In this document: piece by piece, positions 1 through 64,000 of the stretch | How positions within the stretch are numbered: position 1 is the stretch's first letter | How the letters are laid out: each line of letters begins with the position of its first letter | Source: Chlamydiota bacterium | GTDB lineage: Bacteria; Auribacterota; Tritonobacteria; UBA1439 | Assembly (NCBI GenBank): GCA_037133055.1 | Contig: JBAXOY010000001.1 | Span: 32,236-96,235, forward strand | DNA length: 64,000 bases | Direction: 5' to 3' | Translations under genes and position numbers: made by a program | Notes under the pieces: generated by a model | What the model was told of the DNA's origin: nothing | What the model saw: the letters and a program-made list of their open reading frames with translations, nothing else | The model's database searches: none

Positions 1-1
1 G

Positions 2-766
2 CGCCTCGCCGGCGTCCTCCGGATCGCGCATCTGCTGAACCGCGATACCGGTACGCTCTCCGGGGGGGAGATGCAACGCGTCGCCCTCGCCCGGGCGCTC
101 ATCGTGCACCCGGAGGCGATCCTCCTCGACGAGCCGTTCTCCGCGATCGACCCGGGCACTCGGGTGCGCCTCTGGTTTGAGATCAAGGAGATCCTCCACG
201 CCCTGGATGTCGCCGTGGTGCACGTCACGCACAACCTGGACGAAGCCTCCGCGATCGCCGATCGCATCGGCGTCCTCATCGACGGAAGGCTTGAACAGGT
301 CGGCGCCCGCGACGAGGTGCTGCTCCGACCCGCCACCGAGCGCGTGGCGCGCTATCTTGGGATCCGCAACATCTTCGAGGGGGAAGTGGCGCGCGCGAAC
401 GGCGGGAAGATGACCGTGCGCTGCGGGCCGGTCGACCTCACGGTCCAGGGGGATGCGCCCCCCGGGCGGCGTCTCTCGCTCTCCGTGCGCCCCCAGGATA
501 TCAAGGTCATCAAGCCGGGGCAGCCGCTGCGGGAGGATCTCAGGGACAACCTGTTCGAGGGAAAGGTCGTCTCGGCATATTTCTGCAACGACTTCTGCAC
601 CGTGACGGTGAGCGCCGGGGCGGAATTCGAGATGAGGTTCCCCTCGTACATCTACAGGCGGCACGATCTCGCGAAGGGGAAACGGATCACCATCGGGCTT
701 CGCCAGAGCGCGATCACTATTTTCCCTGCCGCGTCTCCGCGGAACGGGCACGGGCCTCCCGGCTGA
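2..766 (+). CDS. ABC transporter ATP-binding protein, 5'-truncated at window edge; C-terminal TOBE-like domain (molybdate/sulfate/tungstate type)
   Basis: Frame continues from position 2. LSGGEMQRVALARAL ABC signature, Walker B ILLDEPFSAID, H-loop VTHNL. ~110 aa C-terminal extension typical of ModC/CysA-like TOBE domains. Confidence 0.75.
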   Translation, partial: RLAGVLRIAHLLNRDTGTLSGGEMQRVALARALIVHPEAILLDEPFSAIDPGTRVRLWFEIKEILHALDVAVVHVTHNLDEASAIADRIGVLIDGRLEQVGARDEVLLRPATERVARYLGIRNIFEGEVARANGGKMTVRCGPVDLTVQGDAPPGRRLSLSVRPQDIKVIKPGQPLREDLRDNLFEGKVVSAYFCNDFCTVTVSAGAEFEMRFPSYIYRRHDLAKGKRITIGLRQSAITIFPAASPRNGHGPPG

Positions 767-773
767 TCGTCGC

Positions 774-2719
<1,946 letters not shown>

Positions 2720-2723
<4 letters not shown>

Positions 2724-3682
2724 CGCGGTCCCCGCCCCCCCATGGGCATGAACGGGTTGGTCCCCTGAGAGCTTTTCGGCGCGTTCTTCTTCTCTTTCTT
2801 CATCACGACCGTGTCGTTCGCTCCGAGCCCGGAGATAATTTCCGCGTATTTTTCGTCCGAGGCGCCGAGGCGGACCTCGCGCCGGACCTGGCGCCCCCCC
2901 TCGAGGACCGTCACCGTCGCCTTTTTCCTGCCCCTCGCCACCGCGGCGACCGGCACGCGAAGGACGCCGTTTTTCTGCCGCTCCACGATCTCCACCAGGG
3001 CGCTCATCCCCGAGCGGAAGACGTCGGGGACCTTGTCCGGAAGTATGTCCACCTCGTAGATCGTGACGTTGTTCACCACCTTCGACTCATAGGATATGTG
3101 CGCGACCTTCGAGGTGACCTTGACGTCCGGGTAGGCGTCGAGGCTGACGACGGCTTCCTGGCCGACCTTCACCCTCCCGATGTCCGTCTCGTCCACCTGC
3201 GCGTTGACGATGAGGCGGTCCGAGAGGACGAGGACGGCGTCGGTGGCGGTCACGGTCTGCCCCGGCTCGAACGCCCTGACGATGACCTCGGCGGCGATGG
3301 GGGCGATCAGGGGGGCGGCCTTGTAGGCGTCCTTCCAGTACGCGACCTGCTCGGGGCCGCGCGAGCGGGCCGCGTCGAGAAGCGCGGCGCGCTCGGTCGA
3401 GCTCATCCAGGCGAGAGTCTGCCCCTCCTTCACCATGTCGCCCTCGTGGACAAGGATCTCCTCGATCCTCCCGCCGATCGGCGGCTTGATCTGGAGGCGG
3501 TTCTGCGGCTCAACCGTGCCGGTCGTCGAGATCACCTCCCGTATGTCGCCGATCTCCAGGTGTATCTCTTCGACAACAGCCGCGCCGCCGCTCGAACGGC
3601 ACCCCCTCACCGTCCATACGACGAGGAGAAGGGCGGCAAGAATCCCCGCGCCCATCGCGATTCTCTTCTTAATCATCGTCAT
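2720..3682 (-). CDS. macA: Efflux periplasmic adaptor (HlyD/MacA family)
   Basis: Start chosen at internal MTMIKKRIAMGAG (signal/TM anchor). Biotinyl-lipoyl and beta-barrel-like segments typical of membrane fusion proteins. The 175-aa R/G-rich N-terminal extension in the ORF track was rejected. Confidence 0.8.
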
Positions 3683-3708
3683 CCCGTGTATCCCCCGTGT
3701 ATACCTCG

Positions 3709-4986
3709 TCACCGAACCTCGTCCTCGAGCGTGCCCCCCCGCGCCTGGACCCACGCTGCCTCCGCGAGCCCTTCCGCCCAGCAGGCGTCGAGGAACGTGT
3801 TCTTGGCCCTCACCAGCGAGTCCTCGATGATCGTCCAGTTGTCGAAGCTGAGGAGGCCGATCGAGTACTGCGCCCGGGAGATCTTCGCCCGCTCCTCGGC
3901 CGCGGCAAGAACCTTCCGCTGCACGTCGACCTGTTCGATCGCGTTGCGGAGCTTCGTCCACGTATCCGTGAGCGTCAGCACCACCCCGTTGCGGCCGCTC
4001 TGCTCGTCGGCCTCGGTCTGAAGGAGGATATCCTTCGACCTCGCAACCTCGGCGACGCGCAGCCCCCCCTCGTAGAGGGGCCAGTTCATGCTGATGCCGA
4101 TGTCCTTCTCGTCGCCGCGTGCGGGCCAGCCCGGCCCGGCCTTGTTCACCCCGATCGACCCATAGACCTGGGGGAAATAATCCGAGTACGACGACTTCAC
4201 TCCCCATCGCGCCGCCTCTTTCTGCGCGGCGAGCTGGTGAAGGAATGGATTAGTCTCGCAGAGCCCCTCGAAATCGGGCCTCTCCGGCCCCGGGGCGTCA
4301 AGGGCGAAGTCGCCGCCGGTCTTCAGGGGCGCGGAGTGCGGTCTCCCCATCTCCTTGGTGAGGCGCCTGCGCCCGAGCTCGATAGCCCGGAGCGCCGCGG
4401 CGACGTCGTACTCCGCCTGCGCAAGATCGGCCTGGGAGAGCATCAGGGATCCCTTGTGCTCCCTTCCGGCCTCGTAGCGGAGCGTCACGAGATCCGTGTT
4501 CTGCTTCCTCCGGTCGGTGATCTCCCGCGTGATCGTCACGAGGTCCTGCGCCCTCAGCAGGTCCACGTACGCGTTCCGGAGCCTGAGTCGCACGTCCGAG
4601 GAGGTCACAAAGTAGGCCCAGCGCGACGCGGAAATCCCCTCCCCCGCCTTCCCCATCTCGAACGGGGTCTTGAATCCATCGAAGAGGAGTTGCCGGGCGT
4701 CGAGCCCGAATACATGCGCTTCCCCGACGATGCCATCCGTGCCCTTGGCCTTCGTGTCGCCGGCGGAGGCATTCACCTGGGGAAAGAGGGGGCTCGCCGC
4801 GATCCTGCGATCGGCCTTCGACTGACCCAGTTTCGCGAGCGCCGCGGCAAGGTCGGGGTTCTGCCGCCACGCCTCCCGCACGCACTCCCGCCAGGCGATC
4901 GCCTCGCCGGTCTCTTCCGCCCCCGCGGGGGCGGGAAGAGCCGCCAGGGAGGCCCCAAGGCAGAGCAGCAGCGCGTGTGCCTTCAT
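3709..4986 (-). CDS. TolC-family outer membrane efflux protein
   Basis: Signal peptide MKAHALLLCLGASLAALPAPAGA. Two coiled-coil/beta repeat halves typical of outer membrane factor (OMF) proteins. First gene of a tolC-macA-macB operon. Confidence 0.8.
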   Translation of the reverse strand: MKAHALLLCLGASLAALPAPAGAEETGEAIAWRECVREAWRQNPDLAAALAKLGQSKADRRIAASPLFPQVNASAGDTKAKGTDGIVGEAHVFGLDARQLLFDGFKTPFEMGKAGEGISASRWAYFVTSSDVRLRLRNAYVDLLRAQDLVTITREITDRRKQNTDLVTLRYEAGREHKGSLMLSQADLAQAEYDVAAALRAIELGRRRLTKEMGRPHSAPLKTGGDFALDAPGPERPDFEGLCETNPFLHQLAAQKEAARWGVKSSYSDYFPQVYGSIGVNKAGPGWPARGDEKDIGISMNWPLYEGGLRVAEVARSKDILLQTEADEQSGRNGVVLTLTDTWTKLRNAIEQVDVQRKVLAAAEERAKISRAQYSIGLLSFDNWTIIEDSLVRAKNTFLDACWAEGLAEAAWVQARGGTLEDEVR

Positions 4987-4990
4987 TCCG

Positions 4991-5236
4991 TCACCTGTTT
5001 TCCCGGGACGCCTTCCGCTTGAATTTCGAGATAAGGCGCGAGGCCTGCGTGAGCATCCGTGTGAAGTCCTGCGCCCGCATGAGCCCGAGCATGTTCCTGT
5101 CGGGCCTGACGAAGACGATGAGCCGGTCGCCGGGCCGGATGCCCAGGGACTCCCTGACCTCCGCGGGTATCACGATCTGCCCCCGCGCCCCCACGGTCGC
5201 CGACCCGTGCACCTCGCCCCTTAAAAGCCCGTTCAT
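4991..5236 (-). CDS. AbrB/SpoVT-domain small DNA-binding protein (MazE/antitoxin-like regulator)
   Basis: RGQIVIPAEVRESLGIRPGDRLIVFV swapped-hairpin motif. Internal ATG at 5236 preceded by GGGGGAG. Lies 5 nt upstream of tolC on the same strand. Confidence 0.5.
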   Translation of the reverse strand: MNGLLRGEVHGSATVGARGQIVIPAEVRESLGIRPGDRLIVFVRPDRNMLGLMRAQDFTRMLTQASRLISKFKRKASRENR

Positions 5237-5551
5237 ATCACGCCCCCGCTCCCCCCGCGATGCAAAGTATGCGATGTATGAAAAGTATGATACGCCGGAT
5301 GCGCCCCTCCCGCAATGCGTTTTTACCCCGGATGCCCGCATCACCTCCCTTCCACCTTTGACTCTTTCCATCCCGTGAAAGTTCCCCCGGCTCTGCCCAT
5401 TGATAAACTTTTCTTCCGGGATTGTTCTTTCTCCGTGCATTCCCGTGTTCTCCGTGTCCTCCGTGATAAACCATATATCCCCGGGGCTCTGGACAATATA
5501 TCCCCGGGGCTCTTGCCGCTCCGGGCGGGAGTCGCTATACTACGGCCCGTC

Positions 5552-6922
5552 ATGCACGACCTTGCAGATTTCTTCTCATGGCTCGCCGCGCACGTGCGGC
5601 TCGGGCCGGCGCTCTCCGCGCTGAGCAACATCGTGTGGGGGCCGCCGATGCTCGCGCTCCTCTTCGGCACGCACCTCTTCCTCACCTTCAGGCTTCGATT
5701 CATCCAGCGCTACACCTGGAAGGCGATCAGGATCTCCCTTTCGCGCACGCCCGAGGGCGAGGGCGACATCAGCCAGTTCGGCGCGCTCATGACCGCCCTC
5801 GCCGCGACGATCGGCACGGGAAACATCGTCGGCGTCGCGACCGCGATCGCCTCGGGGGGGCCCGGGGCGGTCCTCTGGATGTGGCTCACGGGCGTCTTCG
5901 GGATCGCCACCAAGTACGCCGAGGCGGTGCTCTCCGTGAAGTACCGCATCACCACCAGGGACGGGTTCATGGCGGGGGGACCGATGTACGTCCTCGAGCG
6001 CGGGCTCCGCTGCCGGTGGCTCGGGATGATCTTCGCGGCCCTCACCGCGGTCGCCGCGTTCGGCATCGGCAACATGGTCCAGGCGAACTCGATCTCCACG
6101 ATGGTGAAGGAGAACTTCAACATCTCCCCCTGGATCACCGGGATCATCATGACAATGTGCACCGCCATCGTCATGATCCACGGCATCAAATCGATCGCGA
6201 GGGTGTGCGAGTTCCTGGTGCCGTTCATGGCCGTCTTCTACATACTCGGCTGCAGCGTCCTCCTCGCCATGAACCTGCGCGACATCCCCGGGACGATCGC
6301 CCTCATACTCAGGAGCGCCTTCACGGGGCAGGCAGCGCTCGGGGGGTTCATCGGGGCGGGGATGAGGGACGCGGTCCGCTACGGGATCGCCCGGGGGCTC
6401 TTCTCGAACGAGTCGGGGATGGGGAGCGCCCCGATCGTCGCCGCCGCGGCGCAGACCCGGAACCCGGTCCGGCAGGCGCTCGTCTCCTCGACCGGGACCT
6501 TCTGGGACACCGTGGTGGTCTGCGCCCTTACGGGCCTCGTCCTTGTGAACTCCGGGGAGTGGACGAGGGGGCTCCAGGGCGCGGCGCTCACGACCGCCGC
6601 CTTCGCCGGCATCCCCCGCGTCGGTCCCCTCGTGCTGACGGTGGGGCTCCTCACCTTCGTCGCCTCGACGATCTTCGGCTGGTGCTACTACGGGGAGAAG
6701 GCGATCGAGTACCTCCTCGGCCCCCGCGCGACGGAACCGTACCGCAGGCTCTGGGTCGCGGCGGTGATGGTCGGGTCGGTGATGTCGCTCCCGTCGGTCT
6801 GGGCGTTCGCCGATATCGCGAACGCGCTCATGGCCGTCCCGAACCTGATCTCGCTCATCCTGCTGAGCGGCGTCGTCGTCGCGGAAACGCGCACGCACCT
6901 CTGGGACGCCCCCGACGCGTAA
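5552..6922 (+). CDS. agcS: Alanine/glycine:sodium symporter (AGCS family)
   Basis: Strong family-level similarity (GTGNIVGVATAIASGGPGAVLWMWLTGVFG, multiple TM helices). Start set at MHDLADFF. The 79-aa upstream extension in the ORF track was rejected. Confidence 0.85.
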   Translation: MHDLADFFSWLAAHVRLGPALSALSNIVWGPPMLALLFGTHLFLTFRLRFIQRYTWKAIRISLSRTPEGEGDISQFGALMTALAATIGTGNIVGVATAIASGGPGAVLWMWLTGVFGIATKYAEAVLSVKYRITTRDGFMAGGPMYVLERGLRCRWLGMIFAALTAVAAFGIGNMVQANSISTMVKENFNISPWITGIIMTMCTAIVMIHGIKSIARVCEFLVPFMAVFYILGCSVLLAMNLRDIPGTIALILRSAFTGQAALGGFIGAGMRDAVRYGIARGLFSNESGMGSAPIVAAAAQTRNPVRQALVSSTGTFWDTVVVCALTGLVLVNSGEWTRGLQGAALTTAAFAGIPRVGPLVLTVGLLTFVASTIFGWCYYGEKAIEYLLGPRATEPYRRLWVAAVMVGSVMSLPSVWAFADIANALMAVPNLISLILLSGVVVAETRTHLWDAPDA

Positions 6923-6978
6923 CAGGGCTTGCTCCCGCCACACCCTTCACACCCTTCTCACCTTTCTCCCCCTTCTCA

Positions 6979-7926
6979 CTATTCTTTTTCCTCCCTGAAG
7001 TACGGCCGCCCCAGCGCCTCCGGCGCCCCCACCGCGCGCCGCGACGCCTTCCCCTGCGCGAGCGCGAGGAAGGCGATCGTGCCGAGGTAGGGGATCATCT
7101 GGAGGAACTGCACCGGGATGACCGTGCCGCGCGCCTGGAGCCGGGTGTCGAGCGAGTAGAGCGCCCCGAAGAGGAGCGCGCCGAGCGTCGCCTTGCCGGG
7201 GTGCCAGTTGCCGAATATCACGAGCGCGAGCGCCACCCATCCCCTCCCCGCGGTCATCTGCTCCCTCCACCCCGGGGAAAGCGAGAGGGAGAGGTAGGCG
7301 CCACCGAGCCCGGCCAGTATCCCCCCGAGCGCCACGCAGAGGTAGCGGACGGCGGCGACGCTGACCCCCATCACGTCCGCCGTCGAGGGGCTCTCCCCGA
7401 CCGCCCGGATGCAGAGCCCGAGCCTCGTCCTGAAGAGCATGAACCAGACCGCAAAGGCGAGGGCGTAGGTCAGATAGGCGAGGATGTTCTGGCGGAAGAG
7501 CGCCTCGCCGAAAAACGGGATCTGCGCGAGAAGGGGGATAGGGAGCGCGGCGAAGCTCAGCGGCGCGGGCTGCATGATCAGATTGAGGCGCTCGCCGATG
7601 AACGAGGAGATGCCGAGGCCGAGGATGGAGAGGGCGAGCCCGCTCACGATCTGGTTCGCCCTGAAGGTCACCGAGAGGAGCGCGTGTGCAAGGCTGAAGA
7701 CCCCCCCCACCAGCATCGCCGCCGCCACGCCCGCGAGGAGGCTCGAACCGGCGGTGCATGCCGCGAAGCCGCAGACCGCCCCCATAAGCATCATCCCCTC
7801 GGCGCCGAGGTTCAGGACCCCCGCCCGCTCGCAGATGATCTCGCCGAGCGCGACGAGGAGGAGCGGCGCCCCCTGGTCCACCGCCGCCGCCAGGACCACC
7901 TGGATGAATCCCGGCCAGTTATCCAT
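6979..7926 (-). CDS. ABC transporter permease (BMP/nucleoside-type system), subunit 2
   Basis: Polytopic membrane protein with the ABC-permease conserved loop. Start at MDNWPGF. 8-nt overlap with upstream permease. Confidence 0.75.
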   Translation of the reverse strand: MDNWPGFIQVVLAAAVDQGAPLLLVALGEIICERAGVLNLGAEGMMLMGAVCGFAACTAGSSLLAGVAAAMLVGGVFSLAHALLSVTFRANQIVSGLALSILGLGISSFIGERLNLIMQPAPLSFAALPIPLLAQIPFFGEALFRQNILAYLTYALAFAVWFMLFRTRLGLCIRAVGESPSTADVMGVSVAAVRYLCVALGGILAGLGGAYLSLSLSPGWREQMTAGRGWVALALVIFGNWHPGKATLGALLFGALYSLDTRLQARGTVIPVQFLQMIPYLGTIAFLALAQGKASRRAVGAPEALGRPYFREEKE

Positions 7927-9010
7927 GGATGTGCCCCTCCGCGGCGCGGGCCGTCCCCGCGCGCCGCGCAACGATCCGGTAATTCAGGAACAGGTCCCCT
8001 GCGAGGAGGAAGAACAGGATCGAGCCGGTGAGGATGTTGATCACCGATGCCGGGACGCCCAGTTCGATCTGGATCATCTCGCCCCCCGTGAGGAGCCCCC
8101 CGAAAAGAAACGCGACGATCGCGACGCCGAGGGGCCTCGCCTTCGCGAGCCATGCCACGACGATCGCGGTGTAGCCGTACTGGGCGAACACCTCGCGCGG
8201 GATCCTGCACTCGACCCCCGCGACCTGGCAGAACCCTGAGATCCCGGAGAGCCCCCCCGCGAGGGTCATCACCAGGAATATGTTCTTTCGTATCGCCATC
8301 CCCGCGTACCGGGCGCATTCCGGGCTGTCGCCGATCACCTTTACCTCGAACCCCCAGACGGTCTTCGCCAGAAGCAGCTGCAGGACCACCGCGGCGCCCG
8401 CGGCCAGGAATGCGCCGGCGTGGACCCTCCCCCACCCCACCCGCATGAGACAGGCAGGCGGGGGGAAGGGGCTCGTGAACGGGAAGCCGTCCGCGCCGCG
8501 GAGCGGCCCGTAAACAAAGAACTGGATCAGGTAGATCGCCACCCAGTTCATGAGGAGCGTCGTGATGATCTCACTCACGTTGAGGCGCGCGCGGAGCGCG
8601 CCGGGAATGCCCCCCCAGAGGGCTCCGGCGGCGAACGAGGCGAGGAGCATGAGGGCGAAGTAGGAGACGCGGCCGAGGCCCGGGATCACGAGGGCGACAA
8701 GGGATGCAGCGAGCGCCCCGACCACATACTGCCCCTCGGCCCCGATGTTCCAGAGGCGCATGCGGAGCGCGAGGGAGACGCTCAGTCCGCAGAAGAGGAG
8801 CGGGATCGCCTTGACCACCGTTTCCGAGAGCCCGTAGCTCGTCCCGAACGCCCCCCTGCAGAGGGCCGCGTAGGCGCCGCACGGGTTCACGCCGACGGCC
8901 GCGATCACTGCGCCGCCGAGGAACAGCGCGAGCGAGAGAGAGCCCAGCGTGACCGCGGCACGCAGCGCCCGCGAGGCGTGGAGCCGCTTCTCGATCGCGA
9001 GCGCGATCAT
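7919..9010 (-). CDS. ABC transporter permease (BMP/nucleoside-type system), subunit 1
   Basis: Start at MIALAIEK overlapping the ATPase stop (ATGA). Hydrophobic, about 10 predicted TM segments. The R/G-rich 132-aa extension was rejected. Confidence 0.75.
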   Translation of the reverse strand: MIALAIEKRLHASRALRAAVTLGSLSLALFLGGAVIAAVGVNPCGAYAALCRGAFGTSYGLSETVVKAIPLLFCGLSVSLALRMRLWNIGAEGQYVVGALAASLVALVIPGLGRVSYFALMLLASFAAGALWGGIPGALRARLNVSEIITTLLMNWVAIYLIQFFVYGPLRGADGFPFTSPFPPPACLMRVGWGRVHAGAFLAAGAAVVLQLLLAKTVWGFEVKVIGDSPECARYAGMAIRKNIFLVMTLAGGLSGISGFCQVAGVECRIPREVFAQYGYTAIVVAWLAKARPLGVAIVAFLFGGLLTGGEMIQIELGVPASVINILTGSILFFLLAGDLFLNYRIVARRAGTARAAEGHIHG

Positions 9011-10611
9011 GATGCCTGCCCCCCCCGATCCCACGGGACCGGCTGCCCCGTCATAAGGAGGCCGAGCATCTCGAGCGTCGCCTCGCCGCGCATCATGACC
9101 CTGCTCAATTTCCCGCGGTGCATCACCGCGAGCCTGTCGCTCAGGGCGCACACCTCGTCGAGATCCTCCGAGACGAGCAGCACCGCCGCCCCGTATTTCC
9201 GCATCGCGAGAAGGGCGCGGCGGATGCCCTCGGCGGCGCCGACGTCGAGACCCCTTGTCGGGTGGACCGCGAGGAGCGCGCGGGGGCTTGACGAAAGCTC
9301 GCGGGCAAGGATGATCTTCTGGAGGTTTCCCCCCGAGAGGAGTCTCACGGGGGCGCGAAGATCGGGAACAGCGATCCCGTAGCGCCTGATCAGCTCGCCC
9401 GCCCACTCCCCGGCCTCCCGCTCATCGAGGAGGATTCCCGAGGCGATCGGCGGTGAGTGGTAGCTCTTGAGGATCAGGTTGTCGACGGCGTCGAGCCCGG
9501 ACGCCGTGCCCACCCTGCTCCGGTCGCCGGGTATGCAGGCAAGGCCGCGGGCGATGATCTCCGAGGGCGACGCCCCCGCCATGTTTTTTCCGAGCAGCGC
9601 GTACCTCCCTCCCGAGGGCTTCCGCAGGCCCGTGAGCACCTCTTCGAGCTCCTTCTGCCCGTTTCCGGAGACGCCCGCGATTCCGAAGATCTCTCCCCCG
9701 CGGAGATCGAGGTCGACGCCGCGGAGCGCGGGGGCGCCGCGCGGGCCGGGCGCCATGAGACCCGTGAGCTCTATGACCGGCAGCCCCTCCGCCCTCACGG
9801 GCGCGGCGGCGGAAGCGGGCGCGCCCGCATGCCCGCGGAATGAAATGGGCAGCCCCCGAGATGCGCGCGCGGGCGTGAGCTCTCTCCCCACCATCAGGCG
9901 GGCGAGTTCGCGCTCGTGTGTCGCGGCGCGGTCAAGGACCGCGACGACCGTCCCTTTCCGGAGGACGGTGATGCGGTCCGATATCTCCATCACCTCGTCG
10001 AGCTTGTGCGAGATGAAGATGACCGCCCGGCCCTTCTGTGCAAACCCGCGCATCGTCTCGAAGAGCGCGCGGGTCTCGCCGGGCGCGAGCACCGCCGTCG
10101 GCTCGTCCAGTATGAGCACGCGCACCTGTCGGAGGAGCATCTTCACGATCTCGACGCGCTGCTGCTCGCCCACCGAGAGCTGCCAGACGGGGGCGCGCAG
10201 GTCCACCGCCAGGCCGTAGCGCCGCGCCACCCTCTCGACACGGTTTTCGATATCCCGCGCGCGGTAAAGGAACGGGAGCCCGGGCATCCCGAGCGCCGCG
10301 TTTTCGGCGACGGTGTGGCGGGGGATGAGCGTGCTGTGCTGATGCACCATCCCGACGCCGAGGGCGATGGCGTCGCGCGGGGAGCCGATCGCCGCGGGGC
10401 GTCCGTCGAGCCGGATCTCCCCCGCGTCGGGACGGTAGAGGCCGGCGAGGATGTTCATCAGGGTGGATTTGCCCGCCCCGTTCTCCCCGAGGAGGGCGTG
10501 GATCTCTCCGCGGCGGACATCGAAATCGACGCCGTCGTTGGCGACGACGACGGGGAAGCTCTTGCGGATGCCGCACATCCGCACCGCCGGCTCGTGTATC
10601 GTTTCGCTCAT
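9007..10611 (-). CDS. ABC transporter ATP-binding protein with duplicated NBDs (sugar/nucleoside type)
   Basis: Two Walker A/signature sets (GENGAGKST ... LSVGEQQRVEI; second NBD LSGGNLQK). ATG at 10611 (MSETIHE) preferred. Alternative GTG at 10656 has an AAGGAG that abuts the start codon. Confidence 0.8.
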   Translation of the reverse strand: MSETIHEPAVRMCGIRKSFPVVVANDGVDFDVRRGEIHALLGENGAGKSTLMNILAGLYRPDAGEIRLDGRPAAIGSPRDAIALGVGMVHQHSTLIPRHTVAENAALGMPGLPFLYRARDIENRVERVARRYGLAVDLRAPVWQLSVGEQQRVEIVKMLLRQVRVLILDEPTAVLAPGETRALFETMRGFAQKGRAVIFISHKLDEVMEISDRITVLRKGTVVAVLDRAATHERELARLMVGRELTPARASRGLPISFRGHAGAPASAAAPVRAEGLPVIELTGLMAPGPRGAPALRGVDLDLRGGEIFGIAGVSGNGQKELEEVLTGLRKPSGGRYALLGKNMAGASPSEIIARGLACIPGDRSRVGTASGLDAVDNLILKSYHSPPIASGILLDEREAGEWAGELIRRYGIAVPDLRAPVRLLSGGNLQKIILARELSSSPRALLAVHPTRGLDVGAAEGIRRALLAMRKYGAAVLLVSEDLDEVCALSDRLAVMHRGKLSRVMMRGEATLEMLGLLMTGQPVPWDRGGQAS

Positions 10612-10685
10612 GGAATTGGCGAGAGCGTCACCCGGCTCATTCCGTTGCGGTTGCACTCCTTGAGAGTATCATCCTTTTGAGATCT

Positions 10686-10699
10686 GGGATTTGGGATTT
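10686..10699. repeat. (GGGATTT)2 heptanucleotide tandem repeat (locus a)
   Basis: TGGGATTTGGGATTT lies between the SBP stop and the ATPase start of the minus-strand ABC operon. Overlaps the SBP stop codon. Confidence 0.8.
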
Positions 10700-11780
10700 A
10701 TTTCGGTATCCGCCCCTCGACCCCCTCCACGAAATAGCTCATGGTGTAGAGTTCGCGGTCCGTGGGGGCCTTCCCGTCGGGGATCGCCGTCTTCCCCTCC
10801 TGATCCCTGACCGGTCCCCGGAAGACCACGAGCTTCTTCTCCGCGATCTCCTTCTTCTTCTCCGTGACGAGCTTCTTCACCTCCTCCGGAACCATCGGGC
10901 CGAGAGGGGCGATGTCCACGATCCCCGTCTCGATCCCCCACCAGATCGGCTCGTTGCTCCACTTCCCCTCATGGAGATCGGTCGCGATCTTCGTGTAGAG
11001 AGGGACCCAGTTCCAGACGGCGGAGGTCAGGTGGGCCGTCGGGGCGAACCGGCTCATGTCGGTGTTGTACCCGATGCTCCAGACCCCGTGCTCCTGGGCG
11101 GCCTGCTGGGGGCCCGATGAGTCCTGGTGCTGGGCGATCACGTCGGCCCCGACCTCGATAAGGCTCTCCGCTGCCTCCTTCTCCTTTGCCGGGTCGAACC
11201 AGGTATAGGTCCAGACCACCCTGACCTTCGCCCTCGGGTTGACCGATCGGACCCCGAGGGTGAACGCGTTGATGCCGCGGATCACCTCGGGGATCGGGTG
11301 CGCGGCGACATAGCCGATGTCGTTCTTCTTCGTCATCTTCCCCGCGACGATCCCGGTGAGGTAGCGGGCCTGGTACATCCTCCCGAAATAGTTTGACATG
11401 TTGGCGGAGCGCTTCGATCCGGAACAGTGCATGAAGACGGTCTTCGGGTAGTTCTTCGCCGCCTCCTCGCACGGGTCCATGTAGCCGTAGCTCGTCGCGA
11501 AGATCAAATTGAATCCCATCTCCGCGAACTGGGTCATCACGCGCGTCGCGTCCGCCCCCTCCTTCACGTTCTCGACGAACCGGGTCTTCTTCACGAACGG
11601 GAGCTTCTCGATCGACTTCCTCCCCTCGTCGTGGGCCCAGTTCCACCCGGCGTCCCCGACCGGGGCGACGTAGACGAACCCGGCCCGTATCTCCTTCACC
11701 GGCTCGAACGCCCCCAGGGGCGTCCCGGCGCTCCACTGCCATGCGAAGAACGCGACCATGCCGGCGGCCGTCCTTTTCAT
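10698..11780 (-). CDS. BMP-family ABC transporter substrate-binding protein (Med/TmpC-like, purine nucleoside type)
   Basis: Signal peptide [19 protein letters not shown]. Family-typical motifs ([14 protein letters not shown]..., DVIAQHQDS). GGGAGG SD 5 nt upstream of the ATG at 11780. Confidence 0.8.
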
Positions 11781-11941
11781 CTGTTCCTCCCGAATATTTC
11801 GACTCCACGTGCCATCGACGGGAGAGTATAGCATCCGTTCCCTCGCCGCCTCCACCGCGATCTGCCGCAATTCGGGATCTGGCGCGATTTGCTGTGCGGG
11901 TCCACGATCCTAGCTCCGTCTCCACGGGGGCCTTCCGCTTC

Positions 11942-11980
11942 GGGGATTTTTTGGATTTGGGATTTGGGGTTTGGGATTTC
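11942..11980. repeat. Degenerate (GGGATTT)~5 tandem repeat (locus b) in divergent promoter region
   Basis: GGGGATTTTTTGGATTTGGGATTTGGGGTTTGGGATTT. Sits between the SBP start (11780, minus) and the BMC-H start (12080, plus). Confidence 0.8.
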
Positions 11981-12079
11981 CCATCCAGCACTCTCCCCTT
12001 GACCCCCTCCGCGGCGCTGTACTATGATGTGCCCCTGTTTCACATGCGCGCGGCGCACACATCAGCGGAGGATCACACA

Positions 12080-12370
12080 ATGGCCGAAGCACTGGGAATG
12101 ATCGAGACGCGCGGGTTTGCCGCCATGGTGGAGGCGTCGGACGCCATGGTGAAGGCGGCCAAGGTCGAGCTCGTGAGCTACGAGAAGATCGGCGGAGGGT
12201 ACGTCACGGCGATCGTCCGCGGCGATGTCGCGGCGGTGCGCGCGGCGGTGGAGGCCGGGGCGCGGGGCGCGGAGAAGGTGGGAGAGCTCGTCTCCGTCCA
12301 CGTGATACCGAGGCCGCACGTCAACGTGGACACGGTTTTGCCGCTCGGCCGTCCGCATCCGAAGGACTGA
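12080..12370 (+). CDS. Bacterial microcompartment shell hexamer protein (BMC-H; PduA/EutM/CcmK family)
   Basis: [60 protein letters not shown]...[10 protein letters not shown] is near-consensus for PF00936. GGAGGA SD 8 nt upstream. Confidence 0.88.
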
Positions 12371-12410
12371 TCCCGGCCATCCCCTTCTTTTTTCCGTGAA
12401 TCCTTGCCTT

Positions 12411-12440
12411 TTGGGATTTGGGATCTGGGATTTGGGATTT
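12411..12440. repeat. (GGGATTT)4 tandem repeat (locus c), intercistronic
   Basis: GGGATTTGGGATCTGGGATTTGGGATTT between BMC-H stop and BMC-P1 start. Four G3 tracts spaced by 4 nt. Confidence 0.85.
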
Positions 12441-12455
12441 ACCCCGGAGGGGTTC

Positions 12456-12767
12456 ATGCAGCTCGGCAGAGTGGTGGGTTCGGTCGTCTCGACCCGGAAG
12501 AGCGAGAACATCCAGGGGCTGAAGCTCCTCCTGGTCCAGCAGCTCTCCCACGGCGGGAGCGCTCTCAAGAACTACGTCATGGCGGTCGACGTGGTGCAGG
12601 CGGGGACCGGCGACGTGGTGCTCTACTCCGAGGGGAGCTCATGCCGGCAGACCGCCCAGACCGACAAGCGGCCCGTGGACGGGGTCGTCATGGCGATCGT
12701 CGACACGTGGGAAGTCGGAGGCAAAGAGGTCTATTCAAAGTCGCGCGAGGACGGCGCATCGAAATGA
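12456..12767 (+). CDS. BMC vertex pentamer protein (BMC-P; EutN/CcmL/PduN family), paralog 1
   Basis: MQLGRVVGSVVSTRKSENIQGLKLLLVQQ... matches PF03319 N-terminus. GGAGGGG SD 5 nt upstream. Confidence 0.8.
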   Translation: MQLGRVVGSVVSTRKSENIQGLKLLLVQQLSHGGSALKNYVMAVDVVQAGTGDVVLYSEGSSCRQTAQTDKRPVDGVVMAIVDTWEVGGKEVYSKSREDGASK

Positions 12768-13036
12768 AAATCGGGAAAGTAATCGGCACGGTGGTGGCGA
12801 CCCGGAAGGTGGAGTCGCTGAACGGCGTCAAGCTCCTCCTCGTCCAGCCGCTCGACGAAGACGGAAAGCCCGCGGGCGAGCCCGTCGTCGCCTGCGACAG
12901 CCAGCAGTCCGGCCCCGGGGAGACCGTCTTCTTCATCGGCGGCCGCGAGGCGTCGCTGCCCCTGCCGGAGCCTTTCAATCCCGCCGACGCGGCCATCACC
13001 GGGATCATCGACGCCGTGACAAAGGACGCCCCATGA
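12764..13036 (+). CDS. BMC vertex pentamer protein (BMC-P), paralog 2
   Basis: MKIGKVIGTVVATRKVESLNGVKLLLVQPL... ATGA start/stop overlap with paralog 1. Confidence 0.8.
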   Translation: MKIGKVIGTVVATRKVESLNGVKLLLVQPLDEDGKPAGEPVVACDSQQSGPGETVFFIGGREASLPLPEPFNPADAAITGIIDAVTKDAP

Positions 13037-13362
13037 AGATCGGCACCGTCATCGGCACGGTGGTGGCGACCCTGAAGCCCGAGGGGTTCAACGGCCGCAA
13101 GCTCCTCCTCGTCCGCCCCGAGGACCCGTACGGGAAGAAGACCGAGACCCCGGTGATTGCCGTGGACACGGTCTCTGCGGGGGAGGGCGACCGGGTGATC
13201 TTCGTGGACGAGGGGAACTCCGCGCGGCAGGTGCTGGACTGGAAGGACGGCTGCGTGCGCGCCGTCATCGTGGGCTACATCGACGAGATCGACATCCCAC
13301 GAAATCCCAAATCCCCGGATTCAAATCCCAAATCCCAAATCCCGAATCCCAAGAAGAAGTAG
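13033..13362 (+). CDS. BMC vertex pentamer protein (BMC-P), paralog 3, with repeat-encoded C-terminal tail
   Basis: MKIGTVIGTVVATLKPEGFNGRKLLLVRPED... ATGA overlap with paralog 2. Last ~21 aa (PRNPKSPDSNPKSQIPNPKKK) are encoded by the (AAATCCC)n repeat. Confidence 0.75.
   Translation: MKIGTVIGTVVATLKPEGFNGRKLLLVRPEDPYGKKTETPVIAVDTVSAGEGDRVIFVDEGNSARQVLDWKDGCVRAVIVGYIDEIDIPRNPKSPDSNPKSQIPNPKKK
13302..13352. repeat. (AAATCCC)~7 tandem repeat (locus d; reverse orientation of GGGATTT)
   Basis: AAATCCCAAATCCCCGGATTCAAATCCCAAATCCCAAATCCCGAATCCCAA. Inside the 3' end of BMC-P3. Confidence 0.85.
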
Positions 13363-13495
13363 GTTCCCGCTATGCCTCTTCTGTGACGCCAAGGGTGCCT
13401 TGCGTCGTCGGGATTTCGCTTCCGCTGATTGAGAAGACCCTCCAGGAGAGGGGACTGCCGGGGACCCGGATAGGAAGAGAAGGGTGTGTCTCTTT

Positions 13496-13522
13496 GATTT
13501 GGGATTTGGGATTTGGGATTTT
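13496..13522. repeat. (GGGATTT)~3.5 tandem repeat (locus e), inverted relative to locus d
   Basis: GATTTGGGATTTGGGATTTGGGATTTT. Overlaps the proS stop codon (minus strand). Confidence 0.85.
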
Positions 13523-15236
13523 ATTCCAGTGCCCGCCGCACCATCCCCGCGATCTCATCTGCGGCGCCCCCCATGTCGACGAGCCGCGCATCCTTCTCGC
13601 CCCGGACCTTCAGCTCAACCTTCCCCTGCGCGAGACCCTTCGGCCCGACGACGACCCTGAGCGGGATGCCGACGAGGTCGGCGTCCTTGAACTTCACCCC
13701 CGGCCGCTCGTCCCTGTCGTCGAGGAGCACCTCCACCCCCCGCACCTCGAGGGCGGCGCAGAGCTCCCCGGCGGCGCGTATCGTCGGCTCGTCCGTCACC
13801 TTCATCGCGATGATCTCGACGTGGTACGGCGCGATGGCCATCGGCCATATGATCCCGTCGGCGTCGTGGTGCTGCTCGATCGCGGCGGCGACGGTCCGTG
13901 TGACGCCGATGCCGTAGCAGCCCATGACGAACGGCTTCGCCGCCCCGTCCTCGTCCGAGAACGTCGCCCCCATCGACTCGCTGTACTTCCTGCCCAGCTT
14001 GAAGATCTGCCCGACCTCGATCCCGCGGTACGCCGTGAGCGGCGCGCCGCACCTCGGGCACCCGTCGCCCTCCCGGCTCACGGCGAGGTCGTGGTACTCC
14101 GCGGCGGTAAAATCGCGACCCTCGCTCACCCCCGCGAGGTGATGGTCGGTCCGGTTCGCCCCCGTGACGCCGTCCCGCATCCCCTTCACCGTGCGGTCGG
14201 CGATGACGAGGACCCCTTTGAGGCCGAGGGGCCCCGCGAAGCCGACCTCGGCCCCCGTGACTTTCCGGATCGCCGCCTCGTCGGCCAGCTCCAGCCCGGC
14301 GCGGCCGAGGGCCTTGCCGAGCTTCGGCTCGCTCACATCCCTGTCGCCGCGGATGAGCACCGCGACCGTCTCCTCCCCCGCGCGGTAGAGCAGCGTTTTG
14401 ATGAGCCGGTCCGGCGTCACGCCGAGGAACGCCGTCACCTCCTCGACCGTCTTCCTCCCCGGGGTGTGGACCTCGCGGAGCTCCGCCTCTTCGCGCTCCT
14501 CCGCAGGCGGCACCGCGCCGGTCGCCGTGTCGGTCGTCGCGGCGTAGCCGCAGGCCTCCGACGGGCACGAGATCACCACGGACTCTCCCGTCTCGGCGAG
14601 CACCATGAACTCGTGCGTGTCCTTCCCCCCCATGAGGCCGGGGTCGGCGAGCACCGCCCTGAAGGTGAGCCCGCACCGCCTGAAGATGCGGGAGTACACT
14701 TCGTGCATGCGCAGGTAGTACTCCTCGAGCGACGCTGCGTCCCGGTGGAATGAATAGGCGTCCTTCATCGTGAACTCTCTCCCGCGCATCACGCCGAAGC
14801 GCGGCCGCACCTCGTCCCGGAACTTGGTCTGTATCTGGTACAGGCAGAGCGGCAGCTCGCGGTAAGAGCGCACCTCGCCCCGCACCGTCGCGGTGATGAC
14901 CTCCTCGTGCGTGGGCCCGAGCGCGAACTCCCTGTCGTGCCGGTCCTTGAGGCGCATGAGCTCCTTGCCGTACTCGTCCCAGCGCCCGCTCTCGCGCCAG
15001 AGCTCCGCGGGGCTCAGGATGGGGAGGAGCAGCTCCTGCGCGCCCGCGCGGTCCATCTCCTCGCGCACGATGCGCTCGACCTTCCTGATGCTCCGCCACC
15101 CGAGCGGGAGGTAGGTGTAGACCCCCGCGCCGAGCTTCCGCATCATCCCCGCGCGAAGCATCAGCCTGTGGCTGGCGATCTCGGCGTCCGCGGGGCTCTC
15201 TTTCAATGTCGGTATGAATGCGTGTGTCCATTTCAT
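13521..15236 (-). CDS. proS: Proline--tRNA ligase
   Basis: Full-length class II aaRS with bacterial-type editing domain. Strong family similarity (MKWTHAFIPTLKE..., FTMKDAYSFH, GCYGIGVTR). Confidence 0.92.
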   Translation of the reverse strand: MKWTHAFIPTLKESPADAEIASHRLMLRAGMMRKLGAGVYTYLPLGWRSIRKVERIVREEMDRAGAQELLLPILSPAELWRESGRWDEYGKELMRLKDRHDREFALGPTHEEVITATVRGEVRSYRELPLCLYQIQTKFRDEVRPRFGVMRGREFTMKDAYSFHRDAASLEEYYLRMHEVYSRIFRRCGLTFRAVLADPGLMGGKDTHEFMVLAETGESVVISCPSEACGYAATTDTATGAVPPAEEREEAELREVHTPGRKTVEEVTAFLGVTPDRLIKTLLYRAGEETVAVLIRGDRDVSEPKLGKALGRAGLELADEAAIRKVTGAEVGFAGPLGLKGVLVIADRTVKGMRDGVTGANRTDHHLAGVSEGRDFTAAEYHDLAVSREGDGCPRCGAPLTAYRGIEVGQIFKLGRKYSESMGATFSDEDGAAKPFVMGCYGIGVTRTVAAAIEQHHDADGIIWPMAIAPYHVEIIAMKVTDEPTIRAAGELCAALEVRGVEVLLDDRDERPGVKFKDADLVGIPLRVVVGPKGLAQGKVELKVRGEKDARLVDMGGAADEIAGMVRRALE

Positions 15237-15246
15237 GGCATTTTTC

Positions 15247-16299
15247 CTACTCCACCGTCACCTTCTCCGTCGCCACGGCGAGCGCGGTCTCGGCGCGCGC
15301 GATCGAGTGGAGCGGGATCAGGGCGAGGTGGATGGTGTAGATGCCCGGGTGCGTCGCGGGGTCTATCACGGCGTCGACAAGGGTTTTGTAGACGGGCAGC
15401 CTGATCCCATCCGGGTCGCTGATGAAGGGGATGACTCCGGAGGTGATCCTGCCCCTCTTCGTGAGCGAATATTTCTTTCCGTCGGGCGCAATGATCACGG
15501 CGTATCCCTTCACGGCCGCCGGCAGAGGCTGTGCGATGGCATCGAGCGAAAACTTCTCCCCCGCCCTGACCTTCCTCCCGCTCGGCGCCGCGTACAGGGG
15601 TGCAAGGGGTTTAAGGCCCAGCATCTTTCTCGCCTCCGCAGGGGTGGCGATCGGCCGCTTCAGGGCGCGCGCGATCGAGACCGCCTGCCGCAGGTAGTCG
15701 AGGTTGACGGGATTCCCCTTGTAGGGCCACGCGCGGCTCTCGCGGAGGCCGAGGCGGAGGTGACCGCCTTCCCGGATGATCTTCCGCATCGCCTCGATCG
15801 GCGCCTTGCCGCCTGCGGGCGAGAACAGGGTCCTCCTCCCCTGCGCGGCGCAGAGCTCGATCCGGCCGTTGCATCGCGCCCACTCGATGACCTCGGTCGT
15901 CGCCCCCGCGAGATCGACGTCGAGAATGACGGCGGGCGCCGCCTGGAGCACGCCCTTCACGACCTCCCGGTAGTTCGCGAGGCTCCGGTCGTAGCGGCAG
16001 CCCTCCGGTCCGCTCTCCGGCGCGAGCGGCTGCACGCGCACGACGGTGGCTCCGATACGAAGGCACTCCCCCACCTCCCCGAAATAGTCGCGCGGGCGCG
16101 TCGGGGCCTCGGCGCAGGGGGCGCTCCCCGGCTCCGGCACCAGCGCCACCTCGATGATGAGCGGCGCAGGCCCGCGTTTCGCATGCTTCGCGGGCGCGGA
16201 TTTCGGCATCTTCACGAGCCGGGGCTGCGGATTGTTCTCGGCCCGCGCGCACGCGTAGAGCAAAGCGGCGGCACAAAGAACGGCGGCCGACCTTCTCAT
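15247..16299 (-). CDS. Hypothetical secreted/lipoprotein; weak resemblance to DUF849/BKACE-like TIM-barrel proteins
   Basis: N-terminal signal peptide with Cys (LLYAC). No confident family assignment from sequence alone. Confidence 0.4.
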   Translation of the reverse strand: MRRSAAVLCAAALLYACARAENNPQPRLVKMPKSAPAKHAKRGPAPLIIEVALVPEPGSAPCAEAPTRPRDYFGEVGECLRIGATVVRVQPLAPESGPEGCRYDRSLANYREVVKGVLQAAPAVILDVDLAGATTEVIEWARCNGRIELCAAQGRRTLFSPAGGKAPIEAMRKIIREGGHLRLGLRESRAWPYKGNPVNLDYLRQAVSIARALKRPIATPAEARKMLGLKPLAPLYAAPSGRKVRAGEKFSLDAIAQPLPAAVKGYAVIIAPDGKKYSLTKRGRITSGVIPFISDPDGIRLPVYKTLVDAVIDPATHPGIYTIHLALIPLHSIARAETALAVATEKVTVE

Positions 16300-16670
16300 C
16301 GCCCCTTCCCCCGTATCTCTTCAACGATCTCGTTCAGCCGCCACTCGAGCCCCGAGAGGACCCAGAACATGAAGTGCATCTGGCGCGAGTAGCTGTGGAG
16401 GAGCCACATGATCTTGAGCGAGATGAGCACGATGCCGACCTCGATCATCGAGAGGGTGAGCCTGCCGTGCGTGAGGAGCGACACGGCGAAACAGGCGGCG
16501 ATGGCGACTGCAAAGAATATATTGAGAAGCTTCTGCTTGAACGTGGGGACGCCGCCGATCCTCCCGACGATGGCCCGGATGCGCTCCTTCTCCCTCCTGA
16601 AATGCTCGATCTCATCGACTAGGGCGGACTCCTTCTCCCTGTCGATATCCCTCGCGGCGCCGTTCGTCAT
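16296..16670 (-). CDS. Hypothetical small membrane protein
   Basis: Two predicted TM helices. 4-nt overlap with upstream gene. Start at MTNGAARD uncertain. Confidence 0.3.
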   Translation of the reverse strand: MTNGAARDIDREKESALVDEIEHFRREKERIRAIVGRIGGVPTFKQKLLNIFFAVAIAACFAVSLLTHGRLTLSMIEVGIVLISLKIMWLLHSYSRQMHFMFWVLSGLEWRLNEIVEEIRGKGR

Positions 16671-16740
16671 GGCGGCACAATACCAGCTTCCGCCCGCACG
16701 TTCAACCGCAAAAGCCCCGCACCCGTATGGAGTCACTCAT

Positions 16741-16800
16741 GGGGAGCTCCCCCATTATCCCCCTCCCCCCTTGAGGGGGGGGTCGGGATGGGGGGTGAAA
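16741..16800. terminator. G/C-homopolymer-rich hairpin / possible terminator or G4 motif
   Basis: GGGGAGCTCCCCCATTATCCCCCTCCCCCCTTGAGGGGGGGGTCGGGATGGGGGG between the alkD stop and the next minus-strand gene. Confidence 0.25.
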
Positions 16801-16849
16801 ATACCCGCCGTAAGTGCCCCCAGTATCCGCACCCGGATCGCCGGATGCG

Positions 16850-17563
16850 CTATCTGGTGCCGTGCAGGTATGCGCGTCGTTCGGTCTCGGGCAGTTTTTC
16901 GATGGCGTAGCGCAGCATGGTTCGGGGCATTTCCTTGTAGTGTCGCGCCAGGAACTGTTCCTCTGTATCCGGGTTTCTCTTGCCCACCTCGCGCACCATC
17001 CACCCCGCGGCCTTGTGGATCAGGTCCTCCCGGTCATACAGCAGCAATCCCGCGACCGCCAGGGTATCCGCGAAGTCATTTCTCTTTACGAAGTGAAACG
17101 TGGACATAATGGCGATTCTTCGCTCCCACATATTTTTCGACCGCGCGAGCCGGTAGAGGGGCTTTCTGTCTCGCCTAAACAAGTGCGCCCCCACAATATG
17201 CTCCGCAGAACAATCGACCAGATCCCAACTGTTGATGTGGGCCGTGTGGTTCAAGTACGCGCGGTAGACAGCTTTCTTCTCGCCGGTCCCTCGGGACGAG
17301 GAATACCGCGCGACGAGTATCAGCAGGGCAAGGAGTCGGGCTTCATGGAAGGGGGATTTCAGTAATCCCAGGGCTTCGTCGAGGGATATTTCCCTGTACT
17401 CCCCGCAGCATTGTCTGAGGGTCGGGACACGGATGCCGAGGAACGTATCTCCTTCCCCGTATTCTCCCTTTCCCGTCCTGAAGAATCGCCGCGACTGGGT
17501 CGCGACGCCGGGATCGCCCAGTTCACGCAACCTGCGCACAATCTGCCCGGTGTGGACGCTCAT
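16850..17563 (-). CDS. DNA alkylation repair enzyme (AlkD/AlkC-like HEAT-repeat glycosylase family)
   Basis: Family-level similarity to PF08713 across the full length (…WDLVDCSAEHIVGAHL…, …GWMVREVGKRNP…). Confidence 0.7.
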   Translation of the reverse strand: MSVHTGQIVRRLRELGDPGVATQSRRFFRTGKGEYGEGDTFLGIRVPTLRQCCGEYREISLDEALGLLKSPFHEARLLALLILVARYSSSRGTGEKKAVYRAYLNHTAHINSWDLVDCSAEHIVGAHLFRRDRKPLYRLARSKNMWERRIAIMSTFHFVKRNDFADTLAVAGLLLYDREDLIHKAAGWMVREVGKRNPDTEEQFLARHYKEMPRTMLRYAIEKLPETERRAYLHGTR

Positions 17564-17958
17564 CGCGCCTCACGGGGAACACTTTTCCTCCGGCCACATC
17601 TCCCGCGTGTGCCCACCCCATAGGGAGAGGACTGTTCTCTCATCATCCGAATACAGTACGAATTAAGGCTCTGGCCCGCGCGCGCGGCGCGAATCGCCAA
17701 TTCCTTGTGCATTTCTTTTCCGACGCGCACGACAAATTTCCCGGAATAGTCCGATCGGACGGTGGGCGTCGGCAATGGATCGCCGTCATCCTCATGGATC
17801 TTCAGCCATTCGTCCACGGTTCGGCAGAGATCCCCGTAGACCTCCGATTCGACAGGGCCATGAACGCCCCCTAACATCAAGCCGGGACAGGTGCCTACAT
17901 AGCATTGATCTTCCTCCGACCACTCCACGATCTTCAGATACCGGTCGCTCGGTTTCAT
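17560..17958 (-). CDS. hicB: HicB-family antitoxin
   Basis: N-terminal HicB/RNase-H-like fold (MKPSDRYLKIVEWSEEDQCYVGTCPGL) plus C-terminal RHH-like SGKFVVRVGKEMHKELAIRAARAGQSLNSY. 4-nt overlap with hicA. Confidence 0.7.
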   Translation of the reverse strand: MKPSDRYLKIVEWSEEDQCYVGTCPGLMLGGVHGPVESEVYGDLCRTVDEWLKIHEDDGDPLPTPTVRSDYSGKFVVRVGKEMHKELAIRAARAGQSLNSYCIRMMREQSSPYGVGTRGRCGRRKSVPREAR

Positions 17959-18149
17959 GGCGCCACCTCTCGAATAGCCTTCAGCAGTTCTCTTTCCTGA
18001 TATCGCTTCGCATCCTGTCCCGGCCGGCCGCTGATGGTGATCTTGACTCCTTTCGAATGTTTGAAATTGCGATGGCTTCCCTTGCCGCCGCGATTGATGA
18101 AGCCAGCCCTCTCCAGATCTCGAACAAGCTCCCTGATCTTTCTCGGCAT
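17955..18149 (-). CDS. hicA: HicA-family mRNA interferase toxin
   Basis: 64 aa with GSHRNFKH motif characteristic of YcfA/HicA. Toxin-first gene order typical of hicAB. Confidence 0.7.
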   Translation of the reverse strand: MPRKIRELVRDLERAGFINRGGKGSHRNFKHSKGVKITISGRPGQDAKRYQERELLKAIREVAP

Positions 18150-18175
18150 GGCACTATAGTACTATAGTGATATCA

Positions 18176-18784
18176 TTAAGTCAATCGAGCAGACTCGGAA
18201 ATATGTGTATCTTCATAAAAGAAACCCCGGTTTGCCACGCGACCTTTATCGCGAAATGCGATGCCTTCCATCTCCAGGAGAGCCCGTTTCATTTTCAATC
18301 CGCCCCCATAGCCGCCCAGGGAGCCGTCGGAACTGATCACCCGGTGGCAGGGGATGACAATGGGAAAGGGATTGGTCGCCAGGGCCGCCCCGACGGCGCG
18401 GGCGCCGTTCGGATTGCCCACGTGTTTCGCAATGAGACTATACGTGCTGACCCTGCCGCGGGGAATCGCGTGGTCGGCGCGATGGACTTTCTGTTGAAAG
18501 GCGGAGCAGAGTTCGAGGCGGACCGCGTCGAGAGAGAACCGGATATCCTCGCCGCTCAGGGATGCCTCGATCTGACCGACAAGGATGTCGATTTCCGGGC
18601 AGGAGGAGGCAGCGGAATCAGGGAAGCATTTCCTGAGAGCGTGCGCGGCAGGGAATCCCGGCTTTGATATCAGGATGCGGCAGATCCCTGGCTCTCGTCC
18701 GTAAGCCGACCAGAGCACAGCCACGGGGCCGAAGGGGGTGGCGCGCAGACGATAGAAAGTCGGATTTGGCACTACCTGTTTCAT
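18176..18784 (-). CDS. ogt: Methylated-DNA--protein-cysteine methyltransferase
   Basis: Active-site IPCHRVI. Helix-turn-helix NPFPIVIPCHRVISSDGSLGGYGGG. Confidence 0.82.
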   Translation of the reverse strand: MKQVVPNPTFYRLRATPFGPVAVLWSAYGREPGICRILISKPGFPAAHALRKCFPDSAASSCPEIDILVGQIEASLSGEDIRFSLDAVRLELCSAFQQKVHRADHAIPRGRVSTYSLIAKHVGNPNGARAVGAALATNPFPIVIPCHRVISSDGSLGGYGGGLKMKRALLEMEGIAFRDKGRVANRGFFYEDTHISESARLT

Positions 18785-19059
18785 GCGTCTCACGGGGCTT
18801 CGGCTGACCTGCGGCCCGACGCGAGCCTGCTCGCCCAAGGGCTGTCAGGTCCAGCCGCTGGTTGGGCCGCGCGCAGTGAACCCATCAGCAACCCATCAGG
18901 GGCAGACCCCTCCTCTACACAAGTTTATCGTGAATCTGTCTCACCCGTTTCGCCAATCTTCGGTCTTTCACCATCTGCTACTGAATGCGCGTATGATTAA
19001 TCGTCACCGCAGCTCCGTTTTCTGACCCTGATATTTCTCTGATCTCTCTCAGAAAGAGG

Positions 19060-20124
19060 TTATTGCGCCTCCGCAGACAGGAACTTGAACGGTTCGGCAT
19101 TTTTAAACATTGCCGCCGCGCTGCCGCTGTAGGTCTCGCCGCCTGAGAGCGTCAGCTTCTTGACCGGTGCCCCCCCTTTGAAGTCCAGGTCCGCCAGAGG
19201 CACCCGGAACACGGTCGGGCTGGTGGCCGAGTCGAAATAAAGAACTTTGTTCTTGTGGTCGTAGACTGTGCGCCAGATCGTGCTGGAAATGTTGGGCTGG
19301 CCCGGGGTGGTGATGCCCAGCGGGACCGAGACGCCGCGAATCACGCTGAAGACCGAGGCTACGGCTCTCTTGTGTTCGTCGGTTTTGGGGATGGCGTTGA
19401 TGTAGAAGGAGGCACGGGCGAAGCGGTCGGCGGCCCTGTTGGTGCCCGGGAGAAATGTCAGCCCGCCGATTTGCTCCCAGTACTTGTTGAGCGCGAGCTG
19501 CTGGTCGAAGGTCGGGGAGTTGGTCATGACCTGGTACTCGCGCCCGTGGTGGATGACCAGCGTGCCCTTGACATACTCGAAAATCGCCGAGTCGCCGCTC
19601 GGATCCGAGATCGCCATGTGCCCCTGGGCGTGGGCGCCGGTTGGCAGTATGGGGGCGATGATCACGAAGGGCTCCCTGCGCAAGGCGTCGACCGCCTCGG
19701 CGACGGTGGCGAAGTTGTCCAGCACATATTGGGCCCAGGCGGTGATCGAGAGAGTCGACTGCGTGCCGTCAGGTTTGCCGTAGTCGGATTCAACCAGGAA
19801 GAGGATGTTGGAGACCAGGCCCTTCTCGTTCATGCCGTCGACGGAGCCGACATCATAGAAGGCGCAGATGACGCTGCCGTACGCGCTGGTCCAGGCGATG
19901 GAATTGGGGCCCGCTGCCCCGTCGCGCTTCATGCCGCGCGGAAAGCAATAGAGGTTCGTGCCCGGGTCCTCCGCCCAGTCCATCGACCGGGCGACGATGA
20001 CCGTGTCCTTCGGCCCAAGGTAAACGCAGCGGGTGCACGCGTCGGAGGCGGTCGGCAGAAGCGCCGCACAGGCAACGGCGGCTCCCAAGACAGTGACGAT
20101 TCGGGTGACGATAGTGTGTCTCAT
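19060..20124 (-). CDS. Choloylglycine hydrolase / linear amide C-N hydrolase family (Ntn hydrolase), secreted
   Basis: Signal peptide followed by the nucleophile Cys (…SDA|CTRCVYLG). Family-typical RSMDW and NEKGL motifs. Confidence 0.75.
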   Translation of the reverse strand: MRHTIVTRIVTVLGAAVACAALLPTASDACTRCVYLGPKDTVIVARSMDWAEDPGTNLYCFPRGMKRDGAAGPNSIAWTSAYGSVICAFYDVGSVDGMNEKGLVSNILFLVESDYGKPDGTQSTLSITAWAQYVLDNFATVAEAVDALRREPFVIIAPILPTGAHAQGHMAISDPSGDSAIFEYVKGTLVIHHGREYQVMTNSPTFDQQLALNKYWEQIGGLTFLPGTNRAADRFARASFYINAIPKTDEHKRAVASVFSVIRGVSVPLGITTPGQPNISSTIWRTVYDHKNKVLYFDSATSPTVFRVPLADLDFKGGAPVKKLTLSGGETYSGSAAAMFKNAEPFKFLSAEAQ

Positions 20125-20274
20125 GCAGAATACCCTCCATGGTTTATAGTGACATCTCAATCGCTTCTCACTATAGCAGATTGATCCCAAGGAGACTACG
20201 TGCAGACCTTCCGGTTCTCCGGATCATGGGACCGATGCGTATGTCGAGGTTGCGCCTCCCCTCTTTCGCGCCCC

Positions 20275-20763
20275 TCATGTCAGTGAAACACGCAGCAACT
20301 GCCTGAGGATCACCCACCGCGTCACGACAAACCCCAGCAGACCGGTGTACACGGCCTTGAACAAGGCGAACCGCGCGAAACAAAGCCCGGGGATACCGGC
20401 CAGATGAAACAGTCCACATGTGAGTGGCGCAAGAACGAACGCGATGCCGAACCCGAGCATCAGTCCCAGGGCCCACGAGTGACCGGGCAGGCGCGAGAGC
20501 AGACGTCCCTCACGGGAAAACCCGCTGACGGCCCTGACGCGCCCGGCCTTGAGATCACGATGGACACCGGATGTGACGAACAGCGCCACCAGCAGAGATA
20601 GGACGACCGAAGTCACTGCGGCATCGCTTACAATGCTGCGGAGCGGCATGAACCTCATCCCGCGGTTGCCGACCCATGCCAGTGCCGGGTTGAGCGCCAT
20701 GTTGATCACGGCCGCACTTGCGCCTTGTCTTCGAACGTACACAGCGACCGATTGCGGCATCAT
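20275..20763 (-). CDS. Hypothetical integral membrane protein
   Basis: Four predicted TM helices. No family recognised. Confidence 0.35.
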   Translation of the reverse strand: MMPQSVAVYVRRQGASAAVINMALNPALAWVGNRGMRFMPLRSIVSDAAVTSVVLSLLVALFVTSGVHRDLKAGRVRAVSGFSREGRLLSRLPGHSWALGLMLGFGIAFVLAPLTCGLFHLAGIPGLCFARFALFKAVYTGLLGFVVTRWVILRQLLRVSLT

Positions 20764-20810
20764 GTGACCTCCCGGCACACCGCAGTGCCTCGTCACCAGG
20801 TTCAGAAGGC

Positions 20811-21641
20811 CTAATAATACGACCCGGTGGACTGGAACGCGCTGCGGCGTTGCCTGGCCATATCCATCAAAAGGTTTTCAGCGGATTCAGGGGACGTTCG
20901 ATACTGGAGCCAGTACTTCCGGGCTGATTCAGGCAGGACGATGATGCCCTCCCCGTTCGCGACGCCCGCGAGGATGATCCGCGCCGCCTCTTCCGCGGGG
21001 ATCGCATTGTCCGGGGGCTTCACCTCCCTGCGTTCGCCGATGATCGGCGTCCCGTAGATGCGGGTGGCGACGTCCGCGGGGCACACGGCGGAGAGATGAA
21101 TGCCCTCGTCCGCGAGTTCGAAGCGGAGGCTTTCGCTGAGGCCCACCAGCGCATACTTGGTGGCGCAGTACAGGGCCTGGAACGGGAACGGCATGAGCCC
21201 GGCGAGCGACGACGTGTTGATGAGGTGACCCCCGCCCTGGCGGCGCATGACCGGGATGGCGGCGTGGACCCCGTAGATGATGCCCCAGAGGTTGACGTCA
21301 ATGAGGCGGCGCCAATGCTCCAGCGTCGCGTCGCCGATCGGCATCGTGCATCCGACGCCGGCATTGTTGAAGAGAAAATCCAGCCGGCCATGGCGCGACG
21401 CCGCGTCCTGGATCAACCTCTGCACCTGTCCCTGGCTCGTCACGTCGACGTTCGCGGAATGCACACGCCCGGCATGTGCGCCGAGCCGTTCGACCGCGGA
21501 GACCAGCGTCTTCGCATCCCGATCCGCCAGTACGACAGCCGCGCCCGCATGCAGAAGCGCTTCCGCGACTGCAAAGCCGATACCCGACGCCGCGCCGGTG
21601 ACCACGCACCCCTTGTCGCGGAAGTGTTCTTCGACATGCAT
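20811..21641 (-). CDS. SDR-family oxidoreductase
   Basis: TGAASGIG cofactor motif, NNAG, catalytic YCATK. Confidence 0.85.
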   Translation of the reverse strand: MHVEEHFRDKGCVVTGAASGIGFAVAEALLHAGAAVVLADRDAKTLVSAVERLGAHAGRVHSANVDVTSQGQVQRLIQDAASRHGRLDFLFNNAGVGCTMPIGDATLEHWRRLIDVNLWGIIYGVHAAIPVMRRQGGGHLINTSSLAGLMPFPFQALYCATKYALVGLSESLRFELADEGIHLSAVCPADVATRIYGTPIIGERREVKPPDNAIPAEEAARIILAGVANGEGIIVLPESARKYWLQYRTSPESAENLLMDMARQRRSAFQSTGSYY

Positions 21642-21979
21642 GTCACGTCCTCCCCTCTATGGACTTGTGTGATGGCGTTCGGTGATACTGCAAAACAAGG
21701 GTTCTCTTCCGTACCTTACCTCTCACGCAATCCGCGGACTGGACCGCGGACGGCGCTCCACGTAAAACGAAAAGAAGATTCCTACGCGATGCGCGCCTCG
21801 CAGGATTATAGGAGGGGTTATCCTCCTTGACCAGCATTTAGATTGCGCGCGTGCATCGGCCCCGGTGTGGCCGTCGCGAACCGGCGATCCGTACCGCGAC
21901 AGGCGCCGCCGCGACTGCCGCATCGCTCACGGGGCATGGCTGTGCTACACTGGAGCGGATAGGGAAGGCCGACCGTACC

Positions 21980-23098
21980 ATGGACACCGCGCGATTCATC
22001 CGCAACGAACTGCCCCGGCTCTTTCCGCCCCCGCCCCGCCCGGTGAGCGCGGCGCTCCTGAAACTCGGGCGCCGGCTCGCGGAGGGCGGGAGTCTTCGCG
22101 CGGCGGATGCGGCGAGCGCAGTGGAGATCATGATGGGGGGAGAGTGCGACCCGTATGAGGCGGGGCTCTTTCTCTCCGCGTTCCAATCGTCCGACTGCAC
22201 CCCGCGGGCGCTCGCCGCGATGGCCGGGGTGATGCGGGCGAAGATGGTGCCCGTCGCGGTCCGCCCAGGTGAAGGGCCCCTCGGCGACAACTGCGGCACG
22301 GGGGGAGACAGCCTGCATCTCTTCAATGTCTCCACCGCCGCCATGTTCATCCTTGCCGCGGCGGGGGTCAGGATCGCCAAGCACGGGAACCGGGCGAGCA
22401 CCTCGCGATGCGGGAGCGCGGACGCCCTCGAAGCGCTGGGCGCGCTGATCGATCTCGGCCCGGAGGAGGTCGCCCGCTGCATCGGGGAGGCCGGGATAGG
22501 ATTCATGTTCGCTCCGCGTTACCACCCGGCGATGAAAAACGTCTCGGAGGTCCGGAGGGCGCTGCCGTTCCGCACCGTCTTCAACCTGCTGGGTCCGCTC
22601 TGCAACCCGGCCCCCGTCGACTTCCAGATCCTCGGCGTCTATCATCCGGACATGCTCGACCTCGCGGGGAAAGCCGCGCGGATTCTGAAAATCCCGCGCG
22701 CGCTCATCGTCTGCGGCCGAACGGGGCATAAGGGTGCGTGGATGGACGAGGTGTCGGTATCGGGAGCGACCCGGGCGGTCATGCTCTCGAAGGGACGGAT
22801 GCGTCCCGTGGAGATCACGCCGCGCGCGCTTGGAATTCCCTGCGCCCCGATTGACTCGCTCCGGGGCGGGACGCCGCGCAGGAACGCGGGGATCCTCACG
22901 GAGATACTTGCGGGGAAGGACAAGGGCCCTCGCCGGGACATCTGTCTCGCCAACGCGGCCGTGGGACTCTATGCTGCCGGGACAGCGCCGGACCTCCGTG
23001 AGGGAATGGCCCGCGCACGCGAGGCGCTCGAGAGCGGCAGGGCAATCGAGAAACTCGAACAGTTCATCGCCGCGACCCGGCGTCTGGGTCAGAAATGA
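21980..23098 (+). CDS. trpD: Anthranilate phosphoribosyltransferase
   Basis: GTGGDSLHLFNVSTAAMF and KHGNRASTSRCGSADALEALG motifs. Isolated from other trp genes, so a TrpD2-like paralog is possible. Confidence 0.7.
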   Translation: MDTARFIRNELPRLFPPPPRPVSAALLKLGRRLAEGGSLRAADAASAVEIMMGGECDPYEAGLFLSAFQSSDCTPRALAAMAGVMRAKMVPVAVRPGEGPLGDNCGTGGDSLHLFNVSTAAMFILAAAGVRIAKHGNRASTSRCGSADALEALGALIDLGPEEVARCIGEAGIGFMFAPRYHPAMKNVSEVRRALPFRTVFNLLGPLCNPAPVDFQILGVYHPDMLDLAGKAARILKIPRALIVCGRTGHKGAWMDEVSVSGATRAVMLSKGRMRPVEITPRALGIPCAPIDSLRGGTPRRNAGILTEILAGKDKGPRRDICLANAAVGLYAAGTAPDLREGMARAREALESGRAIEKLEQFIAATRRLGQK

Positions 23099-23904
23099 TA
23101 TTCCGGGTTATGTCGGTCGAAATCCTTGTCGGTGAAGCCGGGGTTCAGCTCAAGGTTTTCGTAGAGGTATTCCTCGGAGAGGTTGTTGTCCCAGTCATAG
23201 ATTCGAATCTTCACCGGGAGGCCGTTCTCCTCGTCGAACCAGACCATGCACCGGTAGCAGTAGTACCCCTTCGAGCGGTCCGCCGGCAGCACCGACTCGA
23301 GCACCCGCGTACGCCGCCCGGAAACCGTCTCCGTCCCCCTGTCGATCACGTCGCTCGCCTTTTCACCCCGCGCGCGCCGCGCATTTTTCATGAATACATC
23401 GAGAAAATATCCTATCCCCGTGTGATTGATCGGGTGAATGTTGTCGCGCATCACCCAGTACCCGTCGACGTCGATGGGGATGACCGGGGTCACCATGCCC
23501 TTCCATCCCCCCGCCCGGACAAGTGCCCTCGGCCCGTACCGTGAAGGCGAGTAGAGCATCTCCTGGCCTTCATGCTGTTTCGAGAGCCATTTCATGTAGA
23601 CGTCCATCGGCTTCCTGAATTTGAGAAGTATCCGCTGGGCATCCTGGAGCCCGCCGCCGATGCGCTGGCGCTTCTCGAACATGCACCGGTACTCCCGCAC
23701 CTTCCCGTACTGTTCGACGGCACGGTCGATAACGCCATGAAGCCTCGCGAGGTCTTCACCCGCCGCGCCGGGCCCGGACTCTTCATTGCGGGGCGGCGCG
23801 GGCGCCGGAGCGACCGCGCACCCGTACATCGCGGCAAGCGCCGCGGAAACCGCAAGGACCCCCTGCACCCGTCCGAACCTCTTCACCCACGCCGCGTATT
23901 TCAT
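23089..23904 (-). CDS. DUF1571-like secreted lipoprotein
   Basis: Signal peptide with Cys (AAMYGCAV). Family resemblance only. Confidence 0.45.
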   Translation of the reverse strand: MKYAAWVKRFGRVQGVLAVSAALAAMYGCAVAPAPAPPRNEESGPGAAGEDLARLHGVIDRAVEQYGKVREYRCMFEKRQRIGGGLQDAQRILLKFRKPMDVYMKWLSKQHEGQEMLYSPSRYGPRALVRAGGWKGMVTPVIPIDVDGYWVMRDNIHPINHTGIGYFLDVFMKNARRARGEKASDVIDRGTETVSGRRTRVLESVLPADRSKGYYCYRCMVWFDEENGLPVKIRIYDWDNNLSEEYLYENLELNPGFTDKDFDRHNPEYHF

Positions 23905-26093
23905 TCGCCCTCCCCGTAGAGTTCCCGCACGACCGCCCTGAGCGTCTCAGCGTCGAGCAGGTATAGCTGGTTGAGAATATTTTTTCGGCCGTCGATCCCG
24001 GGAAACGCGCCGGGGCGCGACGCCACGCGGCCCACGATCGCATCGAGAACGCGGCGGCAGGCGTCCCTGTGCGCCCCCGTCGCTCCCGCGAGCTGCGCGT
24101 GGACCGTCAGGAGCCAGAGCGACGGATCGCCGCCGCGGGCGAGACTGCATACGGTGGCGCGCTCCTCGAACCATCTCTCGATCCGCCGCGGAGAGAAGAG
24201 CGCGCGAGCGGCGAGCCCGATGCACCGCGCGGGATGCTTCGAGACGGGGAGGAAGCGCCTCAAGTCGCCGAGGTGCAGGCGCTCGTGCGCGGCGACAAGT
24301 TCGGCGTACCGGTCCTCGATGCGCGCCTCGATCGGCTCCCCCGCCGGGCAGGAGATCGACCGGCAGACTTTCTCGAAAAGCCTCTTCTCGAGCATGCGTG
24401 AGAACAGCACCTCGCGCGGCCCGAGCGGACCACGGCCGGTCTCATCGAGAAACCACGAGTGCCCGAGCGGATCCCTCCTCCGCGAGCCCCGCGACTCGCA
24501 CAGGTCGCTCCACCGCGACGGGTCGTAGAAGACCGCGAGACCCGTGAACGGCGGGTAGGCCAGCCCGCTCTCCCCCTCCATCACGCCGCTGCCCGACGGG
24601 CAGCAGGTGGTCTCCCAGTGGAACGGCCCGCGCGCGTCGCCGCGCCTGAGCGCGCACCGGATCACCTCGGCGACCTCGAAGGTCATCCGCCGCGCGCACA
24701 CGTTCTCAAAAAAGATGATCTCGCGGTTCCCCCCGCGGAGCGCGTCGAGCAGCGGCTGGGGCCGTCCCGTGGCGTCGCCGAACCAGCGGACCCCGGCGAG
24801 GGAGCGGATCGACCCCGGCAGGACCACCGGCCGCCCCGCCGCCTCCGCCGTCACCCGGGTGAGCTCTCCCACCGCGCGGGGGAAAGAGATGCGGGGAGAC
24901 CGCCGGCGTGTGCCGCTATCGAGCCACTTCCCGTAGCGGCCCAGTGCGTCCAGAACCTTCACCCCCTCGGCATCCGCGGCGAGGGGACCGCCGCGCGCCG
25001 CGTCTCCTCCCTCGGCCCTGCGGACGGAGGCCGCCTCCGCCCACCAGCCCATCGCCTCGTACGACTCCGCAAGGGCGGCGAACGCAGCGGGACCGGCGCC
25101 GGGAGGTGCCGCGCGCGCCGTCTCCTCGACACGGCGCCAGAGGGGCAGGAGCCGGTTGTCCTCCGCGGAGAGCTGCATCCCGAAAAGCGAGCGCCACAGC
25201 CCGACCGCCTTCCCGTGGAGACCTGAGTCGGCGTAAAGGCGGCGCAGGTCCTGCGCGAAAACGAAGGGGAGCGGCCCCGCGCGCGCGGCGTTCTCGTACC
25301 ATTCGACCGCCCCCGCCCGGTCCCCGCCCCGCGCCAGAAAATATCCCCTGTACGCCGCGAGCGGCGGACTCCCCGGGAAACGGGCTGCCGCGATCGCGCT
25401 TATGGCCGCCCCCTCGTCCGTCCGGTCGAGGGCCTGGCACTCCGAAAGCGCCGCGGCAAACAGCTCGCCCGGCGCGTCCTCATCCCGAAGAAGCTCCCGG
25501 TAGAGTTGGAGGGCCCGCTCGCGCCTCCCCGCGAGCGACTCGAGATGCGCCTTCGCGATGCGAGCCTGCATGAATAACCGGTCACCGTCGAGCGCCGCGG
25601 CGATCTCCTCCTCCGCCCCCTCCCGGTCTCCCCGGCCCAGGAGATTCATGGCCCTGCCGTAATGCCCCCAGGGGAAACGCGGGTCGAGCGCGATCACCCG
25701 AGCGAACTCCCGGTCCTGGCTCGATGGATCGTCGAGAAGACGACCGTACAGGTAGCGCAGGGCGGGGTCGCCGGGGTTCCGGCGCACCGCCGCCCCGTAG
25801 TCCCGCGCCAGCTCCTCCTGAAACCCTAGGTCGAGCATGAGGTTCTGGTATTCCCGGTGCGCCGGGATATGGCCGGGGAGGAGAACGGTCGCGGCGCGGA
25901 ACTCATCGAGCGCCGCATCGTACCGAAGGGACATCCTGAGGGCGAGCCCCCGCCGGTAATGCGCGTCCGCCGGGGACGACGCCCCCCGGACGGACTCCCC
26001 GGGGGGGGATTCCTTTTCATCCTTCGAGGCCGGCGATGCCGCGGAAAGGGCACAGGCGCAGAACAACAGCGCGACTGCCGGGGTTCTTTTCAT
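23901..26093 (-). CDS. TPR-repeat secreted protein with large C-terminal domain of unknown function
   Basis: Start at MKRTPAVALLFCACALSAA (signal peptide). N-terminal half is TPR-like. 160-aa upstream extension rejected. Confidence 0.6.
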   Translation of the reverse strand: MKRTPAVALLFCACALSAASPASKDEKESPPGESVRGASSPADAHYRRGLALRMSLRYDAALDEFRAATVLLPGHIPAHREYQNLMLDLGFQEELARDYGAAVRRNPGDPALRYLYGRLLDDPSSQDREFARVIALDPRFPWGHYGRAMNLLGRGDREGAEEEIAAALDGDRLFMQARIAKAHLESLAGRRERALQLYRELLRDEDAPGELFAAALSECQALDRTDEGAAISAIAAARFPGSPPLAAYRGYFLARGGDRAGAVEWYENAARAGPLPFVFAQDLRRLYADSGLHGKAVGLWRSLFGMQLSAEDNRLLPLWRRVEETARAAPPGAGPAAFAALAESYEAMGWWAEAASVRRAEGGDAARGGPLAADAEGVKVLDALGRYGKWLDSGTRRRSPRISFPRAVGELTRVTAEAAGRPVVLPGSIRSLAGVRWFGDATGRPQPLLDALRGGNREIIFFENVCARRMTFEVAEVIRCALRRGDARGPFHWETTCCPSGSGVMEGESGLAYPPFTGLAVFYDPSRWSDLCESRGSRRRDPLGHSWFLDETGRGPLGPREVLFSRMLEKRLFEKVCRSISCPAGEPIEARIEDRYAELVAAHERLHLGDLRRFLPVSKHPARCIGLAARALFSPRRIERWFEERATVCSLARGGDPSLWLLTVHAQLAGATGAHRDACRRVLDAIVGRVASRPGAFPGIDGRKNILNQLYLLDAETLRAVVRELYGEGE

Positions 26094-26217
26094 GGGCAGT
26101 AGTATATACCGGAGAGACCCCGGTAACTGCATATATTGATGCGCACGGGGACGGTGTGGTATAGTGGACGCTCGGCACGCAGGCCGCGCACGACGAACCG
26201 AAAGGAGCCGGAAAGCC

Positions 26218-27492
26218 ATGAAACTCTTTGCCCGCAGCGCCGCGCTTTGCATCGCCCTCATATTTGCCTTGTTCACCATCGCAGCCGCCATGGGGCGCAA
26301 GCCCACGGGACCGCCCGCGGCCCCGGCGAGAGGGAAACCCGCGATGCCGTCCCTCCCGGTGACCGTCGTCCCCGCCCCGGAGGCACGACACGATGTCCCG
26401 GCAGCCCCCGTTCCCGCCGCAAGTCCCGTGCACCCCGTCAGCGTTGCGGGGGCACCGCATGAAACACCCCAGCCCGCCGCAACGCCCAAGGGGCCGCAGC
26501 CGAAGATCGTCTTCGAGGAGCTGAAACACGATTTCGGCGAGGTCGTGGGCGTTGAGAAGGTCGAGCACATCTACAGATTCCGGAACAACGGACCGGGAGA
26601 ACTGAAGGTGGACAAGGTCTCCACGACCTGCGGCTGCACCGCGGCGCTGATCTCGTCCAAGGAGATCCCGCCCGGCGGAAAGGGCGAGATCAAGACCACG
26701 TTCACCGTCGGGGGGAGACAGGGGAAGCAGACGAAACACATCTACGTCTTCTCGAACGACCCGATCGAGCCCAAGGCATGTCTCATTCTCGAGGGGACGA
26801 TCATTCCCCCGCTCGCCGTGGAGCCCGCGAACGTCATGCTCCAGGACACAAAGTCCGAATCCGCGCGGACGGTCAGGATCTTACAGACAATGCCCGAAGA
26901 GCTCACGATCGAGGAGCCGACCACGCGCCTGAACCTGGTGACTGCGAAGCTCCGCAGCGACCAGCCCGAGAACGGGAAGAAACGCTACACCATCGAGATC
27001 ACCCTTAAACCCGACCTCGAGACCGGCCGGTATTCCGAAAATCTGACCGTGGTGACGAACTGCAAGACGAAGCCGAAAATAGAGATCCCCGTGCGGATCA
27101 CCGTGAACGGGGACATCACGGCATCTCCCAGCCGGATAAGCCTCGGGCAGCTCGCCCCTGGACAGGAGGTCACCCGCTCGATCACCCTCGCGAGCACCCG
27201 GGATCAGGCGTTCACGATCCTGAAGATCGAGATCGACAACGCCGCGTTCACCATCAGCCCGTCGACTCCGCCCGCTCCCGCGCAGACATACACCTTCACC
27301 GTGACCGGGAAACCGGAGTCGGCGACCGGGGGGGTAAGGGCAACGGTCACCTTCACCCTCGATCACCCGAAGCAAAAAACGATCGAAGTCCCGATCTACG
27401 GATGGCTGCGCGTCGAGCGCACCCCCGTCCCGCCGCGCGCGGCCCCGCAGGGGAGCCCCGCGCCTGCCGCCGCAGGTCAGGTCAAGCCTTAG
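26218..27492 (+). CDS. DUF1573 domain-containing protein
   Basis: KVSTTCGCTAALIS motif and PapD-like fold typical of PF07610. AAAGGAG SD upstream of MKLFARS. Confidence 0.65.
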   Translation: MKLFARSAALCIALIFALFTIAAAMGRKPTGPPAAPARGKPAMPSLPVTVVPAPEARHDVPAAPVPAASPVHPVSVAGAPHETPQPAATPKGPQPKIVFEELKHDFGEVVGVEKVEHIYRFRNNGPGELKVDKVSTTCGCTAALISSKEIPPGGKGEIKTTFTVGGRQGKQTKHIYVFSNDPIEPKACLILEGTIIPPLAVEPANVMLQDTKSESARTVRILQTMPEELTIEEPTTRLNLVTAKLRSDQPENGKKRYTIEITLKPDLETGRYSENLTVVTNCKTKPKIEIPVRITVNGDITASPSRISLGQLAPGQEVTRSITLASTRDQAFTILKIEIDNAAFTISPSTPPAPAQTYTFTVTGKPESATGGVRATVTFTLDHPKQKTIEVPIYGWLRVERTPVPPRAAPQGSPAPAAAGQVKP

Positions 27493-28189
27493 CCCGAGCG
27501 GCCGGGAAGCGCAATTCCTTTTCGAGCGCCCCGCGCACATCCTCGAATGTGCGGTAGCGTCGGAAGCGTATGCCCTCTCGCGCGCAGTGCGCCGCGAGAA
27601 CCCCTTTCGCGAACACCACCTCCGCATGGCCGGCGGGGCAGCGGTCCGTCACCCCGTTCCCGATGAAGACGGTCCGCATCCCCCTCCGCTTCGCGCGGAC
27701 AAGGGGAGCTGATTTGCAGTGGTTGCATTCTCCGCAGAGCCGCCGCCGGCGCGAGGGGATCACTTTCCATCTCCGGCCGGAGACCCTCACCTCGTTCGCG
27801 CGCACCTCCAGCCCCCCGAGGCCGTGCCGGCGGAGCACCCGTCCGATGATCGAGGCGAACCCGCCGCTCAACACCGTGAGCGGCAGCCCCCGCTCCCCGA
27901 GCCATGCCGCGAAACGCGGGAATGAGGGGTCGATCGCCACGTCGCGGTCGACGACCGCCATCGCCTCGCCGCGAGGAGCGCGCACCAGGTCGAACTCCAT
28001 CTGCAGGCTCCTCCTGTCCCCGATGCGCCCGGCCGCAACCTCGGCCTCGATGCGTCGCCACGCGTTCCCGGTAAAGACGGTGAGAATATGCTGGAGCGAG
28101 TCGACGGTCGTCACCGTCCCGTCGAAATCCGTAAACACCGCCAGTTTCTTTTTCACGCGATCGAGTTCCCCCCGATGCCGGCCCGACAT
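27482..28189 (-). CDS. HAD-IB family hydrolase (MtnX / phosphoserine phosphatase-like)
   Basis: Motif I VFTDFDGTVT. C-terminal CxxC pair. Confidence 0.65.
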   Translation of the reverse strand: MSGRHRGELDRVKKKLAVFTDFDGTVTTVDSLQHILTVFTGNAWRRIEAEVAAGRIGDRRSLQMEFDLVRAPRGEAMAVVDRDVAIDPSFPRFAAWLGERGLPLTVLSGGFASIIGRVLRRHGLGGLEVRANEVRVSGRRWKVIPSRRRRLCGECNHCKSAPLVRAKRRGMRTVFIGNGVTDRCPAGHAEVVFAKGVLAAHCAREGIRFRRYRTFEDVRGALEKELRFPAARAKA

Positions 28190-28285
28190 GGTACGCAATC
28201 CCCCGCGTATGTGCAAGCGCGGCCTTGACTTTCAGCGCGGCCTTGACCCTCTTCTATTCGAGAAGGCCGCGGGGTATAATAGGCC

Positions 28286-29798
28286 CATGAAGATCCTGCG
28301 CCTCGTGGCGCTCTTCGTCATCCTCTTCTTCGCCGCGATTGCGGCGCTCTCCTACGCCCTGTTCCTCCGCCCGGCCGCGCTCAAGGCCCGGGTCCGGGAT
28401 CTCATCCGACAGTACCTTATCGCCGACATCAGCCTCGGCTCCGCGTCGCTCGACCCGTTTTCCGGCCTCACCCTCAGGGGGCTCAACGTGCGGAAATCCA
28501 AGGGGAACGAGCTGCTCTTCAAGGCGGACCGCATCCGCGTGAGGCCGCGATGGACCGCGCTCGCGAGGATGAAGTTCCGGGTCAAGGAGCTGAACCTGCA
28601 GAACGCCGACCTCCGGTTCGACAGGGACCGCGCGGGCCGCTCGAACTGGGAGGGGGTGGTCGCGAAGACTACGGCGGGCGGGGCGGGCCCTCCCCCGGTA
28701 TTCACGCTCACGCGCGGCAGGGTGACGATCGGCGGCTGTCTCATCCAGGGACTCACCTGCGAGCTCACGCCCTTCCCGTCGGAGAAGCTCGTCGCCCTGC
28801 GCGGCACGGTGGACGATCCGTTCTGGGGCTCCTACACCGTTTCCGGAAACGCCGACCTCGGCGCCGAAACGCTGCGGGTCTCGTTCGAGAGCACGGACCT
28901 GCGCGTCACCGAGGGCTGGATCACGGCCCTCCCGTTCATCGGCATGGACATCTGGACGCGCTATCGCCCCGCCGGGCTCTTCGACCTGACGGGGACTATG
29001 GCCCTGTGCTGGGGCTCCGCGCGCACAGGGGACTACAGCCTCATCTTCACCGCAAAGGATTCCTCCTGCCGCTATCTGGCATTCCCCGTCACGAAGGCGA
29101 CGGGGCGGGTGTTCGTGGACCCGCGCTCGGTGATCGTGAACCACCTCGACGGGAAAATGTTCGGCGGAACGGTTGAGGGATACAGCATCGTCAACCTCGA
29201 CACGCCGTGCACCTACTTCAACCGCTACAGCTTCGAGGACCTCGACATCAAGGCGCTCATCCGAGGGATCCAGCCGGCGGTGGAGGGGCTGCGCGGCAAC
29301 GGCAGCGGCTACGTGACCCTCCAGGGGGACCACTGCCTCGGCGAGGTGCAGGGGCGCGGGGAGCTCGCCGTGACCGACGCGCGCCTCTGGAATCTTCCCG
29401 TGCTCCTTCTCGTGCTTTCGAAAATCCAGCTCGCGTGGCCGACGCGGGAGGAACCCGCGCAGGAGTGCAGGATCGTCTACGCGTTCACCGGGCAGGTGCT
29501 CCGCATCGAGGAGATCAGCGTCTCAAGCGACGTCCTCGACCTCTACGGGACCGGGACGGTGGGGATCGACGGGGAGATCGACCTCACCCTCTACGCGCGG
29601 CCCGTCAGCAAGAGTCCCCTTTTTCTTGCGGGCATGTTGCTCCAGCCCGCCCTCGACAGCCTCTCGGGGAGTCTTGTCCAGTTCAGGGTCACCGGGACTG
29701 TCTCGGACCCATGCCTGACCGTCATCCCGCTCTCTCCCGTGAGCAGCAGGATCATCAACTTCTTCGACACCCTCACCCTAAAGCGCTTCAGCTCCTGA
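28286..29798 (+). CDS. AsmA-family / DUF748-like envelope protein
   Basis: N-terminal TM anchor MKILRLVALFVILFFAAIAAL followed by a long periplasmic beta-rich domain. Confidence 0.45.
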
Positions 29799-29846
29799 TC
29801 CCCGCCCCCTCATCTTCTCCATCTCGATCGCCCGATAGCTCGATAG

Positions 29847-31559
29847 CTATCTTTTCAGCTCCCTCAGCAGCTTCTTCAGCGGATACGTGTTGATCACGTC
29901 CCCCGCCTCCGCCCAGCCCCGGCGTGCGGTGAAGACGCCGTAGCGCATCAGATTGAGGTTCTGCGTCGAGTGCGCGTCGGTCGAAATGACGAGCTTCACC
30001 CCGTGCTCCACTGCCAGGCGCACGTGGATGTCCCGCAGGTCCAGCCGGTCCGGATGGGCGTTCACCTCCATGACGACCCCGTGGTCCTTCGCCGCTTTCA
30101 CGATCTCCTCCATGTCCACCTCGTAGCCGGGCCGTTCCAGGATGAGGCGCCCGGTTGGATGACCGAGGATGTGGACGCGCGGGTTGCTGATGCCCTTCAC
30201 GATGCGCCGCGTCATCTCCCTTTGGGGGAGGTTGAACCGGGAGTGAACCGCGGCGATGACGACCTCGCACTCCCCGAGGATGCCGTCGTCGAGATCAAGG
30301 CTCCCGTCGGGCAGTATGTCCACCTCGATGCCTTTCAGGATTCGCATCCCGGGCGACTTCTCCCCGGCCTTATCGATCGCCTTCAGGTGTGCTGCGAGCC
30401 TCTTCGCGTCGAGCCCGCGGGCCACCCTCACCGCCTTCGAGTGGTCCGTGATCGCGATGTAGGCGTAGCCGAGCTCCTTCGCCTTCGCCGCCATGTCGAG
30501 GATCGTGCCGCGGCCGTCTGTCGCCACGGTGTGCATCTGGAGATCGCCCCTGATGTCCGCGAGCTCGATCAGGGCGGGGAGCTCCCCTTTTTCCGCAGCC
30601 TCAAGCTCGCCGCGATTTTCGCGGAGCTCCGGGGGGATGACCGGAAGCCCCACCGCGGCGTAGACCCCCTCCTCGTTCCGGCCGGCGATCGCCCGCGCGC
30701 CCTTGAAGACCCCGTACTCGCTGAGCTTCAGGCCTCGCGCGCCCGCGCGACCGCGGAGGGCGACGTTGTAGTCCTTTGAGCCGGTGAAATACTGGAGCGC
30801 GGCCCCGTAGCTCCCCTCATCGAGCACGCGCACATCCACGCTCAGCCCGCACGAGAGCCGCGCGCTCGATTTCGTCGGCCCCTTCGCGGTCATCTCCTCG
30901 ATCCCGTCGTAGCGGGCAAACCGGTCCATGATATCCGACCCGGCCCCGCAGATGACGAGGATGTCGATGTCCCCGACGGTCTCCTTCCGCCTTCGCACGC
31001 TCCCGGCGGCCTCGATGGCCGCCACCCCCCTCGCCTTCCGGAGATGGCGCATGAGGGACTCCGCGTACTCGAGCCCCGCCGAGAGTTTGAACCTTCCCTG
31101 CCCCGCTCGGTAGCGGGCGATCGCCTTCAGGAGGTTGTCCCCGCTCTTGTCACCCATCCCGGGGAGATCCCTGATCGTACCCTCCCGCGCCGCCTTCTCG
31201 AGCTTGTCCACCGTGTCGATATGGAGCGTATCGTAAAAGAGCTTCACCTTCTTCGGCCCGAGCCCCTCGATCTTCAAGAGCCCGGGAAGCCCGCGCGGGA
31301 GCTTCTCCCGGAGTTCGGCGAGAAAGGAGAGTCGCCCGGTGGACACGAGTTCTTTGACCTTTTCCGCCAGGGCGGCCCCGATGCCGGGGAGCACGGTGAT
31401 GTCCCCTCCCTCGCGCACCACGGTCGCGATGCTCTCAGACATGTCCCCGATCACCCGCGCCGCGTTCCGGTAAGAGCGGATACGAAACGGGTTTTCGCCG
31501 AGGATGTCGAGAATGTCGGCGATCTCGTTGAAGACATCTGCAATGGCGGTGTTTTCCAT
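29847..31559 (-). CDS. polX: DNA polymerase X family protein with C-terminal PHP domain
   Basis: HhH motifs, nucleotidyltransferase GSVRRRKETVGDIDILV, and PHP-domain histidines (MHTVATDG…, ITDHS…). Confidence 0.85.
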   Translation of the reverse strand: MENTAIADVFNEIADILDILGENPFRIRSYRNAARVIGDMSESIATVVREGGDITVLPGIGAALAEKVKELVSTGRLSFLAELREKLPRGLPGLLKIEGLGPKKVKLFYDTLHIDTVDKLEKAAREGTIRDLPGMGDKSGDNLLKAIARYRAGQGRFKLSAGLEYAESLMRHLRKARGVAAIEAAGSVRRRKETVGDIDILVICGAGSDIMDRFARYDGIEEMTAKGPTKSSARLSCGLSVDVRVLDEGSYGAALQYFTGSKDYNVALRGRAGARGLKLSEYGVFKGARAIAGRNEEGVYAAVGLPVIPPELRENRGELEAAEKGELPALIELADIRGDLQMHTVATDGRGTILDMAAKAKELGYAYIAITDHSKAVRVARGLDAKRLAAHLKAIDKAGEKSPGMRILKGIEVDILPDGSLDLDDGILGECEVVIAAVHSRFNLPQREMTRRIVKGISNPRVHILGHPTGRLILERPGYEVDMEEIVKAAKDHGVVMEVNAHPDRLDLRDIHVRLAVEHGVKLVISTDAHSTQNLNLMRYGVFTARRGWAEAGDVINTYPLKKLLRELKR

Positions 31560-31766
31560 GGGCCGCTTCTCCTTCGCGTCGCCCCGTCCCCGATACGATA
31601 CCATCTTCGGCGGAGCGAGGCGAGGCGATTGCCGGGAGGGGGTCGCGCCGCAGGGCGCGCCATAGCCCTTGCGCTCACGGTCCCGGGTATGCCATACTTA
31701 CGTCTTCGACGCCGGGGGCTTTCGGAAGTGTCGCCCGCGGCGCACAACCGCCACAGGGGGTTCGCC

Positions 31767-32696
31767 ATGCCGCTCGTCACCACAAAAGAGCTTTTCCGGA
31801 AGGCCCTCGCGGGCCGCTACGCCATCGGGGCATTCAACGTCAACAACATGGAGATCATTCAGGGAATCGTCGAGGGCGGCATGGCGGAGCGCGCCCCGCT
31901 CATCCTGCAGTTCTCCGCCGGCGCCCGAAAATACGCCCGGCACGAGTATCTCAAGAAGCTCGTCGAGGCCGCCGTCGAGACCTGCGACCTCCCGATCGTC
32001 CTGCACCTCGACCACGGCGAGGATTTCGAGATATGCAAGGCCTGCGTGGACGGGGGGTTCACCTCGGTGATGATCGACGGCTCGAAGCATTCGTTCGACG
32101 GGAACATCGCGCTCACCCGGAAGGTCGTCGAGTACGCCCACCCGCGCGGCGTAACGGTCGAGGCAGAGCTCGGAAAGCTCGCGGGGGTCGAGGACAACGT
32201 CTCCGTGAGCGAAAAGGACGCCATTTTCACGAACCCCGACCAGGCGCACGAGTTCGTCGAGCGGAGCAAATGCGACTCGCTCGCGGTGGCGATCGGGACC
32301 AGCCACGGCGCCTACAAGTTCAAGGGCGAGCCGAAGCTCGACTTCGAGCGACTCGAGGAGATCCAGGAGCGCCTTCCGGGCTTCCCGCTCGTTCTGCACG
32401 GCGCCTCGAGCGTCCCACAGGACCTGGTGGACTTTTGCAACCGGTACGGCGGAAAGATCATGGGGTCGCGCGGCGTCCCCGAGGAGATGATCAGCCGCGC
32501 CGCGAAGATGAACGTGTGCAAGGTCAACATCGACACGGACATCCGCCTCGCCATCACCGGGACGATCCGCAAGTGTTTCGCGGAGGACCCCGGGAACTTC
32601 GATCCCCGCCACTACCTCGGCCCGGCCAGGGACGCCATCAGGGACGTCGTGCGGCGGAAGATCAAGGCCCTCGGCTGCGACGGAAAGGCGGCCTGA
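31767..32696 (+). CDS. fba: Class II fructose-bisphosphate aldolase
   Basis: LHLDHG, GTSHGAYKF, LVLHGASS motifs. Confidence 0.9.
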   Translation: MPLVTTKELFRKALAGRYAIGAFNVNNMEIIQGIVEGGMAERAPLILQFSAGARKYARHEYLKKLVEAAVETCDLPIVLHLDHGEDFEICKACVDGGFTSVMIDGSKHSFDGNIALTRKVVEYAHPRGVTVEAELGKLAGVEDNVSVSEKDAIFTNPDQAHEFVERSKCDSLAVAIGTSHGAYKFKGEPKLDFERLEEIQERLPGFPLVLHGASSVPQDLVDFCNRYGGKIMGSRGVPEEMISRAAKMNVCKVNIDTDIRLAITGTIRKCFAEDPGNFDPRHYLGPARDAIRDVVRRKIKALGCDGKAA

Positions 32697-32778
32697 GCGC
32701 CTCCCGCCCCCGACGGTGACGCGGCGCGCCCCGGGGGGGGCAATGTGCAACCGCCTGTTGCCGCAGAGGAGTGAGCCC

Positions 32779-33174
32779 ATGCCGATCCAAACCCTTTGGG
32801 ACCCCCACCTGTGGTTCGCGGCGTCGCTGATCCTCCTTGCCGCGGCCGTCCTCCTGCATGCCCGCCAGGTGCGCCGCCGCCTCGACCGGCTCAACTTCGA
32901 AGAGATGACCCGCCGTGTCGACGAGCTCGCGAAAGAGTCCGAGGAGCGCGGGCGCGATCTTGAGGTTTGCCGGCGCGACTGCGCCGAGCTGAAGATGCGC
33001 CTCACGGCTGCCGAGAGCGAGCTCGTGCAGGTGAAGGAGGAGAGCGCCCGCTTCCTCGGCATTTTCAAGACGGTCCTCTACGGATTCGACTACATTGTCC
33101 AGGGGTGCAAGAGCGCCCTTGAGATAGGTCCGGGGGAGAAGCAGCCCGGGGAGAAGCGCATCGCCGCCGACTGA
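32779..33174 (+). CDS. Hypothetical membrane-anchored coiled-coil protein
   Basis: One TM helix followed by a coiled-coil segment. Start uncertain. Confidence 0.3.
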   Translation: MPIQTLWDPHLWFAASLILLAAAVLLHARQVRRRLDRLNFEEMTRRVDELAKESEERGRDLEVCRRDCAELKMRLTAAESELVQVKEESARFLGIFKTVLYGFDYIVQGCKSALEIGPGEKQPGEKRIAAD

Positions 33175-33205
33175 CCTGCGCCGCTGGGAGGGGAGTCCCG
33201 CGCAC

Positions 33206-34453
33206 GTGAACCGCTATATCGCCTACCACATCGTCGGCATCTTCGTCCTCCTCTGCTTCTCCTTCTTCTTCTCCTGCACCGAAACCACCCTCTTCTCCCT
33301 CTCCCCGTTCCAGGTGAAAAAGCTCTCGCGCGGCAGGCGGGGCACCCTCATCTCCTGGCTCCTCGCCAACCCCCGCTGGCTCCTGACCTCGATACTCATC
33401 GGCAACATGTTCGTGAACATTTTCTCCTCGACGCTCGGGGAATCCCTCCTCCGGACCGCCTTCGGCGATGAGGGGACCGTGCTGGCGATTTTCATCATGA
33501 CCCTCGCCATCCTGGTCATGGGAGAAGTCACTCCGAAGACAATCGCCATCCAGTGCAACACCCGCCTTGCGCCCGTGGTCGCCCCGGGCATCAAGCTCAT
33601 CGGATCCCTGCTCTACCCGGTCCGCCAGGCGGTCCTCCGCATCTCGGACCGGCTCATCGGCCTCGTCACCCCCGTCGTCGCGGCTGAGCATGCGGTCACC
33701 GAGGACGAGATAAAGACCGCGATCAGGATCGGCTCCCGGGAGGGGGTCGTGGACACGCGCGAGAAGGCGATGATCCAGGGGGTCTTCGATTTCGCAACCC
33801 GCCGGGTCACGACGCTCATGCGCCCCAGGAAGGAGATCACCGCCTTCGAGGTCGACCGGCCCCTTCCGGAAATCGAGGAGGCGATCCGCCGGAACGGCTA
33901 CTCCCGCATCCCCGTCTACGAGAAGAATCTCGACAACATCATCGGCATACTCTACGCGAAGGACCTCCTGGGCCCGCGCGGGCGGGCGCCGGGCGCCGAG
34001 CTCAGGGGACTCCTCAGGCCCGCGTACTTCGTCCCGGAGACAAAGTACGCCCCATCCCTGCTCAGGGAGTTCAGGCGCAGGAAGATTCACCTCGCGGTGG
34101 TCGTGGACGAGTACGGGGGTGTCGCCGGCATCGTCACGCTCGAGGACCTGATCGAGCAGATCATCGGGGAGATGCGCGACAAGGGCGAGCCGGCGGCGCC
34201 GCTCTTCCAGCAGCTCGGGAAGAACAGCTTCAAGGTCAGGGCCCGGATGAAGATCGCCGAGTTCAACGGGATCTTCGGCACCGACCTCAAGGACGAGGGG
34301 AACACCACCATCGGCGGCTTCCTCACCGCCCGCGCCGGCAGGATACCCCCCGAGGGGGCCCGCATGCGGCACGGCGGCCTCCTCTTCACCGTGTCGGCGG
34401 CCCAGAAAAACAGGATCCGCGAGGTCCTCGTGAGCCGGGAGGCGCCCCGATGA
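33206..34453 (+). CDS. CNNM/HlyC-CorC family transporter (DUF21 + CBS pair + CorC_HlyC)
   Basis: Canonical domain order. GTG start. Confidence 0.8.
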   Translation: MNRYIAYHIVGIFVLLCFSFFFSCTETTLFSLSPFQVKKLSRGRRGTLISWLLANPRWLLTSILIGNMFVNIFSSTLGESLLRTAFGDEGTVLAIFIMTLAILVMGEVTPKTIAIQCNTRLAPVVAPGIKLIGSLLYPVRQAVLRISDRLIGLVTPVVAAEHAVTEDEIKTAIRIGSREGVVDTREKAMIQGVFDFATRRVTTLMRPRKEITAFEVDRPLPEIEEAIRRNGYSRIPVYEKNLDNIIGILYAKDLLGPRGRAPGAELRGLLRPAYFVPETKYAPSLLREFRRRKIHLAVVVDEYGGVAGIVTLEDLIEQIIGEMRDKGEPAAPLFQQLGKNSFKVRARMKIAEFNGIFGTDLKDEGNTTIGGFLTARAGRIPPEGARMRHGGLLFTVSAAQKNRIREVLVSREAPR

Positions 34454-35694
34454 TCCTCGCCGGGGTCGCGGTCATCCTGATCTGCCTGCTTTTCCAGGCG
34501 TTCTTCGCCGGGTCGGAGATGGCGGTCATCTCCTGCAACCGCCTTAAGATCCGCCACAGGGCGGAGCTCGGGGAGCGGAGGGCGCGGATCATCCAGCGGT
34601 TCCTCGACGAGCCGCGGAACCTGCTCGCCACCACCCTTGTCGGCTACAACGTCTCCGTGGTCATCGGCTCCTGCATCCTCAACAACATGGTCTCCCATTT
34701 TGCGCCGAAGAACACCGAGAACTTTTTCTCCCTCGCCGTCTACTGGCCCTTCGTTTTGATCGTGGGACAGATCATCCCCATGGCCTACGGGCGGCAGCAC
34801 GCCAACACGTTCTGCTTCACCTGCGCGCGCCCGCTCCGCGCCGCCTACTTCGCCCTTTTCCCCCTCGTCTTCACGGCCTCCCTCCTGGGGAGGGGCATCA
34901 CCAGGATATTCACCCGGGGGCGGTCGAAGAAGAACCCGTTCGTGACCAAGGAGGAGATCGAGCTCCTCGTCAAGGAGAGCCACGAATCGGGCGCCCTCCG
35001 GAGAGAGGAGAAGGAGATGATCGGGGAGATCTTCCGCTTCGGCGAGACCACGGTCCGGGAGGCGATGGTCCCGCTCATCGACGTGACGGCCGCGCCGGAG
35101 TCGGCGACCGTCGGGGAGCTCCTCCGCCTTGTCGCCGAGATCGGCCACTCGCGCATCCCCATCTACCGCGAGCGGATAGACCGGATCATCGGGATCATCA
35201 ACGCCACCGACCTCGCCGGGGTCCCGGAGGAGACGAGGGCCGGGGAGCTCATCCGCCCCCCCCGCATCATCCCCGAGTCCGCCTCGCTCGAGACCGTGCT
35301 CGCCGATCTCCAGGGCGCGGGGAGGCACATCGCGGTCGTCATGAACGAGTACGGCGGCGCCTCGGGCATTCTCACCATGGAGGACATCGTCGAGGAGATC
35401 GTGGGCGAGATCGACGACGAATATGACACCGAGTCGGCCGCCGAGTGGCGCAGGGGCGGGGACTCGATCGTCGTGGACGGGCGGATGCGCGTCGAAAAGT
35501 TCAACACAATCTTCGACCAGCGCCTGCCCCGCGGCGTGGCCGAGACGATGGCGGGGTTCGCGACGGACCTTTTCGGGAGGATCCCCGCACCCGCGGACGA
35601 GATCGGTTACGAGCACTTAAAATTCCGCGTCATCGAGGCGGACGACCGCCGGGTGCGGGCGATCGAGGTTCGGGGGATACGGGAGTCGCATTAG
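34450..35694 (+). CDS. CNNM/HlyC-CorC family transporter, tandem paralog
   Basis: Same architecture. ATGA overlap with preceding paralog. Stop codon TAG is the first 3 nt of the MITE-like element. Confidence 0.8.
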   Translation: MILAGVAVILICLLFQAFFAGSEMAVISCNRLKIRHRAELGERRARIIQRFLDEPRNLLATTLVGYNVSVVIGSCILNNMVSHFAPKNTENFFSLAVYWPFVLIVGQIIPMAYGRQHANTFCFTCARPLRAAYFALFPLVFTASLLGRGITRIFTRGRSKKNPFVTKEEIELLVKESHESGALRREEKEMIGEIFRFGETTVREAMVPLIDVTAAPESATVGELLRLVAEIGHSRIPIYRERIDRIIGIINATDLAGVPEETRAGELIRPPRIIPESASLETVLADLQGAGRHIAVVMNEYGGASGILTMEDIVEEIVGEIDDEYDTESAAEWRRGGDSIVVDGRMRVEKFNTIFDQRLPRGVAETMAGFATDLFGRIPAPADEIGYEHLKFRVIEADDRRVRAIEVRGIRESH

Positions 35695-35973
35695 GAGCCT
35701 GTCCGAGTAATGGGCTCTGTCGCGCCGCCTGCCGGTTGCGAGCGGATCAAGGCGCGAGGCCGAAGGCGTACTCAGCGCCGTACGCTGAGGCCGGAGCAAC
35801 GCCGAGCCGCGACGCAACCGGCGGCGGCCCGAAGGGTTTCGGCGGCGGGCAGCCGTCTGCGGCGTTACGGCTTCCTCGACGATGGGCAGGACATCGCCTT
35901 CGTCGCCGCGCCTTGCATCCGGCCCCCCGGCGCTCGAAATGCGTCGAGATCCATTACTCGGACAGACTCCTAG
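35692..35973. mobile_element. MITE-like palindromic element, copy 1 (282 bp)
   Basis: Terminal inverted repeats TAGGAGCCTGTCCGAGTAATGG... and ...CCATTACTCGGACAGACTCCTAG. GC-rich interior with hairpin GTACTCAGCGCCGTACGCTGAGG. Confidence 0.6.
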
Positions 35974-37591
35974 CCCCGAGGCGCCCCTCGCGCGCGAGCC
36001 GCGCGAGATCCCCCGGCGCGATGTCATAGACAAGGTAGGCATGCGCCACGTGCCCCACCGGCTCGAAATTCTCCCTCAGCCACCGGTAGCGCTCGGGGAG
36101 AAACACCCCCGTGAGCAGGTTCACCCCGACGACCACCCTCCCCTCCGAGGGCTTCTCGGGATTCACGATCACGCCGGGGTGATCCTTGACGTACCGCCTC
36201 AGGTACCAGCCGCCCTGCCCCCAGTCGATGTTCGAATCCGCCAGTATTCTGTAGCAGCGGGTGCGATCGGGGACGAGTTCGTTGAAATACGGGAGGAAGT
36301 GGGGATACCACGAGAGGACCGATGCCCCAAGCCAGACGAGCGCGCAGGCGAGCGCAGTCCGGCGCAAAGCGCCGAACTCGTCCCACCCCTTGAGGAGGCT
36401 GCCGCAGAAGATGATGAGCGGCGGGAAGGCGAAAAGAAAATAGCGTATCCCTACCTGGGTCTTGAAGAAGAATCCGAACCAGACGAGGGCGGCGGCGGGC
36501 GGGACAAGGAGGAATGCCTCGGCGCCGGGGAAGTCGAACCGCTCCCGGCGGCACAGGTACGCGGCAAGCGCCGCCCACAGGCACGCCTGGACGGCGAGCG
36601 GGACCTTGTACAGGAACGCGAAAAGGTAGTAGCCGGTGAACCCGACGCCCCGCGGGTGCAGCCTGCCGAAGAGATACGGGTTCCCCGAGACCCCGCCCAT
36701 TTCCTCGTAGTGCTTCGACCAATCAAGGCCCTCGAGGTAGGGATACGGCAGCGGGAGCGGCAGCCGGTTGAGGATCCCGGCCCTCGATTGGATCGCATGG
36801 GAGAGGGCGCTCTTGAACTCATACGCCCCGAACGGCGTGCCGCTCCCCTCGAAGAGGAACCCGGCGTTGACGACGGCCGCGCTCACCGCCGCAAAAAAGA
36901 ACGCCCATCCGGTAAAAACAGCCGCGCGGGAGGCGAGCCCGCGGAAATCCCTCTTCGCGATAAGGGCGAAGAGTGCCCGCGCGTGCCGCACGGCGAGGAT
37001 GACTAGAAACACCGGGTAGAGGAGTATCGCGGCGTGCTTGGTGAGCTGGGCGAGCCCGAGCGTGAGCGCGCTCGCCGCCCCGCTCACCCGCCCCGGCCTC
37101 TTCTCGAACCGCCAGAAATAATACAGCGCGACCGTCATCGCGCAGGCCGCATACAGGTCGGTGGTGACGAGCTGTCCGTGCGCGATGAAGTTCGGCTCGA
37201 ACGCGTACAGGGCGAGGGAGAAGAGGCCGGCGGCCGGCCCGTACAGCTCCCGCGCCCACCGGTAGACGAAGACCCCGAGGAGCAGGGCGGCGAGCACCGT
37301 GACGTATCTCCCCGTCTTCCGATCGCGAAGGAACCGCCGCGCCGCGCCTCCGCCGATCAGCGGGGCGAGCATATCCCCGGTCGCGCGGGGGACGGCATTG
37401 AGGGCCGAAACGGGCATTGTCGAGTCCGTGAACCGTTTCGCGGTGTGGTCCTTGAGTATCTGGAGTCCATACCGGTAATGGTACGGCTCGTCGTAGGTGA
37501 GAGTGAGATGCCGGGCACTCAGGACCGAGAGGATCAGCAGCGCGCCCAGGATGGCCGCCGCGGCGGCACGGGAGGATCGGAGGGGCATCAT
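35954..37591 (-). CDS. Glycosyltransferase family 39 (ArnT/PMT-like) membrane protein
   Basis: Polytopic N-terminal domain with GT-C features. Last residues ...GARSLSE and stop TAA are encoded by the right TIR of the MITE-like element. Confidence 0.7.
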   Translation of the reverse strand: MMPLRSSRAAAAAILGALLILSVLSARHLTLTYDEPYHYRYGLQILKDHTAKRFTDSTMPVSALNAVPRATGDMLAPLIGGGAARRFLRDRKTGRYVTVLAALLLGVFVYRWARELYGPAAGLFSLALYAFEPNFIAHGQLVTTDLYAACAMTVALYYFWRFEKRPGRVSGAASALTLGLAQLTKHAAILLYPVFLVILAVRHARALFALIAKRDFRGLASRAAVFTGWAFFFAAVSAAVVNAGFLFEGSGTPFGAYEFKSALSHAIQSRAGILNRLPLPLPYPYLEGLDWSKHYEEMGGVSGNPYLFGRLHPRGVGFTGYYLFAFLYKVPLAVQACLWAALAAYLCRRERFDFPGAEAFLLVPPAAALVWFGFFFKTQVGIRYFLFAFPPLIIFCGSLLKGWDEFGALRRTALACALVWLGASVLSWYPHFLPYFNELVPDRTRCYRILADSNIDWGQGGWYLRRYVKDHPGVIVNPEKPSEGRVVVGVNLLTGVFLPERYRWLRENFEPVGHVAHAYLVYDIAPGDLARLAREGRLGARSLSE

Positions 37592-37689
37592 CTCACCCCT
37601 GGTGACGGCGGGATATTCGCCGTGTACTATTCGTCCGTTGACTCAGCCGGCCGCGTCGTGGATAATAGTCCGTGCACAGAGAGGTGACC

Positions 37690-37878
37690 ATGGAAATCTT
37701 CATCAAGCTTCTCATCGGGTTCGCGATCTTCTTCACCGGCACCGTGCTGAACGTGTCCATCATGAGGAAGACCGGCGGCAAGGCCACCGGCTTCATGCCG
37801 ATTTTCTCCTTCCTCATCATCTGCGCCGGCCTGGCCGCCCTCGTCTGGCTTGCCAGCACCATCAAGGTCGCCGTCTGA
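37690..37878 (+). CDS. Hypothetical small membrane protein
   Basis: Two TM helices. 62 aa. Confidence 0.3.
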   Translation: MEIFIKLLIGFAIFFTGTVLNVSIMRKTGGKATGFMPIFSFLIICAGLAALVWLASTIKVAV

Positions 37879-37887
37879 ACCGCGCGC

Positions 37888-39192
37888 TCACCGCGCTTCC
37901 GCCGCCCGCGCCTGGATCCCCTTCAGGCGCTCCTTGAGTTCCCTGTCGTAGGCGCCCCAGTCACTGATCGGGGCCTGCGCGACCCCGCTCTCCATCGCGG
38001 CCCGCGCCACGCGCGGCGCCACCCACAGGAGCACCCGCGGGTCAAACGGCTTGGGAATGATGTAGTCGCGCCCGAAGGTGAAATCCTTTCCCCCGTACGC
38101 CGCCCGCACCTCGTCGATGAGTTCCTCCCGCGCGAGCGCCGCGAGCCCCTCCGTGGCGGCGTGCTTCATCGCCTCGTTGATGTGCGTCGACCGGACGTCG
38201 AGCGCCCCGCGGAAGATGAACGGGAAGCCGAGCACGTTGTTGACCTGGTTCGGGTAATCCGAACGGCCGGTGGCGACGATGACGTCGGGCCGCGCGGCCT
38301 TCGCCTCCTCGTAGGTGATCTCCGGGTCGGGATTCGCCATGGCGAAGACGATCGGATCACGGTTCATCGACCGCACCATCTCGGGGGTGACCAGGTTCTT
38401 GGAGGAGAGCCCCACGAAGAGATCGGCCCCCTTCAGCGCGTCCGCGAGCGTCCGGGCCTGCGTGCGGGCCGCGAACTTCTCCTTGTACGGGTTCATCCCC
38501 TTCGTGCGCCCCTCGCAGATGACGCCGCCGCTGTCGCACAGGAGAAGATTCTCCCTCCTCACCCCGAGGCTCAGGTAATAGTTCGCGCACGCGATGCCGG
38601 CGGCGCCCGCGCCGCTGAACACCACCCGGCACGAACCGATCTTCCTCCCCGTGATCTCGAGGGCGTTCAGGAGCGCCGCGCCCGATATGATCGCGGTCCC
38701 GTGCTGGTCGTCGTGGAAGACCGGGATCTTCATGTCGCGCTCGCAGACCTCCTCGATCGGGAAGCACTCGGGGGCCTTGATATCCTCGAGGTTGATGCCC
38801 CCGAACGTCGGCTCGAGGAGTTTCACGAGCATGATGATCTCGTCCACGCTCTTCGAGTTCACCTCGAGGTCGAAGGCGTCGATGTCGGCGAACCGCTTGA
38901 AGAGGACCGCCTTCCCCTCCATCACCGGCTTGCCGGCCAGCGCGCCGATGTCGCCGAGGCCGAGGACCGCGGTCCCGTTCGAAATCACCGCGACGAGGTT
39001 TCCCTTCGCGGTGAGGCGGAACGCCTCCTCAGGATTCGAGGCGATTGCGAGGCACGGCACCGCCACGCCGGGCGTGTAGGCAAGCGACAGGTCCTTCTGC
39101 GTCCGGCACGGCTTGGACGGGACGACCTCGATTTTGCCGCGCCGCCCGCGGCTGTGGTAGTCGAGCGCTTCCCTCTCTTTTTCGGTGACCAT
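37888..39192 (-). CDS. maeB: NAD(P)-dependent malic enzyme (short form)
   Basis: Malic-enzyme N-terminal and NAD-binding domains (…[17 protein letters not shown]…). Confidence 0.85.
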
Positions 39193-39343
39193 GGTGTCCT
39201 CCTCCGTGGGGTCGGGCCGTTGCGCGGTGCATTCGCCGGTCCCTGAGGCGATCCCCCGCGCACGAACCGCCCTTCCGGGCCATTATAACAACCCCACCGG
39301 GCGTCACAATCGCTTTCTGTCGTCCGCCGCATTGGGTATACTC

Positions 39344-41179
39344 ATGCCCACCATGAAAGGCAACGCCCCGGTCGATCTGTTCGTCTACGGCACCCTCGCC
39401 TACGACCGCACCATGCGCGCCCTCACCGGGCGCATATTCCCGAAGAGGCCCTGTGTCCTGAAAGGCTACACGCGCGTCATGCCCCCCTGCGGCTATTCCT
39501 ACATCATCCCGGATAAGGGGGGCGCGGTGAACGGCTATCTCGTCGAAGGCCTGACCAGGCGCCACCTCGCCCGGCTCGACGCGTACGAGGCGGAAGGGGA
39601 CATGTATCACCGGCGGCGGGTGACTGTCGCGCGGGCGGGGAAAAACCGCCCCGCATATGCCTACGTGGCCAATCGGGACCGGATCGAGCGCCACTTCGGC
39701 GGCGGGGAAGAGACCGGCGCGAGAGATGCCTCCGTGATCGTCGACGAAATTATCGAGGAGGAAGCAGCCCGCGCCTCGGGGAAACGGCCTTCCCGCGAAA
39801 CGATGACCGCCTACCGCGAGCTCCTCGATGAAACGGTCGAGGAGCTCCGCACCGCGCGCCGCGGCGGGAAACCGCTGCCGCGGGAGGAGATGCGCCGCGC
39901 CCTTCGCACCCCCGGCATCCCCACGCTCGCGCCGCTGAAAAAGACGGACCACCCGGCGCGCCCCTACGCGGGCGCGTACCTCCGCTTCGTCGTGAGGCAT
40001 ATCGTCTTCAGCCACATCGAAGAACGGATCGCAGCCCGTTTTCGCGACCTGGTCGCCCAGCCGGTGACGTTCTACTCCCGCGCGCGGAGCGCCTTTGCCG
40101 CCCTGGCGTCCGTGAACGAGAAGAAAGACGAGATCGAGGAGTCCATCGAGCGCGAGGGATGCGGCAGTCTCCGGGACGACTGGGACTACCTCGAGTACGC
40201 CCTCCGCGGGCTCCGTATCGCCTCGCGCGTCTTTGACGCCTGCAACGCCGCGGGGGCCTGCCGCCTCGCCAGGAGGGACGCGCAGCCCGGGGCCATTCCA
40301 CTCGGGGCCGAGCTCGAGTTCAGCAATCTCGGCGCGCGCGCGATCGGCGCCGCGCCGGGGCAGGACCCCGAGTTCGATGGTTTCTACTACGTCCGGGACT
40401 TCGACCTCATCCGGAGGGGCTGGAAGCTCGGGCTACACGTGGACAACCATCGCGCGGTCTGCGCGCCCGGGGAACGCTGCAGGGGGTTCCTCGAGTACGC
40501 GCTCGGGCGGTGGAGGATCGCCGCCGACCTCTCCAGGCCGGTGACCAACGACCCGTGTCTCCTCGCGGGGCTCGTCCGGGAAGCGGCGGCGTTCTGCGGG
40601 ATACCGGCCCACAGCCTCCATCTCTCCCTCGAGATCCCCCCGGGGCGCCCGTATGGGCCGGTGGAGCAGCCAAGCGACCTCCTCTGCCTGCTGCTTCTCG
40701 GGGGTGACCTGCGGCGGGACGAGTCGGGAACGATGCGGGAGATGCGAATCCGCAACCGCGAGATCGAGGATGACCGCGGCGGGCTTTACTTCTCCAGGGA
40801 AAATGTCCACTCCTCCGACGGGGAGATGCAATCCGAGGTCATCGAGTACCAGTTCCCGAGGCTCAAAACGGGACACGACTTCACGCCGCTCATCATGGCC
40901 CTCAAGGGGTTCCAGCTCGCCGGGAATCCCCACCCCGTGAACCCGTTCATGGCCGGCGGCGACTACCGCCCCGACCACCCGCTGCTGAAGGAGTTGAAGC
41001 GCTGGGCCGAATGCCCGTGTCCGCTCCCGGGCGCGGCGATCGGCCGGTTCCTCTCCCGCGTCGAGGCGGGGCTGAACTCGGAGTTGTCCGGCGCGCCCGC
41101 CCACTCGCCCGCCTTCATCAGAAACTCGATCGAATCCGTGGCGCGCAAGCTCCGCGACGCGAACGATTCGCTGCGCTGA
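39344..41179 (+). CDS. Hypothetical protein with N-terminal gamma-glutamylcyclotransferase-like (AIG2/GGCT) domain fused to ~490-aa uncharacterised region
   Basis: DLFVYGTLAYDRTMRALTG…GYLVEG…LDAYEAEGDMY matches the GGCT-like fold. Remainder has no recognised family. Confidence 0.5.
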   Translation: MPTMKGNAPVDLFVYGTLAYDRTMRALTGRIFPKRPCVLKGYTRVMPPCGYSYIIPDKGGAVNGYLVEGLTRRHLARLDAYEAEGDMYHRRRVTVARAGKNRPAYAYVANRDRIERHFGGGEETGARDASVIVDEIIEEEAARASGKRPSRETMTAYRELLDETVEELRTARRGGKPLPREEMRRALRTPGIPTLAPLKKTDHPARPYAGAYLRFVVRHIVFSHIEERIAARFRDLVAQPVTFYSRARSAFAALASVNEKKDEIEESIEREGCGSLRDDWDYLEYALRGLRIASRVFDACNAAGACRLARRDAQPGAIPLGAELEFSNLGARAIGAAPGQDPEFDGFYYVRDFDLIRRGWKLGLHVDNHRAVCAPGERCRGFLEYALGRWRIAADLSRPVTNDPCLLAGLVREAAAFCGIPAHSLHLSLEIPPGRPYGPVEQPSDLLCLLLLGGDLRRDESGTMREMRIRNREIEDDRGGLYFSRENVHSSDGEMQSEVIEYQFPRLKTGHDFTPLIMALKGFQLAGNPHPVNPFMAGGDYRPDHPLLKELKRWAECPCPLPGAAIGRFLSRVEAGLNSELSGAPAHSPAFIRNSIESVARKLRDANDSLR

Positions 41180-41243
41180 AGGATCCGCAGGGGCGCCTCC
41201 CGGCGGTGACACGTGGGGGGGACAGCGCATCACGTTGCGCCGC

Positions 41244-41765
41244 CTACCATCTCGGCGGGGAGACGCCCGGAGGAAGGGATTTGCCGTCGCGCGTGGTCTC
41301 CTCGGAGAGCTGCATGTATTGCTTCACGCGCCATCCAGTGGGAGTCTTAATCAGCATAGCGCTCCACCGGCTGACGGTTTGATACTTGTATTCCATGTCC
41401 GCCTTGAGCCTGAAGTTGATCGTTGTCACATAGGTGATGCTCGCGCGCGGAACCTCGACCTCCGCTTCGAGGAGCTTATAATTCGCTTGCATAGAGGCTA
41501 TCTTCCCGCAATCCTTATCCGCCTTCTCCTTCCACTTCTCGATGGTCATGGTTGTCCCGTCGGCGTATCGCAGAGTTGCCTCTGGAATGGCAATAGCGGT
41601 GATCTCATCCAAATCCATTCCGCCACGGTGGTTGAAGCCCCCCGCCGCGGCGTCCAAAAGGGCTTGGATATCTGTCCGGGCCGTCGAATCCTGGGCCCAT
41701 CCGGGAGGGAGAACAATTCCCGTCGCCAGAACGCCCGCCAGAACCGCCGCCGAAAATTTTTTCAT
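41244..41765 (-). CDS. Hypothetical secreted protein (NTF2/SnoaL-like size and composition)
   Basis: Signal peptide. Lower local GC than surroundings. Confidence 0.35.
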   Translation of the reverse strand: MKKFSAAVLAGVLATGIVLPPGWAQDSTARTDIQALLDAAAGGFNHRGGMDLDEITAIAIPEATLRYADGTTMTIEKWKEKADKDCGKIASMQANYKLLEAEVEVPRASITYVTTINFRLKADMEYKYQTVSRWSAMLIKTPTGWRVKQYMQLSEETTRDGKSLPPGVSPPRW

Positions 41766-41845
41766 TCCGTATCTCCATTACTCCGACACACCGGGAGTAT
41801 ACCCAAAAGCGCCGCCGCGCGCCGTAATTAATATTCCGGGCAGGG

Positions 41846-42082
41846 CTAATATGTGAAAAGGTCCCCGAGGGTGTAGTTCCTGCCCGAGGCCCTGTTCATC
41901 GCTTCGAGGATCCTGCGCTGGATGTGAGGCGTCAGCCGCCTGCCCTTGCAAGCCCGGGATACCATCTTGTGGGTAAGCTGTTCCGTCGACGCCGCCACGA
42001 GATCATGGGGCTTCAGGCCGCGCCCGGCCATGACCCGCGCGATCGGCTGCGCGCCGAGATCCCGCCCGCTTTCGGCACCCAT
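41846..42082 (-). CDS. Hypothetical small protein
   Basis: ORF only. No family recognised. Confidence 0.2.
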   Translation of the reverse strand: MGAESGRDLGAQPIARVMAGRGLKPHDLVAASTEQLTHKMVSRACKGRRLTPHIQRRILEAMNRASGRNYTLGDLFTY

Positions 42083-42140
42083 CCCATGCCTCCCTCCCCG
42101 GCCTCGTACGCCCCTCGCGCGCGGTCGCGCATTGAGGCGG

Positions 42141-42314
42141 CTACATGGCGGGTTGTGCTACCGGCTTTTCGGTTTTCCAGATGGGGACTCCCAGCACCTT
42201 GACCTGATGCTTCTTCTCCTTCTTATTGGTTTTCGTCTTGTCGCTCACCAGCGCGCACCCCGCCAGTGAGACGAAGAGCACGCAGAGCACCGCCGACGCC
42301 GTTATCCTTCTCAT
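42141..42314 (-). CDS. Small lipoprotein
   Basis: MRRITASAVLCVLFVSLAGC lipobox followed by a Lys-rich tail. Confidence 0.35.
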   Translation of the reverse strand: MRRITASAVLCVLFVSLAGCALVSDKTKTNKKEKKHQVKVLGVPIWKTEKPVAQPAM

Positions 42315-42428
42315 TCCCCTACCCCCTTTCCCGTGCGTCCCGGACTCTTCCGATGTGGCATCCGAGGGCACTCACGGGCACCGCTGCAACCCGCCGCCGG
42401 TCGTGTCCCGCCGAACCCGGGAAGGCAC

Positions 42429-43109
42429 TCATCCAGAGAGAGAAAAATCCCATCCCATTTCAACCGCCAGCCAATGCGGGAGGAGCAGTATCGAACGCGA
42501 GTACTCCACGCCCGCCTTTTCTATCCGACCCTTGATCGCCTCGGTGAACCGGCGTGCCGACGCCACCACGGACCCTATCACCACCGGAGCGGGGCGTGCG
42601 GATTCCGGGTCGTGTGCGGCGCGGCAGGAACGCGGATGCGAACGGACGAAGTGCGTCCGGCAGACGACCGGTCTCACGGGATAGGCGATGCAGGAGCCGT
42701 GCACCAGCAGCGGGCAAAAATGGTCGCGCGCGGGAATATCCGTCCGCGTCCCGACCCTCGCCGCGGGATATCTCCCCGGCATGGAATTGTCCCACTCATG
42801 CCATTGCCATGTTCGCATGCGGAGCTCGCGTATCAGGGCTCGCGGCATTTCCCGCCTGATATAGCGCGCGAGGGTATGGGCCTCCGCGCTGTTCGTCATG
42901 ATAAGGTACCGGCAGCAGTGGGGACAGCCCGATGTGCACGGCGGGATGACCTCCTCTTCGCGACACAGCCGATCCAGTTCTCGCGCAATCGCCGCATCCA
43001 GTGATGCGTACACGCCCGTGACGAATTTTTCCTGCGGCGTGATCGGGATGCCGGCCGCAGATTTCCCGGCGCGTACACCGGCCTTGCGGCCCTTGATCAT
43101 GGTCGTCAT
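42429..43109 (-). CDS. YkgJ-family zinc/iron-chelating Cys-cluster protein (UPF0153)
   Basis: CTSGCPHCC…C cluster typical of PF03692. Confidence 0.55.
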   Translation of the reverse strand: MTTMIKGRKAGVRAGKSAAGIPITPQEKFVTGVYASLDAAIARELDRLCREEEVIPPCTSGCPHCCRYLIMTNSAEAHTLARYIRREMPRALIRELRMRTWQWHEWDNSMPGRYPAARVGTRTDIPARDHFCPLLVHGSCIAYPVRPVVCRTHFVRSHPRSCRAAHDPESARPAPVVIGSVVASARRFTEAIKGRIEKAGVEYSRSILLLPHWLAVEMGWDFSLSG

Positions 43110-43190
43110 CCCCGCTTCTCCGGGAAGGACCCCGGACATGTTTCGGGATCAATCGTGCATTTTCAACAAGATAACGCGACCCCGATTCAA

Positions 43191-44315
43191 TCAAACAAGA
43201 TGCTTGATGAAACACCTTCTCCGCTTATGCTGTCGCTTATCAAAGTATTTCCACTGCTCCCGGACATGCCTGTTCGTCTCGAGTTCCGGATTTGATTCGA
43301 CCCTGATGATGCCGAATGCATTAAACGCCTCATGCATCTTCTGGATCACCACCGCATTCACGCCCTTGCCCTGGTATTCGGACCTCACTGCCATCAAATA
43401 GAGGTCCGCCTGGTCATTTTTCCGGAGTGCGCGCATGATATGGATGAATCCGCACGGGAACAGTCTTCCCCCCGCCTTCTGGAGCGCCCTCGACAGCGAG
43501 GGGATCGCGATGCCGAACGCGACCATGCGGTTGTTCTTGTCAAGCACCACCGGCGCGAATGCCGGGGTGATGAAGTTGAAATACTTGTGTATGTACGCAT
43601 CGACCTGACGTTCCGTCAACGGCGCCGCGGCGTACTGGTACTGGTATTCATCCTCGATCACACGGAAGAGATCCCTGGCATACGGCAGCAGCTCTTTTCT
43701 GTTTCGCACCTCCAGCGTGTGCAGCGCATAGCGCCGCAGCACCACATCGGCAATCCTGGAGATTTTCTCATGGGGTTTGAGCGGGCCCACCAGCTCGTAT
43801 TCCACCCAGTCGGCATCTTTTACATATCCCAGTTTCTCCATATGCGCCGCGTAGTAGGGGTGGTTATAGATCGTGGCCAGTGTGCCGAGTTCGTCGAACC
43901 CCTCTACCAGCATGCCCTCCGGATCGAGGTTGGCGAAACCCAGGGGTCCGTGCACCTCGGTCATGCCCGTCGACCGCGCCCATGACTCGACCGTCGTCAG
44001 CAGGGCCTCCGACACGGCCGCATCGTCGACAAAGTCGATCCAGCCGAACCGCATCGCGCGCCGCTTCCACTTCCGGATGTACAGCCGGTTGAGTATGCCC
44101 GCGATACGGCCGACCATGCGGCCCCGGCGGTACGCCAGCCAGTACCTCGCCTCGCAATTTTGGAAGGCGGGATTCTTGTCCCTGCGGAGGGTGTGGTACT
44201 GATCCATGAAGAGGGGAGGGACCCAATTCGGGTTGTCGCGGTACAGCGTATGGGGAAAGCGGATGAAGGATTTCAACTCCTTCCGGGTAACGACTTCCCG
44301 TACCTGCACGTCCAT
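43191..44315 (-). CDS. GNAT-like two-domain acyltransferase (Fem/BioF2-like)
   Basis: Two GNAT-like halves. Family resemblance only. Confidence 0.45.
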   Translation of the reverse strand: MDVQVREVVTRKELKSFIRFPHTLYRDNPNWVPPLFMDQYHTLRRDKNPAFQNCEARYWLAYRRGRMVGRIAGILNRLYIRKWKRRAMRFGWIDFVDDAAVSEALLTTVESWARSTGMTEVHGPLGFANLDPEGMLVEGFDELGTLATIYNHPYYAAHMEKLGYVKDADWVEYELVGPLKPHEKISRIADVVLRRYALHTLEVRNRKELLPYARDLFRVIEDEYQYQYAAAPLTERQVDAYIHKYFNFITPAFAPVVLDKNNRMVAFGIAIPSLSRALQKAGGRLFPCGFIHIMRALRKNDQADLYLMAVRSEYQGKGVNAVVIQKMHEAFNAFGIIRVESNPELETNRHVREQWKYFDKRQHKRRRCFIKHLV

Positions 44316-44377
44316 GGTGTCACTCTTCAAGGCGGCCGGTCCTGCCCGGCGGTATCGTCGGGGTGAGGCCGCGATGA

Positions 44378-44650
44378 TCATATGCCGATGGTGCTCAACG
44401 CGTCTATCACCCGCCCCACGGCCATCGTCAGGGAGAGGTGCGACGCCTCGAAGTGCCGGGCGGATTCCGTGAGTTTTTCGAGAAACTGCTGGTGCCGATG
44501 CGCCGGGATTTCCCCGCCGCCGTCGATGAGCGTTTCGATTTCATCCAGCATGCCCTGGATGCGCTCGCGGACGCCGGCATCGACCGGCCGGGCCTTCCGG
44601 AGTTCGGCACGGAGTTCATGGATCGTTGTGCGAAGCCTTTGCTCCTTCAT
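44378..44650 (-). CDS. DUF4404-like small protein
   Basis: 90 aa, helical, LRxxLxxL N-terminus. Confidence 0.4.
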   Translation of the reverse strand: MKEQRLRTTIHELRAELRKARPVDAGVRERIQGMLDEIETLIDGGGEIPAHRHQQFLEKLTESARHFEASHLSLTMAVGRVIDALSTIGI

Positions 44651-45192
44651 GCGCTATCCCTTTCCTGTCCCGCGGCCACGCAGTCGACCTGCGGGCTGTA
44701 GACGACCCTATTCTCCATCTCCTCCCTCATCTCGCGCAATGCCAATCCGGCGTCATACTCCGCATTGAACATGAAGGGCTTCCCATCGAGGATATAACGG
44801 TAGATGAAGCAATCCGTCACGGGGGTGGGGATTTTCAGCAGGTCTGCGGGGCTGATCCATTCCAGAACGCCCTCATTGCAGCCGGGCGGTTCCCGGCGGT
44901 CCACATCCGCGATGTAGACAAAGCAGATCCAGTTGTATTCCGCCGGCGAGCTCTCCACCAGGACCCCGCAATAGCGCGCGTCCGTGATCTCAATCCCCGT
45001 CTCCTCGCGGGTCTCCCGTATCACCGCGTCACGCGGGCTCTCGAACGGGTTGATCTTCCCTCCCACCGGCGTGTACATCCCCTTGTTCGGGTCTCTGTAC
45101 CTCTTGAGAAGAAGGTACCGGTCCCCCGATCTCAGGATGCAGAGAACCGCGGGCTGCTTGTGGCCGTGGGGAACGAACACGGGCGTCTCCAT
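44647..45192 (-). CDS. NUDIX hydrolase
   Basis: Nudix box GGKINPFESPRDAVIRETREETG. Start at METPVF. The extension encoded by the MITE-like copy was rejected. Confidence 0.75.
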   Translation of the reverse strand: METPVFVPHGHKQPAVLCILRSGDRYLLLKRYRDPNKGMYTPVGGKINPFESPRDAVIRETREETGIEITDARYCGVLVESSPAEYNWICFVYIADVDRREPPGCNEGVLEWISPADLLKIPTPVTDCFIYRYILDGKPFMFNAEYDAGLALREMREEMENRVVYSPQVDCVAAGQERDSA

Positions 45193-45208
45193 TCTCCAAA
45201 GGGTGCAA

Positions 45209-45261
45209 GGAGCCTGTCCGAGCAATGGATCTCGACGCCCACTACTCGGACAGGCTCCTAG
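45209..45261. mobile_element. MITE-like palindromic element, copy 2 (53 bp hairpin derivative)
   Basis: GGAGCCTGTCCGAGCAATGGATCTCGACGCCCACTACTCGGACAGGCTCCTAG. 14-bp perfect stem. Confidence 0.6.
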
Positions 45262-45343
45262 GATATCAAATAATCCGCCGGGGTGTACCCGCGCGCACGG
45301 AATTGATTACCGGCACGTGAACGGATTCATTATACTATCTTCC

Positions 45344-46930
45344 ATGTGGGAAGTCCCATGTTTAATGCTCGCTTCCTTTTTATGCGCCGCGGCGCCCGGG
45401 GCATCCCCCGCGGCATTGACGGGCGCCGGCGATGGAGAGACCATGCGATTCGTGATCGACGATATGCGCCTCGAGGCGGAGGCGCTCATCCTTGAGCAGG
45501 GTGTGCGCTCCTGGGAGAACCGCGTCTACGGCGACCAGGTGGACATCGCCCAGACGTACGCGGGACACGAGAGACTCTTCAGTCCCGGGGCGATCGCGGC
45601 GGTCGAGCGGGCGATCGGGGCCGCGGCGGAGCCGAGGGATAAGAAGGCCCTCCGCTACTTCACGCGCTACCTGCTCTCGGAGCAGATCGACAAGGCCGTG
45701 GCGCCCCTGAGCGACAGGATCCGCAACACCGAGTCGGGCTCGGAGACAGTCGTGGACGGGGGGAAGGTCCCCTACCCCCAGCTCGCCGTCCTCCTCGCCA
45801 CCGAGGCCGACTACGCGAAGCGGCAGCGGATCTCCGACGCCGCCCTCCCCGTGCTCGCGAAGATCGAGCCCGACGGGGTCGAAAAGGAGGAGAAAAGCCG
45901 GGCGCTCGCGCGCGCGCTCGGCTTCGACTCCTACAACGCCCTGAGCGAGGAGCTCCGGTCGTTCTCCCTCGACGCGCTCGCCCGGGACTGCGAAACAATC
46001 CTCGCCACGACGGAGCCCGCCTACGCAACGCTGCTCAAAAAGGTGACCCCCGAGTTCATCGGCGTTCCCGTCGAGAAGCTCCGGCGGTGCGACATCGCCC
46101 GGATGTTCCAGCTTGACCGGTACAAGGGCGGTTTCCCCGCCGCGGGGCTGATGCCGGCGGTCTCCTCCACGCTCGGGGGGATGGGAATCGACCTGAGGGA
46201 GCAGAAGAACATCCTCATCCACGACGAGCCCCTGCCGAAGAAGAATCCCCGCGCGGCCTGTTTCGGCCTGAAGGTTCCAGACGACATACGCCTCACCGTC
46301 AAGCCGACCGGGGGCGTTCCGGACTACGAGACGCTCCTGCACGAGATGGGGCACGCCCAGCATTTCGCGAACACGCGGACCGACCATTTCGAGTTCGCGC
46401 AGCTCGGGGACAACACGGTGACGGAGGCGTACGCATTCCTCTTCGAGGAGCTGATGGACGACCCGGCGTGGGTGCGGGAGCACACCGCCCTCCCCCCCGC
46501 CGATCTGGAGGCCTACGGCGAGTTCCGGAGATTTTCACGGCTCTATTTCGCCCGCCGCTACGCCGCGAAAATACTCTACGAGCGAGAGCTCCACTCGGGG
46601 GCGTCCGATCCGAGGGAGATCTACCGGAAGACGCTCTCCCGCGCCTACGGGTTCCCCCTGGACGGGAGGGACGCCGCGCGCTACCTGAGCGACGTGGACG
46701 ACTACTACTATGCGGCGGACTATCTCCGCGCCTGGTTCCTGAAGGCGCAGATCGAGAAGGCGCTCAAAGACAAGTTCGGCGAACGGTGGTTCAAAAATCC
46801 CCGGACAGGGGCGTTTTTGAAGTCGTTGTGGCGCTACGGCCAGGAGCTGAACGGCGACGAGCTCGCGAGGCATCTCGGCTATGCGGGCCTCACACCTGCG
46901 TTGTTCATACACAATCTACTGGGAGAGTGA
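45344..46930 (+). CDS. Secreted zinc metallopeptidase, M3-like (HEMGH)
   Basis: Signal peptide. HEMGHAQH zinc motif. Size and composition consistent with the oligoendopeptidase family. Confidence 0.6.
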   Translation: MWEVPCLMLASFLCAAAPGASPAALTGAGDGETMRFVIDDMRLEAEALILEQGVRSWENRVYGDQVDIAQTYAGHERLFSPGAIAAVERAIGAAAEPRDKKALRYFTRYLLSEQIDKAVAPLSDRIRNTESGSETVVDGGKVPYPQLAVLLATEADYAKRQRISDAALPVLAKIEPDGVEKEEKSRALARALGFDSYNALSEELRSFSLDALARDCETILATTEPAYATLLKKVTPEFIGVPVEKLRRCDIARMFQLDRYKGGFPAAGLMPAVSSTLGGMGIDLREQKNILIHDEPLPKKNPRAACFGLKVPDDIRLTVKPTGGVPDYETLLHEMGHAQHFANTRTDHFEFAQLGDNTVTEAYAFLFEELMDDPAWVREHTALPPADLEAYGEFRRFSRLYFARRYAAKILYERELHSGASDPREIYRKTLSRAYGFPLDGRDAARYLSDVDDYYYAADYLRAWFLKAQIEKALKDKFGERWFKNPRTGAFLKSLWRYGQELNGDELARHLGYAGLTPALFIHNLLGE

Positions 46931-47704
46931 ATGAGATCTTTCATGGAAGTCGCGGTGCGCGCCGCGCGCGAGGCGGGCGCGATCATCAGGCGTGATTTCG
47001 GCAGGCCCTCCGGCGTGAGCTTCAAGGCCAGGATGAACCCGGTCACGGAAACCGATCTGGCGGCGGAGCGCGCGGTCGTATCCGTCCTCGCGCGGGAGTT
47101 CCCATCCCACGACATCCTGACGGAGGAATCGGCTCAGGCCCCGCGCCGCTCGGAGTACCTCTGGGTCATCGACCCGATGGACGGCACCGTCAACTTCACG
47201 CACAACTACCCGTGCGTCTGCGCGTCGGTGGGGTTGATGCGCGGGGATGAAATTATCGCCGGCGCCGTGTTCGACCCGATCCACGGCGAGCTCTTCGCCG
47301 CCGGGAAGGGCGATGGGGCAACGCTGAACGGGTCGCCCCTTCGCGTCTCCTCAGTCCCCTCGCTCGAGGGGAGCCTCCTCTGCACCGGTTTTCCCTACCG
47401 GCTCGTGGAGAACCCCGGGGATACGTTCCGTGTCTTTGAGCGCATCTCTCTTCTCGTTCAGGGCGTCAGGCGGGACGGCTCCGCGGCGCTCGACATCTGC
47501 TATGTGGCGGCGGGGCGGTTCGAGGGATTCTGGGAGCGGGAACTCAGGCCCTGGGACACGGCGGCGGGCGTGCTGATCCTCAGGGAGGCGGGAGGCCGGG
47601 CGACGGATTTCGCGGGGAAGGAGTTCGACCCGTTCATGAAGGAGATCGCCTGCACGAATAGCCTCGTCCACGAGGAGATGCTCGGCCTCTTCCGGACGGC
47701 GTGA
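46931..47704 (+). CDS. suhB: Inositol monophosphatase family protein
   Basis: EESAQ…WVIDPMDGT…DPIHGE motifs. Confidence 0.85.
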   Translation: MRSFMEVAVRAAREAGAIIRRDFGRPSGVSFKARMNPVTETDLAAERAVVSVLAREFPSHDILTEESAQAPRRSEYLWVIDPMDGTVNFTHNYPCVCASVGLMRGDEIIAGAVFDPIHGELFAAGKGDGATLNGSPLRVSSVPSLEGSLLCTGFPYRLVENPGDTFRVFERISLLVQGVRRDGSAALDICYVAAGRFEGFWERELRPWDTAAGVLILREAGGRATDFAGKEFDPFMKEIACTNSLVHEEMLGLFRTA

Positions 47705-47834
47705 CCCCCCGGGAAGGCCCCGGGTCCCGACCCTTTTCTACGAGAGGAACTGAATGCTCAAGGGGCGGCTCGGATATTGTTTTTATGCTAGAATTCGCAC
47801 GCTGAAAACGCCTGACCACGGAGCGACCTTCCCG

Positions 47835-49298
47835 ATGAAGCCGGCATCCGGCCGCATCGCGCGGTTCCTGGCATGCGCCGCGCTGGCGGCGATGTGCGGC
47901 GGAGGGGCCCGCGCCGAGCAGGGGGATGCAACCGCTCCCCCCCTCCCCCTCCAGGGGGGAGGGGATGCGATGCGCAGGAGCGGAGACGCCGCGCCGGTCC
48001 TCACCTTCGACGAGTGCGTCCGGAGGGTGCTCGCCTGGTACCCGGTTTTGAAGAAGCAGCACGCGCGCGTCGACGAGGCGCTCGCGGAGCGCGCGCTCGC
48101 GGTGAGCGGCCTCCTCCCCCGCGGGCGGGGCGTCGCCTCCGTGACGGCCACCGACAGCCCGCTGAACGTCTTCGGGATGCTGCTCAACCAGCGCTCCGTC
48201 ACGATGCGGGATTTTGAGCCGGACAACGTCAACAATCCGGGGCGCCGGACGAACTTCAACTTCGGCCTCCAGGGCGAGATGCCCCTCTTCAACGCATTCC
48301 AGACCTTCTATGCCATCCGCGCGGCGAAGCTCTCCGTCGAGGCATCCAGGGGGCAGGAATCGTTCACCGGGATGGAGGCCTCCCTCCTCGCCGCGGAGGC
48401 GTACCTGCGGCTCCTGCTCTGCGAGAGGACCTATGCCCTCGCGGAGCGTGTGCACGCGGACGGGGAGAAGGATATCCGGGAGGCGGAGAGCCTCAAGGAG
48501 CGGGGGATGATACTCGGCGCGGACTTCTACGCCGCGAAGGTGATTCAGGGCGGCATCACGCAGACGGAGCGGAGGTGCGACGCCCGGCGACGCGCGGCGC
48601 GGCTCCTGCTGAACATCCTTATGAACGAGGACCCCGCGAGGGACTACGCGATCGAGGGCGCGCTCCCCTCCGGCACGCGCGAGGCGAAGCCGCTCGCCGA
48701 CTGGCTCTCCGCGGCCGAAAAGGCGCGCCCGGACCTCGCCGCGGTCCGGGCGGGCGTCAAGGCGCAGGAGGCCATCCTTTCGAAGGAAAAGACCTCGATA
48801 CTCCCCCGCGTCAGCGCCCTCGGCGCCGTGGAGGAGAACACGCGCGACATGCGGCACGGGGCGGGAAACTACACGATGGGGTTCGCGGGGAATATGGATT
48901 TTCTCGACCCGTCGTATCTCCCGAGGATACAGCGGGCGCGCGGGCGCATGGAACAGCTCATACAGGACGAGGCGATCCTCATGGACTCGATCCGGCGGTC
49001 CATCTCGGAGGCGTACGAGAACTACGGGGCGGTCAGGTTCAATCTCCCGGTCCTCGCGCAGGCGGGGGCCGACGCCCGCGAGGCGGTGAACCTCACCGCC
49101 CCCCTCTACCGCGAGGGGAGAAAGTCGATCAAGGACCTTCTCGAGATAAGGAACATGTCCCTCGGCATGGATTCGGCCGCGGACCAGCTCCGCTACGACT
49201 CGGAGCTCGGGTATGCCACGCTGCTCTTCCTCTCGGGATCGCTCGGGGAGCCGGAGATCAGGGAGATGGGGCGGCGGATAGCGGGAGCGGGGCAATGA
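47835..49298 (+). CDS. TolC-family outer membrane efflux protein
   Basis: Signal peptide MKPASGRIARFLACAALAAMCGG. Duplicated OMF repeats. Confidence 0.7.
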   Translation: MKPASGRIARFLACAALAAMCGGGARAEQGDATAPPLPLQGGGDAMRRSGDAAPVLTFDECVRRVLAWYPVLKKQHARVDEALAERALAVSGLLPRGRGVASVTATDSPLNVFGMLLNQRSVTMRDFEPDNVNNPGRRTNFNFGLQGEMPLFNAFQTFYAIRAAKLSVEASRGQESFTGMEASLLAAEAYLRLLLCERTYALAERVHADGEKDIREAESLKERGMILGADFYAAKVIQGGITQTERRCDARRRAARLLLNILMNEDPARDYAIEGALPSGTREAKPLADWLSAAEKARPDLAAVRAGVKAQEAILSKEKTSILPRVSALGAVEENTRDMRHGAGNYTMGFAGNMDFLDPSYLPRIQRARGRMEQLIQDEAILMDSIRRSISEAYENYGAVRFNLPVLAQAGADAREAVNLTAPLYREGRKSIKDLLEIRNMSLGMDSAADQLRYDSELGYATLLFLSGSLGEPEIREMGRRIAGAGQ

Positions 49299-52200
49299 TG
49301 GGCACTGATCACGGCGGCGCGCTCGGGGGGATCGTCCGCTACTTCGCGGACTCGAAGCTCACCCCGCTCTTCATCATCGCCTCGCTCCTCATCGGCGCCT
49401 TCGCCGTCGCGAACCTCCCGCGGGAGGAGGAGCCGCAGATCTCCGTGCCGATGTTCGACATCCTCGTCTCCTACCCCGGGGCGAGCGCCAAGGAGATGGA
49501 GCAGCGGATCGTCAACCTCGGCGAGAGGAAGCTCTGGGAGATCACGGGGGTCGAATACATCTACTCGACCGTCGAGCCCGATCAGGCCCTCATCATCGTC
49601 AGGTTCAAGGTCGGCGAGGACCCGGAGAAGAGCCTGATCAAGCTCTACACGAAGGTCTACTCGAACCTCGACCTGATGCCTCCGGGGGCTTCCCAGCCGC
49701 TCATCAAGCCGCGCTCGATCGACGACGTGCCGGTCCTCGCCCTCACCTTTCACGGCGGCGGCCGCGACCCCCTCGTTCTCCGGAAGACCGTCGCGCGGGT
49801 GCGGCAGGAGGTGAGCGCCGTCCCGGACGTTTCCGAGACGGTCATCACCGGGGGCAGGAAGCGGCAGTTCCAGGTCTTCTTCGATGAGGCGAAGCTCGCC
49901 GAGCGCCTGATGAGCCCGCTTGAAATCGGCGCGCTCATACGGGGCACGAACGTCAGGCGCCCCGCCGGCCGCCTCGAGAGCCGGCCGAAGCTCATGGCGG
50001 TCGAGTCGAACGCGTTCTTCCGCTCGAAGGCCGATCTCGAGAACCTGGTCGTGGGCGTGAGCGCGGGCGGGAGCGTGCATGTGAAGGATGTGGCGCGCGT
50101 GGCGGACGGCCCCGACGAGGACGAGCGCTTCGTATCCATCCGGGGCGGCGCCGCGGCCCCGCCCGGAGAAAGGGCGGAGCAGGCGGCGGTGACCCTCTCG
50201 ATCTCGAAGCGGAGGGGGACGAACGCGACGCGGCTCTGCAGGCAGGTCCTCGCGAAGGTCGAGGCGCTCAAGGGAACCGCCATACCCCCCGGGATCGCGT
50301 ACACGGTGACCCGCGACTACGGCGAGACCGCCGCGGAGAAATCCAACGAGCTCCTCCTGCACATGGCGATCGCCGTGGTCGGGGTGAGCATCCTCATCGC
50401 GGTGTCGCTGGGCATCTACGAGTCGGGCGTGGTGGCGGTGGCGGTCCCCGTGACCCTCGCCCTCACCCTCGCCTCGTTCTACTTCATCGGCTTCACCCTG
50501 AACCGCATCACCCTCTTCGCCCTCATCTTCTCCATCGGGATCCTCGTGGACGACCCGATCGTGGACGTCGAAAACATCGTGCGCCATCTCCGGATGCCGT
50601 CGAGCAGGGGGCGTCCCATCCTCGACGTGACGGTCGAGGCGGTGAACGAGGTGCGGAGCCCCCTCATCCTGGCGACGCTCGCCGTGATCGCGGCGATACT
50701 GCCGATGGCGTTCGTGCGCGGATTGATGGGCCCGTATATGCGCCCCATCCCGATCGGGTCGAGCATGGCGATGGCGTTCTCCATGGCGGTCGCGTTCATC
50801 GTGACGCCCTGGTCCGCCCTGAGGATCATGGGGTGGGCGCTCCGCAGGGGGAGGCTCAAGGGCCACGGCCGCGAGGAGCGCGAGGACCTGCTCACGCGCC
50901 TCTACCGGACCTCGATGAAGCCGATCGTGACCCGTCCGCGGCCCCGGCGCTGGTTCCTTCGCGCCCTTGCCGCCATGCTCCTCGCCGCCGCGGCCCTCGT
51001 GCCGCTCAAATGCGTGAAGCTCAAGATGCTCCCGTTCGACAACAAGAACGAGTTCCAGGTCGTGCTCGATATGCCCGAGGGGACGCCCGCGGAGAAGACG
51101 CGGGCCGTGATCGGTGAGATCGCCGCCCTGTGCGCCGCGGTGCCCGAGGCGACCGATATCGAGACCTACGTCGGCGCGAGCTCCCCCTATAATTTCAACG
51201 GCCTCGTGCGCCACTACTTCATGCGGGACCGGCCCCACCAGGCGGACCTCCAGGTCAACCTCGTCGGGAAGGGCTCGCGGAAGCGGCAGAGCCACGCAAT
51301 CGCCGACAGCGTCAGGCCCGCCATCCACGGGATCGTGCGCCGGGCGGGCGGACACGTCCAGGTCGCCGAGGTCCCTACCGGGCCCCCGGTGCTCTCGACG
51401 CTCGTCCTCGAGATCTACGGGCCGACGGTCGAGGGGCAGATCGAGCTGGCGGGCGAGATCGAGGCGCTCCTCGCGCGCACCCCCGGCATCACGGACATCG
51501 GCGCCTACGTCCAGGCCGGGGAGCCCCTGGCCCGCCTTTCCATCGACACCGAGAAGGCCTCCCTGAACGGGATCGACGTCTCCTCCATCGCGAACACGGT
51601 CACCGCCGCCCTTGCGGGCCAGGCGGCCGACCTCGCCCGCCTGCCCGACGAGTACGAACCGGTGGAGATCCTCCTGCGGCTCCCGAAGGAAAAGCGGGCG
51701 ACGCTGGATGCCGTGAAGCGGATCAGGCTTCTTTCCCGCTTCGGGCAGATGATCCCGGTGGGGGACCTCACCGCGACGGAGCCCCTGGCAAGGGACCGCG
51801 CGATCTACCACAAGAACCTCATGCGCGTCCAGTACGTCATCGCCGACGTCACCGGGGACCTCGCGAGCCCGGCGTACGCCATCCTGAAGCTCCGCCGGCA
51901 GGTCGCCGGCCTCCCCATCCCCGGAGCGCGCCCGGGCGGCTTGCGCCGCCTCGCGCAGTATTTCACCATGCAGCCGCCGGCCGCCGGGGGGTGGGCGGTA
52001 AAGTGGGACGGGGAATGGCAGATCACCTACGAGGTCTTCCGGGACATGGGGATCGCGTTCGCGGCCGTGCTCATCCTCATCTACATCCTCGTCGTCGGCT
52101 GGTTCCGGTCGTTCAAGACCCCGCTCGTCATCATGATCCCGATCCCCCTCTCCCTCATCGGCATACTCCCGGCGCACTGGATGGCGGGGGTGTTCTTCAC

Positions 52201-52519
52201 GGCGACCTCCATGATCGGGCTCATCGCCGGCGCGGGGATCGTGGTGCGGAACGCGATCATCCTCGTGGACTTCATCGAGCTCAGGATCTCGCACGGGATG
52301 CCGATCGAGGAGGCCGTGATCGACGCGGGGGCGAAGCGGTTCCGCCCGATGCTCCTCACCGCGGCCGCGGTGATCGTGGGCTCGTCGGTCATCCTCTTCG
52401 ATCCCATCTTCCAGGGGCTCGCACTCTCGCTCATGGCGGGGGAGATCGCCTCAACCCTCCTGTCGAGGACGGCGGTGCCGGTCTTCTACTACCTGATGAT
52501 GCGGAAGAAGGCGGTCTGA
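49295..52519 (+). CDS. RND efflux transporter (AcrB/CzcA superfamily)
   Basis: 12-TM RND architecture with two large periplasmic loops. ATGA overlap with the upstream OMF gene. 240-aa upstream extension rejected. Confidence 0.85.
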   Translation: MMGTDHGGALGGIVRYFADSKLTPLFIIASLLIGAFAVANLPREEEPQISVPMFDILVSYPGASAKEMEQRIVNLGERKLWEITGVEYIYSTVEPDQALIIVRFKVGEDPEKSLIKLYTKVYSNLDLMPPGASQPLIKPRSIDDVPVLALTFHGGGRDPLVLRKTVARVRQEVSAVPDVSETVITGGRKRQFQVFFDEAKLAERLMSPLEIGALIRGTNVRRPAGRLESRPKLMAVESNAFFRSKADLENLVVGVSAGGSVHVKDVARVADGPDEDERFVSIRGGAAAPPGERAEQAAVTLSISKRRGTNATRLCRQVLAKVEALKGTAIPPGIAYTVTRDYGETAAEKSNELLLHMAIAVVGVSILIAVSLGIYESGVVAVAVPVTLALTLASFYFIGFTLNRITLFALIFSIGILVDDPIVDVENIVRHLRMPSSRGRPILDVTVEAVNEVRSPLILATLAVIAAILPMAFVRGLMGPYMRPIPIGSSMAMAFSMAVAFIVTPWSALRIMGWALRRGRLKGHGREEREDLLTRLYRTSMKPIVTRPRPRRWFLRALAAMLLAAAALVPLKCVKLKMLPFDNKNEFQVVLDMPEGTPAEKTRAVIGEIAALCAAVPEATDIETYVGASSPYNFNGLVRHYFMRDRPHQADLQVNLVGKGSRKRQSHAIADSVRPAIHGIVRRAGGHVQVAEVPTGPPVLSTLVLEIYGPTVEGQIELAGEIEALLARTPGITDIGAYVQAGEPLARLSIDTEKASLNGIDVSSIANTVTAALAGQAADLARLPDEYEPVEILLRLPKEKRATLDAVKRIRLLSRFGQMIPVGDLTATEPLARDRAIYHKNLMRVQYVIADVTGDLASPAYAILKLRRQVAGLPIPGARPGGLRRLAQYFTMQPPAAGGWAVKWDGEWQITYEVFRDMGIAFAAVLILIYILVVGWFRSFKTPLVIMIPIPLSLIGILPAHWMAGVFFTATSMIGLIAGAGIVVRNAIILVDFIELRISHGMPIEEAVIDAGAKRFRPMLLTAAAVIVGSSVILFDPIFQGLALSLMAGEIASTLLSRTAVPVFYYLMMRKKAV

Positions 52520-52620
52520 TCCGCTCCCCTCTTTCGGCTTGCCGCATTCTGCCGGGCGGGTATAATAGGGGTGCTGCACGGGCATTCCCGCCCGCGCACC
52601 CCACACCACGGGCGCCGCGC

Positions 52621-53455
52621 CATGTATCTCACGTACTACGGATTCCAGAAACACCCGTTCAACCTCACCGCCGACCCGAGCTTCCTTTTCCCGAGCCCCC
52701 AGCACCGGGAGGCGATGAGCTTCCTCTACTACGGCATCATGGGCAGGAAGGGGTTCCTGGCGATCACCGGCGAGGTCGGCACCGGGAAGACGACCCTCTG
52801 CCGCGCCCTCCTCTCGCAGCTCGACGACCGCGTGAAGACCGCCTTCATCCTCAACTCGAACCTCACCGAGTTCCAGCTCATCCACGCGGTCATCGAGGAT
52901 TTCGGCATCCCGATCTCCGGGAACAGCAGGATGAACCTGATGCGCGCCCTGAACGCATTTCTCATCGCGCAGGTGCGGGAGGGGAACAACGCGGTCTTGA
53001 TCATCGACGAGGCCCAGAACCTGAGCGCGGGGCAGCTCGAGCAGGTGCGCATGCTCTCGAATCTCGAGACCGCCGAGGAGAAACTCATCCAGATCATACT
53101 CGTCGGCCAGCCGGAACTCCGGAAAAAGCTCGATTCGAAATCGCTCCTCCAGCTCAGGCAGCGGATATCCATCCGGTTCCACCTCTCCCCGCTGCAGCGG
53201 GGAGAGATCGCCTCGTACATCGCGCACCGGCTGAGGGTGGCCGGAGGCGAGGGGCGGGTCGGGTTCGACAGGAAGTCGGTCGAGCTCGTCTACGAGTACT
53301 CGGGCGGCGTGCCGCGCCTCATCAACATGCTGTGCGACAAGGCGCTGCTCGCCGGGTTCGTGCTCGGCACCAGGTCGATCACGGCGAAGATCGTCAGGGC
53401 GAGCATCAGGGAGATCGAGGGGGAGCCGGAGCTCACGGCGGCGGCGACCGTGTGA
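52621..53455 (+). CDS. ExeA/GspA/MshM-like AAA ATPase
   Basis: GEVGTGKTT Walker A, IIDEAQNL Walker B. Family-typical length. Confidence 0.75.
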
Positions 53456-53547
53456 TACCCGGTAACTGCTCAGGAGCCAGAATTCAGGAGTCAGGAGTCT
53501 GACTACCTGAGGAGTAACGATTCTCGTATAATCCCGGACGGCAGATC

Positions 53548-54141
53548 ATGAGCATCATCTTCGAGGCGCTGAAAAAGATCGAGGAGGAGAAGAGGGATGA
53601 CCCGCTCGGCGGGCCCCCCGGCATCCTGAGCCTCGCCGGGGGAAAGTCAGCCGTGGAGCCCCGTCGGATCTCATGGGCGCGCGTCAACACCGCTGCGGCC
53701 GTCGTGGGGATCCCCCTCGTCATCCTGTCGGCGATCTATCTCCGGCCTCGCATGCCCGCCGCCACGGCAAAACCCCCGGCAGCGCCGCCCCCGCGCCACG
53801 CGGGCGCCACGGCATCGACGAAGCCGGCCATGGAGGAGGTCCGTCTGAAGCCGCGGAGCATCGTGCCCGCCGTTGAGGGATTCTCCCCGGAGACGCTCCA
53901 GCCCGCATCTCCGCCCCCGCCGGCCGCCGCTCCCCCACTGGCCGCCGCTCCCCCGCCGGCGGCCCAGCTCCCCGATTTTCACCTCAGGGGCTTGAGCCGC
54001 AGCGGCAGCCGGTCGTGGGCCTTCATCAACGACCGGATGGTGAAGGTCGGGGACACCGTCGAGGGGGCCGAGGTGGTGGAGATCCTGAGCGACCGCGTGA
54101 AGCTCAGAAACGGGGGCACGGTCTTCACCCTCACCTACTGA
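53548..54141 (+). CDS. GspB-like membrane-anchored proline-rich protein
   Basis: TM anchor, Pro/Ala-rich linker, and C-terminal WAFINDRMVKVGDTVEGAEVVEI… resembling the GspB C-terminus. Confidence 0.45.
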   Translation: MSIIFEALKKIEEEKRDDPLGGPPGILSLAGGKSAVEPRRISWARVNTAAAVVGIPLVILSAIYLRPRMPAATAKPPAAPPPRHAGATASTKPAMEEVRLKPRSIVPAVEGFSPETLQPASPPPPAAAPPLAAAPPPAAQLPDFHLRGLSRSGSRSWAFINDRMVKVGDTVEGAEVVEILSDRVKLRNGGTVFTLTY

Positions 54142-54267
54142 ATGCCCGGGGAACATCCCGTCCCGCCCCGCCGTTTCACCCTTCAGGGCACGCCGCATCG
54201 CGCCGCGCCCCCCTGCGCCGCGCCCCTCTTCTTCGGAGCCCCCGATTTTGCTATCATGGGTGCCGCC

Positions 54268-55767
54268 ATGAAGACCGTCCGCCGTTTTCCGACCGCAGCC
54301 GCGCTCGCGTGCCTCCTCGCGCTCGCGCCCCCCTTCGGGGCGCGCGCCCAGCAGGCCTCCGAGGACTGGCCCCTCTACCTCGAACGGGGGCACACGGACA
54401 GGCGCTGGGACGACTATGTCAAGAAGGGGCTTGACCTCTTCACCGCCGCCAGGATTCCCGAGTCGGCGAAGCAGTTCGGGAAGGCGATGTCCGCGGGCTG
54501 CGACGACGGCCTCGTCCTCTTCAGGCTCGCCGCCTGCACGTACATCACCGGCGACTACGCCCGCGCGGTCGAGCTCCTCGACACGGCGGTGCCCCTGATC
54601 GAATCGCGATACGGCGGCACGGTCTACACCGCTCAGGCCCGCAACCTGAAGGGGATCATCCTCGCGGACCAGGGAAAGCCCGCCGAGGCGGAGAAAGAGC
54701 TGAAGGCGGCGATCCGCGCCGCTCCCTCCCTTGCCGAGACGCACAACAACCTCGGGAAATTCTACACCGCGCAGGGCCGCCACGGAGAGGCGTATCTCGA
54801 GTTCGAGCAGGCGCTTCAGCTCGATCCCGGGGACGCCGCCGCGCGGCTGAACCTCGGGTTCCTCTACGAATCCGAGAAGAAGCACGACGAGGCCCTCGCC
54901 GAGTTCGATCGCGTGCTGCGCCTCCACCCCGACGAGTACCGTGCATGCTACGCCAAGGGACAGACCTTCGTCCGCATGGAGTTCATGGACGAGGCGATCG
55001 CGCAATTCCGCGAGACGGTGAAGCTGAAGCCCGACTTTTTCGACGGACACCTCGGCCTCGGGTATGCCTGCGCCGCCGCGCAGCAGTGGAGCGAGTCCGA
55101 GACCGCCCTTCTGAAGGCCGTCCGCCTCCAGCCGAAGAACCCGAAGGGGCACTACGCCCTCGGGCGCATGTACGCGCAGAAGGGCGACAACGCGCGCGCC
55201 ATCAAGGCCCTGCGCAAGGCGGTGAGCCTCGACCCGCTCTACTTCGATGGGCACCTCGCGCTCGGCGTCTCCTACGCGGAGGGGAAGGACTACGAGGCCG
55301 CCCTGAACGAGTTCACCAAGGCCTCAGAGCTCGACACGAAGTCGGCCGTCGCCCTCCGCCACCGCGGGCGGGCGTTCTTTTACCTGAACCAGTTCGGGGA
55401 AGCCCTGAAGGACCTCAACAGATCGCTCCAGATGGAGAAGGACAACCCCACCACCCTCCTCTTTCTCGGCTACAGCCACTGGAAGTTGAAGGACTACGAC
55501 CGCGCGCTGAAGGCATTGAAGAGGGCGGCGGCGGCGAGCCCCGCAAACGCGAACGTGCACCTCGCGCTCGGGGAGATCTACGAGGAGCAGGGGAAATCCG
55601 AGGATGCGATCGCGGAATACTCCCGGGTGGTCGAGCTCGTCCCCGGCGCCGCGGACGTCCAGTACAAGCTCGGCAAGCTTTACGATAAGGCGGGCAGGAA
55701 GGACGAGGCGTTCAAGGCGCTCCAGAAAGCGGGGCCGTACCTCGAGACGCTCGGCGGGACGCGGTAA
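54268..55767 (+). CDS. TPR-repeat protein (MshN-like), secreted
   Basis: Signal peptide MKTVRRFPTAAALACLLALA. At least 10 TPR units. Confidence 0.6.
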   Translation: MKTVRRFPTAAALACLLALAPPFGARAQQASEDWPLYLERGHTDRRWDDYVKKGLDLFTAARIPESAKQFGKAMSAGCDDGLVLFRLAACTYITGDYARAVELLDTAVPLIESRYGGTVYTAQARNLKGIILADQGKPAEAEKELKAAIRAAPSLAETHNNLGKFYTAQGRHGEAYLEFEQALQLDPGDAAARLNLGFLYESEKKHDEALAEFDRVLRLHPDEYRACYAKGQTFVRMEFMDEAIAQFRETVKLKPDFFDGHLGLGYACAAAQQWSESETALLKAVRLQPKNPKGHYALGRMYAQKGDNARAIKALRKAVSLDPLYFDGHLALGVSYAEGKDYEAALNEFTKASELDTKSAVALRHRGRAFFYLNQFGEALKDLNRSLQMEKDNPTTLLFLGYSHWKLKDYDRALKALKRAAAASPANANVHLALGEIYEEQGKSEDAIAEYSRVVELVPGAADVQYKLGKLYDKAGRKDEAFKALQKAGPYLETLGGTR

Positions 55768-55847
55768 GGGGACGGGTCTTCCCGGGAGGGGAGCTGAAAA
55801 ACCCCGCGCGGATCACTATCGGATGCACGGCAGGGAGGGTGTACACC

Positions 55848-56405
55848 ATGGCGAACGCAGTCGATCTCAGAAGGGGGGTGGCGATCCTGTACCAGGGAGC
55901 GCCGCATGTCATCACCGAGTACCAGCACGTCACGCCGGGAAACTGGCGCGCCTACGTGCAGGTTTCGATGCGCAATGTGAAGACGGGAAACTCGACGCAG
56001 GCGCGGTTCAGGACATCGGAGACCGTGGAGCTTGTCGATCTCGAGAGCCGCAAACTCCAGTACCAGTACCGCGACGGGGACGGCTACAACTTCATGAATC
56101 TCGAGGATTTCAGCACCGTCGTCCTTTCCCCCGCCGTCGTCGGCGAGGCCGCGCGGTATTTCAAGGAGGGCGACGAGATCAAGGGCCTCTTCCACGGCGA
56201 GGAGCCGATAGAGCTCGAACTCCCCACGAGCGTGGTGCTGAAGGTGGTGACGACCACGCCCGGCTTCAAGGGGGACTCGGTCAACAATCTTCAAAAGCCG
56301 GCGACGCTCGAGACGGGGTACGAGCTGAACGTGCCGCTCTTCATCAAGGAGGGGGAGATGGTCAAGGTGGACACGCGGACCGGGGGGTATCTGGGGAGGG
56401 AGTGA
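55848..56405 (+). CDS. efp: Elongation factor P
   Basis: Full-length three-domain EF-P similarity. GGGAGGG SD 7 nt upstream. Loop tip reads TPGNW rather than KPGKG. Confidence 0.85.
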   Translation: MANAVDLRRGVAILYQGAPHVITEYQHVTPGNWRAYVQVSMRNVKTGNSTQARFRTSETVELVDLESRKLQYQYRDGDGYNFMNLEDFSTVVLSPAVVGEAARYFKEGDEIKGLFHGEEPIELELPTSVVLKVVTTTPGFKGDSVNNLQKPATLETGYELNVPLFIKEGEMVKVDTRTGGYLGRE

Positions 56406-56407
56406 TT

Positions 56408-56433
56408 CAAATCCCAAAACCCAAATCCCAAAA
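56408..56433. repeat. (AAATCCC)~3 tandem repeat (locus f)
   Basis: CAAATCCCAAAACCCAAATCCCAAAAG. Begins 3 nt after the efp stop. Confidence 0.8.
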
Positions 56434-56505
56434 GAGGCTAAAAAGAACGGGGCCGTATGCACGTGGATGGCGCGCATGCGGCCCCGGATGCTTTTGAGCC
56501 CCTGT

Positions 56506-56584
56506 GGAGCCTGTCCAAGGTCCAAGTAATGGATCTCGACGCCAAGCCTCCGGGCCGCCGCCGGTTACTCGGACAGGCTCCTAG
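56506..56584. mobile_element. MITE-like palindromic element, copy 3 (79 bp)
   Basis: GGAGCCTGTCCAAGGTCCAAGTAATGGATCTCGACGCC…GGTTACTCGGACAGGCTCCTAG. Ends 2 nt before the dodecin stop codon. Confidence 0.6.
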
Positions 56585-56585
56585 C

Positions 56586-56813
56586 TCAGGCCTTCTTCAA
56601 CTCCTCGGGGCTCAGGAGCTTGAAGCCGATCTTCACCTTCACCTGGAACTCGCTCACCGTGCCGTTGTCGATGCGCCCGCCGAGCTTGTCGACCTCGAAC
56701 CAGCCCATCGCCTTGATGCTCTTCCCCGCCTCCTCGACCGCGCTCTTCGTGGCCTCGGCAAAGCTCTTCGGCGAGGTCCCGATGATCTCGATGACCTTGT
56801 ACGTCTTTGACAT
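56586..56813 (-). CDS. Dodecin-family flavin-binding protein
   Basis: MSKTYKVIEIIGTSPKSFAEATKSAVEEAGKSIKAMGWFEV…; 75 aa. GGGGGAG SD upstream. Confidence 0.6.
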   Translation of the reverse strand: MSKTYKVIEIIGTSPKSFAEATKSAVEEAGKSIKAMGWFEVDKLGGRIDNGTVSEFQVKVKIGFKLLSPEELKKA

Positions 56814-56890
56814 GGACTCCCCCTTTCCGCTGTTTCGCGCGTCTGCCCGGCGCCCCGGGAGAATAATGCTCCCGGCACTCCGCAGCCGCA

Positions 56891-57670
56891 TCACGCGAAG
56901 TAATCCGCGTGCGCATGTATGAACTTCATCGTATCGGCGAAGGCCTCGATGTCATGCGGCTCGAAGGTGTACACGGGCCTCATGGAAAGCCCCTTGATGA
57001 CCGCGAAGAACTCCGCGAAGTCGATTGTTCCCCTGCCCGGGGCGAGGTGGTAGTCCCAGTCGCCGTTGTTGTCCGTGATATGGACCTCTTCGATGCGCCC
57101 CGCCCAGCGCAGGAGCCACTCGGAGACCGGCGTCTTTCCGAAGACGTGATGATGCGCGACATCGAACAGGAGGCCCACGTTGTCCGCCCCCGCCGCCTCC
57201 ACCGCGTCGAGGATGAGATCCGGCGACAGCTCGAAGGTGTTCTCCACCAGGAGCCGGAGCCCCTTCCCCGCGGCCTCCCCCGCGATGGCGCGAAGCGAGG
57301 GGACGAACTGCGCGAAGTAGCGGTCCGCGAGGTCCCGCTTGTTGAGGATGTCGAAACCCGAGTGCACCACGATTGACTCGGCGCCGAGCGCCTCCGCGAA
57401 ATCGATCGACTGGCGGCAGCGGTGGAGCGTGACCTCGCGTATTTTCGGGTCGAAGGCGCCGAGCGCCATCTCCGATATCGGGCCGTGCACGCGGCGCCGG
57501 AGCCCCGCCGAATCGAGGAGCGCGCGGGCGGCCGATACGCGCGCCGGATCGAGGACCTCCAGGACATCCCCGTCGGCGAAGACCTCGGCGTTCACCCGCT
57601 GCTGGCGGGCAAGCTCCTCGTGCGCGAGGAGAAAATCAATCGGGACCGCGAAGAAGAAGGCCTGGTTCAC
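56891..57670 (-). CDS. Sugar phosphate isomerase/epimerase (xylose-isomerase-like TIM barrel)
   Basis: Family similarity (…VHSGF…LLVENT…HITDNNG…). GTG start assumed. Confidence 0.6.
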   Translation of the reverse strand: MNQAFFFAVPIDFLLAHEELARQQRVNAEVFADGDVLEVLDPARVSAARALLDSAGLRRRVHGPISEMALGAFDPKIREVTLHRCRQSIDFAEALGAESIVVHSGFDILNKRDLADRYFAQFVPSLRAIAGEAAGKGLRLLVENTFELSPDLILDAVEAAGADNVGLLFDVAHHHVFGKTPVSEWLLRWAGRIEEVHITDNNGDWDYHLAPGRGTIDFAEFFAVIKGLSMRPVYTFEPHDIEAFADTMKFIHAHADYFA

Positions 57671-57732
57671 AGATGCTATCCCCGTGCCCTTGGTTTGAGG
57701 TATAGTATAGCTGCACGCGACACCGCTGACAA

Positions 57733-58416
57733 ATGAAATGCCGAACGCTCCATCCCTGGAACCCCTGCGTGGCACGGGCCGTCGAAATCCAGCGGGAACT
57801 CCGCGAGAGGCTGGTCTCCACTCCTCCCCGCGAAGCCCCGCGCCTGGTCGCGGGCGCCGACGCCTCCTACCGGGATCGCGGCGGCATGTTCTTCGCCGCC
57901 GTGGTCGTCTTCTCGCTCAGGCCTTGGCGCCTGGTCGAGCAGGCGGCCGCGTGGGGGCGGGTCTCCTTCCCCTACATCCCCGGACTCCTGAGCTTCAGGG
58001 AGGCGCCCGTCCTTCTCCGCGCGTTCAAAAAGCTCAGGAGCACCCCGGACCTCATCATCTTCGACAGCCAGGGAATCGCCCACCCGCGCGGGATCGGGCT
58101 CGCCGCGCACATGGGCCTCCTGCTTGACACCCCCTCGATCGGGTGCGCCAAGAGCCGGCTCGTCGGCGCCTTCCGCCCCCCCGGCATGCGCGCGGGCTGC
58201 CGCACCGCCCTCATGTTCGACGGCGCGCGTGTGGGGACGGTCCTGAGGACGCGCGGGGGCGTCAAACCGGTCTTTGTCTCCCCCGGGCACCGGATGGACC
58301 ATGCGGGCGCCGCGCGATGGGTCCTCCGCTGCGTCCGCGGATTCCGCCTCCCCGAGCCGACCCGGCAGGCCCATATCCTGGTCAACGCGCTGCGGCGCGA
58401 GCGGACGGCGCCATGA
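57733..58416 (+). CDS. nfi: Endonuclease V
   Basis: VAGADASY…YIPGLLSFREAP…GIAHPRGIGLAAHMG… aligns with Nfi throughout. Confidence 0.8.
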   Translation: MKCRTLHPWNPCVARAVEIQRELRERLVSTPPREAPRLVAGADASYRDRGGMFFAAVVVFSLRPWRLVEQAAAWGRVSFPYIPGLLSFREAPVLLRAFKKLRSTPDLIIFDSQGIAHPRGIGLAAHMGLLLDTPSIGCAKSRLVGAFRPPGMRAGCRTALMFDGARVGTVLRTRGGVKPVFVSPGHRMDHAGAARWVLRCVRGFRLPEPTRQAHILVNALRRERTAP

Positions 58417-59249
58417 GGAGCCCGACGGACGCCGGCGCCCCCGCGCCGGGGGCGAAACTCCGCGAGATCGCCTGCCGCTCGATCCTGAGCCCCTCCCGCA
58501 TCCCGGGGGCGGACTACTCCATCAACCCGTACGTCGGCTGCCTCCACGCCTGCGCCTACTGCTACGCCCACTACATGCAGCGATGGTCGGGGCACGAGGA
58601 GCCGTGGGGAACGTTCGTGGACGTGAAGATGAACGCGGTCCGCGTTCTCATCCGCGCGCTCCGCCGCACCCCGCCCTCCCGGATCTTCATGAGTTCCGTG
58701 ACCGACCCCTACCAGCCGCCGGAGCGGCGCTATCTCATCACGCGCCGCATCCTCGAGGCGCTCGCCTCCCTCCCCCACTCGATCGTGATCCACACGAAGT
58801 CGGCGCTCGTCGCGCGAGACCTGGACATCCTGCGCTCGTTCCGGGATATCTCCGTGACCTTCACCATCGTCACGGGCGACGCGGGGGCGGTCCGCCTTCT
58901 CGAGCCGGGGGCCCCGCCGGTCCCCGAGCGGATCCTGGCCCTCGATACGCTGGCCCGGGCGGGGATCGATACGTCCGTGTTCATCGCCCCCGTCATCCCG
59001 TTCGTCACGGAGCGGGGCATCGAGGGGCTTATCCGCGGTCTTGCAGGGGCGGGGGTGCGGCGCGTCATGCTCGACGACCTTCACTATTTCCCCCGCCTCG
59101 CCGGCCGCCTCATCCCCGCCCTGAGGGCGTACGATGCGTCCCTGCCCGCGAGGGTCGCCCGGGCCACAAAAGATTATTATCAACAAACCGGCCGGAATAT
59201 TCTAGAATGTTGTCGCGGGCACGGGATCAGGTGCGACGCTTTTTTCTGA
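58413..59249 (+). CDS. Radical SAM protein, SplB/DNA-repair-photolyase-like
   Basis: CLHACAYCY radical-SAM cluster. ATGA overlap with nfi. Confidence 0.65.
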   Translation: MRSPTDAGAPAPGAKLREIACRSILSPSRIPGADYSINPYVGCLHACAYCYAHYMQRWSGHEEPWGTFVDVKMNAVRVLIRALRRTPPSRIFMSSVTDPYQPPERRYLITRRILEALASLPHSIVIHTKSALVARDLDILRSFRDISVTFTIVTGDAGAVRLLEPGAPPVPERILALDTLARAGIDTSVFIAPVIPFVTERGIEGLIRGLAGAGVRRVMLDDLHYFPRLAGRLIPALRAYDASLPARVARATKDYYQQTGRNILECCRGHGIRCDAFF

Positions 59250-59287
59250 GGCGCTCCGGGCGCCGTCGCCGCAAGGGGAGGTCCGCA

Positions 59288-59758
59288 ATGCGTACGATCA
59301 CTGCAGTCGCGACGACCGCCTGCGCCGCGTGGCTCCTTTCGGGATGCGGATGGAAGATGATCGAGGCCCCGATACGGGTCCACGGCCAGGTGATCGACGC
59401 GGGCACGAAAGAGCCGGTCGAGGGCGCCTGCATAGACATCGCCGACGACCGTGAGAAGCTGGACATCAGGCTCAATACGGGCATCCTGACGGACAAGAAC
59501 GGCGTATTCGACACCACCTTCATATACGGCTACGAGCGGTGGATGTGGCTCGGGATCCCCGTCTGGTGGCTGCCGACCGCCCCGGAGCGGATCTACGTCG
59601 AGGTATCCGGAAACGGCTACCGCCCCCGCATCACCAACATCGAGTACCGCGCCGCCCTGTCCGGCGGGGAGAAGGAGCCGCCCCCGGTCAAATTCGACCC
59701 CATCACGATCCATCGGAGCTCGCCGTCGAAGAAGCGCGCGTCCGGGGGAGACGGGTAA
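59288..59758 (+). CDS. Hypothetical lipoprotein
   Basis: WLLSGC lipobox. Confidence 0.4.
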   Translation: MRTITAVATTACAAWLLSGCGWKMIEAPIRVHGQVIDAGTKEPVEGACIDIADDREKLDIRLNTGILTDKNGVFDTTFIYGYERWMWLGIPVWWLPTAPERIYVEVSGNGYRPRITNIEYRAALSGGEKEPPPVKFDPITIHRSSPSKKRASGGDG

Positions 59759-59768
59759 TACTACCCCC

Positions 59769-60830
59769 ATGAAGCGGATACGCATTGCGGTCATCATGGG
59801 AGGACGGACCGCCGAGCACGACATCTCGCGCGCCACGGGCGCCATGGTGCTCGCCAACCTCGACCGCAGGAAATACCGCGTGAAACCGGTCGTCATTTCG
59901 AGGGACGGCAGGTGGCACGCCGCGCAGGGCTACCCGCCCGCGGGACGGCGCGGGGCTGCGAGGCCCCGCTTCGGTCCGGCGGGCGCCGCCGTCACGCGCC
60001 TCGTGAAGGACCGCGTCGAGTGCGCCTTCATCGCGATGCACGGCCCGTACGGCGAGGACGGCACGATCCAGGGCCTGCTGGAGATGCTGGACATCCCCTA
60101 CACCGGCTCGGACGTGTGCGCGAGCGCGCTGGCGATGGACAAGATCAAGGCAAAGGAGATCTACCGCGCCCACGGGATCCCGACGCCCTCGTTCTGCGTC
60201 ATCGACGCGCGCGACTGGAGAAGCGGCCGAAGAGAAATCTCCCGGGCGGTGGCGCGCCTGGTGGGATTCCCTTGTTTCCTGAAACCGTCGCGGCTCGGGT
60301 CGAGCGTCGGCGTCAGCGTCTGCGGATCGGCGGCCGACCTTGCGCGGCGAGCCCCCGCCTCGCTCCGGTACGGGGACCGGCTGCTCGCCGAGAAGCTCGT
60401 CGAGGGGATCGAGGTCACCTGCGCCGTGCTCGACACCCCGGGGGGGCGGCCGCCGGTCGCCCTCCCGCCCACGGAGATCGTGCCGCAGACGGGCGCGTAC
60501 TTCGATTACCACGCGAAATATACGCCCGGCGCGAGCGTCGAAATCACGCCCGCGCGCATCGGGGCGGCCATGACCGCCCGGGCGCAGGACCTCGCGCTGC
60601 GCGCGCACGCGGCGCTCGGCTGCGCGGGGATGTCGAGGACGGACATGATCATGCGAGGGCGCGGGCTCACCGTGCTCGAGACCAACACCATCCCGGGCAT
60701 GACGAAGACCTCCCTGCTCCCGCAGGCCGCCCGGGCGGCGGGCCTGAGCTTTCCCCGCCTGCTCGACAGGATCATCGCCGTGGCGCGGGAGGGGCATCGG
60801 CGCCGGCGCCGCCACACCCGGACACGCTGA
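59769..60830 (+). CDS. ddl: D-alanine--D-alanine ligase
   Basis: ATP-grasp motifs. GGRTAEHDIS N-terminus. Confidence 0.85.
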   Translation: MKRIRIAVIMGGRTAEHDISRATGAMVLANLDRRKYRVKPVVISRDGRWHAAQGYPPAGRRGAARPRFGPAGAAVTRLVKDRVECAFIAMHGPYGEDGTIQGLLEMLDIPYTGSDVCASALAMDKIKAKEIYRAHGIPTPSFCVIDARDWRSGRREISRAVARLVGFPCFLKPSRLGSSVGVSVCGSAADLARRAPASLRYGDRLLAEKLVEGIEVTCAVLDTPGGRPPVALPPTEIVPQTGAYFDYHAKYTPGASVEITPARIGAAMTARAQDLALRAHAALGCAGMSRTDMIMRGRGLTVLETNTIPGMTKTSLLPQAARAAGLSFPRLLDRIIAVAREGHRRRRRHTRTR

Positions 60831-60857
60831 CGGCGCGCGCCGGGGGGGAGGTGTGCC

Positions 60858-61046
60858 ATGTTCAAAAAAATACTGTGTGCCGTGATCGCCGCACTGTCCG
60901 CGATGACCTGCACGGCTCAGTCCACCGAGCCCGTGGGGCCCTCGGGCTGGACCGCGCGCAACTGGGCGGGGATCTGCGTGCAGATAATCCTGTTCGTCCT
61001 GGCGCTCATCGGCGTCTGGGCGCTCGCAGGCCGCGACAGGGAATGA
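60858..61046 (+). CDS. Hypothetical small membrane protein
   Basis: GGGAGG SD. Two hydrophobic segments. Confidence 0.3.
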   Translation: MFKKILCAVIAALSAMTCTAQSTEPVGPSGWTARNWAGICVQIILFVLALIGVWALAGRDRE

Positions 61047-61055
61047 CGCGCCGCT

Positions 61056-61493
61056 TCACCGCGCCGGATCGAGCGCCTTCCTCATCTCCTGAAGGAACGC
61101 GCCGGGGGGCTTGAATCCCACCACCCGGTGCACCACCCTCCCCCCGGCATTCATAAAGAGAACCGTGGGAAGCGCGGGGATGCCGTAGGCGCGGCTCGCC
61201 GCGGGGTCCTTCCCCACGTCCACCCTGACCGCCACGAACTTCTCCGCTAGTTCCCGGACCGCAGCGTCCGCGTAGGTCTCCCGGTCGAGCTTTCCGCACC
61301 AGCTGCACCGCTCCGAGAAAAAATCCGCCATGACCGGTTTCCCCTGCTCCCCGGCGGCCTTCAATGCATCGGGGATCGAGGCGCTCCAGAGAATGGCGCC
61401 TTGTGCGCCTCCCCCGGTCTCCCCTGGCTCCCTTCCCCCGCAGGAGGGGAGCACCGCCGCACCACACAGCGCCGCAATCACCGCCGGTCTCAT
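61056..61493 (-). CDS. Thioredoxin-family lipoprotein
   Basis: CSWC active site. Lipobox LPSCGG. Confidence 0.65.
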   Translation of the reverse strand: MRPAVIAALCGAAVLPSCGGREPGETGGGAQGAILWSASIPDALKAAGEQGKPVMADFFSERCSWCGKLDRETYADAAVRELAEKFVAVRVDVGKDPAASRAYGIPALPTVLFMNAGGRVVHRVVGFKPPGAFLQEMRKALDPAR

Positions 61494-61515
61494 CAGTCGG
61501 TCCCTCCGGTTCACC

Positions 61516-62133
61516 TCAGCGAAAAAATCCCCAGTACCCCATCACGATCCAGTTAATGAACTGTATGACGAGGGTGAGCAGCACCGCGATCCCCACCGCA
61601 ACCGACGCCACCATGATGAACGACTCCACGCTGTCCACGTAAGCGGCGCTGAGGGTGTAGAGGAGCAGAAACAGGGCGAACGCGAAATGGTGCGCCATGT
61701 GGAGCGGACCGGAGGCCGTAAAAACGTAAAGCGCCATCGCGGCGACGCAGAGCAGCATGAGCCCGAGGGACACGGTGCTCCCGCCCCAGTTGGCGAATCG
61801 CCGCAGGATGAGCCACCCGGAGATCGCGGAGCAGGAAAGGCTTATCGCCTCGGCGATCACCATGAGCGGGGGCAGGAGGGTAAGGGAGGTATGGCGCGTG
61901 CAGAAATCCGCCCATCCCATCGGGCCGAGCCTGGTCTTGGCTCCGCAGGAGAGGCATACCCCCTGCAGCACCGCCCTGAAGGGAAACAAATACTTATAGC
62001 CGGCATAGAGCCCGAGCGCGGCCACCGTCGAGATCACGAACGCCGCCACCAGGCGCGCCGCAGACCGTTCCCGCCACCCGCGCACGGGGGCTTTCCTCTC
62101 AGCCGTGACGCCCGCCGGCGTCTTCCCCCTCAT
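61516..62133 (-). CDS. Hypothetical polytopic membrane protein (DoxX/MauE-like?)
   Basis: Hydrophobic. Adjacent to thioredoxin gene. Start uncertain. Confidence 0.3.
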   Translation of the reverse strand: MRGKTPAGVTAERKAPVRGWRERSAARLVAAFVISTVAALGLYAGYKYLFPFRAVLQGVCLSCGAKTRLGPMGWADFCTRHTSLTLLPPLMVIAEAISLSCSAISGWLILRRFANWGGSTVSLGLMLLCVAAMALYVFTASGPLHMAHHFAFALFLLLYTLSAAYVDSVESFIMVASVAVGIAVLLTLVIQFINWIVMGYWGFFR

Positions 62134-62515
62134 AAAGGACTCCTTCGATGCGCTCCACGGCGCCCGACAACCTGTTGAGCGACGCCTCGACCGACAGGCC
62201 GAGGCGTATGAGTTCCGCCAGTGCGAGGCACCCCAAAAACACGCCGGCTCCGAGGACAAGGCCGGCCGCCGGGATAAGCCATACCCCCTCGCGCCCGAGA
62301 TGGGCGATCGCCGCGCCGCCCGCGAGGCCCGTGACCGCGCACACCCTGAACGCGACCGCGAGCCCGCGGAGCAGCGCAAACCCGCGCGGCCCCGGCCTGT
62401 CGTCATCCCCGCAGCTCCCCCGAAAGCACCGCGGGCACAGTGCCCTGCCGTCATCCCCCTCGTACGTGAAGATCCCCGGCGGGATCTCCGCGCGGCACCG
62501 CGCGCACACCGCCAT
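62099..62515 (-). CDS. Zinc-ribbon membrane protein
   Basis: CxxC…CxxC N-terminus followed by TM helices. Confidence 0.3.
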   Translation of the reverse strand: MAVCARCRAEIPPGIFTYEGDDGRALCPRCFRGSCGDDDRPGPRGFALLRGLAVAFRVCAVTGLAGGAAIAHLGREGVWLIPAAGLVLGAGVFLGCLALAELIRLGLSVEASLNRLSGAVERIEGVLYEGEDAGGRHG

Positions 62516-62530
62516 CGCCGAACTCCTTTA

Positions 62531-63178
62531 TCAGTCGAGCAGCCCCTTGAGCGCGTCGTTCTTCTTTTCGCCCCCGCTCCCCCGCTTGCTCATGAGCTGG
62601 TCGAGCATCAGCCCGATCCCGCGCGTCGCCACCTCGTGCGGCAGGCCCGTGTCGTCGACGAGGATGCTCCCCTGCCAGACCGGCTCGCCCGTCGCCGTGT
62701 CGGCCATGCGGACCTGTACGTCGACCTTGGAGTTGTTGTGCTGGCGGTATTTATAGGTGGAGCACTTGTCCACCTGCCCCATGACGAGGGCGTCCGCCCT
62801 GAGCATCGCGCCGACGCGCAGCACGTCTTTACGCACGAGGATCCCGGCGATCTTCTCCCCGCGCTTCCCGAAATACTGCGCGACCTTTTCCGGCCCGACC
62901 ACCTTGAACTTCACCCTCTTCCTCAGCTCCGAGGTGAAGATATCGCAGATGACCTTGCCGTTGTCCCGGGTTATCCGCTCGGGCACGCCCATGATGGTCT
63001 TGGTCTCCCCCCGGGTCACGAAGTATTCCATGAAAGGCACCACGGCGACCTTGCGAATCCGGTCGTGTTTCTCGAACGCCGGGAATGTCTGGACGCTGAT
63101 TGTGTCCTGGTTTATCCCCGTGACACACCCGGCGCAGCAGACGAGCGCCGCCCCCGCATGCCACAAAAACTTACGCAT
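62531..63178 (-). CDS. Hypothetical lipoprotein
   Basis: VCCAGC lipobox. Confidence 0.4.
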   Translation of the reverse strand: MRKFLWHAGAALVCCAGCVTGINQDTISVQTFPAFEKHDRIRKVAVVPFMEYFVTRGETKTIMGVPERITRDNGKVICDIFTSELRKRVKFKVVGPEKVAQYFGKRGEKIAGILVRKDVLRVGAMLRADALVMGQVDKCSTYKYRQHNNSKVDVQVRMADTATGEPVWQGSILVDDTGLPHEVATRGIGLMLDQLMSKRGSGGEKKNDALKGLLD

Positions 63179-63233
63179 CGCTCCCCCCCTTCGCCTTTCA
63201 CCGCGTGAACCGCTTGAACTGCTTGAACCGTTG

Positions 63234-63989
63234 TTATCGTATCCCGACTTCGGCGGTCGCCCCCGGCATCGGCTCCGCTCCCGCGGCGATGGTCATGAGC
63301 CCGTAGAGCGTCGCATCCGGGATCCGGTCCGCCTCGCCCCAGTTCAACCGCTCCGCGTCGGCATGCCCCAGCGCGAAACTTCGATACGGCTCCTTCCGCC
63401 AGTACGGGCCCACGGCCTTGAGCGACTGGTAGCCGCGCGCGCCGTAACCGTCGCCCGGCTCCTGGCGAAACTGCCCCCTTGCCACGCGGACCGTGAGCCG
63501 GTCGATCTTCCCCTTGAGCCCTATGAAATGATTCGCCGCGTTTTCCTTCCCGGAGCGCCCCCATCCCGTTTCTCCCCCCATCCATGGGCGCTGGGCGAAG
63601 CGATGCGCGGTATGAAAGCAGAAGCCGTGCCCCCACCCGCCCTCCATGAGGAAGCGCACGAGCCCCCACGCGTCCTGGTCGAACTCCCCCCCGTCCTCGG
63701 CGCTCCTCACCACCACCGTGAGCGTCACGTCGAATCTGCCGTCCCTCTCCTCGCCGCACGATGCCTCCAGCTCGTCCGGGACAACCCGCTCGCGCGCGCC
63801 CGGGCCGGTGGGATTCTCGCGGAACATGCTCCTCAGTTCGTCGGTGAGCGCCGCGCCGAGCGAATCCCCGCTGAGATGGCGCTCGCCGACGCGGATGAGC
63901 CCGTCCTCCACCGCGAGGCGCTCGCACTCCCTGATTTTCTCGTCGATGGAAGTGAGCTTCTTCTCGTCGGAGAAGATCCAGTACCCCAT
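63234..63989 (-). CDS. Hypothetical protein, possibly N-terminally truncated by window end
   Basis: ORF runs to within 11 nt of the window edge. Confidence 0.3.
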   Translation of the reverse strand: MGYWIFSDEKKLTSIDEKIRECERLAVEDGLIRVGERHLSGDSLGAALTDELRSMFRENPTGPGARERVVPDELEASCGEERDGRFDVTLTVVVRSAEDGGEFDQDAWGLVRFLMEGGWGHGFCFHTAHRFAQRPWMGGETGWGRSGKENAANHFIGLKGKIDRLTVRVARGQFRQEPGDGYGARGYQSLKAVGPYWRKEPYRSFALGHADAERLNWGEADRIPDATLYGLMTIAAGAEPMPGATAEVGIR

Positions 63990-64000
63990 TTGCCGCGCGG

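Follow-up and report, generated by a model that had tools for sequence, protein, structure and literature searches.

Tandem repeats with a seven-base unit have been recognised as the commonest class of long simple sequence repeats (SSRs) in bacteria (Mrazek, 2007; summary in PMC4679880). The G-rich members of this kind have been described in Xanthomonas, where the unit is GGGAATC (heterogeneous, GGGANTN), and in Nostoc PCC 7120, where it is GGGGA(C/T)T, so that the class as published already covers two different species-specific units (Rehm et al., 2015, PLoS One, PMC4692102). These arrays contain from two to many units, four being the commonest number, and about 90% of them are intergenic, close to where the upstream ORF ends and in some cases over its stop codon. 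Inverted pairs are frequent, and related genomes carry arrays at the same junctions with varying length and sequence. Each genome has some 180 arrays, scattered along the entire chromosome; they are not tied to one functional class of genes and have no known function, and oligonucleotides of the Xanthomonas and Nostoc class form G-quadruplexes (G4s) in vitro (PMC4692102). The strict operational rule used for Xanthomonas asks for at least one exact GGGAATC, positions 1–4 and 6 of GGGANTN being conserved (PMC4692102). Other examples of bacterial heptamers are the STRR repeats of the cyanobacteria Calothrix and Nostoc (cited in PMC4692102) and the TAACTGA repeats of Beggiatoaceae, cyanobacteria and Bacteroidetes (MacGregor, 2015, PMC4679880).

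The window analysed here, a 64-kb stretch of DNA from an uncultured candidate-phylum bacterium, contains six tandem arrays of the unit GGGATTT (a to f, Table 1). The initial annotation of this DNA saw no resemblance to any known bacterial SSR family, a statement that has to be revised, as judged by their sequence the arrays fit the class of Rehm et al. (2015). They share with it a tandem 7-nt unit of the G3+A/T type extending over at least 14 bp, the bias towards gene ends, the inverted pairs (d/e and c/d), and the occupation of the same junctions in relatives with variable length (a in L131; c, d and e in L172/L208 and L206). GGGATTT matches the GGGANTN consensus, and no exact GGGAATC or GGGGAYT unit occurs within the window arrays. 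On the other hand, the unit GGGATTT is not mentioned in Rehm et al. (2015), and the published inverted pairs lie close together, whereas in the window three arrays make up a long-range complementary set, spread over about 0.9 kb around a gene cassette. The STRR and TAACTGA heptamers are also tandem and mostly intergenic, with units common to unrelated phyla and no known means of transfer, and some of their copies lie over stop codons or in dispensable protein ends, as with GGGATTT. The unit sequences of both differ from GGGATTT. TAACTGA carries stop codons in the forward orientation and is found mainly just upstream of starts, whereas none of the six frames of GGGATTT contains a stop and its arrays in the window are mostly at gene ends.

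Repeats of other types were also compared. The likeness to REP/BIME elements is only functional, both being dispersed extragenic sequences with hairpins at cistron 3' ends or between convergent genes; REP hairpins stabilise upstream mRNA. Membership in that family (an imperfect palindrome of 20–40 nt, with a RAYT) was ruled out, because the arrays are direct repeats and a hairpin needs two of them in inverted orientation. A RAYT/Y1 transposase was also rejected as the mobiliser: L206 has one, with its own REP hairpins, and tblastn with that protein gave no match in the window. The arrays resemble the SSRs of contingency loci (phase variation) in having a unit whose length is not divisible by three and a unit number that is polymorphic between near-identical genomes. 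Unlike these SSRs, the window arrays lie outside 5' coding regions and outside the -35/-10 interval, and their neighbours are housekeeping or metabolic genes (proS, efp, ABC transporter, BMC shell) instead of surface antigens. A CRISPR array (repeats of 23–50 nt alternating with unique spacers of comparable length) was excluded, in agreement with the initial annotation, by the contiguous 7-nt units. A telomere-like repeat was also discarded, since the arrays are internal and telomere-like units are of the TTTAGGG type, from which GGGATTT differs.

Six arrays at gene boundaries

The existence of a single heptamer family at six loci, already proposed in the initial annotation, was confirmed by pattern search and by TRF. 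The 14-mer GGGATTTGGGATTT, with up to two mismatches allowed, has 17 matches in the window against 0.31 expected from 100 dinucleotide-preserving shuffles (shuffle maximum 2); the single heptamer has 30 against 7.6 expected. TRF delimited the six arrays with period 7 and found no further A/T-containing heptamer array in the 64 kb.

Table 1. Arrays of the GGGATTT family and neighbouring features in the window; the TRF column gives the period-7 arrays delimited by that program (2 to 7.3 copies)
Feature	Position	Strand	Units	TRF	Description
Array a	10679..10699	+	~3	10676-10699	GAGATCT GGGATTT GGGATTT; gene strand AAATCCC AAATCCC AGATCTC
Array b	11943..11979	+	~5	11949-11979	Degenerate units, 2-nt register slip
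Sigma-70-like promoter, BMC-H/BMC-P operon	11999..12028	+			TTGACC, 18 nt, TATGAT; predicted
Array c	12410..12440	+	4	12410-12440	TTT GGGATTT GGGATCT GGGATTT GGGATTT
Three tandem EutN/BMC-P genes	12457-12767, 12764-13036, 13033-13362	+			ORFs; PF03319 on all three
Array d	13302..13352	-	7	13302-13352	AAATCCC on + strand; one interrupted unit CGGATTC
d-e spacer	13353..13493				Loop of predicted d:e stem; internal hairpins
Array e	13494..13522	+	3.5	13496-13521	TTGATTT, then three perfect units
Array f	56408..56433	-	3	56408-56433	+ strand AAATCCC AAAACCC AAATCCC AAAA

All six arrays lie at gene boundaries, and the ORF map agrees with the intercistronic, promoter-proximal and gene-end placement first described. 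Array a overlaps the TAA stop codon of the Bmp substrate-binding gene, with the ABC ATPase gene downstream. Array b occupies the divergent bmp/BMC-H spacer, about 20 nt upstream of the -35 box of the sigma-70-like promoter, whose hexamers, as read from the sequence, are identical in L131. Array c, G-rich in the operon mRNA, follows BMC-H and stops 7 nt short of the GGAGG of the first EutN/BMC-P gene (ATG at 12457). The three EutN/BMC-P genes are bracketed by c and d. Array d lies within the annotated 3' end of the third of these genes, where it encodes the tail IPRNPKSPDSNPKSQIPNPKKK; homology of this protein with its orthologues stops at ...GYIDEID, the C-terminal tail derived from the array being non-conserved. 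Array e, which also overlaps a stop codon, reads AAAUCCC on the proS mRNA strand from the TAA onward, and array f starts 3 nt past the stop codon of efp, upstream of a GC-rich hairpin terminator with a T-run. Five of the six arrays are thus non-coding and the sixth (d) is confined to a non-conserved tail, conserved coding sequence being avoided by all of them. A variant unit, AGATCYC, is common to arrays a and c.

Five of the arrays fall within 2.9 kb. This clustering around the BMC shell genes, noticed in the initial annotation, holds both by position (P = 8.5e-5) and per gene junction, with d/e counted as one junction (P = 0.006). When the analysis was extended by 9.2 kb of the source contig, to 73 kb in all, no additional array came to light. 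A separate family of REP-like palindromes is also present in the window.

Complementary arms and their fate in relatives

Complementarity links arrays c, d and e, d pairing with both c and e, a property missed in the initial annotation. The c/d inverted repeat (I9) comprises 30 nt, 93% complementary and about 0.9 kb apart, around the three BMC-P genes, and the d/e inverted repeat (I5) comprises 32 nt, 91% complementary, across the convergent BMC-P3/proS junction. The computed duplex energies are -51.3 kcal/mol for c:d and -44.9 kcal/mol for d:e, and in the minimum free energy structure of the full transcript the 5' half of d pairs with c and its 3' half with e. The d:e region is predicted to fold, at -100.2 and -100.8 kcal/mol (z = -3.0 and -3.25), into a stem of about 26 bp with a loop of 143 nt, and the + strand continues after e as UUUUAUU. 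A terminator scan found no intrinsic terminator at d/e, where the loop is far larger than the 3–8 nt of ordinary intrinsic terminators, which are short GC-rich hairpins with a U-run immediately behind them. The 64 kb gave no Rfam match at the gathering threshold, and no tRNA or tmRNA with ARAGORN. By eye, three of the four c:d mismatches are G·U on the sense strand, too few to carry meaning.

The same locus was compared in relatives, the closest named ProRS to that of the window being from Candidatus Aureabacteria (78% identical). Two further lineages of this candidate-phylum clade, L172/L208 and L206, possess orthologues of arrays c, d and e, with unit and orientation unchanged at all three junctions; their ProRS is about 75% identical to that of the window. 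The junction GGGATTT-ACCCnGGAGGG at c is identical in the window and in both lineages; an exact search of metagenome contigs for this junction of c with the ribosome-binding site returned no match. In L206, c and d consist of four perfect units each. In L172 and L208, both arms share a 26-nt insert, which brings them to 55 nt, 96% complementary and 1180 nt apart. These two genomes are 99.9% identical over 8.3 kb, and their sole structural difference is the array upstream of proS, with four units in one and two in the other; the comparison of unit number at orthologous loci suggested in the initial annotation has thus revealed polymorphism. Site e is also occupied in L134.

In other relatives the arrays are lost or decayed. 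Absence from syntenic relatives, which the initial annotation had counted against its own reading, was found in part: L131 and L168, syntenic at the BMC locus, have no GGGATTT arrays there, and L172/L208 and L206 keep c, d and e. In L131 the array at site a is orthologous but every unit is changed to a GAATCCC type (TGA-ATCCC GAAACCC GAATCCC GTATCCC), the place of b is empty with a bmp/BMC-H spacer about 120 nt shorter, only remnants persist at c, and the d-e spacer is missing, 9 nt separating the two stop codons. Only a faint 7-nt periodicity is seen at c in L168, and in L134 the BMC-H/BMC-P spacer holds an array of a different unit, of CCAGAAG type on the mRNA strand.

Origin and possible roles of the arrays

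The arrays are probably a lineage-specific family of G-rich heptanucleotide SSRs of the Xanthomonas/Nostoc kind, whose inverted pairs provide complementary arms. According to this explanation, arrays would grow and shrink by replication slippage, as the four and two units of L172 and L208 at an otherwise structurally identical locus suggest, and would be copied between nearby arrays, perhaps by gene conversion, to which point the AGATCYC variant in a and c and the 26-nt insert in c and d of L172/L208. They would survive only where steps of 7 nt are harmless, i.e., in spacers, at stop-codon junctions and in dispensable protein tails. A single array need not act, but two in opposite orientation would produce long complementary arms; the d:e stem across BMC-P3/proS could then behave as a REP-like 3'-end hairpin or as a bidirectional terminator, the RNA of both strands reading 5'-(AAAUCCC)n ... 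(GGGAUUU)m-U-rich. The arrays, their orthology in relatives, the polymorphism of unit number and the joint change of the c and d arms are observed, whereas slippage and gene conversion, like any effect on the transcript, are inferred.

Less likely is a purely neutral origin, in which slippage generates arrays that leave expression unaffected, and the c/d/e complementarity is a by-product of one unit having landed in both orientations, the copies being kept alike by gene conversion or template switching. It would agree with the loss or decay of arrays in L131, L168, L136 and L207 with the operon intact, the replacement of GGGATTT by another heptamer at the same spacer in L134, the polymorphic unit number of 99.9%-identical genomes, the lack of a known function in the published class, and the counts in viral contigs, where (GGGATTT)3 has 10 loci, (GGGTATT)3 25, and (GGTGTAT)3 and (GGGAATC)3 three each. 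Less easily accommodated are the clustering at junction level, the order of inverted pairs in other phyla (14:4, see below), the four perfect units in both c and d of L206, and the three junctions that keep unit and orientation in the window, L172/L208 and L206. The persistence of c, d and e at about 25% ProRS divergence exceeds what simple neutral microsatellite turnover would lead one to expect, so that some selection or a very efficient homogenisation must be added to the SSR explanation; either arm-to-arm copying or selection for pairing would explain the pattern.

The conserved complementary arms around the pentamer genes hint at control at the RNA level. It is conceivable, although unlikely, that c, d and e form a conserved RNA device that punctuates the BMC operon transcript and uncouples BMC-H from BMC-P in stability or translation. 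In such a device the G-rich array c would stand just before the ribosome-binding site that serves the first BMC-P gene, the long C-rich array d would close the last of these genes, and e, again G-rich, would follow. By pairing, c and d would enclose the pentamer cassette, like the RNase III-cut stems around 16S and 23S rRNA in rRNA operons, and pairing of d with e would give a 3'-end hairpin, so that the abundant hexamer (BMC-H) message could be uncoupled from the rare pentamer (BMC-P) message in stability or translation, heptamer arrays serving as cheap, self-renewing complementary arms for operon punctuation. We hypothesise on this basis a role of the arrays in shell-protein stoichiometry. 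Arms that act through the RNA would account for pentamers being kept rare relative to hexamers in a shell operon, and the wider class of heptamer repeats would gain a function; if they are inactive, the locus would be a clean example of a microsatellite long kept alive by slippage and arm-to-arm copying. In both cases it is a compact test case, with three complementary arrays kept at about 25% ProRS divergence and bracketing arms that have changed together.

Another explanation, which seems quite unlikely, is that arrays with at least four G-tracts act as G4 elements, an RNA G4 at c, 7 nt from the ribosome-binding site, lowering translation of the first BMC-P gene. The initial annotation assigned the canonical motif (G3+ N1-7)x4 to b, c and d; it is present, at the motif level, in c and d but not in b, which needs a 13-nt loop. 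Array c is G-rich on the mRNA strand, and the modal length of four units coincides with that of Xanthomonas and Nostoc, whose class oligonucleotides form G4s in vitro, although this count is biased by the seed of three perfect units used in our survey. However, no canonical G4 is possible in a, b, e or f (only two or three G-tracts are present in a, e and f), d is C-rich on its mRNA, the four G3 tracts at c are not kept in L131, L168, L134 or L207, and the motif is common at 66% GC, the window holding 19 of them.

Very unlikely is a multi-GGA leader in which the tandem GGA motifs of array c, adjacent to a ribosome-binding site that itself contains GGA, are bound by a CsrA-like or other single-strand RNA-binding protein that throttles BMC-P translation. 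CsrA, S1 and Csp have been proposed as candidate binders of the TAACTGA heptamers, and the 45 nt that precede the first BMC-P gene contain three to five GGA in six of seven lineages, some without a recognisable array, against a mean of 1.45 for 121 other genes in the same loci (Mann-Whitney p = 2.5e-4, a test that overstates independence because the lineages are related). Nevertheless, any decayed GGGATTT array has GGA built in, L131 has a single GGA, and arrays a, d, e and f are left unexplained. Finally, a DNA inversion switch, in which recombination between c and d would turn the BMC-P cassette around with respect to the BMC-H promoter, is most improbable: although the inverted repeats flank exactly the three BMC-P genes (30 nt in the window, 55 nt in L172), cassette orientation is constant in every relative examined, no invertase gene is annotated nearby and the arms are short for RecA-dependent recombination.

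GGGATTT repeats across phyla

The unit is widely distributed, (GGGATTT)3 occurring in at least 119 genomic stretches of many phyla. The array census comprised 177 arrays in 120 sequences (the window, the 119 genomic stretches with (GGGATTT)3 and one duplicate excerpt of the window), the modal length being four units (64/177), a count biased by the seed, which required three perfect units. TRF on the stretches with (GGGATTT)3 gave period 7 in 413 of 1071 arrays, period 6 in 60 and period 8 in 83. GGGATTT is not a uniquely universal unit, an idea ruled out because viral contigs contain other heptamers at a comparable frequency. The unit is not specific to BMC loci, around which the initial annotation saw it concentrated: of 129 stretches carrying GGGATTT (119 genomic, 10 viral), a single one, L065, was matched by tblastn with the BMC-H and BMC-P proteins, and a BMC gene adjoining 1/129 stretches rules out a sequence-specific association. 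No conserved insertion target or flanking motif appeared either, the flank profiles consisting only of decaying units. A literature search for the repeat sequence and for the peptides KSQIPNP and GIWDLGF yielded nothing relevant.

The orientation of the arrays was also examined across phyla. Outside the window, 18 inverted pairs were found, and in 14 of them the C-rich arm precedes the G-rich arm (p = 0.03), an order that would give a U-ending hairpin in both directions of transcription. Just past stop codons, on the other hand, C-sense and G-sense arrays are equally frequent (24 vs 24); the orientation found in the window thus does not hold generally, and a rule placing the C-rich strand on the mRNA after stop codons was dropped. 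Arrays within ORFs elsewhere are sense-C (peptide KSQIPNP) in 55 cases and sense-G (peptide GIWDLGF) in 14 (p = 7e-7). In many phyla (AAATCCC)n runs in frame within essential genes, which is relevant to annotation.

GGGATTT arrays and gene boundaries in the window

The window sequence contains GGGATTT or its complement in six tandem arrays (a to f). TRF finds period-7 arrays at precisely these six places and no further A/T-containing heptamer array in the window, and a pattern search is in agreement, with 17 matches to the 14-mer allowing up to two mismatches (0.31 expected) and 30 to the single heptamer (7.6 expected); the loci stand where the initial annotation placed them. Gene calls were taken from contig CAYPDH010000002.1 of assembly GCA_964409435.1, in which position p of the window is numbered 99176+p. 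All six arrays are located at gene boundaries, as the intercistronic, promoter and gene-end placement proposed at the outset implied. Array a overlaps the bmp stop codon, and array b is in a divergent spacer, where a conserved sigma-70-like -35 box follows about 20 nt downstream. Array c stops 7 nt short of the GGAGG that serves the first gene for a pentameric microcompartment shell protein (BMC-P); the third BMC-P protein owes its tail to array d. Arrays e and f begin, respectively, at the proS stop codon and 3 nt past that of efp. The grouping of five arrays within 2.9 kb also holds (P = 8.5e-5 by position, 0.006 per gene junction), and an extra 9.2 kb of contig beyond the window contains no more GGGATTT arrays. 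The canonical G-quadruplex motif, claimed for b, c and d, is found in c and d but not in b.

Other repeats are also found in the window. Short tandem repeats occur at gene boundaries near the cluster, where there are 9-mers, (ATGCAAAGT)~3 and (TTCTCCGTG)~4, two copies of ATATATCCCCGGGGCTCT upstream of a Na/Ala symporter gene, and (CACCCTTCT)~5 between convergent symporter and permease genes. A REP-like palindrome family (AGGAGCCTGTCCGAG, about 23 nt, CTCGGACAGGCTCCT), separate from GGGATTT, occurs at three or more intergenic sites, and one of its copies lies 120 nt downstream of array f.

Coordinates of arrays, genes and other repeats in the window and in sequences recovered from other genomes or contigs (L numbers)
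Feature	Sequence	Position	Strand
Array a	window	10686-10699	
Array b	window	11942-11980	
Array c	window	12411-12440	
Array d	window	13302-13352	
Array e	window	13496-13522	
Array f	window	56408-56433	
ABC ATPase	window	9007-10656	-
Bmp-family binding protein	window	10698 to about 11780	-
BMC-H (hexamer)	window	12081-12370	+
Three EutN/BMC-P genes	window	12457-13362	+
proS	window	13521-15236	-
efp	window	55839-56405	+
REP-like palindromes	window	35941-35977, 45202-45261, 56555-56584	
Short tandem repeats near cluster	window	5260-5289, 5429-5465, 5474-5520, 6941-6985	
Inserts in heptamer arrays	L172	3047-3073, 4284-4310, 5468-5511	
Insert in heptamer array	L206	9210-9256	
Hairpin element / ~215-bp element	L134	921-1145, 8109-8310, 17897-17959, 19284-19345	
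Hairpin element	L206	9637-9708, 9980-10051	
Y1 transposase gene	L206	14808-15413	
Palindrome between BMC-P genes / 8-mer array pair	L065	168-313, 600-670	

Repeat class, distribution and the link to BMC loci

G-rich heptameric SSRs have been described in Xanthomonas (GGGAATC, with the heterogeneous form GGGANTN) and Nostoc (GGGGAYT; Rehm et al., 2015, PMC4692102). They are about 90% intergenic, lie at a mean distance of 28 nt from the upstream ORF, overlapping the stop codon in some cases, and have 2-26 units, most often 4. Inverted pairs are numerous, junctions are common to related species while lengths differ, and G4s and i-motifs are formed in vitro; the function of these repeats is not known (Rehm et al., 2015). 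The initial annotation saw no resemblance to a known bacterial SSR family, a view that has to be abandoned, as GGGATTT fits within GGGANTN and the window arrays share with the class the 7-nt tandem structure, the placement near the ends of upstream ORFs, the inverted pairs and the occupation of the same junctions, with variation, in relatives. The exact unit, on the other hand, is not mentioned by Rehm et al. (2015), and a literature search found no published report of it. The window family belongs to this known class, as a member with a new unit and from a new phylum.

At least 119 DNA stretches, complete isolate genomes among them, contain (GGGATTT)3. Among the matches listed, its carriers include Acidobacteriota, Planctomycetota, Verrucomicrobiota, Cyanobacteria, Bacteroidota, Chloroflexota, Patescibacteria, Xanthomonadales and Desulfonema; on these stretches period 7 predominates (413 of 1071 TRF arrays), and the modal array size is four units. 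GGGATTT as a uniquely favoured unit was rejected, because in viral contigs (GGGATTT)3 has 10 loci, and three other heptamers have 25, 3 and 3. Giant-virus metagenome bins account for four of these ten contigs (L124, L125, L126 and L128).

Of the arrays found beyond the window among the matches listed, about 45% are contained in long ORFs. Many of these are in frame; (AAATCCC)n then adds KSQIPNP-type peptides to proteins, and occurs in conserved housekeeping genes of many phyla, those for SecA, ClpB, LigA, MetH, Mfd, MurG, MurD and GatA (loci L116, L115, L081, L024, L033, L018, L084 and L063). Among the same matches, ORF-internal arrays encode KSQIPNP in 55 cases versus 14 for GIWDLGF, the peptide of the opposite orientation (p = 7e-7), a bias that we read as a tolerance filter; just past stop codons the two orientations are equal (24 versus 24). 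Inverted pairs elsewhere among these matches form long imperfect palindromes with variable loops, and in 14 of 18 the C-rich arm precedes the G-rich one (p = 0.03), an order that gives a hairpin ending in U for both transcription directions.

The proposed concentration at BMC genes is valid for the window and does not extend to a general tie: among the matches listed, a BMC match was found in just one of 129 GGGATTT-bearing stretches, a Pedosphaera (Verrucomicrobiota) contig, L065. Other heptamer arrays adjoin BMC-P genes in several more distant metagenome loci (L173-L175 and L177), a set with no baseline for enrichment. In six of seven lineages, some of them with no visible array, GGA is frequent in the 45 nt that precede the first BMC-P gene (p = 2.5e-4, the lineages being non-independent). 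No sequence-specific tie between the GGGATTT family and BMC loci is seen among the matches listed. In L065, a 59-nt imperfect palindrome separates two BMC-P genes, with AAATCCC/AAATTCC and then GGGATTT/GGAATTT arrays (a C-then-G hairpin), and an 8-mer array pair (CAACACTC) is found between aldehyde dehydrogenase and BMC-P genes.

Orthologous junctions and complementary arms

Syntenic loci were found through relatives of ProRS and BMC-P, the closest named ProRS being that of Candidatus Aureabacteria (78% identity). L131 (ProRS 84%, GC 0.71) has the gene order of the window and no GGGATTT array at the syntenic locus; its site a carries an orthologous array with every unit changed (TGA-ATCCC GAAACCC GAATCCC GTATCCC), the units of site c are degenerate, and the proS and BMC-P3 stop codons are just 9 nt apart. 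The GC-rich L168-170 (85%) show no more than a faint 7-nt periodicity at site c. L134 (75%, GC 0.56) has an array of four units at the 3' end of proS, and several unrelated heptamer families plus a hairpin element in its BMC spacers. In L172/L208 (74.6%, GC 0.57-0.58) and L206 (76%, GC 0.55), GGGATTT is present at the c, d and e junctions in the orientations of the window, and the c/ribosome-binding-site junction GGGATTT-ACCCnGGAGGG is common to all of these and the window. L172 and L208 are 99.9% identical, their sole structural difference being four versus two units in the array upstream of proS; this unit-number polymorphism, which the initial annotation had suggested looking for, argues directly for slippage.

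The three BMC-P genes of the window are enclosed by c and d, an inverted repeat of 30-32 nt (93% complementary) with arms 882 nt apart; d and e form another of 32 nt (91%). Both c and d consist of four perfect units in L206; in L172 and L208 both contain an identical 26-nt insert and form a 55-nt inverted repeat (96% complementary, 1180 nt apart). The c and d arms therefore change together. Predicted c:d duplex energies are -51.5 (window), -53.6 (L206) and -121.7 kcal/mol (L172), the 256-nt d-e region has folding z values of -3.0 and -3.25 on the two strands, and when the whole predicted transcript is folded, the minimum-energy structure pairs c with the 5' half of d, and the 3' half of d with e.

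Heptamers are the most abundant long SSR class, with polymerase slippage proposed as the cause (Mrazek 2007, as summarised in MacGregor 2015, PMC4679880). The best-supported explanation for the window family combines slippage, which would change unit number, with local copying between arrays and a filter that would keep arrays at harmless positions, inverted pairs then giving hairpins, plausible markers of transcript 3' ends. Joint change of the arms is predicted both by gene conversion or template switching and by selection for pairing; a dedicated RNA-level role of c, d and e, the conserved set that surrounds the pentamer genes, seems unlikely. This set is the one feature beyond the published description of the class, and merits experiment.

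Inserts, hairpin elements and gene neighbourhoods in relatives

Small GC-rich, partly palindromic inserts interrupt the heptamer arrays of L172 and L206, and are comparable to the small dispersed repeats that nest in cyanobacterial heptamer arrays. A hairpin element (GCACCTGAT...ATCAGGTGC) occurs in relatives in BMC-P intergene spacers and upstream of BMC-H; in L134 it is the core, between two different heptamer arrays, of an element of about 215 bp present in two inverted copies, each upstream of a gene. L206 also contains a Y1 (IS200/RAYT-like) transposase gene with a hairpin (TTCCACCTCGTAGGTGGAA) on either side, a REPtron-like arrangement at a distance of 4 kb from the BMC locus; no homologue of this transposase was found in the window. 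Only in the window and L131 does the Bmp/ABC nucleoside-type transporter operon separate the Na/Ala symporter from BMC-H (window 10657-13520 compared with L172, L134, L206, L207 and L208); in the other relatives the BMC genes are directly adjoined by the symporter, or by xanthine-dehydrogenase-like genes (L206). Finally, the shell mini-locus of the window has no adjacent enzyme genes, and that of L136 adjoins rpiB and deoC.

What the first reader, a model, noticed from the sequence alone, without database searches (positions are those of the whole stretch)
12080..13362. Orphan BMC shell locus: one BMC-H plus three tandem BMC-P paralogs and no enzyme or cargo genes
The four shell genes are tightly coupled; three junctions are ATGA overlaps. 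The locus is bounded by a nucleoside ABC transporter on one side and proS on the other. No signature enzyme (aldehyde dehydrogenase, PTAC, glycyl-radical enzyme, RuBisCO, etc.), no BMC-T, and no obvious encapsulation-peptide carrier lies within 64 kb.

Characterised BMC loci with three BMC-P genes are, to my knowledge, uncommon. A three-to-one P:H gene ratio is the inverse of the required shell stoichiometry. This may be a satellite shell locus serving a main locus elsewhere, or a minimal shell system of unknown cargo.
Basis: partly seen in the sequence, partly recalled or inferred. Interest (0 to 1): 0.75.

Follow-up and report, generated by a model that had tools for sequence, protein, structure and literature searches.

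The report
Split-off microcompartment shell operon, Auribacterota
Four real, conserved microcompartment shell genes (one hexamer, three pentamer types) sit apart from their enzymes, and they are best read as the shell half of a known, split sugar-phosphate/aldehyde microcompartment, so the finding is ordinary.

Summary
The four genes are real: one BMC-H (12080-12370) and three BMC-P (12456-12767, 12764-13036, 13033-13362). Only two junctions are ATGA overlaps. H and P1 are separated by an 85-nt spacer. No BMC enzyme or BMC-T gene lies in the window or in the flanks read on either side, about 75 kb in all.

The interpretation needs correcting. A BMC-P triplet is a published hallmark of SPU, HO, PVM, ACI and FRAG microcompartments, not a rarity. 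P1, P2 and P3 are three ancient paralogs, each orthologous to one pentamer of full SPU loci in other phyla. All four genes are under strong purifying selection (dN/dS 0.01-0.23).

The organism belongs to a Candidatus Auribacterota clade, a phylum already reported to carry microcompartments.

The window's proteins are identical to consecutively numbered GenBank proteins MEI6632209-MEI6632266. In the same accession series, under the same organism label, a second BMC-H and an acylating aldehyde dehydrogenase share one 18.5-kb contig. Relatives carry that locus as Tdp-H-P-AldDh-PduS-Ts-class II aldolase, without P2 or P3 types.

So this is most likely the complementary shell operon of a split SPU5/HO-like metabolosome. 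Same-assembly membership is inferred, not proven. It is a new member of a known kind, of low interest.

The parts
11999..12028 (+). Promoter-like site TTGACC-18 nt-TATGAT, about 50 nt upstream of BMC-H
   Evidence: It is the only sigma-70-like site in 11700-13700. The same TTGACC...TACTATGAT block is conserved in L070, which shares about 83% nucleotide identity over the aligned blocks of this region. Function is not shown.
12080..12370 (+). BMC-H hexamer shell protein, 96 aa, preceded by GGAGG at 12067-12071
   Evidence: PF00936, E 2.3e-31. Identical to GenBank MEI6632218.1. 98% identical to L004 with dN/dS 0.014 at dS of about 1.
12410..12440 (+). (GGGATTT)4 heptamer array inside the 85-nt H-P1 spacer, just upstream of the P1 ribosome-binding site (GGAGG 12446-12450)
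   Evidence: An array lies at the same position in L004 (9576-9603). It is absent from L070. Its role is unknown.
12456..12767 (+). BMC-P1 pentamer protein, 103 aa (the type that follows BMC-H in SPU loci)
   Evidence: PF03319, E 4.8e-27. Identical to MEI6632219.1. Orthologous group shown. dN/dS 0.06-0.23.
12764..13036 (+). BMC-P2 pentamer protein, 90 aa; ATGA overlap with P1 (the type that follows the aldehyde dehydrogenase in SPU loci)
   Evidence: PF03319, E 2.7e-27. Identical to MEI6632220.1. 55-67% identical to the post-AldDh pentamer of Atribacterota and Spirochaetota loci. dN/dS 0.03-0.10.
13033..13362 (+). BMC-P3 pentamer protein, 109 aa; ATGA overlap with P2. The domain ends near 13296; the tail PRNPKSPDSNPKSQIPNPKKK is encoded by a heptamer array.
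   Evidence: PF03319, E 8.6e-24, residues 1-84. Identical to MEI6632221.1. The tail differs in L070, is not recovered as similar sequence in L003 or L004, and is only partly shared by L005. dN/dS 0.07-0.11 over the domain.
13298..13521 (.). Convergent P3/proS intergenic region. Inverted heptamer arrays (13298-13352, C-rich on +; 13494-13521, G-rich on +) pair into a long stem.
   Evidence: MFE -97.5 kcal/mol, z -3.4 against 200 shuffles. No Rfam match. A terminator or stabiliser role is inferred only.
11949..11979 (+). Heptamer array just upstream of the promoter-like site

Best explanation
This is an expressed-looking four-gene operon, H-P1-P2-P3, that encodes the facet hexamer and the full pentamer triplet of a catabolic microcompartment. 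The enzymes and trimeric shell proteins are encoded at a second locus of the same genome. That second locus is predicted to read Tdp-H2-P-AldDh-PduS-Ts-class II aldolase, an SPU5/HO-like arrangement. It carries only a P1-type pentamer, so the window's operon supplies the P2 and P3 types that complete the triplet, plus a second hexamer.

The inferred working is as follows. Cargo with amphipathic encapsulation helices (N-terminal on the aldehyde dehydrogenase, C-terminal on the aldolase) aggregates. Hexamers and trimers tile around it and pentamers cap the vertices. The shell confines an aldehyde made from a sugar phosphate until the acylating dehydrogenase converts it to an acyl-CoA.

Shown: gene identity, orthology, purifying selection, absence of cargo nearby, and the existence of the second locus in the same accession series. 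Inferred: same-assembly membership, co-assembly of the two loci's products, and the substrate.
For: - Pfam matches over the full models.
- P1, P2 and P3 fall into three separate orthologous clades. Each also contains the pentamers of canonical SPU loci (H-P-P-PduS-T-AldDh-P2-P3-RpiB-DeoC-PTAC) from Atribacterota, Spirochaetota and others.
- dN/dS is 0.014 for H and 0.03-0.23 for the P genes at dS 0.8-2.4, measured against three other species.
- The same synteny (Bmp transporter | H-P1-P2-P3 | proS-BKACE) recurs in a 70.7% GC sister lineage found on more than 20 contigs. The P triplet sits beside proS in L003, L004 and L005.
- Window proteins equal GenBank MEI6632209, 217-222, 260 and 266, in gene order.
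- MEI6633860 (a second BMC-H, 93% identical) and MEI6633862 (an acylating AldDh with an EP-like N-terminus, MNLTEAQIAAIVENVITRL) share one 18,534-bp contig under the same organism label.
- The closest AldDh loci are L075 (heptamer arrays present; tetranucleotide r 0.88-0.90 to the window, L003 and L005) and L077 (r 0.93 to L070). Both read Tdp-H-P-AldDh-PduS-Ts-aldolase II and carry no P2/P3 type. Ca. Tritonobacter has the same layout.
- Literature: BMC-P triplets and split or consolidated loci (PMC8217296, PMC11585597); Auribacterota microcompartments predicted for DNA/deoxyribose breakdown (PMC9324843).
Against: - I could not read the 18.5-kb contig or list the assembly. That MEI6633860/862 belong to the same MAG rests on accession proximity (about 1,640 apart) and an identical organism label. 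A sibling MAG submitted in the same batch is not excluded.
- No DeoC, RpiB or PTAC gene was located for this genome.
- The six EP-tagged DeoC proteins whose contigs I read all came from other assemblies. A further ten candidates were checked only by cluster look-up, which returned no accessions, so their source stayed unknown.
- Tetranucleotide similarity discriminates weakly. An unrelated Nitrospiraceae locus reaches r 0.86 with the window.
- There are no expression or assembly data.
Confidence: 0.78

Rival explanations
1. A self-sufficient minimal shell (H plus three pentamers) works independently of any classical enzyme locus. It would enclose unknown cargo or serve a non-metabolic role.
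For: No cargo, BMC-T or EP-like helix lies in about 75 kb. The operon has its own promoter-like site. The catalog's FRAG types show that enzyme-remote shell genes exist with unknown function (PMC8217296).
Against: An AldDh-bearing locus with its own H and P is found in the same accession series and in compositionally matching relatives. P1-P3 are orthologs of pentamers embedded in enzyme-rich SPU loci. In sister Auribacterota the triplet lies 1.5-6 kb from EP-tagged RpiB and DeoC.
Confidence: 0.1
2. The shell operon is functionally coupled to the adjacent Bmp-family nucleoside ABC transporter, forming a nucleoside/deoxyribose utilisation island. This is compatible with the main explanation.
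For: Bmp-H adjacency is conserved in the sister lineage L070-L072. SPU-type compartments are proposed to process deoxyribose phosphate from DNA breakdown (PMC8217296, PMC11585597, PMC9324843).
Against: In L003, L004 and L005 the upstream neighbours are unrelated: a nucleotidyltransferase, an epimerase, and an RNase H-like or unknown gene. The transporter is divergently transcribed. No deoxyribose-phosphate aldolase was found for this genome.
Confidence: 0.15
3. The genes are a decaying remnant left after loss of the enzyme genes.
For: Enzymes are absent locally. H is missing next to the triplet in L003 and L005.
Against: All four reading frames are intact, with full-length Pfam matches. dN/dS is 0.01-0.23 at near-saturated dS across four species. 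A conserved promoter-like block and ribosome-binding sites are present.
Confidence: 0.02

Closest known systems
SPU (sugar phosphate utilisation) microcompartments, especially SPU5-like, as catalogued by Sutter et al. 2021 (PMC8217296) and characterised in PMC11585597
   Same: The shell proteins are the closest relatives. H is 75-88% identical, and P1, P2 and P3 are each orthologous to one SPU pentamer. The relatives' enzyme locus has CsoS1D-like Tdp, Ts, an N-terminal-EP AldDh and a class II aldolase with a C-terminal EP-like helix, features the paper lists for SPU5.
   Different: In SPU loci the pentamers are interleaved with AldDh, DERA and RPI in a single locus. Here the H-P-P-P genes stand alone beside housekeeping genes, and no DERA or RPI was found for this genome.
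HO microcompartment of Haliangium ochraceum (type I), with pentamer genes in a satellite locus
   Same: Shell genes are split between an enzyme-bearing locus and a distal pentamer-bearing locus. A BMC-P triplet is present. AldDh is related to SPU5/SPU7 and Tdp is CsoS1D- or CcmP-like (PMC8217296).
   Different: The HO satellite holds two pentamers plus an aldolase. Here the distal locus holds a hexamer and all three pentamer types with no enzyme. The phylum also differs (Auribacterota versus Myxococcota). Sequence relatedness to HO proteins was not tested.
FRAG microcompartments (Sutter et al. 2021)
   Same: Shell genes are remote from recognisable enzymes, a BMC-P triplet is present, and they occur in candidate phyla.
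   Different: FRAG is defined by shell-protein clades and the lack of a defined locus organisation. Here the organisation is conserved, and an AldDh locus of SPU/HO type appears to exist in the genome.
Auribacterota microcompartments described by Williams et al. 2022 (PMC9324843)
   Same: Same phylum-level group. Shell and vertex proteins were noted and a DNA/deoxyribose-to-aldehyde function was predicted. My loci L007 (Ca. Euphemobacter) and L073/L074 (Ca. Tritonobacter) come from those genera.
   Different: That paper does not describe the split arrangement, or the proS-linked H-P1-P2-P3 operon of this higher-GC clade.

Membership tests
BMC shell proteins | A BMC-H with a single PF00936 domain | tested here: met
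   E 2.3e-31, model positions 1-75 of 75.
BMC shell proteins | BMC-P with a PF03319 (EutN/CcmL) domain | tested here: met
   Three proteins, E 9e-24 to 3e-27, full model length.
BMC-P triplet (Sutter 2021) | Three co-occurring pentamer paralogs from three distinct phylogenetic clades (gray, orange, plus one of green, blue or purple) | tested here: met
   NJ trees place P1, P2 and P3 in three separate clades, each shared with SPU loci of other phyla. The catalog's colour names could not be assigned, because its reference set is not available here.
SPU locus | DERA (PF01791) and RPI (PF02502) encoded in the locus | tested here: not met
   Neither is present in the window or its read flanks, about 75 kb in all. 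Sister Auribacterota do have EP-tagged versions 1.5-6 kb from the triplet.
SPU locus | An acylating aldehyde dehydrogenase (PF00171) in the locus | tested here: not met
   Absent locally (the same calls). A candidate lies elsewhere: MEI6633862.1, beside a second BMC-H.
SPU locus | At least one BMC-Ts | tested here: not met
   The window holds no second PF00936 gene. Ts and Tdp genes are present in the relatives' enzyme locus.
Satellite locus (catalog definition) | [quoted passage not shown] | tested here: inconclusive
   This locus itself has both H and P, so it formally qualifies as a main locus. The putative enzyme locus also has H and P.
FRAG | Shell genes scattered over several genomic sites and remote from enzymes | tested here: inconclusive
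   Remoteness from enzymes is met. Scattering is seen in relatives, where L003 and L005 lack H beside the triplet. Whole-genome content of this MAG could not be listed.
Functional metabolosome | Encapsulation peptides on cargo, and a physical shell | not testable with these tools
   EP-like helices are seen only on relatives' AldDh, aldolase, DeoC and RpiB, and on P0272.

The most novel reading that the evidence does not exclude
The separately encoded H-P1-P2-P3 operon is an independently regulated vertex/closure module. The (GGGATTT)n arrays, potential G-quadruplex motifs, sit in the H-P1 spacer, at the operon's ends and in the neighbouring Bmp-transporter spacer. In this reading they set the high-hexamer, low-pentamer expression ratio or couple shell supply to nucleoside import.
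Probability: 0.08. Interest if true: 0.5.

Novelty: new member of a known kind. Interest (0 to 1): 0.2.

Why it matters
The value is mainly in annotation. Enzyme-free shell operons in candidate phyla should be read together with distal loci before being called orphan, and BMC-P triplets should not be flagged as unusual.

For microcompartment researchers, this clade offers a compact natural unit, one hexamer plus all three pentamer types on 1.3 kb. It could be used to ask why triplets exist, a question the SPU paper states is still open. That is a modest opportunity, not a surprise.

Tried and rejected
- I tried to find EP-tagged DeoC in the same genome. I searched with the L006 enzyme and looked up the six most plausible hits. 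All came from other assemblies.
- A cluster look-up of ten more candidates gave no accessions.
- A high-GC EP-DeoC family sits inside deoB-cdd-deoC-deoA operons (L063, L066, L067). It looked promising on GC content, but its tetranucleotide profile (r 0.68-0.75) does not match the window's lineage.
- The metagenome scan with Tritonobacter AldDh did not return the JGI sample that holds the 456-kb sister contig.
- Matching contig lengths between the AldDh and BMC-H hit lists found no AldDh on the window's own 166-kb contig.
- ViennaRNA folding with G-quadruplexes allowed gave the same structures as without them.
- Rfam found nothing in 10400-13800.
- Structure prediction was not run, because full-length Pfam matches make it unnecessary.

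Full report
**Observation.** The + strand carries four short genes.
- BMC-H lies at 12080-12370 and matches PF00936 at E 2.3e-31.
- Three BMC-P genes lie at 12456-12767, 12764-13036 and 13033-13362. They match PF03319 at E 5e-27, 3e-27 and 9e-24, all over the full model.
- P1/P2 and P2/P3 share ATGA overlaps.
- H and P1 do not overlap. An 85-nt spacer separates them, holding a (GGGATTT)4 array and a GGAGG ribosome-binding site.
- A sigma-70-like site, TTGACC-18-TATGAT (11999-12028), precedes H. It is conserved in a sister lineage.

**Surroundings.** The window is record positions 99,177-163,176 of contig CAYPDH010000002.1 (166 kb) of MAG GCA_964409435.1.
- Precomputed Pfam annotation of record 89,950-164,943, plus my Pfam run on the uncovered 21.8-28.2 kb stretch, shows transporters, proS, a BKACE-like gene, toxin-antitoxin genes, malic enzyme, EF-P, Ddl and others.
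- There is no aldehyde dehydrogenase, PTAC, DeoC, RpiB, PduS-like protein or BMC-T.
- tblastn with SPU cargo proteins found nothing on these stretches.
- A stringent search for an encapsulation-peptide motif found nothing either.
- The 'no cargo nearby' observation therefore holds for about 75 kb.

**Relatives.** A scan of species-representative genomes with P2 returned 55 loci.
- The closest are Candidatus Auribacterota MAGs L003-L005, with P2 87-90% and ProS 74-79% identical.
- L004 has H-P1-P2-P3. L003 and L005 have P1-P2-P3 without H. In all three the cluster sits next to proS, with an AbiE/AAA insertion in L004.
- A sister lineage at 70.7% GC (L070-L072, H 95% identical, seen on more than 20 contigs) has exactly the window's synteny, from MacB through the Bmp transporter, H-P1-P2-P3, proS and BKACE.
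- In Euphemobacter-type Auribacterota (L006, L007, L065, L068, L069) the triplet lies 1.5-6 kb from RpiB and DeoC, each carrying an N-terminal extension that begins with an amphipathic helix.
- In Atribacterota, Spirochaetota and other phyla, the orthologs are embedded in canonical SPU loci: H-P-P-PduS-T-AldDh-P2-P3-RpiB-DeoC-PTAC.

**Paralogy and selection.** NJ trees place P1, P2 and P3 in three separate clades, each shared with those loci. They are ancient paralogs, not recent tandem copies. Against L003-L005, dN/dS is 0.014 for H, 0.06-0.23 for P1, 0.03-0.10 for P2 and 0.07-0.11 for P3, at dS 0.8-2.4. The genes are being maintained.

**Literature.**
- The 2021 catalog states that BMC-P triplets characterise SPU, HO, ACI, PVM and FRAG types. 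It states that main and satellite loci form consolidated loci, and that FRAG shell genes lie far from enzymes (PMC8217296).
- The SPU paper states that all SPU loci hold at least a triplet. It adds that the reason for multiple pentamer paralogs is unknown (PMC11585597).
- Auribacterota microcompartments have already been reported, with a predicted role in DNA/deoxyribose breakdown (PMC9324843).

**The rest of the genome.** I could not list the MAG, so I used indirect routes.
- In Ca. Tritonobacter, the BMC-H ortholog sits in the locus Tdp-H-P-AldDh-PduS-Ts-class II aldolase.
- A metagenome scan with that AldDh found the same locus type on L075. L075 has 59% GC, carries the heptamer arrays, and has tetranucleotide r 0.88-0.90 to the window, L003 and L005.
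- The scan also found it on L077, which has 69.5% GC and r 0.93 to L070.
- Their single pentamer is of the P1 type, and no P2 or P3 type lies nearby.
- The window's MacB, Bmp, H, P1, P2, P3, ProS, EF-P and Ddl are identical to GenBank proteins MEI6632209, 217, 218, 219, 220, 221, 222, 260 and 266, labelled 'Chlamydiota bacterium'.
- In the same series and under the same label, MEI6633860 and MEI6633862 share one 18,534-bp contig. MEI6633860 is a second BMC-H, 93% identical, with the 'MSE...' signature of main-locus hexamers. MEI6633862 is an acylating AldDh, partial, with an EP-like N-terminus.
- The numbering is plausible for a short contig late in a length-sorted MAG of roughly 3,000 genes. 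Membership of the same assembly remains an inference.

**Interpretation.** The operon most likely supplies a hexamer and the pentamer triplet to a split SPU5/HO-like metabolosome. The main locus contributes the enzymes, the trimers, a second hexamer and one P1-type pentamer. The window's locus contributes the P2 and P3 types.
- The 3:1 gene ratio is not informative about protein ratios.
- The adjacent nucleoside-type transporter fits the proposed substrate source thematically, and the adjacency is conserved in the sister lineage. It is not conserved in L003-L005, so coupling is unproven.
- A relic is excluded by selection.
- An autonomous shell of unknown cargo is not excluded, but it is disfavoured.

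**Side observation.** The window holds six (GGGATTT)n arrays, giving 13 pattern matches against 0.01 expected by chance. Five cluster within 3 kb around the operon.
- Array positions recur in L004 (H-P1 spacer, proS 3' end), L005 (P3 3' end) and L075 (PduS-Ts spacer).
- Arrays are absent from L070-L072.
- The two inverted arrays between P3 and proS pair into a long stem, z -3.4.
- No Rfam family matches.
- From my own knowledge, they resemble in kind the heptameric STRR repeats of cyanobacteria. Their function is unknown.

**Verdict.** The genes are real and functional-looking, but they represent a known design in a phylum where it has already been noted. This is a new member of a known kind, with interest about 0.2.

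Noticed in passing
window 10676-10699, 11949-11979, 12410-12440, 13298-13352, 13494-13521, 56408-56433; also L004 9576-9603 and 14198-14225, L005 7006-7048, L075 10552-10579: There are tandem heptamer arrays (GGGATTT)n of 3-7 copies; a full G3N4 quadruplex motif occurs in at least two of them. They give 13 matches against 0.01 expected by chance. Five of the six arrays in the window lie within 3 kb of the shell operon. Positions recur in related species but are absent from the 70% GC sister lineage. No Rfam match.
   Followed up: partly
window 13297-13359: The 21-residue C-terminal tail of BMC-P3 (PRNPKSPDSNPKSQIPNPKKK) is the in-frame reading of a heptamer array. The tail differs in L070, is not recovered as similar sequence in L003 or L004, and is partly shared by L005. 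It is probably a by-product of the repeat, not part of the pentamer fold.
   Followed up: partly
window 13290-13530: Inverted heptamer arrays flanking the convergent P3/proS gap pair into a stem of about 25 bp that encloses about 140 nt (MFE -97.5 kcal/mol, z -3.4). It may be a bidirectional terminator or an mRNA stabiliser.
   Followed up: partly
window 15247-16299 (- strand): A BKACE-family (PF05853) protein whose called N-terminus looks like a lipoprotein signal (…AALLYAC…). It is conserved next to proS in L003, L005 and L070-L072. This is odd for a cytosolic acyl-transfer enzyme family, and the start codon may be miscalled.
   Followed up: no
proteins P0011-P0042 (EP-tagged DeoC of Auribacterota-type loci, e.g. 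L006 5353-6252): Between the N-terminal encapsulation helix and the aldolase domain, these enzymes share a conserved Cys-rich motif (roughly C-x2-C-G-x-C-V). This hints at a metal or Fe-S site in the linker.
   Followed up: no
L063 8386-12218, L066 8341-12260, L067 2943-6794: In a 70-72% GC lineage of different tetranucleotide composition, a DeoC with an encapsulation-type N-terminal helix sits inside a deoB-cdd-deoC-deoA nucleoside catabolism operon. No shell gene lies within the flanks read (10 kb upstream; 3-6 kb downstream, where each contig ends).
   Followed up: partly
whole window (GenBank MEI6632209-MEI6632266): GenBank labels the identical proteins 'Chlamydiota bacterium'. The nearest genomes by ProS and shell proteins are labelled Candidatus Auribacterota or Aureabacteria, so the organism label looks imprecise.
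   Followed up: partly
window 17560-18149 (- strand); L004 10741-13522: The window has a HicB-family antitoxin with a small upstream partner gene. L004 has an AbiEii/AbiEi toxin-antitoxin pair plus an AAA/DUF4143 gene inserted between P3 and proS. This shows the junction tolerates mobile insertions.
   Followed up: no

Follow-up and report, generated by a model that had tools for sequence, protein, structure and literature searches.

The window analysed here, a stretch of DNA of 64,000 nucleotides, carries a BMC shell operon composed of a hexamer gene (BMC-H) and three pentamer genes (BMC-P1, BMC-P2 and BMC-P3), with ATGA overlaps joining P1 to P2 and P2 to P3 (Table 1). In a BMC shell hexamers are required in large excess over pentamers, and how operons achieve this ratio is understood only in part; a cis element located where the H and P genes meet would be a useful handle for natural and engineered shells. 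In the window this junction harbors a tandem heptamer repeat, array C, which the first-pass annotation had read as a four-tract G-quadruplex (G4) motif that could set the hexamer:pentamer ratio from a single operon.

Table 1. Coordinates of the shell operon, its control regions and the GGGATTT arrays of the window
Feature	Position	Strand	Description
Array A	10676-10699	+	3.4 units; abuts the stop of the minus-strand Bmp substrate-binding-protein gene; C-rich in that mRNA; 20 nt before the ABC ATPase start
Array B	11949-11979	+	4.4 units; between the divergently oriented Bmp and shell operons, about 20 nt before the shell-operon -35
Shell-operon promoter, sigma-70-like (predicted)	11999-12028	+	Promoter scan; TTGACC ... 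TACTATGAT
BMC-H (hexamer)	12080-12370	+	PF00936, E=2e-31
BMC-H to BMC-P1 intercistronic spacer	12371-12455	+	85 nt; pyrimidine-rich tract, lone GAATCC half-unit (12398-12403), array C, SD
Array C	12410-12440	+	(TTTGGGA)x4.4, with units GGGATTT, GGGATCT, GGGATTT, GGGATTT; four G3 tracts; the operon mRNA carries the G-rich sense
SD mini-hairpin ACCCC-GGA-GGGGU	12441-12453	+	Contains the P1 SD GGAGG; from predicted folds and junction sequences of relatives
BMC-P1 (pentamer)	12456-12767	+	PF03319 (EutN/CcmL)
BMC-P2 (pentamer)	12764-13036	+	PF03319 (EutN/CcmL)
BMC-P3 (pentamer)	13033-13362	+	PF03319 (EutN/CcmL)
Array D	13302-13352	- (G-rich strand)	7.3 units, interrupted; AAAUCCC in the operon mRNA; translated as the BMC-P3 C-terminal tail (..NPKSPDSNPKSQIPNPKKK)
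Array E	13496-13521	+	3.7 units; abuts the proS stop codon; inverted pair with D, 143-nt spacer
Array F	56408-56433	-	3.7 units; C-rich in the mRNA of the + strand ORF 55839-56405, 2 nt past its stop

In the sense of the operon (+ strand), positions 12413-12440 read GGGATTTGGGATCTGGGATTTGGGATTT. Tandem Repeats Finder described array C as 4.4 copies of a 7-nt period with 91% matches, and the canonical pattern G3N4G3N4G3N4G3 is present on the sense strand at 12413-12436. The motif lies between the hexamer and the first pentamer cistrons as originally described, the identity of both genes being confirmed by Pfam, and its start 39-42 nt after the BMC-H stop agrees with the 40 nt first reported. 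The distance to the P1 SD (GGAGG, 12446-12450) had to be corrected: array C ends 5 nt upstream of the SD, and the 15 nt previously assigned to this gap correspond to the distance to the ATG. The promoter of the shell operon comprises a TTGACY-N15-TACTATSAT block also found in the related lineages L122, L123, L125, L204 and L205, with variants in L126, L203 and L212; since it lies upstream of array C and is conserved in these relatives, array C is expected to be transcribed in its G-rich sense. The terminator scan detected no intrinsic terminator at 12371-12455, and Rfam at gathering thresholds found no known RNA family in the whole window. Generic four-tract G motifs number 19 on both strands of this window, whose GC content is 66%, implying that the G4 pattern alone is unremarkable and that the unusual feature of array C is its heptamer periodicity.

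This periodicity recurs elsewhere in the window. The 12-mer GGGATTTGGGAT, with at most one mismatch, gave 15 matches against 0.58 expected, a number reached by none of 100 shuffles, and six GGGATTT arrays of 3.4-7.3 units each were identified in both orientations, with GGGATTC, GGGGTTT and GGGATCT as unit variants. The placement of the motif is therefore not specific to the hexamer-pentamer junction, as the same array occupies five other sites, four of them C-rich in the mRNA and located at stop codons. Arrays A, D, E and F are (AAAUCCC)n in their respective mRNAs, all of them adjacent to stops, and array C is the only one of the six that is G-rich in a known transcript. Arrays D and E constitute an inverted pair between the convergent BMC-P3 and proS genes. 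Some of these positions are occupied in relatives as well: an array is present at the site of array A in L210, three units stand at the position of array B in L204, and the site of array D is occupied in L123/L124, L125, L204 and L205.

Arrays A to E are clustered within 2.85 kb (10.6-13.5 kb), array F being the sole copy outside, and a further 9.2 kb of the same contig (73 kb in all) contained no additional GGGATTT arrays. Under a uniform model the clustering of five of six arrays within 2.85 kb of 73 kb has a probability of about 6e-5. Such a concentration is not expected of a repeat that is purely neutral and genome-wide, and this observation runs against the main reading that we propose below. 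We also considered that the arrays could act as simple sequence repeats for phase variation (contingency loci). We rejected this possibility: array C is placed between cistrons, outside the promoter and the ORFs, and array D alters only the C-terminal tail of BMC-P3.

The same heptamer was found in many other genomes. A scan for GGGATYT x3 in one genome per species, which needs three near-perfect units and leaves shorter arrays unseen, revealed at least 120 loci, about 2 being expected by chance according to our own estimate. The matches listed belong to Acidobacteriota, Planctomycetota, Verrucomicrobiota, Cyanobacteria, Bacteroidota, Chloroflexota, Patescibacteria, Xanthomonadales and others, and several genomes other than that of the window contain at least 2-4 loci each. 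Among the 122 arrays of the matches listed, 3, 4 and 5 units occurred in 34, 55 and 20 of 131 array segments, with a clear peak at four. The contexts of these arrays, which are based on gene calls from crude ORF heuristics, were convergent in 29, co-directional in 27 and divergent in 6 of 62 intergenic cases among the matches listed. In the same set, 93 arrays faced stop codons versus 44 facing start codons, and 23 were at 10 nt or less from a stop compared with 4 from a start.

The orientation of the arrays relative to genes was also biased. Inside ORFs, G-sense copies were fewer than C-sense copies among the matches listed (9 versus 34, p=2e-4); the peptides encoded by the two senses differ too, so that RNA is not the only possible cause of this avoidance. 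Upstream of genes in that set, G-sense arrays were at a median of 254 nt from the start, in comparison with 69 nt for C-sense arrays (p=0.014). Both tendencies are consistent with G-sense copies being inhibitory in ORFs and near starts. Together, the four-unit mode and the avoidance of the G-rich sense in ORFs and leaders suggest that this sense has real molecular consequences, and they count against regarding the arrays purely as slippage products retained at permissive sites. Arrays facing stops showed no strand bias among the matches listed (44 G-sense versus 49 C-sense), and for this reason we do not favor for the family the idea that the stop-adjacent C-rich arrays are Rho-utilisation sites.

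The BMC-P1 homologues recovered from metagenomes and assemblies allowed us to compare the H-P1 junction in 12 lineages, the window included in this tally. Most of them keep proS downstream, and they probably belong to Candidatus Auribacterota, of the PVC group, judging from the annotations of homologues at about 80% identity; L206/L207 have no BMC-H gene. At least four tandem units were present at the junction in only three of the 12 lineages (the window, L125 and L205), and the four G tracts are accordingly not conserved at the orthologous junctions. L123/L124, counted as one lineage, showed two units, a 26-nt insert and then two plus one units. Three lineages (L203, L204 and L211) had a single unit, a GC-rich hairpin insert of 40-75 nt and another single unit; two of these, L203 and L204, are the closest relatives of the window (P1 94% and 92% identical, respectively) and have 1+1 units only, with no tandem tracts. 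In the remaining five of the 12 (L122, L126, L208, L210 and L212) the junction is devoid of any array.

Some form of the array is thus found at the orthologous junction in seven of the 12 lineages (the window, L123/L124, L125, L205, L203, L204 and L211). At third codon positions the window and L123/L125 share an identity of only about 0.6, which implies that some array form persisted, or formed again, at this junction over considerable divergence. Such recurrence despite this divergence could reflect selection and not inertia, a second observation that does not sit easily with our main reading.

The arrays of L123/L124 provide a view of how these sequences change, as an identical 26-nt insert is present in arrays C and D in inverted orientation; in L205 the insert is present in D only. 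At the level of sequence, this pattern indicates occasional copying between nearby arrays. The insert shared in L123/L124 had prompted us to consider selection for a long-range C:D RNA duplex, and the finding of the insert only in array D of L205 undermined this possibility.

The sequence CCCC...GGAGG(G) around the P1 SD recurs in most relatives, with an array or without one (junctions of L122, L123, L125, L126, L203, L204, L205, L208, L211 and L212), the exception being L210, which has only TCC. In addition, the length of the H-P1 spacer in 71 related BMC loci was bimodal, of about 0-27 nt or, in 25 loci, of 45-117 nt; the predicted folding energies of the long spacers were mostly between -30 and -59 kcal/mol, values that are not shuffle-controlled. 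The four-tract motif on the sense strand of this spacer was found only in the window, L125 and L126 among these 71 loci. In L123, L125 and L205 a 4-unit G-sense array precedes the start of proS by 6-7 nt, with no other SD. As proS is presumably an essential gene, an array in this position and sense is compatible with expression and does not behave as a strong translation block.

With these data we evaluated the proposal that an r(GGGAUUU)4 RNA G4 upstream of the P1 RBS attenuates initiation, or blocks 3'-5' decay, yielding more BMC-H than BMC-P from one transcript. Part of its foundation stood: the G-rich sense is transcribed, the canonical four-tract motif is in the mRNA sense 5 nt from the SD, oligonucleotides of related heptamers form K+-dependent G4s in vitro, and in other genomes the unit count peaks at four and the G-sense is avoided in ORFs and near starts. 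Moreover, intact 4-unit arrays occupy the same site in L125 and L205, and the long, mostly low-energy spacers of 25 of the 71 related BMC loci imply that a structured boundary is common there. Against it, the four tracts are not conserved: the tandem tracts are lost in the closest relatives L203 and L204 and five of the 12 lineages have no array; the same G-sense array is tolerated before the proS start in three lineages, and four of the six copies of the window are C-rich in their mRNA. Reports on bacteria also describe RNA G4s as depleted or unfolded. When ViennaRNA was run with G4 terms, whose parameters are approximate, the G4 was preferred over a hairpin in the isolated core (-8.4 versus -7.2 kcal/mol), but it was absent from the minimum-energy structure in contexts of 121 and 261 nt, where ordinary pairing won in this model. 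Taken together, we consider it unlikely that a G4 at array C acts as the attenuator or as a stability boundary.

A hairpin at the junction using the array as its 3' arm was also discarded, since the spacers of the window, L125, L123, L122 and L126 gave z values from +0.3 to -1.2 relative to dinucleotide shuffles. For the window, the fold predicted for the 85-nt spacer had an energy of -28.5 kcal/mol, no better than that of its shuffles (z=0.07).

The existence of complementary copies raises another explanation, namely that arrays D and E form a hairpin at the 3' ends of the convergent shell-operon and proS transcripts, working in both directions to terminate or stabilise them, and that a C:D duplex brackets the pentamer genes, acting as an RNase III-type stem or occluding the RBS. 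The predicted energies of the D:E and C:D duplexes are -50.4 and -51.7 kcal/mol, so that D would pair with either partner about equally well, and the D/E stem of about 26 bp is predicted in transcripts of either strand, followed by UUUUAUU. Elsewhere, seven of the eight inverted pairs among the matches listed are in the order AAATCCC...GGGATTT and one in the reverse, and often each array of the former abuts a convergent stop codon, the same layout as that of D/E in the window. L123, through its shared 26-nt insert, reaches about 54 nt of complementarity between C and D, and Xanthomonas genomes have 70-75 convergent inverted pairs each, with more transcript ends at G4-capable repeats (PMC4692102). 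Nevertheless, the D/E loop of 143 nt is unlike that of an efficient intrinsic terminator, which consists of a short GC-rich hairpin and a U tract, and the scan showed no terminator at C. The C:D complementarity is not maintained in L205, where the insert is in D and not in C; arrays C and D of the window differ in pattern, D being interrupted; and D is translated, implying that ribosomes would melt the duplex. Arrays A, B and F are single copies with no partner. We regard this explanation as quite unlikely.

The arrays could alternatively be sites for a sequence-specific protein binding DNA or single-stranded RNA, for instance a GGA-binding protein resembling CsrA, or one with a cold-shock domain covering about 7 nt, which would define a local regulon, or insulators, around the shell genes, Bmp and proS. 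This idea agrees with the placement of five of the six arrays, within 2.85 kb, at the edges of transcription units, and with the position of array B just upstream of the -35, also seen in L204. Furthermore, array C has four GGA and the loop of the SD hairpin adds another, which reproduces the classic geometry of a CsrA target, and binding by S1, Csp or CsrA was proposed for TAACTGA arrays (MacGregor 2015, PMC4679880). The copies are, however, found in both orientations relative to transcription, so one RNA-binding protein cannot read them all, and tblastn revealed no CsrA homologue in the 73 kb. In addition, the same heptamer extends over unrelated phyla without a shared candidate binder, and the occupancy of the sites differs between close relatives. 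It is very unlikely, in our opinion, that protein binding explains the arrays.

A more far-reaching possibility is that the GGGATTT arrays and the unit-hairpin-unit composites make up an actively propagating family whose members would act in Auribacterota as modular insulators, based on a G4 or a duplex, where transcription or translation units end, the H-P1 copy, perhaps aided by D, tuning pentamer relative to hexamer output. If this were true, the presence of the heptamer across phyla, its four-unit optimum and its strand avoidance would reveal that G4s constrain gene expression in bacteria generally; we nonetheless hold this possibility to be highly improbable.

The explanation that we favor, with moderate confidence, is that array C is a copy of a dispersed, slippage-prone and G4-capable (GGGATTT)n family residing at permissive boundaries, whose effect on P1 is lineage-specific and probably mild. 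Its membership in the family and the turnover at the junction are shown by sequence comparison. As array C is one copy of a dispersed family and the close relatives often lack four tracts, it is probably not a switch built specifically to control the hexamer:pentamer ratio. According to this explanation, and following the literature on this class of repeats, the arrays would arise and change in length by replication slippage, and would persist where the harm they cause is small, that is, after stops, in convergent spacers and in untranslated intercistronic gaps. In a lineage that is probably Auribacterota, they would have colonised the boundaries of the region formed by Bmp, the BMC-H-P-P-P genes and proS. 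Between relatives, what fills the H-P1 spacer changes: an unbroken 4-unit array, a split one, a composite of unit, hairpin and unit, a GC hairpin alone, or no element at all. Located 5 nt upstream of the P1 SD, array C may exert at most a mild, lineage-specific damping of P1 initiation, either through a G4 or through ordinary pairing. The most plausible cause of a pentamer output lower than that of the hexamer would be the uncoupled spacer and the CCCC/GGGG hairpin at the SD, and not the four G tracts. Attention therefore shifts from the four-tract motif to the recurring combination of an uncoupled spacer and a predicted SD-sequestering mini-hairpin.

Dispersed repeats at gene 3' ends and in intercistronic gaps are well known from the REP/BIME elements of enterobacteria, often arranged as hairpin-forming inverted pairs. 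REP/BIME can make upstream parts of an mRNA more stable and shift the balance of expression inside an operon, and they are linked to RAYT transposases. REPs are imperfect palindromes of about 20-40 nt, in contrast to the GGGATTT arrays, which are direct tandem heptamers. We discarded membership of array C in REP/BIME, as its units have no internal dyad and the likeness to REPs is limited to where the copies lie and how they pair; no RAYT transposase gene was seen at the locus. With respect to G4s near an SD, the passages on E. coli in PMC4692102 describe work of the Hartig laboratory in which expression was lowered or raised depending on the exact position and strand. Those effects were measured on designed constructs, while the G4 predicted for array C excludes the SD and the orthologous sites lose the four tracts.

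Two other heptamer systems share traits with the family. The TAACTGA repeats of marine Beggiatoaceae, cyanobacteria and Bacteroidetes form arrays of 2-6 copies, sometimes dozens, with a suspected post-transcriptional role (MacGregor 2015, PMC4679880). Like them, the GGGATTT arrays are dispersed intergenic tandem heptamers distributed in patches over distant phyla, and the proS-leader arrays of L123, L125 and L205 recall the TAACTGA copies lying directly upstream of starts in the place of the SD. However, TAACTGA is an unrelated sequence with no G tracts and with stop codons, and its arrays are mostly start-proximal and forward, whereas those of GGGATTT are mostly stop-proximal. In Geobacter metallireducens, 49 copies of GGGACCG x4 elements were proposed to be regulatory RNA elements (Aklujkar et al. 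2009, PMC2700814). These are also G3 heptamers, typically of four units, multicopy and located between and within genes, although their unit is GC-rich and they are known from a single genome.

The closest counterparts are the heptameric repeats described by Rehm et al. (2015), GGGAATC or (GGGANTN)n in Xanthomonas and GGGGA(C/T)T in Nostoc (PMC4692102). The Xanthomonas repeats amount to about 185 copies per genome, with a preference for four units in a range from 2 to more than 20, and they include the 70-75 convergent inverted pairs per genome mentioned above as well as repeats near or overlapping stop codons (PMC4692102). Of the repeats, 89-93% are intergenic, with only 7-8% between divergent genes; both strands appear in transcripts, more transcript ends occur at G4-capable repeats, and the G-rich strand is under-represented on the coding strand of ORFs (PMC4692102). 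Positions are common to related genomes with varying lengths, and no function was identified (PMC4692102). As DNA in vitro, (GGGAATC)3GGG, (GGGATTG)3GGG and (GGGGATT)4 form K+-dependent G4s, with a T1/2 in 100 mM KCl of 50 C for the first and above 74 C for the Nostoc-derived oligonucleotides, (GGGATTG)3GGG among them (PMC4692102).

The GGGATTT arrays reproduce most of these properties. In that class the 7-nt unit has a G3 tract and conserved positions 1-4 and 6; GGGATTT, GGGATTC and GGGGTTT fit GGGANTN, and GGGATCT departs from it at position 6. Tandem arrays prefer four units, the bias is intergenic, divergent contexts are rare, stop codons are close (arrays A, D, E and F abut them), convergent inverted pairs exist (D/E plus eight pairs elsewhere among the matches listed), the ORF strand bias is the same, and positions are shared between relatives with variation in length. 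As regards dispersal, the 73 kb contain six copies, five of them within 2.85 kb, a clustering that differs from the even spread of the Rehm repeats. Other differences are the ATTT that follows the G tract, instead of the AATC of Xanthomonas; the lineages involved, a probable Auribacterota MAG and many other phyla; the GC-rich hairpin inserts that split several copies in relatives; and the fact that the stop-adjacent copies of the window are all C-sense, while in Rehm et al. the G-sense copies are the closest to stops.

The match in these properties places array C in an already described class of repeats. With our results, the G4-capable heptamer repeats known from Xanthomonas and Nostoc now include the unit GGGATTT and reach many more phyla, and the finding of the same four-unit preference and strand-specific avoidance strengthens the case that heptamer repeats have real molecular consequences.

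Small repeats colonise the intercistronic gaps of the shell operon repeatedly. In lower-GC relatives, a hairpin element of about 70-80 nt (gcacctgatc...gatcaggtgc) occupied the P1-P2 and/or P2-P3 junctions of the pentamer genes (a variant was found in L204), and another repeated element was located at these junctions in loci L123 and L206. The pentamer genes of the window are joined at both junctions by ATGA overlaps.

Several heptamer arrays of the relatives consisted of one or more units, a GC-rich hairpin-forming insert of 26-75 nt and one or more further units, as in GGGATTT-gtcccgccat...atggcgggct-tGGATTT or GGGATTT-gcctgcc...ggcaggcgg-GGGATTT. The sequence of the insert was not the same from site to site. 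Two origins are conceivable: arrays may be targets for the insertion of small hairpin elements, or they may grow from hairpins that have a single unit on each side.

The heptamer has also entered coding sequence. The C-terminal ~25 residues of BMC-P3 (..PRNPKSPDSNPKSQIPNPKKK) are the product of array D at the 3' end of the gene and lie outside the Pfam domain, which spans residues 1-84; the repeat has invaded the part of the gene that codes for this disordered C-terminal extension. The tail varies among relatives, being array-derived in L125, L123, L204 and L205, and basic, proline-rich and devoid of the repeat in L126. In L122, the BMC-P3 homologue stops at residue ~77 and is followed by sequence resembling a RelA/SpoT TGS-domain gene, a junction that probably reflects a chimeric metagenome contig. 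A high degree of structure was predicted for the 143 nt separating array D from array E at the proS stop; the 3' part of this spacer (ctgccgggga...gggtgtgtctctttgatt) is common to the window and L204 and absent from L125 and L123.

Arrays were also detected around the neighboring genes. In L123, L125 and L205 a 4-unit G-sense array (GGGATTT in the mRNA) lies 6-7 nt before the start codon of proS, where no SD can be recognised. In the window this leader carries no array, and proS starts 10 nt past the stop of a preceding BKACE-family gene. In L210, a 75%-identity relative, the spacer past the Bmp gene stop contains short arrays, two C-sense and two G-sense, the last touching that stop; they form an inverted set at the site matching array A of the window.

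The shell-operon promoter block TTGACY-N15-TACTATSAT is kept across the clade (window, L122, L123, L125, L204 and L205, with variants in L126, L203 and L212), as is the BMC-H leader, whose GGAGGA SD is strong and unstructured, unlike the P1 SD, which is predicted to lie partly inside a CCCC/GGGG hairpin. In the lineage of L206 and L207 (P1 79% identical), P1-P2-P3 adjoins proS, the upstream BMC-H gene is absent, the gene before P1 encodes a Na/Ala symporter, and no heptamer arrays were found.

Positions of the repeats and associated features in the window and in other loci
Feature	Locus	Position	Strand
Promoter block	window	11999-12028	
BMC-P3 3' end with tail	window	13287-13362	
D-E spacer	window	13353-13495	
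Hairpin element	L125	4314-4382, 4657-4725	
Hairpin element	L205	4312-4382, 4655-4725	
Hairpin element	L211	3725-3796	
Hairpin element, variant	L204	2288-2359	
Split array	L203	3224-3290	
Split array	L204	1598-1690	
Split array	L211	2925-2995	
Split array	L123	6340-6410	
Split array	L125	5094-5166	
proS-leader array	L123	8150-8190	minus
proS-leader array	L125	6905-6945	minus
proS-leader array	L205	7720-7772	minus
P3/TGS junction	L122	3440-3655	
Post-Bmp arrays	L210	1160-1357	
Long array, Desulfonema magnum	L080	3042-3335	
Long array, Clostridia MAG	L091	4171-4425	
Long array, Clostridia MAG	L109	238-356	

Among the matches listed from a cross-phylum scan, the customary GGGATTT array had 3-6 units, far below the 17-20 units of Kuenenia and Oscillochloris MAGs (L014, L015), the at least 35 of a Clostridia MAG and the 42 present on the Desulfonema magnum chromosome.

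Follow-up and report, generated by a model that had tools for sequence, protein, structure and literature searches.

A stop-free heptanucleotide repeat family and the variable C-terminal tail of a microcompartment vertex protein in an Auribacterota-like bacterium

The third BMC-P gene (P3) of a small shell operon runs at its 3' end through a heptanucleotide repeat, and the question which this locus raises is whether the resulting C-terminal tail is a slippage-prone switch, as a first-pass annotation had proposed, or a consequence of where such repeats lie. If the switch were real, P3 would be the first phase-variable shell protein of a bacterial microcompartment, found moreover in a free-living candidate phylum. 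We analysed a stretch of 64,000 nucleotides (64 kb), hereafter the window, together with related loci from other assemblies (designated L followed by a number). We consider it rather probable that the tail arises by translation of the edge of a dispersed heptamer microsatellite specific to this lineage and is a tolerated, fast-changing by-product of it, the hairpin predicted between the P3 array and an array beside proS being a likely terminator or stabiliser.

The P3 gene and its repeat-encoded end

The gene, its parts and its operon partners are located in the window as follows.

12080 to 13036, plus strand: remainder of the satellite shell operon, with BMC-H (12080-12370), BMC-P1 (12456-12767) and BMC-P2 (12764-13036).
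13033 to 13362, plus strand, TAG stop included: third BMC-P (EutN/CcmL) gene, P3, 109 aa (ORF list, Pfam, PDB relatives).
13033 to 13296, plus strand: BMC-P fold part, residues 1-88 (PDB alignment, Pfam, AlphaFold2).
13297 to 13359, plus strand: tail-coding part (PRNPKSPDSNPKSQIPNPKKK), predicted to be disordered (translation, AlphaFold2, ortholog comparison).
13302 to 13350, plus strand: imperfect (AAATCCC)7 array (Tandem Repeats Finder, pattern search, unit register).
13351 to 13362, plus strand: non-repeat exit AAGAAGAAGTAG, KKK plus the stop (unit register).

As judged from its sequence, P3 is a BMC-P vertex protein, by profile, structural homology and gene neighbourhood. Residues 1-84 matched EutN_CcmL (PF03319) over profile positions 1-83 of 83 (E=8.6e-24, 84.3 bits for a cutoff of 25), and residues 1-88 matched PDB entries 5V74, 4I7A, 2HD3 and 2QW7 (E = 7.5e-11 to 2.2e-8), the first of which, aligned over all of these residues, is the solved HO BMC-P. 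The operon order at 12080-13362 is BMC-H (PF00936), P1, P2, P3, with 4-nt overlaps between P1 and P2 and between P2 and P3. This synteny was also observed in L004, L008, L013 and L136, and tblastn found no further shell genes in the 64-kb window.

The 109-residue translation ends in ...VIVGYIDEIDIPRNPKSPDSNPKSQIPNPKKK* and, as had been proposed, the fold ends before the tail, near residue 88 according to Pfam, 5V74 and AlphaFold2. The core, strongly conserved among 42 orthologs, was predicted with a pLDDT of 84-97 (96, 84, 95, 88, 97, 97, 91, 90 and 89 per 10-residue block). Residues 94-109 fell below 50, in line with the Lys/Pro-rich and probably disordered tail that the first reading had described. 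Tandem Repeats Finder placed the repeat at 13302-13352 (period 7, 7.3 copies, 73% matches, consensus AAATCCC). In register, the seven units read AAATCCC, AAATCCC, CGGATTC, AAATCCC, AAATCCC, AAATCCC and GAATCCC; the array is interrupted, two of its units are degenerate and the longest perfect run comprises three (13323-13343). The statement that the last 21 residues and the TAG are read from the repeat must be amended in its second half: residues 89-109 are mostly read from the array, but KKK and the TAG lie outside the units, the stop being 9 nt beyond the array. The AAATCCC unit is free of stop codons in all six frames (KSQIPNP / GIWDLGF). KSQIPNP is not a known protein motif, since a search with the (NPKSQIP)6 peptide returned only orphan ORFs of 40-74 aa, a single one of which had a Pfam domain (weak, E = 0.4).

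A heptamer family at gene ends

Six AAATCCC arrays were found in the 64 kb. The five others, with the proS gene, are given below; the arrays were located by repeat and pattern search.

10676 to 10699, minus strand: array overlapping the stop of a Bmp-family ABC substrate-binding lipoprotein gene (CCG AAA TAA ATCCCAAATCCC).
11949 to 11979, minus strand: array in the divergent region upstream of BMC-H.
12410 to 12440, minus strand: BMC-H/P1 spacer array, G-rich (GGGATTT)4 in operon sense.
13494 to 13521, minus strand: inverted partner array, (AAATCCC)~4, directly after the proS stop (GAA TAA AATCCCAAATCCCAAATCCCAAATC).
13521 to 15236, minus strand: prolyl-tRNA synthetase gene proS, convergent with P3 (Pfam tRNA-synt_2b, tRNA_edit, HGTP_anticodon).
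56408 to 56433, plus strand: array 3 nt past the stop of efp (elongation factor P, 55839-56405; Pfam EFP_N, EFP, Elong-fact-P_C).

This enrichment is not due to chance, since the AAATCCC dimer (at most two mismatches) occurred 17 times in the window when shuffles predicted 0.26. No other heptamer reached at least three copies there, except for one TCAGGAG array with 73% matches. Five of the six arrays are intergenic, four are located at a stop codon, and five are clustered about the shell operon in a span of 3 kb. The array at 11949-11979 precedes by 20 nt a promoter-like TTGACC-18-TATGAT (11999-12028), and L013 conserves both. The spacer array, 42 nt past the BMC-H stop and 15 nt ahead of the P1 start, is conserved in L004 and L136, and two GC hairpins occupy its place in L013. 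Further arrays were found at orthologous and other positions in L004, L006, L008 and L136, with 2-7 arrays per 8-20 kb related locus, and their copy number and presence differ between related genomes. Wherever an array overlaps a called stop or follows it within 5 nt, it is C-rich in the sense of the gene (seven genes of seven in the lineage, namely Bmp, P3, proS, HisG, glycosyltransferase, DUF1571 and efp) and never G-rich.

Several of these genes read into their arrays. In the window, proS ends in RRALE and its TAA directly ahead of the array; the L014, L004 and L008 copies continue into it, the end in L014 being ...ERLNPKSQIPNPKRS*. The proS tails of relatives (...LNPKSQIPNPKRS, ...LNPKK* and ...LNPKSS...QIPSPR*) are of the same NPKSQIPNPK type as that of P3, and the glycosyltransferase of L008 ends within an array. 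The tail thus belongs to the repeat family and is no adaptation of the vertex protein, since unrelated genes abut or read the array, and P3 orthologs exist with non-repeat tails or with none.

From a mechanistic point of view, (AAATCCC)n arrays of about 2-7 units occupy gene 3' ends and short spacers in this group of Auribacterota-like bacteria. A gene whose stop is missing or displaced is then translated across the array as far as the next stop downstream, because AAATCCC offers no stop codon in any of the six frames. The resulting tail would be disordered, basic, weakly constrained and dispensable, and its peptide may be nearly neutral. It would change over evolutionary time, by gain or loss of units, point decay and wholesale replacement, rather than by a rapid reversible switch. 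This offers a clean natural case of a stop-free microsatellite lending disordered tails to proteins as different as a shell pentamer, a prolyl-tRNA synthetase and a glycosyltransferase.

Cyanobacterial STRR heptamers are dispersed heptamer arrays. The AAATCCC arrays fit such a dispersed heptamer microsatellite in their many loci, their intergenic placement at gene ends and their variation between genomes. The TAACTGA repeats of marine Beggiatoaceae, Cyanobacteria and Bacteroidetes are likewise dispersed intergenic heptamer arrays (PMC4679880), and long simple sequence repeats are the subject of Mrazek et al. (2007), as cited in that paper. The TAACTGA and AAATCCC families each consist of one heptamer in many short arrays (2-6 copies) in spacers by gene ends, with a patchy distribution across phyla and an occasional overlap with ORFs. 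They differ in unit and lineage, and also in placement, TAACTGA arrays lying mainly just upstream of starts whereas AAATCCC arrays lie mainly at or just past stops, C-rich in sense. Moreover, TAACTGA holds stops (TAA, TGA) and allows no read-through, whereas AAATCCC is open in six frames.

Many phyla contain the (AAATCCC)3 string, with at least 119 stretches found; in 119 loci from other phyla, 27-29% of arrays were close to the stop of an ORF of 100 aa or more, as against 18% of random positions. A conserved element shared by many phyla was considered and rejected: in viral contigs the heptamer was no more frequent (10 loci) than composition-matched control heptamers (16 and 11), which fits a general emergence of heptamer simple sequence repeats. 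A scan of metagenome contigs with the P3 protein gave, among the matches listed, two distant BMC-P loci and an unrelated repeat locus, L012, and a literature search for the repeat dimer string found no relevant paper. The C-sense bias at stops holds only within the present lineage (7 genes).

Variation of the tail among relatives

Near-identical assemblies were uniform. L002 differs from the window by 2 SNPs and 0 gaps in 1882 nt, L003 is 100% identical, and unit numbers are the same in all arrays; these three independent assemblies, 99.9-100% identical, two of them compared as DNA, report the majority allele only, and minority slippage variants could exist within populations. Contigs from three samples carry an identical P3 protein. 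L013 (~94% identity to the window) has four perfect units instead of seven, through an exact 21-nt (3-unit) in-frame indel which keeps the KKK-stop exit, and this step is the sole change in unit number verified in DNA. The variation in repeat number anticipated in related strains was thus encountered in L013, and the number was constant among the near-identical assemblies.

At 75-92% core identity, ortholog tails are very unlike one another and cannot be aligned. Some derive from the repeat (NPKSQIPNPNKK, NPKSQGSKSQIPNPK), others are basic without it (PAAPKARTPRPARK, PKDTRKKSKA), others are nearly absent (AKKK, V), and short ends also include ...NLV and ...ALRQ. The array is decayed in L016, where flanking DNA is 94.5-97.8% identical, and it is gone from L136, which retains the spacer array. 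A tail-less P3 allele of 89 aa was found on 14 contigs, with a 3.6-kb island inserted exactly at the core/array junction. The P3 tail is thus both variable and dispensable. A conserved non-repeat C-terminus in the orthologs, which the first-pass annotation had named as part of the outcome that would speak against its view, is not what we observed: tails were hypervariable, some repeat-derived, often non-repeat, and some absent. P0129, P0139 and P0140 have other tail exits, and frame-shifted alleles could be among them.

Certain features do persist. Nearly all P3 orthologs carry 3-30 additional residues, in which K, R, P, A and S abound and whose last two are mostly KK, RK or KR. Equivalents of the Lys/Arg-Lys-stop exit were found in close relatives (L013, AAAAAGAAGTAA; L015, GGAAAGAAGTAG; L016, AGGAAAAAGTAG; L014, AACAAGAAATAA), and the reading frame and the KK-stop exit are kept in clusters 1 and 2, decayed arrays included. 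The array at the 3' end of P3 itself persists across lineages at only ~80% protein identity. Persistence of the array and of the Lys/Arg-Lys-stop exit could reflect selection on the peptide, as a basic outward tail, rather than neutrality. According to such an explanation, P3 would need a short C-terminal extension, disordered and positively charged, that faces outwards from the vertex, for instance for contact with nucleic acid, membrane or a partner, and the heptamer array would be one convenient encoding of it (NPK, KKK). In its favour are the presence of K/R/P/A/S-rich residues in nearly all orthologs, whether repeat-derived or not, the exit and frame kept despite array decay, and the accessibility of a C-terminal BMC-P tag on assembled shells. 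However, alleles with little or no tail are common (89 aa on 14 contigs, in addition to ...NLV and ...ALRQ), tail sequence, length and charge differ widely, and a basic bias is expected from the translation of A-rich repeat and spacer DNA. The same peptide occurs on the proS product of relatives, where no such role is conceivable. We therefore regard a selected extension of this kind as unlikely.

That the tail projects from the shell vertex, as had been suggested, is plausible, and so is its tolerance by assembly, by analogy with HO BMC-P, whose C-terminal Strep tag was used to pull down assembled shells (PMC10853475; PMC6056538). On the Haliangium ochraceum BMC-P, the Strep-II tag (CAP purification) is a tolerated extension of about 10 residues that is accessible from outside, in a position like that of the P3 tail; it is engineered, whereas the P3 tail is natural and encoded by a repeat. 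As the orthologs show, natural C-terminal extensions of 0-30 residues are tolerated on BMC-P, a point that bears on shell engineering with C-terminal tags.

Predicted pairing between arrays and the case for switching

The arrays at the 3' ends of P3 and proS are inverted with respect to each other, and a further feature was predicted from them.

13323 to 13521, on both strands: predicted long hairpin, in which the P3-tail array pairs with the proS-side array (RNA folds, both strands).

Between convergent genes, inverted-repeat hairpins occur as bidirectional intrinsic terminators and as REP/BIME-type elements. The P3/proS pair resembles them by its complementary arms between convergent stops and by its predicted folding on both strands. 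It differs by its microsatellite arms, one of them translated, by its loop of ~143 nt, by the lack of a clear U-run on the minus strand and by its absence from some relatives. The predicted stem comprises ~26-28 bp, the loop contains the P3 stop, and both strands of the region fold with a z of -3.3 and a dG of about -97 kcal/mol. On the plus strand, the 3' arm is followed by TTTTATT (UUUUAUU); on the minus strand, it has no U-run. Equivalent hairpins were predicted in L014 (z = -9.5), L015 (z = -4.1) and L013 (z = -2.6); L008 showed short local pairing only, with a fold no better than shuffles (z = +1.4), and RNA folding of the loci of L016 and L006 found no hairpin. The unrelated contig L012 has a matching layout of stop, (AAATCCC)8, loop and (GGGATTT)5. 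A simple terminator scan made no call at the hairpin, because the loop is far longer than 8 nt.

According to these folds, the P3 array and the proS-side array probably form a terminator-like hairpin, which would most likely terminate transcription in both directions or stabilise the 3' ends of the two transcripts. Not every array serves as a terminator, since efp carries a GC hairpin of its own, T-run included, downstream of the array. The lineage-specific heptamer family, proximal to stops and strand-biased, is of interest as a candidate terminator or 3'-UTR element. Three other nucleic-acid-level candidates were considered and not retained. C-rich, G-free arrays after stops might be rut sites, but arrays in other phyla showed no orientation bias, 33 being C-sense and 35 G-sense (120 arrays). 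A G-quadruplex from (GGGATTT)4 requires four tracts, and arrays have 2, 3, 3, 4 and 6-7 G/C tracts, hence not consistently the number required. A -1 ribosomal frameshift on the in-frame C_CCA_AAU would yield the product of an allele with one unit more, 575 aa antisense to proS, which is implausible as a designed product.

Could the arrays do more than terminate transcription? One reading makes them functional 3'-end and spacer RNA elements that tune BMC-H against the three BMC-P proteins and donate tails, one of which would have been co-opted as a vertex whisker. C-rich sense arrays at stops and their complementary G-rich copies in operon spacers would act through termination or long-range duplexes on shell-protein stoichiometry, and the openness of all frames would repeatedly donate disordered basic tails of the NPKSQIP type. 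We find this combination quite improbable. A narrower proposal, to which we give slightly less credence still, is that long-range pairing within the shell transcript sets the BMC-H:BMC-P ratio, between the (GGGAUUU)4 of the BMC-H/P1 spacer and the (AAAUCCC)7 of the P3 tail or between P3 and the downstream G-rich array, tail coding being incidental. The clustering of five of the six window arrays in 3 kb around the shell operon is in line with it, as are the strong predicted pairing of complementary arrays and the spacer array kept in the window, L004 and L136, its replacement by GC hairpins in L013 suggesting that structure is wanted there. However, L136 keeps the spacer array without the P3 array, arrays occur at unrelated genes too, and outside the lineage the heptamer is no commoner in viral contigs than its controls. 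Furthermore, Rfam searched with permissive thresholds over 10400-13800 found no family.

Programmed phase variation, in which slipped-strand mispairing would reversibly swap vertex tails and diversify the shell surface within a population, appears very unlikely. Its arithmetic is sound: seven is coprime to three, and simulated unit changes confirmed that each unit shifts the exit frame. Loss of one unit gave a 130-aa product, gain of one unit a 575-aa read-through antisense to proS with ~466 added residues, and a change of three units in either direction left the frame unchanged. These are the alternative termini whose prediction had been called for. The difference between seven and four units among relatives, the hypervariable tails and the precedent of a coding heptanucleotide switch, neuO, also speak for it. 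In neuO, an O-acetyltransferase gene of the E. coli K1 phage CUS-3, the (5'-AAGACTC-3')n tract has 3-53 copies, most commonly 20, heterogeneity was measured within cultures, and 65.6% of genomes are out of frame (PMC13001214); the hmw heptanucleotide switch has 13-38 copies (PMC2651432). Like P3, neuO has a coding heptamer that passes through all three frames with a 7-residue peptide period, one unit shifting the frame and multiples of three keeping it. The neuO tract, however, is 5', two of the three frames abolishing the enzyme, and it reaches 53 perfect units, whereas the P3 tract follows a complete fold and has at most 3-4 perfect units, in a number fixed in three assemblies.

The features of a contingency locus, namely a long uninterrupted tract, a switching position and out-of-frame polymorphism in close relatives, are indeed lacking in the P3 tract. 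It is interrupted and has only three consecutive perfect units, when known heptamer switches have 13-53 and three units is the most permissive detection threshold applied to H. influenzae heptamers. The array starts after residue 89 of 109 and every frame leaves the full BMC-P domain intact; a frameshift cannot switch P3 off, since the tract lies after the fold. Selection for the allele with one more unit is implausible, since it would append ~466 junk residues antisense to proS. Unit number is the same in three assemblies, the only verified change is in-frame, and none of 8 simulated slippage alleles was present among 15 billion proteins, where only 3-4 contigs of the window allele are on record. 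Similar arrays accompany the housekeeping genes proS and efp, and no obvious agent would select for surface diversification of an internal structure in a free-living environmental anaerobe lineage. The claim of a phase-variable tail, made for a tract that is short, interrupted and 3'-terminal, is consequently not retained, and the evidence against switching calls for caution about over-reading repeat-encoded ORF ends in metagenome-assembled genomes. That the repeat number or ORF end is an artefact of short-read assembly or annotation, the true gene stopping at the fold end, is hardly credible even though the source is such a genome and repeats can mis-assemble, given that the array (49 nt) is below read length, no stop codon occurs from residue 88 to 13360, three independent assemblies agree in sequence and relatives have a matching architecture.

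The C-terminal tail of P3 and the heptamer arrays

The best account of the C-terminus of P3, the third BMC-P (EutN/CcmL) protein of the shell operon, is that its gene reads into a stop-free heptamer microsatellite (AAATCCC), which would have been amplified in an Auribacterota-like lineage and placed at gene 3' ends. Such read-through, by P3 and, in relatives, by proS and other genes, would yield a tail that is disordered and basic, evolves fast and is dispensable. The whole Pfam EutN_CcmL profile is matched by P3 residues 1-84 (84.3 bits), the solved BMC-P structures 5V74, 4I7A, 2HD3 and 2QW7 align to residues 1-88, and in an AlphaFold2 model built from 42 orthologs pLDDT is 84-97 per 10-residue block in the core and below 50 (low confidence) at residues 94-109. 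All three agree with the end of the fold as placed by the first-pass annotation, and the 21-residue tail beyond it is probably disordered, as modelled. That annotation also had both tail and TAG read from the repeat; the observation is real as regards the tail codons, but the three lysines and the stop come from non-repeat AAGAAGAAGTAG.

With at most 2 mismatches allowed, the window has 17 matches to the heptamer dimer vs 0.26 expected, and Tandem Repeats Finder delimits six arrays from these matches. Four of the six (Bmp-family gene, proS, efp and P3) lie at a stop codon and are C-rich, i.e. AAATCCC rather than GGGATTT, in the gene's sense.

P3 and the heptamer arrays of the window
13033-13362 (+): P3 reading frame, 109 residues, C-terminus ...VIVGYIDEIDIPRNPKSPDSNPKSQIPNPKKK before the stop
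13302-13352: P3 tail array, C-rich in P3 sense; P3 reads into it
10676-10699: array at the stop of a Bmp-family lipoprotein gene, C-rich in the gene's sense; CCG AAA TAA ATCCCAAATCCC
13494-13521: array after the proS stop, C-rich in proS sense; GAA TAA AATCCCAAATCCC...
56408-56433: array after the efp stop, C-rich in efp sense; TGA TTC AAATCCC...
12410-12440: array in the spacer between the hexamer gene BMC-H and P1 (first BMC-P gene), G-rich in the operon's sense
11949-11979: array 20 nt before a promoter-like TTGACC-18-TATGAT, G-rich in the operon's sense

Read directly from the sequence, the unit is free of stops in all six frames (KSQIPNP / GIWDLGF), which is why many spurious ORFs of the window contain these peptides, and why a real gene lacking a stop before an array gains a tail.

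The operon is of the satellite type, neither enzymes nor further shell genes accompanying it in 64 kb, and related loci keep the order BMC-H, P1, P2, P3, followed by convergent proS and BKACE. P1/P2 (12764-12767) and P2/P3 (13033-13036) each share a 4-nt overlap (ATGA), pointing to translational coupling among the three pentamer paralogues. The closest P3 relatives are labelled Candidatus Aureabacteria/Auribacterota, a phylum for which BMCs have already been reported (PMC9324843). All close relatives carry this label, and the NCBI label of the source MAG protein MEI6632221.1, 'Chlamydiota bacterium', is probably imprecise.

Slippage and the tails of P3 orthologs

The first-pass annotation had read the tail as slippage-prone and phase-variable. 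Its frame arithmetic was correct, a gained or lost unit shifting the exit frame: in simulation, loss of one unit gives a 130-aa product and gain of one a read-through of 575 aa whose spurious frame runs antisense to proS, while changes of three units retain the KKK-stop exit. The frame entered by the +1 slip holds a 456-aa ORF (13383-14753, +) antisense to proS, a typical high-GC shadow ORF and not a gene. The tract itself does not support phase variation. It spans 7.3 copies of period 7 with 73% matches, its units in register being two AAATCCC, CGGATTC, three AAATCCC and GAATCCC, so that three units form the longest perfect run. By contrast, the neuO tract has 3-53 units, 65.6% of genomes being out of frame and heterogeneity being measurable in culture (PMC13001214), and the hmw promoters carry 13-38 heptamers, three units being the most permissive detection threshold of that study (PMC2651432). 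Moreover, the identical 109-aa protein occurs on contigs from three different samples; aligned over 1882 nt including five arrays, near-identical locus L002 and the window show 2 SNPs and no gap, and L003 is identical over 909 nt. Eight simulated alleles (one, two or three units gained or lost in either perfect run; 102, 116, 130, 137, 568 and 575 aa) gave no exact match (0/8) among about 15 billion proteins. These comparisons, on few contigs and on assemblies that report the majority allele only, point to a stable P3 tract.

Between related strains, unit number does differ. In locus L013 (identity to the window about 94%) there are four units, all perfect, against seven in the window, an exact 21-nt, three-unit, in-frame indel that retains AAAAAGAAGTAA. 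DNA comparison further revealed four decayed units in L015 and no array at the P3 3' end in L008; L016, with flanks 94.5-97.8% identical, has an array decayed to PSNPPSKADTSRASHHRKK, and in L006 the stop (AAATAA) directly follows the array. Core identity among orthologs is 75-92%, and their C-termini cannot be aligned: some are repeat-derived (...ENPKSQIPNPNKK, ...YKNPKSQGSKSQIPNPK, one further 12-residue ending, a 117-aa form with more units), others basic and non-repeat (PAAPKARTPRPARK, PKDTRKKSKA, PGKSESTKHKSQDAKKRG) or almost missing (AKKK, SKK, V). Together with a tail-less 89-aa allele on 14 contigs, this makes the tail hypervariable and dispensable. A basic composition with a final KK, RK or KR is found in most tails, which may reflect weak selection or just DNA composition. 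As C-terminal tags on BMC-P serve to capture assembled shells (PMC6056538, PMC10853475), the tail, by analogy, probably projects outward and is tolerated.

In the tail-less allele, a 3.6-kb AbiEii/AAA_14 island sits exactly at the core/array junction, and arrays may be insertion hot spots. The island (L136, 4255-7900; also L137 and L138; about 3.6 kb, low GC) lies between P3 and proS and encodes an AbiEii toxin, a partner ORF and an AAA_14/DUF4143 ATPase; the proS-side array is still present.

Other genes and other phyla

Related loci carry the same tail on proS, which ends in ...ERLNPKSQIPNPKRS in L014 (1020-1095, read into the array), ...KLNPKSSLDPERGLGTRTPEEQIPSPR in L004 (11173-11260) and ...ERLNPKK in L008 (10311-10330). 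At 13521-13523 the window has TAA in place of the TTA of these relatives, and its proS therefore ends just before the array; on sequence comparison, a single base decides whether proS bears a heptamer-encoded tail. In L008, a glycosyltransferase terminates inside an array, and another array lies 5 nt past the stop of the convergent DUF1571 gene. Heptamer-encoded NPKSQIP tails are therefore a property of the repeat family, not of the vertex protein.

Across five related loci and efp, arrays overlapping a called stop or at most 5 nt after it were all C-rich in the gene's sense (7 independent genes, 0 opposite). The loci counted include window 10676-10699, 13494-13521 and 56408-56433, L004 19502-19522, and L008 7701-7753 and 14900-14971. 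Of the points still to be explained, this constant orientation in the Auribacterota-like lineage is the most interesting; the 120 arrays taken from other phyla showed no such bias.

At least 119 bacterial genome stretches contain (AAATCCC)3, and they come from many phyla and taxa (Acidobacteriota, Planctomycetota, Verrucomicrobiota, Cyanobacteria, Bacteroidota, Xanthomonas, Desulfonema and others). In viral contigs it was found at 10 loci vs 16 and 11 for two composition-matched control heptamers, and its spread is therefore probably convergent SSR formation. Among the 119 loci listed, 27-29% of arrays were near gene ends vs 18% of random positions, orientation relative to genes showed no bias, and inverted pairs within 400 nt had the C-arm first in 13 loci and the reverse order in 5. 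This is consistent with the published picture, as far as represented in PMC4679880 (citing Mrazek 2007), of heptanucleotides as the most frequent kind of long SSR in many bacteria, particular heptamers being amplified in particular lineages. A (NPKSQIP)6 search returned only orphan ORFs of 40-74 aa, none with a Pfam domain except one weak match, and in the literature the repeat dimer was absent from any relevant context. SSR-encoded ORF ends and dispersed heptamer arrays are both already known.

Predicted structures at the arrays

Pairing between the P3 array (13323-13350) and its inverted counterpart on the proS side (13494-13521) is predicted to give a stem of 26-28 bp on either strand (dG about -97 kcal/mol, z = -3.3). 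The P3 stop falls inside the loop, and on the plus strand UUUUAUU comes after the 3' arm. Folding predicts equivalent hairpins in L014 (z = -9.5), L015 (z = -4.1) and L013 (z = -2.6), and none in L016 or L006; L008 has short local pairing only, its whole fold being no better than shuffles (z = +1.4). Unrelated metagenome contig L012 (2080-2215) shares the layout: stop, (AAATCCC)8, a 35-nt loop, (GGGATTT)5 and the next gene's ribosome-binding site. We infer that the predicted hairpin, lying between the convergent P3 and proS, may terminate transcription in both directions or stabilise 3' ends. It was not called by a consensus terminator scan, and Rfam gave no match in the array/shell-operon region. 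On the 3' side of efp (56434-56500), a GC-rich hairpin (GGGGCCG...CGGCCCC) followed by GCTTTTGAG forms a conventional terminator-like site after the array; since this hairpin is separate, the array is not the terminator there.

The G-rich array of the BMC-H/P1 spacer (12371-12455), (GGGATTT)4, is kept in the window, L004 and L136, and in L013 (1565-1695) two GC-rich hairpins, GTCCCGCC..GGCGGGAC and GCCCCGCC..GGCGGGGC, take its place, which hints that the spacer may need some structured element. Speculatively, this could be an attenuator lowering pentamer vs hexamer expression. A conserved ACCCCGGAGGGGTT-ATG ribosome-binding region lies 3' of the array and of the L013 hairpins alike. Further upstream, where the promoter-like stretch occupies 11999-12028, the sequence from the array at 11949 to the BMC-H start (11949-12083) is highly conserved in L013, but DNA 5' of the array is not.
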